49,089 nt of DNA from Hyphochytrium catenoides (lineage: Eukaryota > Protista > Hyphochytriomycota), in the NCBI GenBank assembly GCA_900088475.1, contig FLMG01001656.1, positions 1 to 49,089 of the forward strand. Direction: 5' to 3'. Shown piece after piece: positions 1-49,089 of this stretch. Made by a program: the position numbers and the translations under genes. The notes under the pieces were generated by a model that did no database searches, was not told the DNA's origin, and saw only the letters and a program-made list of their open reading frames with translations. How positions within the stretch are numbered: the first letter of the stretch is position 1; every line of letters begins with the position of its first letter.

Positions 1-1389
1 GCACCACGAAGGACTCCTAATAACACGTCAGTGGAGCTATGAGGCTTAACTAGGTAGTGGATAGAACCCCTAATAATAACAAGTCATCAGAAGAAAGCTT
101 TCTGTCCGCACCGAACGAAGGAAACTGGAGAGACAGTCGGCAACAAGAGGGAGACGGACCCTGTATAAGCATTATTTCTGTCATCATTACGACCGGCATA
201 GTAGGAAAGAGGAGTGAGTGTAACCGTGAAGTTAGGCTGTCTCTCATCGTGCTTGTCGTTAGTAGGCACTCCAGCCTGCCGGGTTGGCGAGCATTCTTCA
301 CCCAAAGTCCACCTTGTAGAGAGAGCCAATACATGGATACGACCTATATAATAACCTGATGAGGTTGAAGACCCCAGCAAGCAAGCTACCGCAGCCACAA
401 CGGTTTTATTAGTAGTATTGTCCACGAGGGTAATTGCCCCACTACGAGTTCATCTAATGAGCATGTAAAAAAAACTATCAGGATGCTGCAACTTTCTAGT
501 TTCTTCAGAGATTCGAACACCCTTTGTAATCACTTTGTCTGGGCGAGCAAGCCGCTTGTACCACTCGACCAGGAACTACTCTGCCGTTTCCTGGTCAAGA
601 GGTCCGTTTGGGGTGGCCATGTGGTGGCATGATCTATCGTCGGTATTCAAAAGGGCACAAGAGTTCAACAACACGATGGCCAAAAAGGAGGTAAAGATGG
701 CGACTACGTAATAACTGGCGAATCTGTCACGAATTCTTTTGCTCTTTTGGCTTCTTTTCTATTGCTCAAATTCTCCCATGGAACCTTGAAGGTAGTGGCT
801 CTTCTTTAGAGACCTGCTGTTGACTGCTGTACACTGTAGTAGAACTACTACTTCTAAATTTGCCAACCTGACTCACAATGATGATCCTGTACCTCATCTT
901 CTCATTGTTTATCTTATATTGTGTGCCCTGTGGTCGACTCTCAGGATTGGGGCCCACGTTCAACCTCAACCTCAGCAGTGACAAACAGCTAATGCGACAA
1001 GCAAAGCTTGGTGGCTGTCCAGTCTTCCCTAAATATAATGTTGATGGATCGTCTTCTTAGCTCCCAAAGCTTATCTTCTTCAACTTACTAGGGCCAATTA
1101 GGTGTCGTCTTTTGTCTTCTTCCTTCTGAAGAAGTTCTTCTTCCAAGTAATAAGAGACCAAGGGTGAATTTCCTGACCTGAATGCATGATAGTGCTGGTG
1201 GTTTCGTTCATTATTAATGACAGCACCTTGATCCACCACGGTCTCTTCTTCTCCTTCTGACGTCTGCCCGAGAACTTCATGGTCCTGAAGAGGTTGAGAG
1301 TTATTAGAAGCCTTTTAGGGGTCTTCCCAAGCAGGATGCGGGAGGGAGATGTTAGAATCTAGTAGATGAGACAGATACTCGAAACCTAA

Positions 1390-1600
1390 CTAAAGGTAGA
1401 ACTGCTCACCATACCTCGGCCCTTGGATGTGCTCCTGGATGGGAGAAACTGTACCTATCCAAAGCAGAGAGGGCCCAGAGTATTGTACGTTGCACTCCTT
1501 CGCTACAGCATCATAGCCCATGGCAGACAAGAAGACAGCAATCACATCGCGGTTTCCCTGGGCGGTAGGTTCCACTGGGCCTATGATTGGTGGGGCGCTG
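1390..1600 (-). pseudogene. N-terminal fragment of GH13 (actinobacterial GH13_32-like) alpha-amylase, inverted relative to the rest of the gene
   Basis: ORF 1390..1674(-) reads TAQGNRDVIAVF..GYDAVAKEC..YSGP...TVSPIQEHIQG. This matches the Streptomyces-type amylase N-terminus (G.KDVTAV.FEW.F.SVA..C...LGP.GY..VQVSPPQEHIQG); the following WW..YQPVSY motif is degraded and ends in a stop. Confidence 0.75.
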
Positions 1601-1999
1601 CGTGGAGCGAAATCGAAGAATGGGGGTTGGCTATAGATTTGTCTATCTGTAAGAGACGAGGAGAAAATAAGCAAGTCTGATGAGACTTATAATACGAAGA
1701 GTCCGACGAAAAGAGTTTCAGCTTAGTGTCTAGAAGGATCTTTTTAACATCATTCTTTGATCTCCACTTCCTTTCACATAACCGATCGTGTCCAGACAGA
1801 AGGCAAGCCGAGCCTCCTTTGGAAAGAAAGGGTAACTGGAGATAGTGGGAGAAAGCGTGAGGCAGAGGTGAAAGTTGTTGAGCTATTATTGATGAGGGGA
1901 TGTTACTCTGTAAGGAGAAGAAGCGCGGCAGTCACGTCGTTCGGTTCTTCTTCAGCCTTAACACTTAGCCAGCAAGCTATCAGAACACAGCTGTCGGGG

Positions 2000-2880
2000 A
2001 AAGATTGGAGGCATACACTACTAACCGATCGCAGGTTTAGAGCTGCGAGCTAGAGACTTGGCTAATATCAAATGGAGAGTGAGTATGCCTGCAACCGTAG
2101 ATCAATAAACCTTTATGAGTGAGCTTATTGACCTCGGAGTGGCGGGCTTCCACTTAGATGCCAGCAAGTACGTACCGCCAGAAGACCAGTTCTCCATCAA
2201 GAGAAAGCTCAAGAACCCCGACATCTGTTGGATTCAGGAGGCGTTTCAGGGGATAGCGGAGTTTGATCAATCCATTAAGTACGTAGCAAATGGAGTGGTG
2301 CAGGAACTTCGTTATGCAGAAGAGTTTAAAGGCCATCATCATTGATCTTCCGAAAGAGTGACGGCCAAACATTAGCTTGTATTAGTAACTATGGAGGTGT
2401 CTGCAGCGCTTTCTGAAGGGCGAGAAATAGGACCCTGAACCATAGAAAGAAGACCAGTTACTCTGTCTCACAAATGTTGTTTCTTCTTACCTGGCCATAC
2501 GACACGCCCCCCTCGCCCTCCTGCCATTCCGGCTACGACTTTCTTGATAGCGACTCTGCGCGTGATCCAGCAAACGAAAGGTCGATTCGGAAGTGCTTCG
2601 GGGGTAACTGGCAGTGCCAGCATTTCCGTAATGCCGCTCATTCTTGGAATTCCCTCTCCCCGAGCATGCCTTGATGATACAACGCCCTTGCAGATGAAGA
2701 ACCTTCGCAATCTTTGGTTCCATTAAGCGATGTGATTAAAACAATAGTGAAAACGAGGAGACGACGGAGGCATTTGCTCTTTGTCATGGCGGCCGGAGAA
2801 ACGCAACGGGAGAAGTGGCTTTTTGCACGAAGCCTATAAGACCAACTACGTCGAGGCACTTCATGGCCAGACAGTACATC
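2000..2880 (+). pseudogene. Frameshifted alpha-amylase (GH13_32-like) catalytic core and C-terminal domain
   Basis: Collinear motifs across frames: V*SCEL (VQNCEL); ESEY; LIDLGVAGFHLDASKY (GFRIDAAKH region, nucleophile Asp); WIQEAFQG (proton-donor Glu); QELRYA; RNRTLNH; FLLTWPYDTP (FMLAWPYG.P); HSGYDF; GNWQCQH.FRNAA; EALHG. There are multiple stops and frameshifts, and the FVDNHD motif is not found. Confidence 0.85.
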
Positions 2881-3087
2881 ATCTAGTACTGAGGGGGAGA
2901 AGAGTAGCAATGGCCACAGAATCAACTTTCTTAGTGAGTTTGTTACTCTGCAAGAAGCATATAGAGTTAGTTAATATCAAGTGAGGGAAGATCGTTAGCC
3001 GACCAGCGAAATGCTAGTGGGCCACGATTCCTTCCGTTAATTTTCTTACTCTAATCGCCTCTTCTATGATGCTCTTCTTACTTCTTC

Positions 3088-4521
3088 TTACACCTTGTTG
3101 CTATTGGCTGCGGCCACAGCAGCAGAGTCAAGAGACTCGCGTACGAGGGTGATCTGGTTTGCTTGGAACTCATCTTTGACGAAGAGAGCGGCTCCAGTAG
3201 CCAGAGTCCATGAAATGGCGCACATGAGGAAGAGATACTTAGAAGCACCAGCCTCCTGAAGAGAAGAGTTGGTGACGATGACAATAACTTGGGGAATAAC
3301 GATGAAGAGGTTGAGCACTCCGAATTGGACACCAATGTCGTGCTCCATATTGGACTCAGAACGCTGGTCGCCACCAATAAGAGCAAATGGGAAGGCGTTG
3401 ATGGCACTCTGAGGTACAGCGATGAAAGACATAGTAATGCAAGCCAATGTAGGCTTTCCGGTAGCAGAGGACAAGTTGATATACATAAGAACAGCTCCAA
3501 CAGCAAGCATAGCAGAATAGATGAACTTAATGCGCCTCAAAAGACATGCATGACCAGAGCCATAGCGAGACCGAGAAACGATCTGGAGTCCATTCGAAAC
3601 AAGGTCAATACGGTCGTTGCTCTCATAACCGTCAAGGTTACCCTTCAGCTTGCCAGGTTTTTCCAAGTCCGGTACTGGACTATAGACAAGTTCAGCCCAC
3701 CAGGTAGATTTGAATGTCCACAAGCAGAAGAGAGAGAACCAAGAGAAGAACTGAACAACAGCAACGCGCTGGAGGCCGACGGGCATGTGTCTGACAGCAC
3801 CGAAGACAGTGGTGAACGGCCCGCATAAGGTTGGGTTTCGCCAAAACTCAGGGCGGATGAACTGCTCCTCCATAGCGAGGAAGCAGGAGAAAGATAAGAG
3901 GACAAAGTTGATACCAAGCGCAATGGAGATGACTTCAAACACCTTGTTTGGTTTATCATCGCCAAACGGAAGCATTACTGCGGAGGCAAGCAGACCACCT
4001 AGGCCCTGAAAGCCCACAGCGAGTAACTGGCCTACACTTTGCTGCTTGGTTGAGCTCAGATCGGAAATCAGCGCTCTCACAGGCGTTCGCAGAACGTTGA
4101 TTGTGGCATCCATACCGATAAACATGATAAGGGCAAAGACCTGGGCTGCGGTACCGGAGAAAATGTGGCCTGCAGCGCCAAAGAGGAAGGCGCAGATAGT
4201 CAATGAGAGAAGGCCACCCATCATAAAGGGACGACGACGACCGAACCTGCTCTCACATCTATCAGATGCTGCACCAACAAGTGGTGCTACAAAGAAACCC
4301 GTAATGGGTCCCCAGATCCATGTCAAAGATGCAAGGCCAGCAGACATGCCAAGACCCTTCTCCATGTACGGCTGCGTGACGGAGAAGTTGGTCCCCCACA
4401 GCATTTGAATACCAATCCATGCTGAGGCCACGGCAGCTAACCTCCAGAGAGGATAGTCCACTTCCTCTTGTTCGCCGTTAGGCTTCTCGCGTTGTTCCAG
4501 GTAGGCGGTGGTTGGAGCCAT
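3088..4521 (-). CDS. Sucrose/maltose:H+ symporter-like MFS transporter (GPH family, SUT/SLC45-like); intronless, possibly decaying
   Basis: GIQMLWG, WIWGPITGFFVAPLVGAASDRCESRFGRRRPF, TPVRALISDL, VQFFSWFSLF and GVQFGVLNLFIVIPQ are SUT/SLC45 hallmarks. The likely start is acaATGg at 4521 (MAPTT..), although the ORF is open to 4791. TM8 looks frameshifted (see findings). Confidence 0.88.
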   Translation of the reverse strand: MAPTTAYLEQREKPNGEQEEVDYPLWRLAAVASAWIGIQMLWGTNFSVTQPYMEKGLGMSAGLASLTWIWGPITGFFVAPLVGAASDRCESRFGRRRPFMMGGLLSLTICAFLFGAAGHIFSGTAAQVFALIMFIGMDATINVLRTPVRALISDLSSTKQQSVGQLLAVGFQGLGGLLASAVMLPFGDDKPNKVFEVISIALGINFVLLSFSCFLAMEEQFIRPEFWRNPTLCGPFTTVFGAVRHMPVGLQRVAVVQFFSWFSLFCLWTFKSTWWAELVYSPVPDLEKPGKLKGNLDGYESNDRIDLVSNGLQIVSRSRYGSGHACLLRRIKFIYSAMLAVGAVLMYINLSSATGKPTLACITMSFIAVPQSAINAFPFALIGGDQRSESNMEHDIGVQFGVLNLFIVIPQVIVIVTNSSLQEAGASKYLFLMCAISWTLATGAALFVKDEFQANQITLVRESLDSAAVAAANSNKV

Positions 4522-7207
4522 TGTAGCTACTCTGAAAAGTGTGGCGCAGTCGGAAGCAGCCTGGAGGCTTCTTACTTTGGTGAGGCTTGTGGTGTAGCCG
4601 AGAGGTTTGACTGTGAGACTGTTGAGACAAGTGGCATCACCCGCCTCACGGCTAGCCAGCAGTGATGGAACAGTATAAGAAGGTAAGGACCCATCCATAG
4701 CAGCTAGCGGCAGGGAAGGAGTGAGATACGTCATCACGGCCAAGACTCTGGATATGGGAGCATCATCTCTTAAGGTTATATTGTAGTCCATTAATACTCG
4801 GAGGAAGGCTTTAGCAAGAAGTGCCGGTCGGGGAAACGCAGGACCACTTCGGGAGCCATCCCTGGTCGTAATGAAGAAAAATCAGGCGATCATGATGGAA
4901 GGGAAGAAAGAACAGCTCTGCTGTAGTGGTGGTCAGTGGTCATCTCATGTCCTTGAACCACCACAAAAATCATGATGAAGAGTGGTGATAATGACCATCG
5001 TTGGGTGGTGGTAAAAAGTTAACACTCTCTGAAGTAAGATTTGTGTCCAATGCTGGTTGCCCTTCGCACACCAGAGAACAATCCGAGGAGCTATACTTCA
5101 ACTAGAAACAGAGAGAGTGACCAAAGGCCACTAGACCTTGAAGATAAAGAACAGGAGAAGAAGAGAAAATAAGTAGGAGATAGACGAAGATTACTACGAA
5201 GGAATTGCCCATGGGAGAAGGCCCAGGTCGGTCCCTCCTCGCTGGTGGTGCCACTTATTTTTTATCATGCAAGTGAAACAGACGAGGTGACACTTAACTG
5301 CTTGAGGTCTAGACAAGAGGAGTGTTGTGAGTACCTTGAAGAAAGAAAATTCGGAGTTGATAGAGGAGACAAAGGGCAGCGCTAGAGAGAGGAGTAAGAT
5401 AATCATGAGTTGATGCTCTATACTTTTAGCTCATAATTATAATAGGATGAGGGCCAGCAGGGAACACACCGATCGGACCTTCACTCTGTGCCGCGAGTAG
5501 GGATGGCGACTACGCACTACTGCCACCTCCCACTACTCCACATTGTCTAGCACTTCATACAGCAATCCGCGCATACTTTCCTTTAGGACAAGAAGAGAAG
5601 AGCGGCGAGTGGCCAGCTTTGCACGGCATCCGGCCCTGCAAGGCCGCATCCTACCCCCTTCCCAAGCCCCTCCCTTCCTACCCAGTCTCTTGACCCGCTA
5701 ATCAGAAAGGCTTCTTCGGCTGGCTGGGTTGCTGGTGTATGTAGAGCGCATTTTGGACTATTCTCTCAAGTATCCACACTGCTGCTGGTTGTGAAGGATA
5801 TATTTTTTTGTGTTTACTGCTGGGTGGGTGTCGTACGGGTCCAATAATGAATGTGAAGCCTACTGTCTGATAGCAGATGAGAACACACCCTCCCCTCTGC
5901 AGTCTCTGGGGTGACTGCTGATAATGGCAAACAACTTTGATCCTGATGGTGCTAGGTTCTGGGGCTTGGAGCTGGCTGCTGTCCGGACAACTAATAAAAG
6001 GAACATAAGCAGAGTTCTGGACAGTCAGAAGGTGAAAAACAGGGTGTCATCGCCACATGAAGTCAGCACCGTGCCTCCGTTCTTGAAGATGAGGTACTCA
6101 AAAATTTCTATAAATAACAGGAGGAGGAAGAAGCAACTTCAAGCGCCTTTCTTATCGCTTCCCCGCTGAGCAAGAGGAAATAATAGCTCCGCACTAACCT
6201 CAAGTTGGAACGACAATGCCCGAGGAAGAACTTCCGATCTACGATAATCATACCTACTCTAATATTATAACTCTTTCTTGTCAATCATCAAATAGCCACG
6301 ACGTCATCACAGCACTATCGCGAGAATCACCTTCTCCTCAGACCCAGACAAAAGCGAGTCATCACAACCTCCAGTCGGCATTGGCGGACTCGGAGCAGCA
6401 AGACGACAAAAGAACGGTACATGCTCCAACAAGTGGAAACAACAATGACCGCGAAAGGCACGCTGTCACATCATCTAACCTTTCTACGCCATCATCCACC
6501 ACGCCGCCTTACCTTCTTGTTACTATAGCCATGAGTGTTGGCGTCTCTCAGCCTCAATTAGAAAATATTTCTATGGATCATAGGAATCTTTGTCCGTTTA
6601 TATTAGGGTACAATCACACTGCCAGTTAAGAGGTCCTAGTACTTATATTGGGAAAGACTTTTTCCTCTGCTTGCATGATATGTAATGAGAGGAAACTCGC
6701 GAACAGAAGCTGATAAATTTCGCCCAGCGAAGGTTCACTTCCTCGCGTTACTTTTTTCTCACGTCTACTAGAATCCAATACATTCTCGTGACTGGCTCAT
6801 CTTTCTCTTTCTTGATCTCAACTAGATCATATTAGTTATAAACGCGCGTTCTAAGACACTCATGGAAGGTCTCTTTCTGACTCGTTGAGCTCTATTGTTT
6901 GGAAAGCAGCAATGAGGGCCAACAACTCACAGTTGCTGCTTCCGCATAATTCTGCAACAGCTGAGGGCGAACGCGACAACCGTCAGTCGCTCCTTCGCCG
7001 ACGGAGGTTGTAGTGTTTGGAGTCTGCCGTCATAACTTCCTGGTTGACGCCGTCCTTCTCTCTCCTACGCTAATGGCACGCACAGAGGAAGTCTAAGAAA
7101 GAACCATCCCGCTAACGCGATTAGATGAGTACATATAGCTTGAATACTGTGAAGAAGTAACATACAGATTAACGCCCGGGAAGCGGGGCAATGGCTCATC
7201 CTTTGCT

Positions 7208-7380
7208 ATGCAAAACGTCATGCAACAAAATTCTGAACTATTACTATCAGCTAAATATCCAAAGGAGTGTCATGAAGAGCTTGTGCGTGGACGAGTCTTA
7301 CAAATAAGGGACATGACTCTTGGCTTGATGGCAACATTTTTAACCCCTCAATTGAACGATGGAAATTTTAAAGAGGAAGA
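7208..7380 (+). mobile_element. Ty1/copia LTR retrotransposon relic, RNase H C-terminus
   Basis: AKYPKECHEELVRGRVLQIRDMTLGLMATFLTPQLNDGNF resembles the copia consensus (K.HI...H..RELV..G.I.I....T..M.AD.LTK.L....F). Confidence 0.6.
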
Positions 7381-7493
7381 GCCTGCTGGGCGGCGGTGGA
7401 GGTCATCGTGTCATCGCACACCTCGCAGATGCCCAATGAACAAGCTGGGAAAGAAAGTCGATTTTAGCAGTCTGGGAAGCTGTAGTTACTGTA

Positions 7494-7950
7494 GTGCTCA
7501 AGCCTAACAAGCGCTGCTGGGCTCTAGTAATCGACTCTAATCTAGGGCAGCGTGGTGTGCCTAGGCCTACCTTTGATCAAAATTTGACTGCTTGGTTGGA
7601 GAGACTAGATGAAACTGCTAACAGCACAATCTGTCTTCGTCTGGACTCTCATCTCTTCCGCCAGATAGCACCAGGAACGTCCTCCGCTGCAGAAGTATAG
7701 GATAATACCCTAGCTATCTAAACTATTTTACCCAGCGGTCTTAGAGATCCCGAGGCTAAATCGTGAGGTTGATATCTACATCCTCCATGGAGGGAGAGCG
7801 GGGTCACAGACTTCTGCGACCGCCGCATAGACAAGAGGATGTGCAAGCAGCTTGCCACTCTCGGAGCGAAGGCAGATCCTTTCCACGTTTATGTTATGGT
7901 CCTAACCATCAAGATTCCCGAGCGCTACATAGCTATAGCAATCCAGATCA
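7494..7950 (+). mobile_element. Ty1/copia gag relic (Retrotran_gag_2/UBN2-like)
   Basis: W.ERLDETANSTICLRLDSHLFRQIAPGTSSAAEV*(W) is followed, after frameshifts, by ME..SGVTDFCDR.ID.RMCKQLATLGA. This is a typical copia gag pattern with stops and frameshifts. Confidence 0.7.
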
Positions 7951-8129
7951 GCACTGATTGGTCACAACTCGACCCTGATTTGCTGATGGGCATGCTGAAG
8001 GACTGAGCAAAGGGTAGAACAACAGAACAAATCTGTCCTCGCGTTATTAGAATCTCTACTGAAGCAAAACTCTTATTTGCGGAGGAAAGGGATCAGCAGC
8101 CATCCTACTCTCTGGTGTCGCGGGTACTA

Positions 8130-9195
8130 TCAGTGTTACGGCACTAGCGAAGGGGACATTTCTTCGGTCTGCCAGTGTCGATGGCAAGGCAGCACCTTTG
8201 ATAATTAGGGATGTCCTTTACCTCCATAATGCCTCCCACAACCCGACCTTTGCATCAGGGTGTATGGACTCTACGGCCGAGCTACTACCAGAGCCCTAAG
8301 ATGGCCCAATGTCCGAGGAGGTTCTCTGTGTAGCAGAAGTCACAACGGAGTATATGAGGTAAATGGCACAACGATAGTACTGTCAATGAAGGTGCGACCT
8401 TGAACTCTTCTTCACTTCGGCGATGGCATGTTCGACTTGGTCCTTAGGGAAAGCAAGGGTCAGACTGGTGGCCACCCCTAGTGGATGGAGTTCCCGCCAA
8501 GGGGTCGATGGGAGCTTGCCGACTGTTTGAGCTCATTAACTGAAGCTAAGCAAATAAGGACTTGACAGTCTTGCGATATGAGGCACAAAATAGTCATCAT
8601 CCTTGGTCCAGAGCGGAGGTATCCGAGGACGTGGAGCTGCTGAGGAAGGAGTCATATCATGTACCAACTCTTCTACAAGGAAGGGGAGCGCTTAAGAGGG
8701 ATGACGGTGGTTTGATGCTGAAGAGAAGTGATAGTGGTTTGGCCTTCTCTATAAAAGTAAATGGGCTACCGGTACATTGATATACTAGTAGAGTTGGAGG
8801 CCATTCGTGAACTGACTCATCCCGATGCTCTAGATAAGCCTCGTTGTAGACCAAAGGTAGTGAGAGAACCATGTGAGGTATCACTGGGCGATGGTTCTAC
8901 GGCAGAACCTTTTTGAATAGCTGAAGGCTTGAGCTGGAATTGCGAAAAGGACTGGAGCATCGAGCTTGCATGTTTCCCATATTCAATGTATAAGTTCATC
9001 AAGGAAAGCCGCACCACCACCGACTAGCAACAATCGACACCAATAAGAGAAGGCACGCTCTAGAGTGCCGTCGCAGCCACTTAGAACTCGAGTCCATGAT
9101 TTAAAGAGATGGTCATAGATAGTATTATTGGCAACTACCTCTCTCCTATTCCAGGTGATTGCTGCTCTCTTGTTAATGCTCGGTAGGCTCATCTT
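8130..9195 (-). mobile_element. Second degraded gag-like LTR retroelement fragment on the opposite strand
   Basis: Fragments ANNTIYDHLFKS..VLSGCDG...A.SYW..L (8983-9192) and MVLSLPLVY (8657-8884) are gag-like. The C..A..GRPKKCP at ~8150-8200 resembles a GAG-pre-integrase motif. Highly degenerate. Confidence 0.4.
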
Positions 9196-9533
9196 CGCTC
9201 ATGGCTCTCTTCCACAGTTACCTACAGTCCACGCCTCCTACACTTCCGGTGACTCATGATGGCCCTGTTCTCCCTTTTGCATCTCTTGCTATCCTAGATC
9301 CAACGGTTGTTTGCGGCCAACTGATTGTTTATGTGACCGCCTGGCTTGTGTGATTAGAGGTCAGCGCTCTGTTTGTCAGCTCGTGCCGTAGGTCCAATGG
9401 ATCAATGGGCATGTTTTGTAGAGTTATGCATTCATTATTCTCATCTACTTCTTACTTTTTAACCTACTTTTATCAGTCCCTAGTCTATGTACAAGACCGC
9501 TGCGGGCTTCTGCAGCGTCCCCTTGTGGATAAT

Positions 9534-10538
9534 TTACTGGCTAAGCCTGCGCTGGATGCAACTCTCATCAAATAGATCCTCGGAGTCTCTCCTAGGGCGA
9601 GTGGCAGGGCACTCAACCTTACGTGGGGAAGAGGTCTTGGCAGGAGAGCAAGCAGCCGTTTGAGCGGTCTTGCAGGTCAAAGACGTCCTCTGCTTGATGA
9701 CAATGCCAATCTCACCGCCTTGGAGGAGATGCTGGATGAAAGAATCGTCAAGGTTGGCCTCATAAATATAGTTCTTCGTAGGGCAACTCTGAACTCTCTT
9801 GTTGGTGTTGCTGTTGCGTGGGGCTTGGCCTTGGCTGCACTTTTGCCCCTTGGTATCACAGGCCTTCTTGTTCAGCTTATTGCCTTGTGTTTGTCCCGGA
9901 TTTTGCTGAGACTGAGCGGTTCCCCAAATGTAGGAGTAGATCTCCTGTGAGTTCTCAGTGGTAGTGTTCTTCTTCAGTTGGGGCGCACCACCATTCTTCT
10001 TCTGGTCCGTGGTGTCCACAGTCTTTGATGAGGACTGACCGGTTGGGCTTTGCTTCTGTACTTGTTGGCCCTTAGTACTACTCTTTGGTGTGGTCACCTT
10101 CTGGGCCCACTGCGGCTGGGTGTTTCCGCTGAGGATGTCCTGAATGAAGCTCTGTTCGAAGATCTCTTCATATGCCTGGCCAGTAGGCTTCTGATTAACA
10201 GGCTTTGGTGGCTGGATAGGCTTCTGTTGCTGCTGCTTCTTCACTGGAGATGAGGGCGTAGCAACAGGGTGCTGTTGCTTTACAGGCTGCTGTTGCTGTT
10301 GCTTCACAGGCTGTTGTTGTTGCTGTTGCTTCTTAGGAGGCTGCTGCACCTGTTGCTTCTTGACAGGAGAAGGTGGCTGTTGCTGCTGCTTCTTCACAGG
10401 AGAAGTGGGCTGCGTTTGTGGCTTCTTGGCGGGAGAAGGCTGTTGTTGCTGCAATTGTTGGGTCTTGTTGCTTCTTGGAGAAGCACTTGGCACCAGGGTC
10501 TGGGGCTTCAGTGAACCGAGGCTGAGCTTGGTAGACAT
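9534..10538 (-). CDS. Intronless Gln/Pro/Lys-rich low-complexity protein of unknown function (334 aa)
   Basis: Long clean ORF with an A/C-rich 5' leader ending aaacaATG. It contains polyQ tracts, SPxKK repeats and a three-fold repeated E..(F/L)(D/E).S(F/C)IQ..L motif. Confidence 0.75.
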   Translation of the reverse strand: MSTKLSLGSLKPQTLVPSASPRSNKTQQLQQQQPSPAKKPQTQPTSPVKKQQQQPPSPVKKQQVQQPPKKQQQQQQPVKQQQQQPVKQQHPVATPSSPVKKQQQQKPIQPPKPVNQKPTGQAYEEIFEQSFIQDILSGNTQPQWAQKVTTPKSSTKGQQVQKQSPTGQSSSKTVDTTDQKKNGGAPQLKKNTTTENSQEIYSYIWGTAQSQQNPGQTQGNKLNKKACDTKGQKCSQGQAPRNSNTNKRVQSCPTKNYIYEANLDDSFIQHLLQGGEIGIVIKQRTSLTCKTAQTAACSPAKTSSPRKVECPATRPRRDSEDLFDESCIQRRLSQ

Positions 10539-12151
10539 TGTTTCTTGTCTGTTAGATGATGATGGCGCTTGCTGGTTATTGTTGATGTTGCTGCTGGCTG
10601 GTAAGTTTGGGAATGAGCTACTGGGAGGGACCCTTGCCGCCGGCTCCCGGCTCTGTAGCCCACAGCCAATCTATCTGTTCTCTTCTGAAGAGGGGAAAAG
10701 TCCACAGTATCGACTACAGGCTTGAATTCCTGCAGCAATCTCAGCGCCCCAGAGGAGGGCTTCTTCTCTAAAATACTTAGAAGTTCCTCATTCACAGAAG
10801 AGTCACCGCTGATCAACAGACAGCACATGGGCTCTTTCTTCAAAGGCCGTCTCAAGCCATGCCATGCATGTGCAATCGAGATCTGCTGGCTCCTGTTCCT
10901 ATAATTGGCACCAACAATCTTGATGAAAATAGCCATCACTGACGGACTCACTCACTAGCTCTTCCTCTGGCCCCACGCCGTCTTCCAATCTTACATCGAC
11001 TGTCGATCGGAGCTTCATCTGTCTCCTTTTGATGACAGATGACAGGAAGCTTTTGCTGCGTTGCTAGGCAAACCAGGCGGAGATGGTGATTTGTTTGCTT
11101 GTATTGATAATTGATAATAAGAGAGCCTGCTTATATGCTGCTTATTACACTCCTACCTAAGTAATTATTACTCGAGGAGTTTAGGATATAATAGAACAAG
11201 TTCAAAAAGAGACGAAAATAGCAGTGAACAAAGTCATTCCAACCACGATTCAAACACACAAAATAGGGTGAGATGTTCTATCCCAAACTCTAAATCGCGC
11301 GTAGAGTACAACAAGTAGACCGAGAAGGACTAAATAAAAATGTATTTTTAGAACAGCTACACCTTTTTCTAGCCTACAGTGGTCTATCTTTATCATCTCT
11401 GTGTGATAAAATAGCCCCAAGCCTAGCCACAGTGGTTTTAGGTAGTCCAAGAATAGAACGTCGTCATTGTCTTTTAGGTGTGATCCTGCTTGTTATTATC
11501 AGGGTAGATCTAGGAACTCTACCTCGAGGCGTACCTATTGCTTGTTGCTGGGTAGCGATGCAGAACCTCCTCTACTTCTACTTGTACGACTCCACCTCCA
11601 TTTCACGTCTGCATCTCATCATAGTTCTGGCGTGCCTCTCAGGTTCGCACGAGTACCTGTAGCTCTGGAAAGTGGTTGGAAACACAGCAAAAAAGCAAAA
11701 ACATGATGGAAAATGTCCTTCACAAATTTGTAGAGATGTTCATTTGAGACGGACGCTGCGGGACGTGTTTGCTGTAGTTGCTTGTACGACAGGTTCTGTC
11801 ATAAAGACGGGCAAGGCAGAGGCTGGCAGGGTCCCTGCCCCGCCTTGACCCACCGCGTCCCTAGTTCACTAGGGAAGAAGTCTGCATCGTGGAAAGCCTC
11901 CACACTATTTTGTGTGTGCGTGCAGACTTTGCCACCGCACAAAGCCTGCAAAAAGGGCTTGACTTGGCAAGAAGAAGCCCAGGTACCGTGCCTAGGGCCG
12001 CTGCTTTAAAAATATAAGAGAGACGCCAATTTCCTTCGGAGGCTTCACTTCCTTGCAGCCGCTATGCCAGGTCTAAAATGAATTCTGTCAGATCAAAGGC
12101 TCATGCTAGACCGTCCTCGCTCGAAGAGTGAGGGTGGCCAAGGAAAAAAGA

Positions 12152-13484
12152 ATGGAGTTTGATGACGCTGGCTCAAAGCTGACATGGCCCGAATTGCAAA
12201 CGAAGTACCGCCGCTCGCCAGGCTTCAATCTTATGCAGGAGGTGCTTCCTTTCAGTAAGGACCTAAATGTAATAGTGTGGAGCTGGTCTAGAACCTAAAG
12301 ATGTCCACAGAAGGCTTATGGATTGGGCCCCAGATAGCTTGCGGAGATCTGGAGGCACTCAAGAAGCAGAAGATCACGCATATCCTGAGCATGAATGGGA
12401 TTCCCCCTTTCTTCTTGAAACATTTATCGGAGGTCGCAGTGGCAACTCTTACAAGGTTTTGATCTTGAAACGCTAAATCTTTATCTTAACTCACAACACT
12501 AGACACTCAAAGTCACAAGCAAGATTATTGCCATCGAGGATGATGAAGACGAGCCCATTACACCCTTTCTGTCTGAGGTCGGTACGGCAGCTATGCTGTG
12601 AATCGCCCAGTCTTCTCTTGCTCATTCTTGGATTGCTCAGGCGGCAGAATTCATTCATTCTGCCTTTTCCAGCATGGGATCTATTCTTGTCTACTGCACT
12701 GCAGGACGTAGTCGAAGCGCTTCTGCGGTGATCGGCTATATGATAGCCTATCATCGCTACCCCTATGAGCAAGCACTCTTGACGCTAAAGAGGGCTCGAC
12801 CCTTCGTCCAACCAAATCGGGGATTCACGAGAGAGCTACAAGCACTAGAGGTCGGTAAAAGAGCTTGAGGCAATTAACTAATCTCTAAAAATCTCACTTG
12901 CAGACCTCTTTGAGGGTTTCCATTCGGCCCTTCTCAAGGGAGTGCGAGTTATGTAGACTTGAGCGGAAGACGGAATGGTATGAGGAACTGTCACCTGACT
13001 ATGTCATTATCCAGGTACCAGGTACAATAGGTAGCATATATCTGGGGAGGCTTCCTGCTGTGCTAAGCCCATGCTAGTGTGACCAATGTGACAGTCCAAT
13101 GGCTGTTTCTAGATGGCACGAAATGGCACTGAACCCCCATCAAGCTAGAGAAATGGAGCTGGCTTTGAGGCGGTAGGGTTAAGCTTACTATACTCTACTT
13201 ATAGCGCCTCTACAACTGCTGACGAATAGATATATGTTTCCCTCTGCGTGGCTAGCGTCGCGGAGCAAGTGTACAACGGCCAAGAGTTTTATGTGGACAA
13301 GCGTCAACGCTCAATTTCTGATCACCTGCACTGGCACGCCCGCTCTCTCGCCGGTGTACCGCAGCCTCTTCGGCCATACGTCGTAGCCCAGGTATTTATA
13401 ACTGAGACATCAGTCTTTGGTAAGGGACAAACCTATCTAAAACTTTTTTTTGGTTATAGTCCAGGCTCTAGTTTTCATAGGTAA
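12152..13484 (+). CDS. Dual-specificity protein phosphatase fused to a C-terminal CxxC..CxxC..HxHxH HIT-like domain (multi-exon; 3' end uncertain)
   Basis: Spliced translation: MEFDDAG..QE|..EGLWIGP..DLEALKKQKITHILSMNG..IAIEDDEDEPI..|AAEFIHSA..ILVYCTAGRSRSASAVIGYMI..RPFVQPNRGFTRELQALE|TSLR..CELCRLERKTEWY..IIQ|CDQCDSPMAVSRWH..ALR|RVAEQVY..FYVDKRQRSISDHLHWHAR. Introns 12851-12903, 13015-13077 and 13173-13255 are GT-AG and phase-consistent. Confidence 0.85.
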
Positions 13485-13529
13485 GAGAGGTCTCAGTTGG
13501 TCTCGGTTGTCTTTCTTAGACCGCGCAAA

Positions 13530-13690
13530 CCACTTATAAGAGCCTTCCTTCTCCGTGTGACCATACAGAACAAGTGCTGGGCAATACGCAAGAGTGCCTA
13601 ACAATAGAACAGTAATAGACATCACCAGCCTTTTTGACTGGCCTCTTCGGTTACATGCCGTATCGCTAGTATCTAGCGAGTGGTGCAAAA
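13530..13690 (-). repeat. Degenerate tandem duplicate of the last coding exon of the HACD gene
   Basis: 13604-13645 (atagaac..agtaatagacatcaccagcctttttgactggcc) aligns with 13881-13927 (atagaactccataataatagacatcaccagcccttttggccggtcc). 13540-13585 aligns with 13810-13860. Several small deletions are present. Confidence 0.85.
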
Positions 13691-13773
13691 TTCTTTGTTA
13701 AGGAGTGATACTTCTATCTAAGACCCTCTCTACGTCATAGTCCAACTTCCAGGTCTGATAGCTACGAGAGATC

Positions 13774-14616
13774 TCACTTTGTCTTTTTCGACTGCGCAGC
13801 CCCACTAAGCGCCTTCTTTCTCTGCTTGACCATGTGACGGAACAAGTGTTGGGCAATAAGCAAAAGCACTACGTTGCCTAATAGAACTCCATAATAATAG
13901 ACATCACCAGCCCTTTTGGCCGGTCCAAGGCACTGATAAATGACGCCAAACTCCCCAGCGAAGCCTAGCGGGTAGAGGACGTAAAAGGCACTGTACCTAA
14001 ATTTCATAGAACGTCAAGTAAGAGCTCGAAAACCGGGGCAGCCCAAGAGCTTTGAAGTGCATGTACCTGAGCCATTCTAGACCCTTGAAGCGGTACTTGG
14101 CTATTACATTGAGGGCATAGTATGGGTAACGGATGGTTTCGGTGATACCATAGGCGCTTAGGAGGAGAACAAGGATCCAATGACTTTCTTGAGTCGCGAA
14201 CTCCGCCTTATCGCGAGCAAGCCATAGGATAAGTAGTCTTCCGCCCTATAAAACGATTCAGGCAACAGACTTAGCTGCTGCCGTGCTGTGCAAATTGCAG
14301 ATTAGAGTTTTACCTGCTGCAGGAATATGGGTAGTAGTGAAGTAGGTGTGACGCCTACTACGGTGTGAAAGAGCTCCAGTAGAAGGGCCACGCACTGTGT
14401 GTACCAGGCGATGTCTAGGGCCTATGATAGTTTGCGGTCATTTTTGAAGCTCTTCGTCATCAGGAATCGCATTTTGCAACTTACAGTCTTAGCTGCCGGC
14501 TGCGGGTTATGATATCTGGTCTCACCGAGTCCCCAAAAGAGGAAGGCAACAGATGCAAGCCAACCCAAGAATTGGGTGCAGCAGTAAGTGAAGAGGTACA
14601 CCTGGCGAAGACCCAT
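13774..14616 (-). CDS. PHS1: Very-long-chain 3-hydroxyacyl-CoA dehydratase (HACD/PTPLA/PHS1), 4 exons
   Basis: YLFTYCCTQFLGW; Q..ALLELFHTVVGVTPT; GGRLLILW; AYGITETIRYPYYAL; WLRYSAFYVLYPLGFAGE (catalytic Tyr/Glu); HM.KQRKK; C-terminal di-lysine ER retrieval signal (KKTK). Three GT-AG introns. Confidence 0.93.
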
Positions 14617-14931
14617 TAGCCTCCCTCCCTTATGAAAAGGTCGAGCTTAGCGATTCACTGGTAGTGCAGGGGTGCGTTCTGGAGAAAGTGCAAGACTTTT
14701 GAATGTTCTTATTATAGCTTGTTGACGATGTTCACTTTTGGAGAGTTCAAGAAGCTCAAAAGCTTCTGCAGTAACCCAAGAAACAGCTACAAAGATCGGC
14801 TATGTCCAAAGCTAAAGTTTACATTGAACGCTTCTTGGCAACCACCTCAACCAGCTACTCAACCTCAACTTTGCTGTCCCTTCTTGTTGCCTCCTCCCTA
14901 CCATTGCATCTCTGTTCTGCACCAGATCATC

Positions 14932-15441
14932 ATGCTGGATCCGATGATGGTTGAGTGGCATCCAACCAAGAGTAGACGAGGAGGGTTGTTTCAAGCTGTA
15001 CAGGAAGGCCAAGAAACAACCAGAGAGCGTCACTGCCTGAGAGACGAGGAAAGCAAGGGAGGACAACCCAAGAGGAGCAGAGAGGACGCAGTGCCTTTGT
15101 CTGCGTCTTCACTTCGTTCACACGTTCATCAATTCATCAACTCATCATCAGCTTTGCCAAAGAGAAGCTTTGCAGGTTCAAACCTTCCGCCTCAGATGCA
15201 ACACAGTCAACCTCACACCATTTCCACTGTCCGAACTCTTCACAAAAGAAAAGCTCAAAGATTCAAGCCGAGAGGTAAATATGACTGTGAAAGGATCACA
15301 TTTGAAATATTCAGATCAAATCTTTCGTAGTGTCAGTGCACGTAGAACTGGAACTTTCCTATAGGGTCTGGACTTTGCCTAGTAATACCCTTTCTACTAA
15401 TGTCCGCTCTCGGTCTTATACCCATACAGTTTATGGAGTAG
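14932..15441 (+). CDS. Small hypothetical protein (~130 aa, 3 exons), divergent from HACD
   Basis: ATG at 14932; phase-consistent GT-AG introns at 15275-15330 and 15366-15429 give ...KAQRFKPR-VSVHVELELSYR-FME*. No recognisable domain. Confidence 0.45.
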
Positions 15442-16079
15442 ACCTTGTCTTAGCGGCCAGTAGTAATACATCAACCTTTGGTGTGTACTGTAGGGCTTTA
15501 AAGCGGCGGAGCGGTCCAGCTGCCGACACAGCGACGAACAGAACGTTGAAGCAGAGATTATGTCGCTGTTCTATTGGTCCTGGAATCAGAGATGGACTGA
15601 GACAGAACATAGCCTGTCCCTTGTGAGACAGAGGCCGTCAGAGACGACAGACTGTGAGCATGGGATCCAGGACTAGCACCTGCCTCCTAGTTCTATAGAA
15701 GAAGAGAAAGGCGAGACGCCGAAACGATCAAGAGTATCTCCACCCGGTAGTCGCTGGAATCTGAGGAGTAGCTGATAGCAGTACTAGCGGCTGGGGCAAT
15801 GTGGAGTTTTTGATTTTCTGGTGCATAATTTCCTTGTGCGCTATTGATCGTTCTCCTCGAGTAGGTTCTTGAGCAGAGCCATAACTTCTTCTGCAGCGGA
15901 GTGTTATGTTAGTTAGGGGTTCAAGAGCTCTGTAGAATCATAAACTCTCTCCGCCCTCCAGTCACGGCAGATGCTGCCTTAAATGAGTAGCACTGGGAAG
16001 CGAGCGTCGAGTTTGCGTCATCCCTTCTCAGGGGAAGGACTGGTCTGAGCCTGCCTTAGCAGGTATCCGCTAAGGGGCA

Positions 16080-18739
16080 ATGAACGCCACCACGAACTTC
16101 ACTGATGCTGTCGATAGCGGTAATGAGAATACGCCCACCGAGCTCATCTTTGGGGACTATTTGCTGGTCCTTGGCTCGGCGCTTTCGGTTACGGGCTCAA
16201 CTCTCTGGATGGTCCATCAGGTACGGAAGTGCTTTCGTTTCTGCTTGTGCTTTTCTTCGTGTGCTAACATGTAGCTTTGGTGCAGTTAATGTCAAAATAT
16301 TATCAGATGACCACACAGAGAATATTGCTGATGTTGGCATTCTCTGATACCCTTTTGGGACTGGCTTTGTTAACGGGAACAGTGATCACTGTCTCGAGTG
16401 ATCTGGACTATACCACGGGCAGAGAATGGACTTATCTCAGTGACTTTGCTAGCAAAGCAACACTTCTTTGGACCACAGTGCTCGTCTTTCACGCGCTGCT
16501 TCGTGTGCGACGCCGATTGTCAAAGAAAGCAGAGATCAAGCTGGAAATCGTCTACAACTTGGTGGTGTGGGTAACTTCCCTTCTCTTCACGCTGGCCTGG
16601 GACCCCACTCCAGAAGAGAACGAAACACAGTTAGATTGGGTTCTCTGGGCGCTAGTGGGCTTGCGACTCTTCATCATATTGTTCCTTCTCTTTAGCGTGC
16701 TCTATTTGCTACGTGCTCGACGAGAGAACCCGGCGCTGAATCGGACCATTGTGAATAGAGTGATCGGATTCCTTATCCTGGCAGTGCTCTGCTGGTTTCC
16801 TCTGCTGATTGAGCAGTTCTTGAATACGACAGGAATCTATCCGGAGCTTGCGGAGAATACCTCATACACCTACTTCGCGATGTTCATGGTCACCCTCTGG
16901 GGCTTCTTCAGTGTATTCGTTTACGGTGTCAACACCTCCTGCCTTAGCGAGAGAGCTTGTGTCAGTATGCGTGCGCAGTACGGGAACTGGAAGCCGTTGC
17001 GTAAGTCCACCGGGGGGCTGACGGCCAGCATGATGTCTGGTGGCGAGCAGTCATCTCAGCCCCTTGGGGAATTGGCTAACGAACTCTCTAACGTGGAGAT
17101 CTTCGAGGTTATCGGGAGTGGAGGCAATGGGATTGTCTATCATGGAGTCTGGCGAGGGACAGATGTGGCTGTTAAGCAGATTCGTCTGGTTGCTGTTAGA
17201 GAGCATCTTACCACAGACCAGCAGGAGTATTTTGAGAACAAGATTCGTTGCGAAGCGGCGGTGAGTCAAACCGTCCGGCTGACCAACTGTAGTCTTTGCA
17301 CCTGCTTGATTGTCCTTGCTCTCGCTTTGGGTCCTCGCTATTCGAATTGCTGTGCCATTCTCTGCTAACTGCCTATTGTCGCGCCTTGCTCCCACCTGTA
17401 AAGCAAGTTGGCTAGGTTTTTCTCCCTTCGTGTTCCCTTACCGCCGGGCTTATCGTATCTCTTTGTGCCCCAGGTCATGCAAGAATTGCGTCATCCGCGA
17501 ATAGTGTTGTTCATGGCAGCAGGCATTCATGGTGGCCGACTGACCATCATCACGGAGTACATGGCTAAGGGGTCGCTCTATGATGTTTACTCCAAGAAGA
17601 GCATTCGCTGGGATTGGAAACTTAAGCTTAGGGCGCTATCGCATGCTGCTGAGGGCATTGTCTACCTCCACAGCGCTAATCCACCATACATCCATCGAGA
17701 CATCAAGAGCATGAACGTCCTTCTTGACGCGAACTATCATGCCAAGATCGGTGACTTTGGCACATCAAGGCTTATGAGCTCTGCCTCCATAGATAGCGAG
17801 CAGGGTTTGACTACGTCCCTAGCTCCACTGAATGGCGCATCCGAGGATAACTCGAAGCTCGCAGACACTGGACGTATGTCGAGGATCCCCATGCTGACCG
17901 TAGGTGTTGGGACCCTCCGCTGGAGCGCACCTGAGATTTTACGGGGCGAGCATGACTACACGGTGAAGACAGATATCTACAGTTTCGGGATGATGATGTA
18001 CGAAGTTCTCTCTAGCTCCATTCCCTTTGACGATGTTAGGTTTGAGAGCCAGGTAAAGAAGCTCGTCTTGGGAACCAAGCGTCCAAACCTCGAACCTTTC
18101 GAAGCACCGGAGGGTTTAAAGGAACTTATTGAAAAGTGCTGGTCAGAGGAAGCTTCTCAACGGCCTTGTATGGCGGAGGTGCTGAGCAGCCTTCAGGAGA
18201 TTCAACGAGGGTTATCTACTGATGACAGGGACTCCATAAACAGAGGATCATTTCCCTCTTGGTTGCTGCAGTCTGGGAATACTATGCTCCTCGGTTCGGG
18301 TGGCGCTCTGAGCTCGTATCGAGCTGGCGGAGAGGGCCTGGACCGCCAAATGCCCTATTTGCTCTCTCCAGTCGGAGAGAAGACTGGGTCAGGGTCAAAT
18401 CCCACGGTCTCACGCGAAGCCACCAGATCATCTCTGCCCTATTTGGAGGCAACAGCCGCCATGACTTCACGTCGGCAGGGGTCTACGACTACAAGGACAG
18501 TGTCTGAAAAGAGATCGACAATGCAGCCGGGAGGCTTCTTCGCCAGGGTTTTGGATATCTGGAAAAAGCCTTCGATAAAGGATGATCAGACCTCAGGGCC
18601 AGTACCGAGGATTGGAGATGAGCGATCTGCTGTGGACCTTGCAGAGCTAGCCAGTCCGGAGAATCATCGGCAGGCTGCGACCACCCTGCAAGGCCTCGAA
18701 AAGCGGTACAGCGGTGTGGGAGGTCGTGTGTCCCTCTAG
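16080..18739 (+). CDS. 7TM GPCR (cAMP-receptor/Git3-like) fused to a TKL-family protein kinase (GPCR-TKL); exons 16080-16220, 16286-17260, 17474-18739
   Basis: Seven hydrophobic segments with CAR-like motifs (SALS..GS, R.LL.LA.SD, A..LWT, Y.L..W, F.L..W.P, L.GFF..FVYG). These are followed by IGSGGNG.VY.G.WRGTDVAVK, E, LRHPRIVLFM, HRDIKSMN, DFG, GTLRWSAPE and DIYSFG. All catalytic motifs are intact. Confidence 0.93.
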
Positions 18740-19996
18740 AAAGCCGGCAGATGGCAATAGCGCGCATAAGGGACCGTTGGGTTTGAGCTCTTTAAATGTT
18801 CGGGAATATTGGTGGTTAGACAGCCGGGTTGATTAGTCAGCAGCCCAGTACATGTATGCTATAGATCTCGTTCTTTATTTATTCTGCTATGCTCCGACCG
18901 TGGAGCTCAATAATACATTAGTAGATGTGGCTGAGCTTGTTGGTACATATGAAGTCGGTCTTTAACTGCTGCTGCTGCAGGTTAGGATTTCGAAGAAATC
19001 GACATCGCCTGCAGTTCCATGAATGAGGTTCTTCTGATCACCAATGGAGATGCTAGCGTTCGAGGGTCGACTAGAGGACAAACAAAAAGCTAATGATCGA
19101 CGCGGGGGGTCTCAAGACTTGTGTAGAGCTCGTAACCATTAGAGAAATGTAGTCGTGCGCGTCTGACCTAAACCTTCAAGGGAAAAGGCAAGACGACCTT
19201 TGCTGTTAGTAGTTGTCGCGTCTAGCGGGACCGTGGGCCTTGATGCGTCACTAGGTAATCTGTTATCCCTGAAAGAGATGATGAGGTGCACGATCCAATA
19301 ACCAACAACCAGAGACCCAGATCGGCACTGTGGCTCCTTATTATCGTGTAAGTGACTACTCTTTCTTAACGGCCTCTAGTTATAGATCTTGAAGCCCTTG
19401 CTCCCTGTCGGCGTTTTATCGTATAATAAGTATAGCAAGCAGACAAGGCATAGCCAGAGATCAACGGGTTCTCCTGCTGTACTTGTCAGACGACCGAAGA
19501 AGAGGAGCCAGAGCTTCACTTAGAAGATCAACTAGGCCAAAGACCACCTTTCCTCTCAAGGCTTTGGCTTCTTGTAAACAGTACTTCTACAGCTACTTCT
19601 ACATCGTAAAGTGATCTGTGCTTCTGGGGAATGACTGAGCTGCGGGACCATACAAAGAGACAGAGAATCAAGAACTTGACAGCGTGAGGAGTTGTGATCG
19701 CATGAGGTGACGGAGCTCCTTTCACATAGCGGCGTCCGCGGCACCTCGGCATTGTGAAGATCTCAGAGATCGTACGTGTTTCTTGAGCCTTCCACACTCT
19801 AAGTATAGAACTACAGGGGCACAGACGAGCTCAGACCTTCGGACGTGTCTGATGGGAGCCCGTCATCCAATCGCAGATCTGGCGCAAGCAAAGGATACTT
19901 CTGGGCGATTATTAGTCGCACTGGCAGATGTATGTCGTTATGTAGACTTGTGTTCTTAGATCTCAGAAGCGTTGTTCTTGCCCCACTTCTAAAACT

Positions 19997-21712
19997 ATGG
20001 CTGATGACGAAGAACAAGTGGACGAGGTACTTGGGACACCAAACCACAGAAGGCGGCCAGAGTTACCTCACTTGAGTCTTGAGAAGCAGGCTGCCTCACC
20101 ATATAGTCCTGATGGGGTCTATGGAGGTAACCGCAGTGGTAGGCGGCGGCCTACTGCATGGAGTCCTGAAACGGGGGATGAGACTGATAGCGTCAGCTCA
20201 CCCACGACCAACGAAGGTTCTTTACTTCTTGGACGAGGGTTATCAAGCCAGCGTGCGCCTGGCTCTCCACAATCACGAGAAGGGGATCCGCATCGTGCTC
20301 TCTCTGACTCAGAGTTAGTTGGCTGGCGCAGACGAAACAACAGGAAGAAGCAGTATGACCTGGCCGGGTTGTACGATGTTGAGGAAGAGTACGACGATGA
20401 AGATGCTTCTTCAGGCCCAGATGACTACCCTGCTACCGCACCCACGCTGGATAGCCCCTTGGGATATTCGACTATGGAAAGGCCTGGAGAGAGGACAAGC
20501 CGTCTGGCTACCCTCAAAAAGTGGGTTGGAAAGGGACCCAAGACTACTGGTGGTCCTAGAGTTGGGAAGCGCGTTCGAGCTCGAGACTATTCAAAGCCGT
20601 ATGAGTCAACGCTAGCAGCTGAAATGGCTTTTGATAGTGGGTTGCCTGAGATTAGAGTTGCAGCATATTGCATCTCTGCTGTGCTGGATGTACAGAGGTT
20701 GGCGAAGTGGGTTAGGCTTACTGGAGGCACTAGGCTACCCTCGAGTGGCGCCACGGACAAAGGCAGAAGGTAAGACGCCATAATCGTGTCCGTACATTTC
20801 GTGTTTCTGATTCCTTTGACCATCTTGTTGTTGGATAACTGCAGTTGCGATTTCAACCTTTACCTTGGCGCCTTTCATGTCTCACTAGTGCCCGAAGAGA
20901 GTGAGGAAGAGGCCACTCTGCTAAACCGAAGAGATATATTCTTCTTTACTTATGGCTGCGTGGTGTTTTGGGGCACCACTGAGGAGGAAGAGCAGCAACA
21001 TCTGGCAATGGCCTTGGACTTTGCCCAAGACAAAACATTGCGGACAGAGAGTGATGACATGCTGTTTCGTTATGGGGATAGGAGCAGCGTCACTAACGAC
21101 GTAATCACTCTAACGACAGCGGACCCAAAGGAAAAGCTGTCCTTCTCCTTTGCAATGGCTCAGAGCGTGAAGCTGGATATGTTCGAGTCGAGAGTCGAAG
21201 ATGTGATAGAAGAATACCGCAGCATTCCGTCGAATATGGACAAGATTATGAGAAAGCTCTCGCAGAGAGATCTGTCAAAGATGATTGGCAAGATATTCCT
21301 CGAGCGTGCAGATATCAACCTGAATTCAGACATCCTCGACGAGCCGGACTTTTTTTGGGAATCAGACGAGTGGCTGCCTCAGTACAGGACCATGGTACTG
21401 TACCTAGAGGTCAACAGCAGAGTAGCTCTGCTCAATGCAAAGCTAGACATTCTGAAAGAGCTTCTGGGAGTGCTGAATAGCCAGGTGCATCATCTGCATG
21501 GCACCAAGCTTGAATGGATTGTTATCTGGTGAAGTTTATTGTCTTTTGACATGAACAAGGGTTTTCTTGCCTCATAACATTATGCTCTCGTCCCGTGGTA
21601 CAGGTTGATTGTCGCGAGTGTAGCCGCAAAAGTCTTTTGGCAGATCACTGTTAAAGACATTCTTGGCCTCTTCCACAACCATTCGGGAAGGCAGCACTAT
21701 GGGCCGCTTTGA
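19997..21712 (+). CDS. RMD1: RMD1/Sif2 family protein (DUF155), paralogue A; exons 19997-20769, 20845-21528, 21604-21712
   Basis: RV.AYC, DIFFFTYGCVVFWG, KLSFSFAMAQSVKLDMFE, INLNSDILDEPDFFWE, YLEV.SRV.LLN.KL and LEWIVIWLIV are DUF155 hallmarks, with a C-terminal TM helix. Confidence 0.92.
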
Positions 21713-23350
21713 ACATACCCCAAGCCCTATATTTAACCGCTTGAAGGCTTGAATGACCTCCGCTAAGCTTCAAGGCACCAGGACTTGGTAACCTCTGATA
21801 GATGTTGGGAGCTTGAGTGACTTGGACGTCATGGGACCCCGAAGTGGAGCTGGCGCACGAGCTAAAGGTCTCCCACTTTATCTCGCGCCCGCATTTAGCC
21901 ATCAGGAGCACTGGGCGCCAAACGGCAGGAATTGCGGGACGCTGTATTGTCAAAGGTGAAGGAAAGTAGCGAACACATAAAACACTATGACAAAGCTGAC
22001 TGAAGACACTTTATTGACGTCCAAATGCTCTCCATGGTCTGAAGAGCGATATACCCCGTAGAGGTCGATAAATATGTAAGGAGCTCGACTGACGGCTGCT
22101 CATATACGTCCAGAAGCCCTGCACAAATACTGTGCAAAGCAAGGGCGAAACGCAGACAAAAAGTGTCCACTTGAGCAGGCGCTAATATAAGCTGCTGTTG
22201 ATCTTGCGTCCCCATGAAGGTCTCTGGACCATGGAAGGCCTAAAGACTGATTAAAAGGACGCTGTTCACAGATGATATAGGTCCTGGGATTGATGCAGGG
22301 TGAACACAGATGGAGGCACAGAAGTGTCAGGGTTGTGCCCAGAATGGGAAACCTGCATCAAAGCTAGCACCCTATGATGAAAGACGTTCACCTAAATCAT
22401 CTGTGTATACTTCTGTTTCCAGAAAGCCGCCGCATCAAGTCAGACTAAGCTTCAAAAAGAACGCTTCTACAGATGCGAACTTCAGTCGCCCTAGCACTCT
22501 CCAAGACCTACGAGGGCTCCCCCTCCCCCCCTTTTTCATCCCCGGTATTGGCTGATGCAGGTCGTTTGGAAGCTTTACCTTCCACACCAGCATCAAGCTG
22601 CACCACGAGTAAGTGTATCTGACCGAGCTAAGATAACAGGAACGGCGGGCGTACTGACTGATAGTTGGCGCCCGGACGTAGCGGTAGAAGTTGTGGATGG
22701 TCACAATCCGTTCCGCCAGTGTCTGGGAAAGTCTTCACAGATCAATCTGAATCTTCACTGCCATGATCCCACCAAGAATTGGGTGGAGACCAGGCCTCGT
22801 GCACCGCTTTGATCCACAATATTTGGCAGATGGCCTCCAGGAGTCTCAGTGGAGAGAATTTGATGAATCAGAGTTGTTGATTCTCGGTTATGATCCATCA
22901 ACTTCCTGCTTTGTGTTTGCCCAAGCAGTACTGTAGGATTCGACCAACTTTGCTGCTTGGAGGTTGATGAGGACAGTTCCTCACTCATCAGCTCCTTGCT
23001 GTTGGTGCCTCACATGTGGAACCGGGGAATGGGGAATACCTGGCGCTGGGTCATAAACAGCCAGGGTCAGGTGCAGCAACCAGAGGATGTTTTGGAGAGG
23101 TAGAAAGCTGCCGGAAGTCCCAAAGCTTTATATTGCAGGTTGCCAAGTGGTGGGTTACGTAGCGTCGCAATCAGAAACGGAAGCTACAGGAGGTGGGGTT
23201 AGAGAGCGGCGCGGGAGGGAAAATTCTGAGCCGGATTTACCCTCTAATGGCATAAACCTCAGTGCCTGCTGATGTCTCAACTACATCAAGGTATGCACCG
23301 CGGATGATATTCAAAGACTAGGAGGCAGACTTGCCCTCGCCGAGTCGGAG

Positions 23351-26300
23351 ATGGCAGTCGTACAAGACGTAGGGGAAAGTGCCTTGCATGATGCGGCGAC
23401 CGACGGAATAGGGGCCTTGGTAGCGTTGAAACCGCTCGAGGCTCAAAGTGGCGTCACTGGGCCAGGGCAAGCTTACGCGTCACCAGGTGACTGAATGCTT
23501 TATATGCTCGAAATCGTACAAAATATCTCAGCTAACCTTTATGTAGCAACTCTTCTCAGACTTGGCGCATCTCCTGGGACTGCCGTCTTGTTGATAGGGC
23601 CACCGAACGATAAGACTTTGGTTCTCCCTGACTCTAAGCAGCTCCTGTTTGAGAGTGAGAGCGAACCCCTATTTATTTTGCGCATATGGCCAGAAGGAGG
23701 CCAAACAGAAGTTGGCACTCTCCTGGTTGAGAAGGAACTCTTACTGTCATCACCGTCGCCGATGCTCTATGCCGTAGCGATTCCAGACGAGATCATTCCA
23801 GAGCTGAGCCTGATAGAACTTTTTCCTCAGAAAACTGAAGATGAAATTGACTGGTGATCTGAAGCTTCTGATGTTTTCTGATGCACTCCTGGGCATTAAC
23901 CCTAATATACGCCTTCATCGAACTAAGGAATAGCGCTGCGGACCTGGCAAAGCAAGACCTGCGCGATGCAATCCTTCAAAACGGCCAGAACATCTCTCTG
24001 ACTCTGGCGTCAGCGAGACGCTCAGCTTTCCATTGTTCAACCTTTGTCGCTCGGGCCTGTGTTGCGACGGGCATTCCACTGACCTGGCAGCGCGTCCAAA
24101 GCGTGCTTATCACGAAGGGGTGCGGTCACGTCAGCAGCAATACAGCCATAGAGCTCTTGCCGTCTGACCCACTCTTCCCGCAAATAAACCATGAGAGCCC
24201 GCTCTTTTCCTCCATAGAAGGTGAGGTAGTCGACCCTCAATTCTGGGATGTCCCTGACTGGAGTGCTCGTCAATGCAGACCTGAATGCTTGCTTTCCTGG
24301 GGTTACTCAAACTCTATTTAGCTGGCTACAAAGCGCGTCGGAACCTGACCGAGGTTGGCTGGCCTCCGTATATGTTGTTTCCTTTCGGTATCCTTATCAT
24401 TTCCCCTCAAAGTTCTCCCCTTCCAGCCGACTCGTTTCTTGCTCCATGGTGCCGCTGGAAGCGGCAAAACATTGATAGTTGATTCTTTGGCAAGAATCCT
24501 GGGGCTGAGAAAGTTGCAGGTCACGGTCAACGGCATGTTCACGGGCTCCAAAGCTGTTTTTCCGGAACAGGAACTTTTGAAGGTCCTCTGACTTTGCTTC
24601 TGCCATCTGAATACCTAAGTGTCGTTCGGTTGAACACAGAAAGCCCAGAAACTGAACTTACTCACTCTTATGGCAGGTATTCGAGAGAGCTAAAAATAGC
24701 GGGAGGTCGCTTGTGGTCCTGGACAATGTCGAAGACATCTTTCCACATGTTGAAGAAGGAACCTCACCACAAACTCAGCGGCTTCTATCCTTAGCTTTCA
24801 TGCAACTTATGCACCAGATGGAGGAGGATCGGACGTGGAAAGCATACGCCAACGAGCTAATCGTGATTGGAATGTCCAAAGATCCCTCCAGGATACATCG
24901 TGGAGTCAGGCGGTGCTTTGATGAAGAAGTCCCCCTGGAGGTATCCGTATGATGCTCTCCCTCTCATCCCCTTTTACCAGTTGGCCCTCAGCGTTTACTT
25001 TATCTATACCGTTTTCTAGCTCATCCCTACCATTGTTGTGGTCTTTGACGAAGGGTGTCCTTGTATCTAGGTTCTTTCTAATGAAGCGCGCTTGGCAAGC
25101 TTTCGGTATTACGTACGCCACGTACAACCTCAGGATATAAATTCCACGGAGCTGGACCGCTTTGCTCAAAGGTGTCAAACCATATCAACTTGTGACGTCT
25201 GGGATCTGTGTCGAGACGCTCATACCATGTGGCGGCGCAGTCTAAGAGGTAGTGTCACGCTCCTGACGCTTGTGGTGGTACTAGCACGGCAGCAAGCAGC
25301 ATGCTTTGCGTGTTAAGCTAATTTTGATGGCTCTCTTCGTCGGTCACGTTTTCCTGTACTTTCCTTACTGATTTGTCGACATTAAAAGCTCGCTGCCATT
25401 TAAAATTTTGGTGTCATCTTTCTCTAGGAGAACCGTTCACTATATCTTTCTTGGAGAAGGCATACAACTTGCGGAGAAGGTCTGGTTACGCCCAAGGGTT
25501 GGCGGACTATCAGGTTACCTTTCCAAAGTAGGCAGCGAAAATTACACTTTACTTGTCAGTCACTTGAAGGCTGACCTATCTCTCGCGTAGCACGCCATGG
25601 GAGAACATTGGCGGATTAGAGGAGGCAAAGAGAGCCCTGAAGGAAATGGTCGTATGGCCGCATCAAAACCCAGAGGTACCCACGTCTCTCTCATTTCGAC
25701 AGGCCTTACTCCTTATTTGCTGTGACCATCATTGATTTATTCTCATCTGCAGCTGTTTGAGAGGTTCAATATCGATCCTCCTCGAGGAATCCTCCTTTAT
25801 GGCCCTCCAGGTAGGATGTTTGTTGAGGGACTACGGTATATGTAAACGTCTGAAGAAGAAGAGTGATGCACGCAAGACACGATGACGGATTAGCCGTTTC
25901 TATTGCACTTGTTTAGGAACTGGTAAAACCTTATTGGCCAAGGCGGTAGCGACGGAGTCACACTGCAACTTTTTGAGCATTTCTGCTACGGACTTGGTGA
26001 AATCAGGCGTAGGGGACAGTGAAAAAGCGGTCGCACGAGTCTTCTCTCTGGCTCGAAAAGCCAGGTACGATAAGTCTAGAAGCCTGAAAGCCCGTGTCAT
26101 TCCTCCTGCGATTTTTTTCTTTTACCATCTCACATCCTTCTTCAACTATAATCCTAGCCCTTGCATAGTGTTCATAGATGAGTTTGAGACTCTCTTCGTC
26201 AGCCGGGAAACGGGTGGTCAGGTATGAGCCATGCTTAGAGAAGCCATGCTGACATCAAGAATCTTATCATGTCGCAACTCTATCAGGTCCAGAAAGGCCT

Positions 26301-27064
26301 AACTTCGCAGTTGTTGGTGGAGATGAATCACCTCAACAGTTCCGATGGGAGTGCTCGGCAAGCAGGAGTCACAGTCCTCGCGGCGACAAACTTGCCTGAG
26401 ACCGTCGATGCTTCCATGCTACGCCCAGGTTGATGGCCTGTCTTGCTACCGTCTGTCCTTAGGTCTCCTGGCTCTTCTGTCCTTAGGTCTCCTGCCTCTT
26501 TGTATGAGCAGGATTCTTCTGATACCTTACCTCAATCCAAGCACTGACGAAAGTTCATCCATATAAATTGCTGTGGACAGGGAGGTTCGACAGAATGGTC
26601 TATGTTGGCCCACCAGATCAATCCGCCAGGGAGTCTATCTTTGTAGGTGTAGGACAGAGTTGCTTCCCCTTACATCCACCCCCCTCCCCCATTTAGTTTC
26701 AAGCGCGGCTCTGTCTTTTAGATATTGGACGATTCTTGTCCTCTTATCGTATCGTGTATTTGCAGCGCACTTGTGCGTCACGGATGAAGCTTGGTGTGGA
26801 CGTCGATTTCGAAGCCCTGGCGGTGGACAGCGCGGGGTACACAGGCGCCGACATTGAGAATCTATGCCGAGAGGCAGGGGTAGTCGCCCTCACCAAGGAC
26901 CTCGAGATTGAGGTAGGCTAATCTTTGTCTATTCCACCTCCTCATGACCTAATAGATTGCTGCAGGCAATCAGTATGGCCTGCTTTCTTGAGGCTATGGG
27001 GCGGACCAGTCCTTCACTGAGGAAAGAGGATGAAGAAAGGCTGCGGCAGTGGAAACCCAAGTAG
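23351..27064 (+). CDS. Type II AAA+ ATPase of the CDC48/AFG2 (SPATA5/SPATA5L1-like) group, many exons; start uncertain (23271-23351)
   Basis: D1: [12 protein letters not shown] and [13 protein letters not shown]2: [94 protein letters not shown]. Stop at 27062-27064. Confidence 0.9.
26452..26499. repeat. 24-bp tandem duplication (2 copies, 1 mismatch) inside an AAA-gene intron
   Basis: tctgtccttaggtctcctggctct / tctgtccttaggtctcctgcctct. Confidence 0.85.
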
Positions 27065-27280
27065 CATTCAAAACTTATCTTCTGGTTGTCCTACATTGGC
27101 GCCCCACTTTTTTTTCAATGACCAATAGAAAACAGTGAGAGAGAATGCGTGTAGATTTCTGGAAGACAAATACCTCTGCGTTCCGAGATATGGACCGAAA
27201 CTTATGGGACTGGTGATGGCCTTCAGAACCTCGAATGAGTGTAAAAAATCGCTGTTATATAAATATATCTTTGACACTCC

Positions 27281-29297
27281 CTACTTCTCAATGCAGTGAT
27301 GCATTAGACCCAAAAAGTCCTTGATGGTGATATGCCAGATCACCTGTACCGCCACGTTTGCCACAATAAGCCTGACAAGGAGAAAAGAAGGCGCATAAGT
27401 ACTTGAAAAGCGCTGGAGGAAGAAGGATGGCTACAAAAGACAGCATTGAGACGAGGTGCAGCAGCGCCCGCGGAGAAGACAGGTAGTGGGCCAAGTAAGT
27501 GATCACCACGCAAGGAAGATAGCAGTTGATTTTTGCGGCAAAGGGCGTCAATTTCTCACCATATGACAATCCATTCCAACCGCACACCATGCCGTTGCTG
27601 CACCTGATTGTTTAGCACGCCTAGCAGTTCCTTCAGGACATCCAGCTTAGCATTCAGCAGGTCTACACGGCTATGTACCTCCAGGTACAGCATTAGGGTC
27701 TTGTAAAGCGGCAACCACTCATCTGATTCCCAGAAGAAGTCTGGCTCATCAAGAATGTCTGAGTTCAGATTGATGTCTGCCCGCTCTAGGAATATCTTCC
27801 CAATCATTTTTGACAGGTCTTTCTGAGAGAGCTTCCTCATGATCTTATCCATGTTAACTGGGATGCCACGATATTCTTCAATTACATCCTCAACCCTCGA
27901 CTCGAACATGTCTAGTTTGACACTCTGAGCCATGGCGAAGGATAGGGAGAGCTTTTCCCGTGGATCCACGGTGATCAATGTTATTACGTCGTGCCGAACT
28001 CTGCTTCTGTCTCCATAACAGAAAAGCATGTCATCGCTCTCAGGATGACTTGTTTTCTCGGTTGCAAAGTCCAGAGCCGTCCTTAGGTGGTCCTGCTCCT
28101 CCTCTTCCGATGTCGCCCAAAAGACGACGCAACCCCAATTGAAAAAGAAGATGTCCCTTCGAGTCCACAGGCTCACCTGTTCTTCTCCCTCAGGGACTAG
28201 ACTTACATGCACCGCACCCACATACAGATTGATTTCGCAGCTGAGTGAAGGAAGAAAGGGAAAGAGCTTATTTAAACAGGCAAATAGCGGGTAATAGGTT
28301 GTGAGAGAGACGCACCTCCTCCCCTCGCTGCCAAAGTCGCCAGGCAAGCGAGAGCCGCCCGTTAGACGGATCCACTTGGCTAAGCGAAGGATATCTAGGG
28401 CACTCGAGATGCAATAAGCAGCCACTCTCATCTCCGGAAGCCCACTAGTGAACGCAATCTCAGCTGGTAAAGGCGATTCATAGGGCTTAGAATAGTCCCG
28501 AGCCCTGACTCTCTTCCCTACCCTTGGCCCCCCGGTGGTCTTGGGACCTCTCCCGACCCATTTCTTTAAACCGGCGTACCGTCCAGGTTGGTCGGGACGG
28601 TGATCTCGGTAGCCCACAGGACTCTGCGCTCTATGAGCCTCATAGGCGGCCTTAGTGTCTAGGGGTGGAGACTGTGGTCTTTCAGTGCCTTCCTGATGCT
28701 TATCTCGGAACCGTCCGCGGCGAAGCCTCGTAACTTCTGAGTCCGAAAAAGGATAATCTCTAGGGGAATGAGCTACCTCTTCTTCGTAGGCTTCATAGTA
28801 GGTTGGACCATTAGGCTGCTGCTGTTCTGTTTGATACAGTTGAGGGCTTGAAAGCTCTTGGGTGCGTGGCGACGCATGAAGCTTCGGGTAGTCCGCGCCA
28901 CCACTGCCTCTCCTGCCGTTGGCCTGGCCAGGGGCCTCTGAATCAGTGGACTCAAAGTCCATGATAACCTTTAGAGCTCTTTGTATCGCTGCTGCACGCT
29001 CATCATGCATGTAAGGGGTGATAAAATCCCATGTGCTCGACCTGCCTGAGCTATCGCTAAGAAGCTCCTCAAAATCCCCTGACAGAGGAAGAATGAAAGC
29101 TAGAACTCCCGCTATATACCTAATCACTCACTGGCCCTAATCACACTTACTGCCCTGTGAGACACTTCTTGCTGCTTCTGGTTTCTTCTCCTGAGCCAGT
29201 TACGGATCTTCTCTACACTGTGCCAAGAGTCATCAGCAGCACAAGCAGCGTAATAAGGCAGGAGCGAGACGGCAACCAAGGTCCTTGCTGGCAGCAT
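27281..29297 (-). CDS. RMD1: RMD1/Sif2 family protein (DUF155), paralogue B; 5' end uncertain
   Basis: Same DUF155 motifs as paralogue A and the same two phase-2 intron positions (GR|S and IW|L). The last exon WLIVANVAVQVIWHITIKDFLGLMHHCIEK* ends at 27281. A possible first exon is MLPARTLV.. (ATG 29297); otherwise an internal Met. Confidence 0.9.
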
Positions 29298-29759
29298 CTG
29301 ATGATCCGCGAGATCCTTGGTTTGGTCAACAATGAAAGAGAAGGCACACAGCTTCAGGGCCGCTAACGGCTTATTTGGAGGAAGGAAGTTACCAGGGTTT
29401 GTCGTTTGGTTCTGAAGGGTTACGTCTCTGCCTTCGCCATCTGCTGGCCGCGCTGCGCGTGGCGGATGATGAAAGAGATAAAGGCCCATGAAAGGTAGCA
29501 AGTAGACGAGGGAGAACATTGATCTAGCGTTTCTCAGGCAGACGCCAGACCGCTAAGGGTGCGTCGTTTGGATTGCTGGTCAATGGACTTGAATGAAGCT
29601 TTGACCATGTTATAGACCCGACCGATGGCCTGTCTTAGTCGCACGGAAGTTGTTATTTTGTTGGGTCAGACATAGCGCGTGCCTCAGATGCATTCTGAGG
29701 TTAGCACGTGCAGGATGACCCTGGACGATTCGTTCTCCCTATCTGTCGGCAACAGGCCT

Positions 29760-32700
29760 ATGCCAAAATTTTTTGTCAGCCTGACAGTGCTAGCGTGGGC
29801 CGTGTCAGGTGCAAGCGGCTCAGAGGAGAGTATTATCTGGGAGGGTCTCACAGCGCGACTAGACTCCTGCTATGAAGGTCTGTTTGCATTACTCTTTGTC
29901 CTGTCTTGTCCCTGCGCTTACTGGCGTGGCATAGGAACTTACTATGACTCTGAGGGAGAATGGCTATCAATGGATATGAAGGTCGATTCAAATGACAGAG
30001 TGAACCAATGCGCCGGCTTCATCGAGTGTCCTCCAGGGAGCTTTTGCAGGTGTTGCTAGCTGCAGCTGATGTTCGCCATAGTGAAAGCGTTCTTTGCAGT
30101 CTCTTCTTTTAGGCCCTGCTGTCACTCATATTTTGGCGTTGACAGTTGTCATTGCTGAACGTAGGGATGGAGTAAGGCGCCCCTGCCCCGCAGGGACTTT
30201 TGGCAACAGCACCGGCCTAACCATTCCCTCCTGCTCAGGATCCTGTCCGCCTGGCTTCTACTGCCCGGAAGGAAGGTATCCTCCACCGCCTTGCCATCTC
30301 CTAGTTCTACTCTGCCCTTAACAGTCTCTATCACCTTCGCAACTCTCTTGCGATCTTTCCAGAAAATATCTCCTCCCCTTTCCATCCAAAGCTCTTTCTG
30401 AAAACTCTTCTCTTCCCTCTCTCTTCAGCACCGAGCCCATTCCTTGCGGAGGGCTGAGTAAGTATTGTCCTGAAGGCAGCCAGAATCCTCTGGAGGTCCA
30501 AAGAGGCCACTACTCTGTTGGCCCATCAGATCAGTCACGGTAAGCAAGGGATTGTAAGAAGACGAAGAGCTCCACATTTAAGAACTATGAGGTTGTTCAA
30601 GGAGTAGGAAAATAAGTATTGGAGGAAGAACTTGAACAGAGGTGTAGATGGCTGAGAAGAAGAAAGAACAGGAGAGAGACCGCTCTCGCCAGGCCTCTAG
30701 AGCTCTGTTGATGTGGCCATGGCTGAGATACAATCCTTCATTCCTCGTAGGGAGGCTCAGCTGGAATGCGAACCAGGTCACTACTGTACGAGAGGGGTAA
30801 AGTTTCCTTGTCCTTCAGGGACATTCGGAGCGTCATTTGGGCTCCACTCGGAAGCATGCTCTGGGGCATGTGCGGAAGGCATGATAAAGATATCCCATCT
30901 GTCTACAACCCTTCTCTCTCTATAATTTTCGAACCTTCCCTCCTCAGAAGCTGACAGCCTTGGCCTCGTCCCTGATAGGGTACTACTGTCCTGAGGGCAG
31001 TATTTCTCCTAGGGAGTTTCTGTGCGAAGTTGACGATTACTTCTGCCCTGCACGTTCCAAAGCCCCTGAGAAAGTGTCCGTCGGCTTCAGCTCCGTGGGA
31101 AGAGGTCAGCATGGAGCACAGCATCGCAGACTGAGGAAGGAGAGAGAGAAGACCGAGCCTGATGACACTCTCACATTGCCGTTTCTACTCGTAGGGACGG
31201 CGGTTATGGCATCTGGTCCCAGTGGTCAGCAGGCGTGCTTGCCCGGTCATTATTGTCCCTTAATTGAAGGGACGGACGAAAGCAGTGGTCTTCAGAAGCC
31301 TTGTCCTGCTGGTACGTACAGATCAAATAGACAAGATCCTAGAGATGAACAGTCGTTGAAGAAAAGGGATAACGGTAGAGGCAGACGCGGAGACCGTTCA
31401 AGAGCTTAGAACTCAGACGAAGAATAAGGAAAATATAAAATTTCCCTCCTCACTTCCCAGGGCGTTATGGTACTCGTTTCCGCGAGACGGATCCCTTGTG
31501 TGAAGGGCCTTGCCCCGCTGGCTATTATTGCCCGCCAGGCACTGAGCGTCCAGACCAATATCCCTGTGGAGGGCCGGAATGGTTCTGTTCCAAAGGAGCG
31601 GCGAAAAGAATAAAGGTATCTGAAGGCTTTTACTCTACTGGTGGCCTACCCACCACAAGGAGCGGCGAACAGCAGTGTGAGCCGGGCTTTTACTGTGTCA
31701 TGGGTAAGCTCTCATCTCCTGATCCTACAATTTGTTCGCGGCCCAATGCTTTGTCTGGCTACCATCTCATTCAGGTCATCCGTCCCCTCCGCTTTACACA
31801 CCGCATGTCTTTTTCCCTTCTCATACTTTACTTCTGCCTCGTTATATTCTCGTTAGTCGACTCTATCTGTTTAAAGCTTGTCAAACCTACCGCCTACTAC
31901 TTGTGACACAAGGATCTTCTGTCCGATTAGGGGAGCGCTTTAAATGTCCTGCGGGCCGCTATGGGGCCGTTGCAGGGCTATCAACGTCGTATTGTTCTGG
32001 TCCTTGTGCTCCTGGCTACTATTGCAAGGCAGGAAGCACTAGCCCACAACAGGTTCGATATATATCCTATTGTGCTTAGTTGACGAACAGCTTTGCGAAC
32101 TTCTCAAATCACGCACTTACTTCATTCCCAACTGCAAATGGTGAACCTCTAACCTTGGCTGACACATCGGTGTTTGTACGTCCACAAAAAGGAGAAATGC
32201 GGGTTGGGCTTGGCTCTGCCAGAGAGCGTCATTTGCCCCGAAGGTTCGGCAGAGTCTGCCTTGGTCGCTGACGGCTACTACTCAGCAGTCACCGCAGACG
32301 GCAACGCCACACAGGTCAGGCTTCTATCAAGAAATGGACTAAGAGCGAGAGTGTCGTCAGAAGCGTAGAAAACCACTCACATGATCCTGAAATTACCCCC
32401 TTTAAAAGGAGGATCGTTTGATGCGCTCGATAGCGTTGCCTTGTCCATATGGCCACTATTGTCAAAAAGGGAAGAAGGTGGAGTGCCCAGGTGGGCGATA
32501 TGGCAGTGAAAGAGGTGTCAAGGATTCACTTTGCAGGTAGCTGCATTTACCGACATCCCCTCTCAAGCTTCTTACTTGTGAGCCTTGTGAGGAAGATGGG
32601 TACTGCCTCTTGGGCTCTGTTACCATATATCGTGGGTTTTCCTAAGGCATTCTTGAATCATTTGGGCTTGACTTTTGGTGCTTTCAGCGGACCATGTGCT

Positions 32701-35700
32701 CCGGGATATTACTGCCCGTCTGGAAGCATTTCAAGCAGACAAAGATCCTGCGGGCTGGCGAAGGTCTTCTGCCCGGAGGGCTCTGCCCGTCCCACTTGTG
32801 AGTTCTTGTTTGGATAGCTATAGTCATTCCTTCTTTTCGTCAGACATCCATCTTCGAAGACTGTGTGACTTAAACCACTATCTTCGTTTCGAGCGTGTGT
32901 TTGCTTGCCTCACCATCGATCTCCTGTTAACTGTATCCGTATGTTGCTGCTACCGTCCTTCCCGCCTAGTGGTCGACTCTGGATTCTACACTGCGGGTTC
33001 TTCAAATGTGTTGACCCGTACGGAACAGAAACAGGTAGAGAGAGGATATTATGCCATAGGAGGGCTAAAATACAGGTGTCCAGCTGGAAGGTAAGCTTTG
33101 CTTACTAGATATAGTTGAAGTGTCTCTCGTTAGATATCTTGCAGCCACAACCTCCGCCGTCTTGCACTATCTCTGATGCAAGTTCTTTTCTCAGGTTTGG
33201 TTCAGAAATGGGCCTGGCCTCTCCTGATTGTAGTGGCCAGTGCTGGGCAGGATACTACTGGTAAGACGGGCACGAAGGAAAACGGAGACGACAGAGTTAA
33301 CCCTGCGATGCTAAAAACTTCATGCAAGAGATTATGTGCTCATGAAATGAAGAAGTATAGCTGCCATCATGCTACCAACTTTAGAGAGTGTAAGGATGTA
33401 CTCATTCAATCCATTTTGGCAGTCCACCAGGCTCCATAGCACCGTATCAAGAGATGTGCGGTGGTCCGGATGTTTATTGGTACGCGATTCGACTCTTTAT
33501 TGGCTTCCATCATTTTTGAAATGAGGCATCTTTCAGAAGCAGGACGCTGGCTCCCTTCGCCTACAACCACTTTCTCATTCTTCGAGGTCAAGCGATGTTC
33601 CGCCACCTTCCATCCCTTAATCTTACTCTCTTTTGCAGTCCCGCAGGTTCCGCTAGTCCGATCACAGTTCGAGTTGGCTACTACACGGTAGGTTCAAGAT
33701 AGAAAGCTGCAGCCAAAGGCCACGGAGATGGGTTGCAATGACCATCCGCCACCCTGCCTATCCCAGTATCAAGTCCTTTACACGCTAAAAGAACCCCTCA
33801 CTCATAACTCCTTTAATTGCCTTGAAACTGCTGCCTCTAGTCGGACGAGATGGAAGAATGTGCTCCAGGGCATTTTAGAAACATGTCTTCTACCTCTCCA
33901 GCCGAGCCCCATGAGACAGGTTATCGCCCGGTACCCGTCNNNNNNNNNNNNNNNNNNNNNNNNNNNNNNNNNNNNNNNNNNNNNNNNNNNNNNNNNNNNN
34001 NNNNNNNNNNNNNNNNNNNNNCCTCTCACTCTCTTGCTCAGAAGTCTGCTCGATTCTTTGTGTCTTCCAGAAGTCTTTCATAACCAAGAATCGCTTGTCC
34101 TCTTGTATGATGTTGTTTGTTTTTGTATGACGTTGCTATCTTTCTCCCCTTAAGGGTGTTGAGTAGTTGTATCTCATGGTTGGAGACTCTCACCTGAACT
34201 TGACATGTAGATGCGATCTCTGCCCTCAAGGAACCTACAAGACACGTCAAGGTGACTCCATGATGCAGTGTATGCCCTGTTCCTTTCTCACAAGCACAAG
34301 GTACCGGTCTTCTACTTCCCTTAGCCCTATTTGTGGTTCAGGGGTTGAGTCCATATGTTGCCCTTCTTCTGCTTCATCAACTCGACCTCTCCCGGTACGG
34401 AATGGCGCTGATTCCACTACTCGCACGCAACAGCCATGAGACCGGGAAAGTCGTCAGCACTGACGATCGTAGAGCCTGCGTTTGCCATAGGGAGAGATCT
34501 GGTGCCCCGTTCCTCACTCTAACATTTAATGGCAGTGCGTGTGTTGAGGGAACCCCAGCTTCAACTTTTGTAAGTGATGGTTCGCGCTATCTATCCTATA
34601 TATTGATTCTCTGTCTATACAACCCCAGGATTATGTCTATCTCCAATTCTTAAGTTTTCTGTAAGGCATGCTTGCCGAGATGGTGCTCTCGAGAAGCCTG
34701 ACCTGGCAATGCGTCGTCCATCCTCTCTTGCTAATGTGTTCCAGCTCTGACCCCTCCGCATTGAACCATAGTGCATGGTCCTGGCCGAACAAATCCTTTA
34801 CTTTATCCAGGCGCCCTCCCATTCTTTCATGGAGCGTATGCCTACCTTGCCGTTACTCTTGACACAGCTCGTTTGACACTTTTCCTGCTCCTAGTTTATA
34901 GCGAATCGAGAAGTCAAAGGGTCCCAGCTGGCTCGTGGTAGTCAGAAGCTCTGCGAACCTGGACACTATTGCCATAAAGGCATTAAGAGACGCTGTCCTG
35001 CCGGACGATATGGGGCAGGGGATGGACTTTCAACCCCAGAGTGCTCAGGTCTATGCAGACCAGGATTTTATTGGTGCGGCGTCGTGTGAATATTCTCTGT
35101 GTGTGCCAAGCGTCTGACCAGTCCTTCTGCAGTCCGATGGCCAGCACTAAGCCCGACCAGGTATAAACCTAAGTACTGCACCTGATTGTAGCTCTTGGGC
35201 TCTTCTTCTACTAGTTAAAAACCGTCCACCCGTTCTTGCTTGACTTAACAATCCTACTTCCTGGAGCCCAACTAGACAAGCATATTTATCAATAATCCAA
35301 CGTTGCATGGCAGATCCCATGCGGTGGTCCTCATGTCTATTGCCCAGAGGGAAGCCCGTCACCCATTCCGGTATCGGAGGGCTACTATACAGCTAGAACA
35401 AGGCCAGATGGCCAATTTGAAGGGCTAGTCGGAACCTCCAACGACCAGTCGCTTAACTTTCGGGATGTTCAGCTGCCTTGCGAGCCGGGCTTCTATTGCC
35501 AGAGGGTGAGGCAATAAAGCAACTTTCGAATCTGCGCTCCTAAAGAGTTTGTCTTCTTCTTCCTTTCGTGCATATATCGCCAAGCTGCATCCTGTTTGTA
35601 TCCGTGCAGTCACTTCGTAACTAAAAATATCAATTTGTATCCCTGCGTCAGTCTTCTGGGTTTCGACCGATCCCGTGCTCTTCAGATTTTAAGGCCTTTT

Positions 35701-37638
35701 GCTTGTACTACCTCGAGTCGTGTGCATTGGTGGCCGGACGACAAGAGAGTGCTTCTCACTTTTAGTCTTCCCTCACTTGCTCTAGGGTCTTTGGTTTTAC
35801 TGTCCCGCCGGACGTTATGGGAGTGACTCCAGACTCACTTCTTGGGAGGTAACAAGTAATATGTATCAGCGCAGGGGCCGTGCCTTGCCAGGAGAGCCCC
35901 GAGTTCTTCCCTGCTGACATAATGCATTCTTTTTGACATCTTGTCCCTTTCTTCTTGCCACCTGGCACAAACTTCTATTGTTTGCCAGTGCTCGGGAGTT
36001 TGTGCTCAAGGTCACTTCTGCCCTCGAGGAAGCACTTCACCCTTACAGGTATGCCAGATGCCCAGCTATAAGTTTTAGGAAGGAAGACGTTCCTCTCTTG
36101 AGTAACTTCGTGTTCGTTTTTGTGCTCTCATCCACATAGCACCCATGTGGCGTGCGGAGCTGTGACGCGCTGTCAGGTCTGAACTGCCTCAACGCTGGCA
36201 GCTTTGGTGGCTCTGATCAGTATTGCCCGCCTGGGTCGTCTCTGCCGGTCAAAGCTACTGATGGATATTATACTTTTGGACGGACGAACATGTGGGGACG
36301 TTGATAGTTGATCTTCTTGCTAAGCTCCTGTCGCCCTCAGAGGCTACCGATAAGACTTCCACCCATTTGGACTTAACTTGCGAATTTTACTGCCAGCATT
36401 CCCTATTCGCTCGTCGAGGTGTTGACCTTGTGACTTTCAGGTCTCGTCACGGGCAGCGCCAATGTGAGCCTGGCTTCTACTGCAAAGACGGATTGAAGTT
36501 CCAGTGCGCACAGGGAACTTTTGGGAGCACGCAGGGTCTTGCGGAGTCCTCATGTTCGGGTGTCTGTGCCCCAGGTGAAGACATTTTTTTCTATTTTTTT
36601 TAACTACCACACTGCCCTAACCCGGCACCATAACTGTTTCTCATCCAGGCTATCGATGCCCTTCATATCCCAATCCACCGTCCACAAGCTCAACTGAGCT
36701 CCCTTGTGGCGAAGATGCCTCCGTGTATTGGTATGGCAACCCATCACCCATCCCTTTCTCATCTATTAACTCTGGTAGAGTCGGCCTCCCGCCTTGTTCT
36801 CTTTTAGTATGGAAGATCAGTAATTCCTTCTCTCCCACTGACTCACTCGGTTCGTCCTCATCCTGTTTTTGACAACCTCTACAGCCCGGAAGGAACCGGC
36901 AACTTTCCCCGTCTCGTCGACCCCGGGTATTACACTATTGGAACCACTGAGCAGACAAGGTATCAAACCGCAGTCTCCTCTCTATGCAGCAGGGGTCGAA
37001 ATGCTTTTTATCGTGTGCAACTAGACCACCAATCTCCAGCTGATCCATGCTTCTCTATATCCTATCTTTTGAAATGGGGTGTTTCAGTGCCAGCTCGTCA
37101 TGGTCCTTCTGAGCTCTACCGTTTTGGTCGACAGGGACGCTCAGGTGGTGTGCCCGCCCGGGAGCTACTGCCTGCTTGGCATCAAGATGCCCTGCCCTGC
37201 GGGGAGATATGGAGAAGCTGCAGGCCTTCGCTCCCATTATTGCTCTGGTTTGTGCCCAGCAGGCTACGCCTGTCCTGAAGGAAGCGTAACCCCTGAAAGG
37301 TAAAGTGTTTAGAGAGCTCTGTACGCTTAGCCCCACATCTTTCTCTTGTTTCTTCCTCCACTGTGATTTTCTTGTTCTTATTGAGGGTTGACCATCTGGT
37401 TACTTTTAGTTCACACTCAGCTCGCATGATCTGATCTTTCTATTACCTGCAACCTCTTCATGGTGACCTGCCTCGACCGCACACATTTTCCATTATCTGA
37501 TCCACCCATTGTACAACCTATTCGACTAGGTGCCCCGAGGACACCTTCTCTGACGCAGGGAATAGTGTTTGCATAGCCTGTGAAGGTCCCCCAAGCCCAG
37601 GAAGGTGCAGAGATTCAAGATTCTGCTGCAGTTATTGA
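29760..37638 (+). CDS. Large secreted Cys-rich repeat protein (Ephrin-receptor-like/GCC2_GCC3-type repeats), ~30 exons, spans an N gap
   Basis: Signal peptide MPKFFVSLTVLAWAVSGA. About 10 units of C.PG.YC..G.K..CPAG.YG...GL....CSG.C..GYYCP.GS......CG....YCP.GS..P..V..GYY, joined by phase-consistent introns. It ends CPEDTFS..CIAC..CRDSRFCCSY*; no TM segment seen. Confidence 0.88.
33940..34021. other. Assembly gap (N run) within the Cys-rich gene
   Basis: Run of n bases. Confidence 1.
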
Positions 37639-38188
37639 ATAGGGAACACTAAGGATGACACCTAATCCGAGTGCCTTACCGAGGATGAGAGGTCTCTCCT
37701 CCGTCTTAATCTTTCTTGAACCCCCGACAAGCGACATCTGGCTTGGATTAACCTAGCTTTTGTCTATAACTATGAAGAACTAATAATAGTCTGCACCTGT
37801 ACCATGATCGTGACGGACAACAAAGTGACAGACTTGAAGCGCGTACACACAAACAGCTAGAAACACAGAGGTTTATTAGAGGCTTCGTACAGAGAGTGAA
37901 AGGGCACAACAACAACACAGAAGAGTTGAAAAGATTTTGTCTGTCAAGACTTGGGGTCGCCTCTGGACATCACCATTCTTCTTTCGTTTTGCTGCTCGAC
38001 CTTGGCTCTTGCCTTGGCCTGGTATCTAGTCCTCATCTCCCTAGCAGCTCGCCTTAGCCTGGGTAGGAAGTGATCTATACTGAGAGCGTTTGGTCTGAGA
38101 AGCGGCTTGACTTAGCACATGAGAGAGCAGTCCTTTTGTCTGGATTCCAAGACAGTCGGTGGACAGCAGTGTTACGGGGGCTGCTAAG

Positions 38189-40047
38189 ATGTCTATCCAA
38201 AAGGAGACAAGTGCTTCGCGGCCACCTCTCCGGAGGTCGACAACTGAGATAGCTGTCGGTGGCGTATCCAAGCTTCTCGTCGGTCCTTTCGTTCTCATCT
38301 GTGAGCAACTCGCTGGAGGGTAGGGGCTGCTCTTAGAACCTCTAATGAATTTGACCTGGTTGACCTAAAGCCCTTGGTGGCTAGACATTGTCGGGTCTGC
38401 TCTATCTTTCTCCGCGTTCCTGCGTTCTGCCGCCTTGCCGAGCCTTACAATGATGCTTATGCCCTGGATGATCGCCTTCCGTTGACCCCCCCTGGCAATC
38501 GCGTAATCCTTGCATGCCGTGGATTGTCAGATACGCTATGGAGACGATAAAGATCAGACGCCAAGCCACAGGGCTGCCTTATAGGAAGCTAGTTGGAGGT
38601 TTCTGGAGAGAAGGTAAGAGGCAGGGATATAGGTTCTTCAATAATCTTTTTAAGTAGTTCGCGTCTTTTCCACACGCTCGTAGGCGGCATCGCGGCCTTC
38701 TATCGTGGATTCTACCCCTGGTCCCTGATCCAGTCTACGCAAGGCATTCCCATGCTTCTAACTCAGGTCAGTTCTAGAGAGAAGAGTGCGACTTCTGCTC
38801 GCAATCTCAGCTGTGATCCTTGTGCAGAGGGGCGTCTATAGGCTTCTACGGAGGTGGAGCTTTGGGGAGAGAACTGCAGCCTCGGTAGGAGGAGCGGCTG
38901 GAGGGTTCACCATGGCTTGCGTGGTTACTCCTACCCAGGTCCGTACCTTGCTTTCCACCTCCTTTGGGGCCGGCCGCCCTCTATTTGCGTCTTCCTTTTT
39001 CTTAAGCCATAGCTTCCCCTCTGACACTTGGGACTGCTTGCTTAATCCCTTATTCACCTTCACCAGGTATCTGACCTACACTTTGCCTTCTTCTCTGTCA
39101 TTTCTCCTCCCTTTAATCTCTTAAAATGACTCTTTTCGGCGACCACCTTCTGCCTCCCCTTCTCAGCGAATGAAGGTTGTCGCTATGACGGACCCTTCTT
39201 TCCGTAGCATTTGGGCAGTCTCGCTATTCATGCGGACTATCCGTCAGCAAGGGATCCGGGGACTCTACTACGGATTCACGCCTATCTGCATGCGAAAAGG
39301 CACGGATTGGGCCATTAGATTTGGGGCTGCCTCTCAGCTGTCCTTGTTGGTATCCCGGTATACTGGCAAGAGCGTGAATGACCAAGGTTAGATGAAGGGT
39401 GGACCGGATGAAGGACTTGACAAGGAAAGAGAGAAGGAAATGGTTGTCTAAGCGAGAGACTTGAGGAGTGCATCTCCTACAATTTGCTGCTCTCCCCTCT
39501 TCATGATACCCTACCGCTGACGGTGATAGGCTTTCCCGAAACATATGCTTCGCTTCCTCCAATGGGAATACCTCTTGTTGTGTTCTTCACCTCGCCCTTC
39601 ATGGCCATCACCTTTAACTCACCTCCGGCTTTCTCTTCAACGTCTCTTGCAGGCGCCGGTGTGAAGATACTGGTAGGAGCTGCCGCCGGCGCTATATCTA
39701 CAGTGACCACGCCTTTCGACGTAATGATTGCCAACTGCCAGCGCTATAGGGAAGCGGCTGAAAGAGTAAGGCTGCATCAAGTAGTCCGAGATATCTACTT
39801 GGCCGATGGCATTAGAGGGTTCTACAGAGGGTAAGAATGGCTACTACACCGTGCCAATGATCTTTGGACCTTTACTGGGTTCACAGGCGCTTCCCTCTGC
39901 ACCTTTAGACCCCCCGTTTTCTGCGTCTAGCCCTAACTCCTCTCGTGCAGGTGGATGGTACGCGTAGTCCATGCCTCTTACCACACCGCTTGGTTGATTG
40001 GCGTTGGTACTCTAATCTTAAATTATGTTGATAAGCGGATGGGCTAA
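38189..40047 (+). CDS. Mitochondrial carrier (SLC25), YHM2-like citrate/oxoglutarate carrier, 7 exons
   Basis: Three carrier repeats: YAMETIKIRRQ..GGIAAFYRGFYPWSLIQSTQG; TPTQRMKV..GIRGLYYGFTPICMRKGTDWAIRFG; TPFDVMIANCQ..GIRGFYRGWMVRV. The PW..I..T.G and R..T.W..RFG patterns recall yeast Yhm2. Confidence 0.88.
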
Positions 40048-40235
40048 ACTTCATATTGAGCAAGTTTATGCGATCCAAAGAAAAGAAAGACGGAGAGGTC
40101 TAGAGAAGCATTTTGGAGACAAGGGAAGTGTGCGGCTCTTCTCTGGCCTTCTTTGCTATGTATGCCTTATTTATTTCACAAGTAATATACAGCCTGAGGC
40201 CCTTTCCTCTGTCGTTGCCGAGAGATTCTACTTTA

Positions 40236-43200
40236 TCATTGGTCCTTCTTGATCTCTGCTTGTTTTTGTCCCATAATCAGCGTCTTGACCTTTTGAAAGT
40301 CTTCCTCACTGGAGAATGCAATCAAGCGACGGTCTGGCGTGTAGAGGAGATTTCGCATGTGAGTAGAGAATGTATATGTAGTAGCAGAAGGGATAAAGCT
40401 AAACGGAAGGTTCCGAGTACTTACGTCCAGAAGCGCCCCTACTTTTGCTCTGAATGCTGGTATCAAACACTGCCATGGGGAAAAGGTCACGATGCAGCGC
40501 TGAGAGCTCCGAGCGTGAGAATTTCTCTCTACCCTCTACCTCCGGGTAAAGATCGAAATAGTTCTTTGACTCCACTCCAGTCTGTGCATCTTCCAACGAC
40601 TGTGCAGATAAGGCAAGCTCTTAGATTGCCATTCCAAGGATGAGAAAGCCGATAATGGGCGGAGGTTTGAGGTGCATTATCTAGATGCTGCGAGCACTTT
40701 ACCTGCCACCACTCCATCCTGTTCCCTCTAACGACGGCGTAACGTCTGACCCACTGGCCAAAAAGCCCTTCTCCTTTCTTCCAGATAGGACCGGCCCACT
40801 CTGCCTGCAGTCTGGATTGGATCATCTTGGACCCTTTGGACCGACTATAGTGCAAGTGTGCATTGCGGAAGACCACCTGCAATAGGTTCAGGAGCGACAT
40901 CGAGGGAAGGTTGCGTGGTAAGAATACTAAAATTTCAATCCGGAACCCCGAAATACAGAGAGATAGAGGGAAAAGAGTTTACAATGCATCCTGACCTTCA
41001 AGTCGTCATCACTAGGTATGCTTCCAAGGAGGTTCATGACTCTCTCAAAGTCATAGTCCGAGAGTTTCAAAGGCTTTTTCAGCAGCTTCTTGGTAAGGTA
41101 TGCCAGTAGCAAGAACCGACTAGGGATTGATATGACTACGAGGAGTCCAAACATCAGCGCCACGTAGACAAATATAGTCTTCCGTGGGTGAGTCCAATTC
41201 CATATGTTCTTGAACTTTTCGATCTTATCGACTAGGATGCAAAGGACATTCTGGATGTCTCCGACTCCATCCCGGATCTTCAAGTAGAGCCTGGATGGGG
41301 AAAAGGCTTCTTCTTCTTCTTGCTCCAGTGCCTGATTAATAGCATGATAGCGATTTGGCTGTTAGATGACAGACCAAGATGCCCCCGAGAGAGACGGAGA
41401 GTATCCCATATGACTATTACGGATTGTAGCTTCCCCTGAGGAACATTCGCGGAAGGAAGGGACACTCTACATCCCAAGAGGTCGAGTGCCCCATACCTGC
41501 CATGCCCAAGCACCAAAGAGAATAAACTATGCGAGGAAAGCAGCCACACCCGCCCAGAGAGGAAAGCAGAATAGCCCAAGCTGAGCAGAAGGAGAAGCCA
41601 AGTCTATTAAGGCGGCCAGAGTTCCGAAGTAAGAGGCGAGTGAGTGAGATAGCCAAGGAAGGTCTATATCTAAACGATGGATATTCAGGAAACCTGTTGC
41701 CTAAAAACGATATTTCTTTCCTCTGGTTACCTCATGAAGTGCTTTGGAGGCTGCTCTGTCTGATGCCTCTATGGGGGCAAGCGGGTCTCGGAGCTCTATT
41801 TGAAGCCGCACCTTCAAGATGCCCAATGCAGTGGCTCGCAGGGGCCGAGGGAGATTAGCCGCCAAGGGGTGTCGGCGGCTGTAGTCAACATACCTGTGCC
41901 ACAAGTAAAGAGTAAGACGCGCAAAGAGTCGAAGAAATAGGGGGGCCAGGGAAAAGTTAGAGAAAGCACTAATGGCAAGACGAGGGAAAGGAAGTGGTTC
42001 AAGCCCCAAAGAAGAGTAGTTCCTCTATTCTGTCCTGCCGGTCTCAAGACACTTCATTATACCACCAGCATGCCGCTCACCAACTGTCCTCGCGATCCTT
42101 TACTTCAATCTCTCTGATAATTTCAGCCTGCTTTCCTCCTCTTGCTGGGTCGGTGATAAGTTCCTTGAGAGGAACCTCCACAATGCCAAGGAAGTCATCT
42201 TTGCCCACCTCATCTTGATCAAATATCTCAAACCTTGTACAAGAGAGTGGAGGAGAGAGGACAGCAGACACATGGGCTTCGTTCAGGAGGATAGAGGGAA
42301 GACCGGAAGACATAGTAGAGGAACCAGGAGGCTTATTAGGCAGTTCAAACCAAAGAGGCTACGGTGACCAGGAGAGACTGAAAGCAAAGGAACGAAGCAC
42401 TGACCTAATGACCCCTTCACTCTTGTCCCAGTCAACCAGCCTAACCTCTCCCTCGTCGGTTTGGTGGATTGGCTGCAGCAAAGGATACCTAAAAAGAAAG
42501 CCGTGTCAAAGGAAGATGTTCCTAAGCAACGCTTCTACAGAGACCGAAAAGAATGTAAGACGTAAATGAAACAAAAAAGGGCAAAGGGCGAGGGACTGCT
42601 TAAGGGCTAGCAAATGGACCTGAAGGCATTGGAGTCTACTTCGGCTCCATCCGAGCGCGGCCACGGCGCAACAACGTTCCTGATAGACTTGTCCGGGTCA
42701 AAGTCGATGTGCTTGAAGCGATCCATAATCCACCTAAGACATCGGAGAAAACGGAATCACAACGCTCAGGACGAAGAGCCACAAGGCGGTAGATAGAGGC
42801 TTTGCTGGCATGCTAGCGCTGTGCGATACATGGCAGCGCGAAAGCCAAGGACAGGTCGCGGTTGACCTCAGAGGGAAGAGGAGGATATTTTACATAAGGA
42901 ATTATAGCGACGAACTGCTCTTTACTTGTTGCTGAGAGCCTTGGCTATGGCTGACTGCGTATCTCTGACTCTGCCGCCCCACACGGGACTAAGTGTCTTC
43001 TTCACTGTGGCCGTCCGACCAATGACGTGTGGCTCTTGTCCGTTTCTCTTGCTGTCATAGAATATCTTGATTGGCGGGAGAGCAAAGGTTAGGCAATGAC
43101 TGGCTGGCCACACTTAGCCTATGGCTCTACTTTCATCTCTCGCTTCTGCTCATTCTCAATCCCAGGCTACTTCCATGGTTTCAAACTTCCGTCAATCAAA

Positions 43201-46200
43201 TCTACCCTCTGTCTAACCTCGGCACCGCGCCCAATTTATTCGACTGAAGAGCTCTTCGTCACCTCCATGGGTCCTACCTGTACGTAGGGATCACTGGTCC
43301 CTCCTACATCAGCCGCCAAAAGGTTCTTCCCCTCCAAAGCCATCACCTGATTCATGGGACGGTGAGACGGGAGGTAGAGAATTGTCTACAGGGACAGGAA
43401 GGACAACCATCCGCTATGATACTAAGCTAGATTAAGCAAGTAATGTTGAGCATCGGTGAAGGAAGAAGCAGGGATTAGAGAGGTTGTCAGCTACGACGGC
43501 TGCTTCAGTCTTTGCCCCTCTCACTGAGGGACAAGAGCTCCAGCCAACAGGACGCTATCGAGAGAAAAGAGACTCAAGAGGATGTCTTACCCTGAGTGTA
43601 GCAATTGGCCTGTAAAGATTATCATCAATCTCATCGTCCCACTTCAAAAACTCAAGGCCAAACTTTCCCGTGAGTCTTTTTACCAGGTTCACAGTTAGTG
43701 CGCCTAGAAGACCTCCCACAGGAAGGAGGAGAAAGTGGGAGGAGGGAAAGCAGAGAATGAAGACCGAGAAGAGACACCAGCAAAGAATCGTCATCCAGGG
43801 TCTCTTCCACGCCAAAATGTCTCTGGCGGCCTTCAAGCCAATCTGCCGAGGTAGACAACAATAGCAAAGGAGATCTACAATGAGTTGTATAACACATGAC
43901 CAATGACTCTCATGCAACTTGGCTCGATATCTCGAGCATTAATAACAGAACAGATGGGATTCAGCTAGAGAGTTAACAGGTCTAGCGCGAGGCGTAGAGG
44001 TACCATGATTGGCGAAGACATGAGAGAAGGATTCGTAAGTCAGATGCATTACCATGGCTGGCTTTGCAAATCTGTCCAATCTTTTGATCTGATGCCGGAT
44101 AACCTTGGGATCGAAGCGATCCTTCCATTCCTCCTTCACATAGTGTGCATCAGGGTGGAGAATAGGAGAGAGGGTAGAGAAAATAGGCTCCTTGTATGTG
44201 GCAGAAATCTGCACCAAGCCCACTACGTCGTCGTCCTATCGTTGAGATGGGGGGACAGAAGCATATAAAGATGAAAGAGAAAAATATGAGTGCAGTGAAG
44301 AAAAACCTAGTGTCGAGAGCCAGACGCAGGGGCAGACACTTTAATTCCAGCGGTAACATGCCAAAGGACGCACTTACACGTCGAAGCTCTAGCCAGTCGT
44401 AACCAGGAAGAGCTGACTGGTTGGCAGGACCGGGGATTACAGGACGAGCGCTATGGCCCACAAGCTGCTCAGCGTCTCTCTCTATTATCTCAAACAAAGA
44501 GAGAGACAGAGAACCTAAAATAACGTTCGCTTTCTTTCCCTTGAAAGTTGCATCTAAGCCGGCCAAGGTCGTGACATCGATATCAACCTTCCTATAGACC
44601 TGAGACCAAGAGCGTACATTAGCAATTCTACTCCTTATGGCATCTTAGCAACTACAAACTTCCCCTGACGTCCATGTTCACAAAAAATCTCTCCTATCCC
44701 AGCGCTTCTTGTTCCCTTTCTGTACGTGCAACTCCCCTACGATAGTACGCAGCCTACAATTCACAAGCTCCTTATCTGGGTCTATCGCTTGCGTTAGATC
44801 TCACCTCCACTTCCACACAGGAGTTTGTGCTCTTGACATTCCAAAGTTTTTCAATCTCCAGCTCCTCCAGAGTTCTCAGAGTACAAGGCCGCCGGACAAA
44901 AGCCTCTTCAAAGTAAACTCGCACCAGTGGTTGGAACTCAATGTCCGCATTGTTCAGCGTGTGGCCATGTGCTGCTGAGCAGAACTTCGAGCATAAATGG
45001 ACACCTCTAAGGTTTATAAGGTTCAAGGAAAATGCATGGTGGATCAGACAGAGCAGCAATGGTGAGACCTAGAGAATAGGTTGCAAAAGAAGCGGTATAG
45101 TGGGCTAGGCACGTGCATGAGAGCATTATGACTGAAAAAAGCGCCCCTCCTTGCCAGCTAAGGGTTAAGGAGGACACAGCACAGCTCCCTCCATATGCTA
45201 CTTAAGGGTGGGAACAACTTAAGGGACAAGGCCATGCAACCAAAGCGAGAGAAATCGTGATGACCCAGCAAGTGAAGGAAGTGTCGAGACTACCCCGAGA
45301 GAAAGAAGATGAAATCAACCGAGAAGAATCAAGAACGGGCTAGAAAAGACTGCGCAGAAGCGAGAGCATATGACTGTAGAGAGAGAAAAAGTGTGAGGAA
45401 AATGATGGCTGGACGATGACCAGTCACACGTACTTCAGCTTGAAGTGCAGTGTCCCTCGCTTGTATACTTTTTCTTCCTCCGAAATAGTGTTATCCACGT
45501 CAACCACCCCGCTTGTCGCTTGGCCAGAGGATCCAGGGAAGCCAGCTGAAGAGATCAGCCGTGCCAAGCCTAGACAGCAGGAGGCCAACGTCGATGTGAA
45601 GAGCCAAAGAGAGAGAGAGACAAACAGAGAGACTGAGGGAACTGGCTATTGTGGTAACAGTTGAGGATACACACAGGTAAAAGACGACGACGGTAGGCTA
45701 GGTGAAATCGGGAGGATACGGAAGAGCCAAGAAAGGAGAAAACAGAGGAGAGACAGAACACTACGGAGGGCGGAGGAAGAGACTATATTGTCACTGGCAC
45801 GTTGAAGTGTTGACAGAAGGAAGCAAAGCGGGGGGGGAGGGGGGAAGTTGATAAGCGTACTTCTTCTCGCCGAGACACCTGTCTTCGCCGATTTGCTTTC
45901 CAGAATACCGACAGAGCAGGGCGAGTAGCTCACCATAATGTTCAATGAGCAAACGTCCCCACTTAGAGAGGAAAGATTGTGCATCAAAGATACAGTGGTA
46001 GACTCTCCTGCTCTGACCAACTCTCCGAGGTCAATGAGAGTTGAGCCTGGACCGGAAAGAAGAGAAACATGTTAAGCACAGAAAAAGAGGCCCCAAAACG
46101 AAAAGCATACCCAAGGCAAGCTCCTCCTTGCCATTCCTAGAGAATAGTTCCACTGCCACGGCAGGCGGTTGGCTACTATCGACGTGTCTAAGTGCGAGTT

Positions 46201-47671
46201 CACAAGGGTTAACTTCTCCCTGCGTATTGGGCAGCATGCTCTCTACGGCTTCTCCATAAGGTTGAAGGGTGAATCGCACCTAAGAAGGGAATAGATTGGA
46301 GTCTTTAGTATCTATCAGGAGGGCTTCAGAAGAGAACAGAGGAGGTGACTCGCTGCAGCTTCGAGTAGATAAGGGCATCGAAGCAGTAGAAACGGCGGTA
46401 AGCGACAATAGGCCAGTGCTTTTCACAGCAGAAAGGCTTTGGGTCCTGTTCCGCAGCCAGAGAAAGCTCATTATTCCCACCAAGGCATCTTGAAGAATGG
46501 TGGGAGCTATCTGCTTTGCCTGGATCCCTGCCACCTGGCACAGGATAACCCCGGTTGGGTACTTGCCTCGGTCCTTGGACCGTGATCTAAAGAGCTCATC
46601 CAACTGGAAAGAAAATATGGACTCAAGCACGTTCTCCCCTTCCGCCGGCTTATCCGTTGGCTGAGAAGCCCTTGGAGAGTCTTTTTTGCCACCGAAAGTA
46701 TCGAGAAAATTTTTGGACGACGACTGTAGGGAAAGCTGTCAGCTCAAGAAGGGCATCGGATGTCCAGTATGTTCCTACCTCATGGACTACTGGGGTCTTC
46801 TTTCGTGGCGAGGCTGGTATACCTAAAAAGAAGGTGTAGATGAATGGCTTGACAATCTATAGATTAGTATTCTGTACGTACGTTGGGAGCTGTCCGTAGG
46901 CTCAGTCATCGTTCCACCAGTTAGGTCAAGCTTCACGGGATATTCAGAGTCTCTGCAGCAACCACATTCGGGTCACAGAAGATCTTTCCTATCATTCAAA
47001 GCCAGGAAGAGGGGAACAAGGATCGTTGAGCAGCACCGTTAACCTGAGATGGAAGGGTGTCGCCTGGCACCTGCGCTAGACCTGCAGAAGGCAGGCCGAG
47101 AAGACATCCGACAGAGAGATTTCGCCAACCCGTTGAGCTGCCTCTGCAGCTCTGCAGCCGCTACTGCTAGACAAAGATGAACAGTTAGCCCAATGTTCCT
47201 GATATGACTAACCGAATTATCAACCCTCACTCTTCTATTGAGAATATAGTCTATGCACCAATGAACAATGTCTTGGTCTTGTAACGTCTCGACCTGCAGT
47301 GAAGGACCTACCTTGAGCACATAGATTCGTTAAGAAGTAGAGCTGCCGCTGGCTCGGTACTGAGAGGGAGCTGATAGGCTCGTGGGATTCTGATGTCTGA
47401 CCAACTGCGTGACCAAGCTCTCTCTCCCTTTCCGCGCAGGCTCCCTTGACTTTCCTCCTCCAGTGAGATCTGGGCCCTTTGTGACTGCTCTCCTGTCATC
47501 GGCTGCCTTCCATCCTCTCACTCTTAGTTCACTCTCTATGTGGCTCTTCCCGATTACCGCTTCCTGGTAAGAGTTCTCCGTGTCGTCTACATTGCAAATT
47601 GAACCAAAACCCAGCTGACCCATAGCTCTGTGCTCAGCCCTATAAGCTCCTGCTCCCAGTTGCTTGGACAT
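40236..47671 (-). CDS. Large multi-exon MCTP-like protein: N-terminal C2-like domains, TM region, Ca2+-type C2 domain, PRT_C-like TM region, C-terminal PH domain
   Basis: RDILAWKRPWMTILCWCLF (TM); VMALEGKNLLAADVGGTSDPYV..GRTATVKKTLSPVW..FEIFDQDEVGKDDFLGIVEVPL (C2); IQNVL..LVDKIEKFKNIWNWTHPRKT..IPSRFLLL..NLLGSIPSDDDL (PRT_C-like); WAGPIWKKGEGLFGQWVRRYAVVRGNRMEWW..IAFSSEEDFQKV (PH). The 5' exons are uncertain. Confidence 0.8.
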
Positions 47672-48496
47672 TTCTTGTTAGTGCAGGACACTCGGAATCC
47701 TCTCCATGCTCGAGAGTAAGGCTACCGAATGTGAATCCTAGCGTCTGGTACGAAGTGATAGTAGCCTATTTATAAATTATAAAGTAGTTCTGCGCTGGTG
47801 ACCAAGAGTAGCCGATATGCTCGCTTTCTGCGTAAATATCGAAGTGGTAGGGTGACGAGGCCATTAGGCAAGAGCATGACAAGAGATAGCTTAATAGAAT
47901 TGAACCCCTTAGCTTAAGTTGCAATTTTTGCCTCGACACGACCAGGCAGGAATAAGGGCGTCCCAATGTGAAAAGATAGATTGGCTTATCATTACTTCTA
48001 CCTCTAAGAGAAAAAATTCCTTAGATAAAAGCGAAGTCTATAGATCAGCTCTTTCTTCGATACACTTTATTATGGCCGGCGGCTGCCTTAAGTAGGTGTC
48101 ACGAGTAGCCTCTAGCATGGCGAAGAGCAGCTCTGTGTCTGGTGAGACTATTTGACGAATACGTTGGGCATTTCATTACCCGCTCAGCCTGGTTTTCTTT
48201 TTCCTGCAAGATGAGAAACCCTTTCTTCGCTGGGACCCTGTCAAAGTGGACGTAGATGCATCTTATTTAATGAAGAGTCTTGCCTCAAATTCAATGCGCA
48301 TGTAAAGTACATAAGGAGGACGCCAGTCCCTTCTTCTCACACGCAAGAGTAACAAGCGCCTTGTACTTGACACGTGCTGCACGGGTCTGAAAGCCCAGCT
48401 TGGGAGCGATATCTCACGTGGAAGATAGAGCTTGACTTTCCTTGCCGTGGCGCCTGTCTGCCATCCCTAATGATGTGACGCATCATCTGTCAATAT

Positions 48497-48664
48497 NNNN
48501 NNNNNNNNNNNNNNNNNNNNNNNNNNNNNNNNNNNNNNNNNNNNNNNNNNNNNNNNNNNNNNNNNNNNNNNNNNNNNNNNNNNNNNNNNNNNNNNNNNNN
48601 NNNNNNNNNNNNNNNNNNNNNNNNNNNNNNNNNNNNNNNNNNNNNNNNNNNNNNNNNNNNNNNN
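48497..48664. other. Assembly gap (N run)
   Basis: Run of n bases. Confidence 1.
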
Positions 48665-48769
48665 NTATATAATAAAGTCAGGAGGGAAAGAAGCAGATGA
48701 ATCTGAACCATTCAGGAACCGGAACGGTATTATACCGATTATGTACGGAATGATGGGCTATATCCAGAA

Positions 48770-49089
48770 CAGTTCGTCAGGAGTGATGGGAGTTACAAAC
48801 CTTTGATGATGAGGAAGTGAGCGACTTAGGCTCCGTGCTGTATATACAGCAGGGACAGAGAGCGGCGGAGGAGGGACCCCAAGCTGCCTGCAGAGGAAGA
48901 CAGAGCGAGACGCAACAGGCACTTAGGAGAGGTAAAGCACCGGCAGTATGAGGGAGTTAAGGGAAAGAGGAGAAGAGAGAAAGAGCGAGGGCCTAAGTCT
49001 TCTGACAACACGCCTACCAGAGACAGAAGGACAACTATATCACACCCCCTGTCCAGCGAGCGTAAGAATTCAAGGGCGAACTGACCAGA
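48770..49089 (-). CDS. Possible 3' end of a gene running in from beyond the window
   Basis: An open frame at the edge (SGQFALEFLRSLDRGCDIVVLLSL), then a GT donor, a CT-rich intron-like tract and a ctgcag acceptor near 48890. No recognisable domain. Confidence 0.25.

What the first reader, a model, noticed from the sequence alone, without database searches (positions are those of the whole stretch)
12152..13484. Dual-specificity phosphatase fused to a putative Zn-binding HIT-like (HxHxH) nucleotide hydrolase domain
Seen: the DSP (intact CX5R: CTAGRSR, with Tyr rather than the usual His before Cys) continues through three phase-matched GT-AG introns into CELC..R.TEW....IIQCDQC..PMAV.R.H....E....L..VA...Y....FYVD..QR.I.DHLHWHAR. 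The ORF track hides this domain because it is split over three exons. Known: His-x-His-x-His is the histidine-triad signature of nucleotide hydrolases/transferases, and an N-terminal CxxC is typical of Zn-binding HINT-like members. Inference: this compact variant with a second CxxC resembles small stand-alone uncharacterised prokaryotic proteins as I recall them, and I know of no characterised DSP-HIT fusion. It could couple dephosphorylation with de-AMPylation/de-nucleotidylation of protein or RNA ends, or act as a nucleotide-sensing phosphatase.
Basis: partly seen in the sequence, partly recalled or inferred. Interest (0 to 1): 0.85.

Follow-up and report, generated by a model that had tools for sequence, protein, structure and literature searches.

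The report
Phosphatase fused to miniature HIT domain
This is one real eight-exon gene that joins a dual-specificity phosphatase to a small, uncatalogued zinc-and-histidine-triad domain otherwise found as stand-alone proteins of uncultured phages, and it ends in a peroxisome-import signal; the combination appears undescribed.

Summary
It is one + strand gene of 8 exons (12152-13471, 289 aa, all introns GT-AG, 53-83 nt).

- **Gene model.** The spliced product aligns collinearly, across six of its seven junctions (all but the last), with an intronless transcript-like environmental contig (P0052, 42% identity).
- **Conservation of the fusion.** At least five other eukaryote-type sequences carry it. 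One is a GC-rich genomic contig with an intron in a different place; another is an unnamed AlphaFold DB entry.
- **The C-terminal domain.** About 90 aa, with CxLC, CxxC-x2-PM, H and DHLHWHAR. It matches nothing in Pfam, NCBIfam or PHROGs.
- **Its family.** More than 100 mostly stand-alone proteins of 85-115 aa: 38 IMG/VR viral contigs (T4-like phages, some next to phoH) and none in 185,579 GTDB species genomes.
- **Its fold.** The AlphaFold model (pLDDT 89) is a HIT fold (VIA Z 10.5; the top 50 PDB hits are all HIT proteins), with the triad in register.

Five of eight eukaryotic relatives end in canonical PTS1 tripeptides against 1 of 58 phage-type ones, so it is probably peroxisomal.

No RNA run was listed, so splicing rests on homology. 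Catalysis, zinc binding and localisation are inferred. I rate it a new variant of a known kind.

The parts
12152..12254 (+). Exon 1 (ATG; aa 1-34, phase 1 at its end)
   Evidence: First ATG of the ORF. The ...LMQEVLP / WIGPQ stretch continues across intron 1 in register with P0052.
12311..12455 (+). Exon 2, N-terminal part of the DSP domain (WIGPQ..ITHILS)
   Evidence: GT-AG intron 12255-12310. Collinear with P0052.
12520..12577 (+). Exon 3, DSP D-loop (IAIEDDEDE; candidate general-acid Asp90/91)
   Evidence: Aligns to the LEDEEDE stretch of P0052 and the LEDAEDE stretch of P0025.
12641..12850 (+). Exon 4, DSP catalytic core. The P-loop VYCTAGRSRS is at 12692-12718 (Cys121, Arg127).
   Evidence: Pfam PF00782 DSPc at E 1.8e-16. 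The closest solved DSPs are DUSP19, DUSP26 and DUSP10 (run on the ortholog).
12851..12903 (+). Intron 4 (53 nt, GT..AG), the link between the DSP and the HIT-like domain. If it is retained, a stop (TGA, 12866-12868) follows after 5 codons.
   Evidence: Window ..LQALE|TSLRVS.. matches P0052 ..LMRME|TDLKRS.. without a gap. Stop on retention.
12904..13014 (+). Exon 5: linker helix, first Cys pair (CELC, 12943-12954) and HIT strands 1-2
   Evidence: C7 and C10 are conserved in at least 90% of the family.
13078..13172 (+). Exon 6: second Cys pair (CDQC, 13078-13089), the PM motif, invariant His223, and the start of the long helix
   Evidence: C30, C33, P36 and H43 are invariant in 61 sequences.
13256..13391 (+). 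Exon 7: end of the helix, strand 4 (FYVD), QR, and the triad strand DHLHWHAR (13320-13343; His264, His266, His268)
   Evidence: H82, H84, W85, H86, A87 and R88 are invariant. This is the only copy of the motif in the window.
13392..13459 (+). Proposed intron 7 (68 nt, GT..AG, 31% GC, T-rich acceptor tract)
   Evidence: Reading through it adds 30 aa with no homolog. Splicing it gives -SRL, as in P0025, and like the -SKL/-AKL/-ARL ends of the other eukaryotic relatives.
13460..13471 (+). Exon 8 coding part: Ser-Arg-Leu-stop (PTS1-type tripeptide)

Best explanation
**Shown.**
- One gene (12152-13471, 8 exons, 289 aa) encodes a two-domain protein. The N-terminal part (aa ~35-172) is an atypical dual-specificity phosphatase with an intact CX5R loop.
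- The C-terminal part (aa ~180-272) is a miniature domain of about 90 aa. It belongs to a family absent from Pfam, NCBIfam and PHROGs, and it adopts the HIT (histidine-triad) alpha+beta fold.
- The same two-domain protein occurs in several other eukaryotes. Their domains form one branch, separate from the stand-alone phage-type proteins.

**Inferred.**
- The two Cys pairs (C186/C189 and C210/C213) lie on a short-helix knuckle and on the strand 2-3 hairpin. That hairpin takes the place of the nucleoside-binding 'D-I-S-P' loop of classical HINT. I infer that the four Cys hold a structural zinc.
- The invariant D-H-L-H-W-H-A-R strand, together with His223, forms a HIT-type active site. His266 would attack the alpha-phosphate of a nucleoside-monophosphate conjugate (NMP-X) and form a transient His-NMP intermediate.
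- The C-terminal -SRL sends the protein into the peroxisome matrix through the PTS1/PEX5 route.
- There the Cys-phosphatase and the HIT-like hydrolase would act on the same or successive phosphorylated or nucleotidylated substrates. Examples are adenylates, APS or dinucleoside polyphosphates and their phosphorylated products, or phospho- and AMP-modified proteins. The substrate is not known.
For: **Gene model.**
- Searches give the exons, phases and motif coordinates.
- The exons tile onto intronless homologs.
- The spliced protein aligns with P0052 at 42% identity over aa 21-283, collinear across six of the seven junctions, all but the last.
- DNA contigs of two runs carry no indel in the coding sequence.

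**Conserved fusion.**
- P0052 and P0025.
- L005: a DSP ORF, a ~66-nt intron and then P0151.
- DSP tails stand in front of the domain in P0152, P0154 and P0171.
- AFDB entry A0A1R2CT57 aligns over both domains at 42% identity, E 1.9e-17.

**Family.** 67 hits down to E 2e-28 with no Pfam family. Ten columns are invariant.

**Fold.**
- AF2 model with pLDDT 89.4 and pTM 0.81.
- The Foldseek top 50 in PDB are all HIT proteins.
- VIA-align gives Z up to 10.5 over 87-94 of 96 residues.
- The only PDB sequence hit of the family profile that spans the whole domain is the HIT protein 2oik, end to end and in register (CELC/CELC, HLHWH/HVHWH), although E is only 4.5-5.9. At E 10 or below, one search also listed two collagen-IV chains matching about 23 residues around the second Cys pair.

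**PTS1.**
- Five of eight eukaryotic relatives end in [SAC][KRH][LM], against 1 of 58 phage-type ones. With the window's own model-chosen -SRL counted, it is 6 of 9, Fisher p 6e-6.
- Classical HIT proteins are peroxisomal in plants and in Nannochloropsis (PMC3355810, PMC7710942).
- A plant DSP, MKP1, carries a PTS1-like signal (PMC6255987).

**One eukaryotic branch.** Support 90/81.
Against: - No RNA evidence for this gene: no RNA run was listed.
- The last intron and the -SRL end rest on analogy with relatives, and two fused relatives end in -SYL and -FKI.
- No HIT-clan profile recognises the domain, and the 2oik match is not significant.
- The seventh motif position is Arg, not hydrophobic.
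- The classical nucleoside-binding loop is replaced, so the substrate may not be a nucleotide at all.
- The DSP has Tyr where His normally lowers the pKa of the catalytic Cys.
- The full-length model is poor in its N-terminal half (pLDDT 73 overall), so nothing can be said about how the two domains pack.
Confidence: 0.6

Rival explanations
1. The C-terminal domain is a HIT-derived but non-catalytic metal- or ligand-binding module. Cys4 plus the His cluster would bind one or two metal ions, and the domain would regulate, dimerise or target the phosphatase rather than hydrolyse a nucleotide conjugate.
For: - The classical nucleoside-binding loop is replaced by a CxxC hairpin.
- There is no sequence-profile match to catalytic HIT families.
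- Eight invariant Cys/His residues would fit two metal sites.
- One AFDB relative is auto-named after a zinc-ribbon family (Lar).
Against: - The triad sits in register on the last strand, as in active HITs.
- DHLHWHAR is identical from phages to protists, including a Trp and an Arg that are not metal ligands. That degree of conservation is typical of an active site.
- The stand-alone phage versions have no partner domain to regulate.
Confidence: 0.25
2. The locus mainly produces a DSP-only protein, either by retention of intron 4 (stop at 12866-12868) or from separate transcripts. The fused reading frame would then be a minor or non-existent product in this organism.
For: No RNA run was listed. 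Intron-4 retention gives a tidy stop 5 codons after the DSP domain.
Against: - Exon 5 has no in-frame start codon.
- Phases match at every junction.
- An intronless transcript-like contig from a relative encodes the same fusion.
- Another genome has the fusion with an intron at a different place.
- The domain is under clear constraint: all ten columns that are invariant across the family are kept in the window.
Confidence: 0.07
3. It is a DUSP12/YVH1-type phosphatase, and the Cys/His-rich tail is the known YVH1 zinc-binding domain.
For: The overall layout is similar: a DSP followed by a C-terminal Cys-rich zinc domain. YVH1 and DUSP12 appear among the PDB sequence hits of the DSP part.
Against: - YVH1 and DUSP12 rank low (E 7e-11 and 4e-9, against 1e-16 for DUSP19).
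- The tail folds as HIT, and its top 50 structural matches are all HIT proteins.
- The tail has no sequence match to any PDB chain, YVH1 included.
Confidence: 0.02
4. The tail is a phage-type His-Me (HNH) nuclease or a Lar-like zinc ribbon, not a HIT relative.
For: - Two CxxC pairs plus conserved His residues, and phage provenance.
- Weak Pfam Zn_ribbon_6 hit at E 0.22.
- The 'Lar family' auto-annotation of one AFDB relative.
Against: - The predicted topology is three strands, a long helix and two strands, not beta-beta-alpha-Me.
- The top 50 PDB matches by Foldseek and by VIA-align are all HIT proteins.
Confidence: 0.03

Closest known systems
HINT-type HIT proteins (e.g. PDB 3oxk, 6d6j, human HINT1, E. 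coli HinT) and the HIT protein 2oik
   Same: - Same alpha+beta topology (VIA Z 8.7-10.5, 87-94 of 96 residues aligned).
- H-x-H-x-H on the last strand, in register.
- An N-terminal CxxC, as in the zinc-containing HITs.
- 2oik even shares CELC and H-V-H-W-H.
   Different: - About 20% shorter.
- No significant sequence-profile match.
- A second CxxC replaces the nucleoside-binding loop.
- The motif ends in an invariant W-H-A-R instead of phi-H-phi-phi.
- Found stand-alone in phages and fused to a DSP in eukaryotes.
Peroxisomal HIT1-3 of Arabidopsis and HIT1 of Nannochloropsis
   Same: HIT-fold proteins that carry peroxisomal targeting signals. The plant enzymes hydrolyse adenosine 5'-phosphosulfate in vitro (PMC3355810, PMC7710942).
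   Different: They are classical Pfam-HIT proteins, single-domain and mostly targeted by PTS2. They have no phosphatase fusion.
DUSP12 / YVH1
   Same: A DSP followed by a C-terminal zinc-binding Cys/His-rich domain.
   Different: The tail is an unrelated fold and sequence. The DSP part here is closer to DUSP19, DUSP26 and DUSP10.
NitFhit and aprataxin (HIT domains fused to other modules)
   Same: Precedents for a HIT domain fused to a second enzyme or to a zinc finger. NitFhit (1ems) is among the structural hits, Z 8.9.
   Different: The partners differ: nitrilase in NitFhit, FHA plus C2H2 finger in aprataxin. Their HIT domains are the classical Fhit and aprataxin branches.
Arabidopsis MKP1
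   Same: A dual-specificity phosphatase with a PTS1-like C-terminus, reported to enter peroxisomes under stress (cited in PMC6255987).
   Different: It is a MAPK phosphatase with other domains, no HIT domain and a non-canonical signal.

Membership tests
HIT superfamily | [quoted passage not shown] | tested here: met
   H-L-H-W-H-A-R. The three His are invariant in 61 sequences. The first six positions fit. The seventh is Arg, which is a deviation.
HIT superfamily | HIT alpha+beta fold with the triad on the last strand | tested here: met
   AF2 model of the ortholog's domain has pLDDT 89.4. The Foldseek top 50 are all HIT, TM 0.55-0.72. VIA Z is up to 10.5. This is a predicted structure, not a solved one.
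HIT superfamily | Significant match to a HIT-clan sequence profile (Pfam PF01230, PF11969 and others) | tested here: not met
   No Pfam family at E 10 or below for P0052:240-338, P0025:95-210 or the window exons. Family profile against PDB: 2oik only, at E 4.5-5.9. hhalign against E. coli HinT has probability 0.5%.
HIT superfamily | Nucleotide-binding pocket and covalent His-NMP catalysis | not testable with these tools
The loop that binds the ribose and base in HINT is replaced by CxxC (an inference).
Dual-specificity phosphatase (Pfam DSPc, PF00782) | Profile match above the gathering score | tested here: met
   Exon 4 alone scores 60.6 bits against a cut-off of 33.5. The orthologs score 79-92 bits.
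Dual-specificity phosphatase (Pfam DSPc, PF00782) | C-X5-R P-loop with an upstream general-acid Asp | tested here: met
   C121-TAGRS-R127, with Asp90, Asp91 and Asp93 in the IEDDEDE loop about 30 residues upstream. Which Asp acts as the general acid is inferred.
Dual-specificity phosphatase (Pfam DSPc, PF00782) | His immediately before the catalytic Cys (VHC) | tested here: not met
   It is Tyr120 in the window, in P0052 and in L005, and His in P0025. This is a usual feature rather than a defining one, so membership stands.
DUSP12 / YVH1 | C-terminal YVH1-type zinc-binding domain | tested here: not met
   The tail folds as HIT and has no PDB sequence match. The DSP part ranks DUSP19 first.
PTS1-targeted peroxisomal matrix protein | C-terminal tripeptide of the [SAC][KRH][LM] type | tested here: met
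   -SRL, if intron 13392-13459 is removed. Five of eight eukaryotic relatives carry such an end, against 1 of 58 phage-type proteins. This depends on an intron not verified by RNA.
PTS1-targeted peroxisomal matrix protein | PEX5-dependent import into peroxisomes | not testable with these tools
   Needs localisation of a tagged protein.

The most novel reading that the evidence does not exclude
A phage-borne miniature HIT enzyme was captured once by an ancestor of several protist lineages (or the transfer went the other way). It was welded to a Cys-phosphatase and sent to the peroxisome. This created a two-step enzyme that first removes a nucleotidyl group (His266) and then a phosphoryl group (Cys121) from one class of substrate, a chemistry not known for peroxisomes. 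The stand-alone phage proteins would do the first step on host nucleotide conjugates during infection; some of them are encoded directly after phoH.
Probability: 0.15. Interest if true: 0.8.

Novelty: new variant of a known kind. Interest (0 to 1): 0.62.

Why it matters
- **An uncatalogued family.** It defines a protein family of more than 100 members that Pfam, NCBIfam and PHROGs lack, and shows that the family is a stripped-down HIT fold with an extra Cys pair and an absolutely conserved DHLHWHAR strand.
- **Distribution.** The family links uncultured marine and freshwater T4-like phages with a handful of protists.
- **A testable clue to function.** In the protists the domain is always found behind a dual-specificity phosphatase and usually in front of a PTS1. 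This 'Rosetta-stone' fusion says the two activities belong to one process, probably in peroxisomes.
- **What that points to.** It gives a concrete handle on what the phage proteins do. It also suggests peroxisomal nucleotide or phospho-signalling chemistry that has only been hinted at by the plant peroxisomal HITs and MKP1.

Tried and rejected
- **RNA evidence.** Two run searches returned no RNA run and only DNA contig runs. Laying four runs showed no joints.
- **Searches with single exons.**
  - Pfam gave only DSPc, plus a weak DUF6025 hit that I take as chance.
  - PDB gave nothing meaningful.
  - The word-index protein search with exon 7 gave nothing.
  - The Atlas feature search gave only a lead to HIT, score 0.83.
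- **The one exhaustive HMMER job.** I spent it on DSP exon 4. It found no close ortholog (at most 56% identity), but two of the 150 hits carried the tail.
- **Region search with the P0052 tail** for proteins of 186-591 aa found only itself, because the word index is too coarse.
- **GenBank phages (INPHARED).** tblastn with three family members gave no match, so the family is so far confined to uncultured viral contigs.
- **GTDB species genomes.** 41 pattern matches, none confirmed. The pattern was strict.
- **Other profile libraries and comparisons.** PHROGs and NCBIfam have no family for it. hhalign against E. coli HinT was not significant.
- **Full-length AF2.** The N-terminal half was poor because MAFFT misplaced the DSP-only rows (A3, A4), which I dropped. 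No statement on domain packing is possible.
- **phoH as a general neighbour.** It holds in only 7 of 43 loci, which are 3 lineages.
- **Rejected readings.** The YVH1-type zinc domain and the HNH/Lar readings (see rival explanations).
- The window's own spliced protein was never sent to a database or folding tool, because it has no reference and I did not type it. The ortholog P0052 and the exon references served as proxies, and the spliced sequence was used only in local scripts.
Full report
**1. What is in the sequence**

Reading 11400-14200 and testing splice models locally gives one + strand gene. All seven introns are GT..AG and 53-83 nt long. They are mostly lower in GC than the coding sequence (31-52% against 51%). 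Retaining any of introns 1-6 runs into a stop within 1-20 codons.

| Exon | Coordinates |
|---|---|
| 1 | 12152-12254 |
| 2 | 12311-12455 |
| 3 | 12520-12577 |
| 4 | 12641-12850 |
| 5 | 12904-13014 |
| 6 | 13078-13172 |
| 7 | 13256-13391 |
| 8 | 13460-13471 |

- Exon 4 carries the phosphatase P-loop VYCTAGRSRS (12692-12718) and matches Pfam DSPc at E 1.8e-16.
- Exon 5 has no in-frame Met, so the tail cannot start on its own.

**2. Is the splicing real?**

No RNA run was listed for this gene. The only runs that hold it are DNA contig sets. They carry the introns, show no joints, and have no indel in the coding sequence. They carry three exonic SNPs: T80N, F111L and one synonymous. The gene model therefore rests on comparison with relatives.

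The single exhaustive HMMER search, run with exon 4, found no close ortholog. A local phmmer of the spliced tail against its 150 hits then picked out two proteins. P0052 (338 aa) comes from a 1424-nt intronless JGI contig (L003). P0025 (210 aa) comes from ENA.

- Exons 5, 6 and 7 tile end to end onto the uninterrupted tails of these two proteins (A1).
- The whole spliced protein aligns collinearly with P0052 over aa 21-283 at 42% identity, crossing six of the seven junctions (all but the last). Across the DSP-to-tail junction..LQALE|TSLRVS.. matches ..LMRME|TDLKRS...

The fusion also occurs elsewhere:
- A GC-rich eukaryotic genomic contig (L005) has a DSP ORF, a ~66-nt intron at a different position, and then the tail, ending in -SKL.
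- The fragments P0152, P0154 and P0171 begin with the end of a DSP domain.
- The unnamed AlphaFold DB entry A0A1R2CT57 (224 aa) aligns over both domains at 42% identity, E 1.9e-17.

The fusion is therefore real and conserved.

**3. The last intron and the C-terminus**

A GT at 13392 and a T-rich acceptor ending at 13459 define a 68-nt, 31%-GC intron. Removing it leaves Ser-Arg-Leu-stop.

P0025 also ends in -SRL. Other eukaryote-type relatives end in -SKL, -AKL and -ARL. Leaving the window out, 5 of 8 members of the eukaryotic branch end in [SAC][KRH][LM], against 1 of 58 phage-type proteins. With the window included it is 6 of 9, Fisher p 6e-6. I take the 289-aa, -SRL form as the likely product. 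It would be a PTS1-targeted peroxisomal protein, which is an inference.

There are precedents. Classical HIT proteins are peroxisomal in Arabidopsis and carry a PTS2 in Nannochloropsis (PMC3355810, PMC7710942). Arabidopsis MKP1, a DSP, has a PTS1-like signal (PMC6255987). Other notes of this scan report PTS1-ended proteins in this genome; I did not check them.

**4. What the tail is**

No library has a family for it: Pfam at E 10 or below, NCBIfam and PHROGs. No PDB chain matches it by sequence.

A profile search with A1 found 67 proteins, E down to 2e-28. Most are 85-115 aa and stand-alone, and all lack a Pfam family or a name. In alignments of 45 and 61 members:
- the second Cys pair, a Pro, one His and H-x-H-W-H-A-R are invariant;
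- the first Cys pair is conserved in at least 90%.

Fold evidence:
- AlphaFold on A2 gives a confident model: pLDDT 89.4, pTM 0.81, with a short helix, three strands, a long helix and two strands.
- The 50 best PDB matches by Foldseek are all HIT proteins, TM 0.55-0.72.
- VIA-align gives Z up to 10.5 over 87-94 of 96 residues, again only HIT proteins, including zinc-containing ones and NitFhit.
- In AlphaFold DB the family forms its own tight set (TM about 0.8 and above, E 1e-6 to 1e-9). Canonical HIT proteins begin after a clear gap, at E 3e-3. The ESM Atlas shows the same picture.

By sequence, the only whole-domain PDB hit of the family profile is the HIT protein 2oik. It is not significant (E 4.5-5.9), but it aligns end to end and in register: CELC to CELC, HLHWH to HVHWH. 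The A2 profile also touched two collagen-IV chains over about 23 residues at E 2.3 and 9.2. hhalign against E. coli HinT aligns only the triad.

My verdict is that the tail is a divergent, miniature branch of the HIT superfamily, on the evidence of fold and motif but not of profile. The second CxxC sits in the hairpin that in HINT binds the nucleoside. A Cys4 zinc site and a remodelled substrate pocket are therefore my inferences, not observations.

**5. Where the family lives**

- A scan of IMG/VR found 38 viral loci. The same alignment found no confirmed relative in 185,579 GTDB species genomes, although the pattern used was strict.
- The neighbours are phage genes:
  - T4-type portal, gp13, prohead protease and gp23;
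  - major head, scaffold and tail fibre proteins, radical SAM and 2OG-Fe oxygenase;
  - other virus-like gene arrays.
- In three lineages the gene starts 3 nt after phoH.
- Three queries found nothing in 50,697 GenBank phage records.
- Structure-cluster searches list some bacterial entries (Actinomycetota and MAGs), one of them auto-named 'Lar family'.
- In a maximum-likelihood tree the nine eukaryote-type domains form one side of a branch, support 90/81. This fits a single origin of the fusion. The root, and so the direction of any transfer, is open.

**6. The phosphatase part**

It is a generic atypical DSP. The closest solved relatives are DUSP19, DUSP26 and DUSP10, while YVH1 and DUSP12 rank far lower. 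The CX5R loop and an acidic D-loop are present. Tyr replaces the usual His before the Cys in the window, in P0052 and in L005, but not in P0025.

**7. Mechanism, novelty and limits**

The most likely reading is a bifunctional, probably peroxisomal enzyme. It combines a Cys-phosphatase with a zinc-stabilised mini-HIT that uses His266 to attack a nucleoside-monophosphate conjugate.

The gene model and the fold are shown. Zinc binding, catalysis, substrate and localisation are inferred. The main rival is a non-catalytic metal- or ligand-binding module.

Literature searches found no DSP-HIT fusion, and no large cluster of the fusion exists in the ESM Atlas. I rate it a new variant of a known kind.

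Limit of method: the window's spliced protein has no reference, so I did not send it to any database or folding tool. Orthologs and exon references stood in for it.

Noticed in passing
window 13777-14007 (- strand), and about 13500-13690: The convergent downstream gene is a PTPLA/HACD (3-hydroxyacyl-CoA dehydratase) homolog; its last exon matches Pfam PF04387 at E 4.8e-13. A decayed tandem copy of that last exon lies 272-282 nt further on (87-90% identical blocks), inside the likely 3' UTR of the phosphatase gene.
   Followed up: partly
L013, L015-L019, L026 (IMG/VR), positions about 4230-5270: In three lineages of low-GC T4-like marine phage contigs, the stand-alone mini-HIT gene starts 3 nt after a phoH gene (Pfam PhoH, E 1e-70). 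This looks like a possible functional pair. It is not seen in the other 36 viral loci.
   Followed up: partly
P0176, P0182, P0184 (149 aa): A well-supported subgroup of phage-type members carries an extra N-terminal extension of about 40 aa with its own Cys/His pattern (CYCQFH..H.HW).
   Followed up: no
window 12446, 12665, 12387: Contigs of two other DNA runs of the same organism label differ at three exonic sites: T80N, F111L and one synonymous. They show no indels in the coding sequence, so the gene is intact in several isolates or runs.
   Followed up: partly
window 3088-4791 (-) and 27556-29127 (-): Long single-exon ORFs with Pfam matches: an MFS_2 sugar transporter (E 1e-13) and RMND1/DUF155 (E 4e-44). 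They look like ordinary neighbours.
   Followed up: no
AlphaFold DB entry A0A1R2CT57: A 224-aa unnamed UniProt protein is a compact version of the same DSP plus mini-HIT fusion (42% identity over both domains). The accession series looks like the Stentor coeruleus proteome, but that is from my memory and the tool hid the organism.
   Followed up: partly
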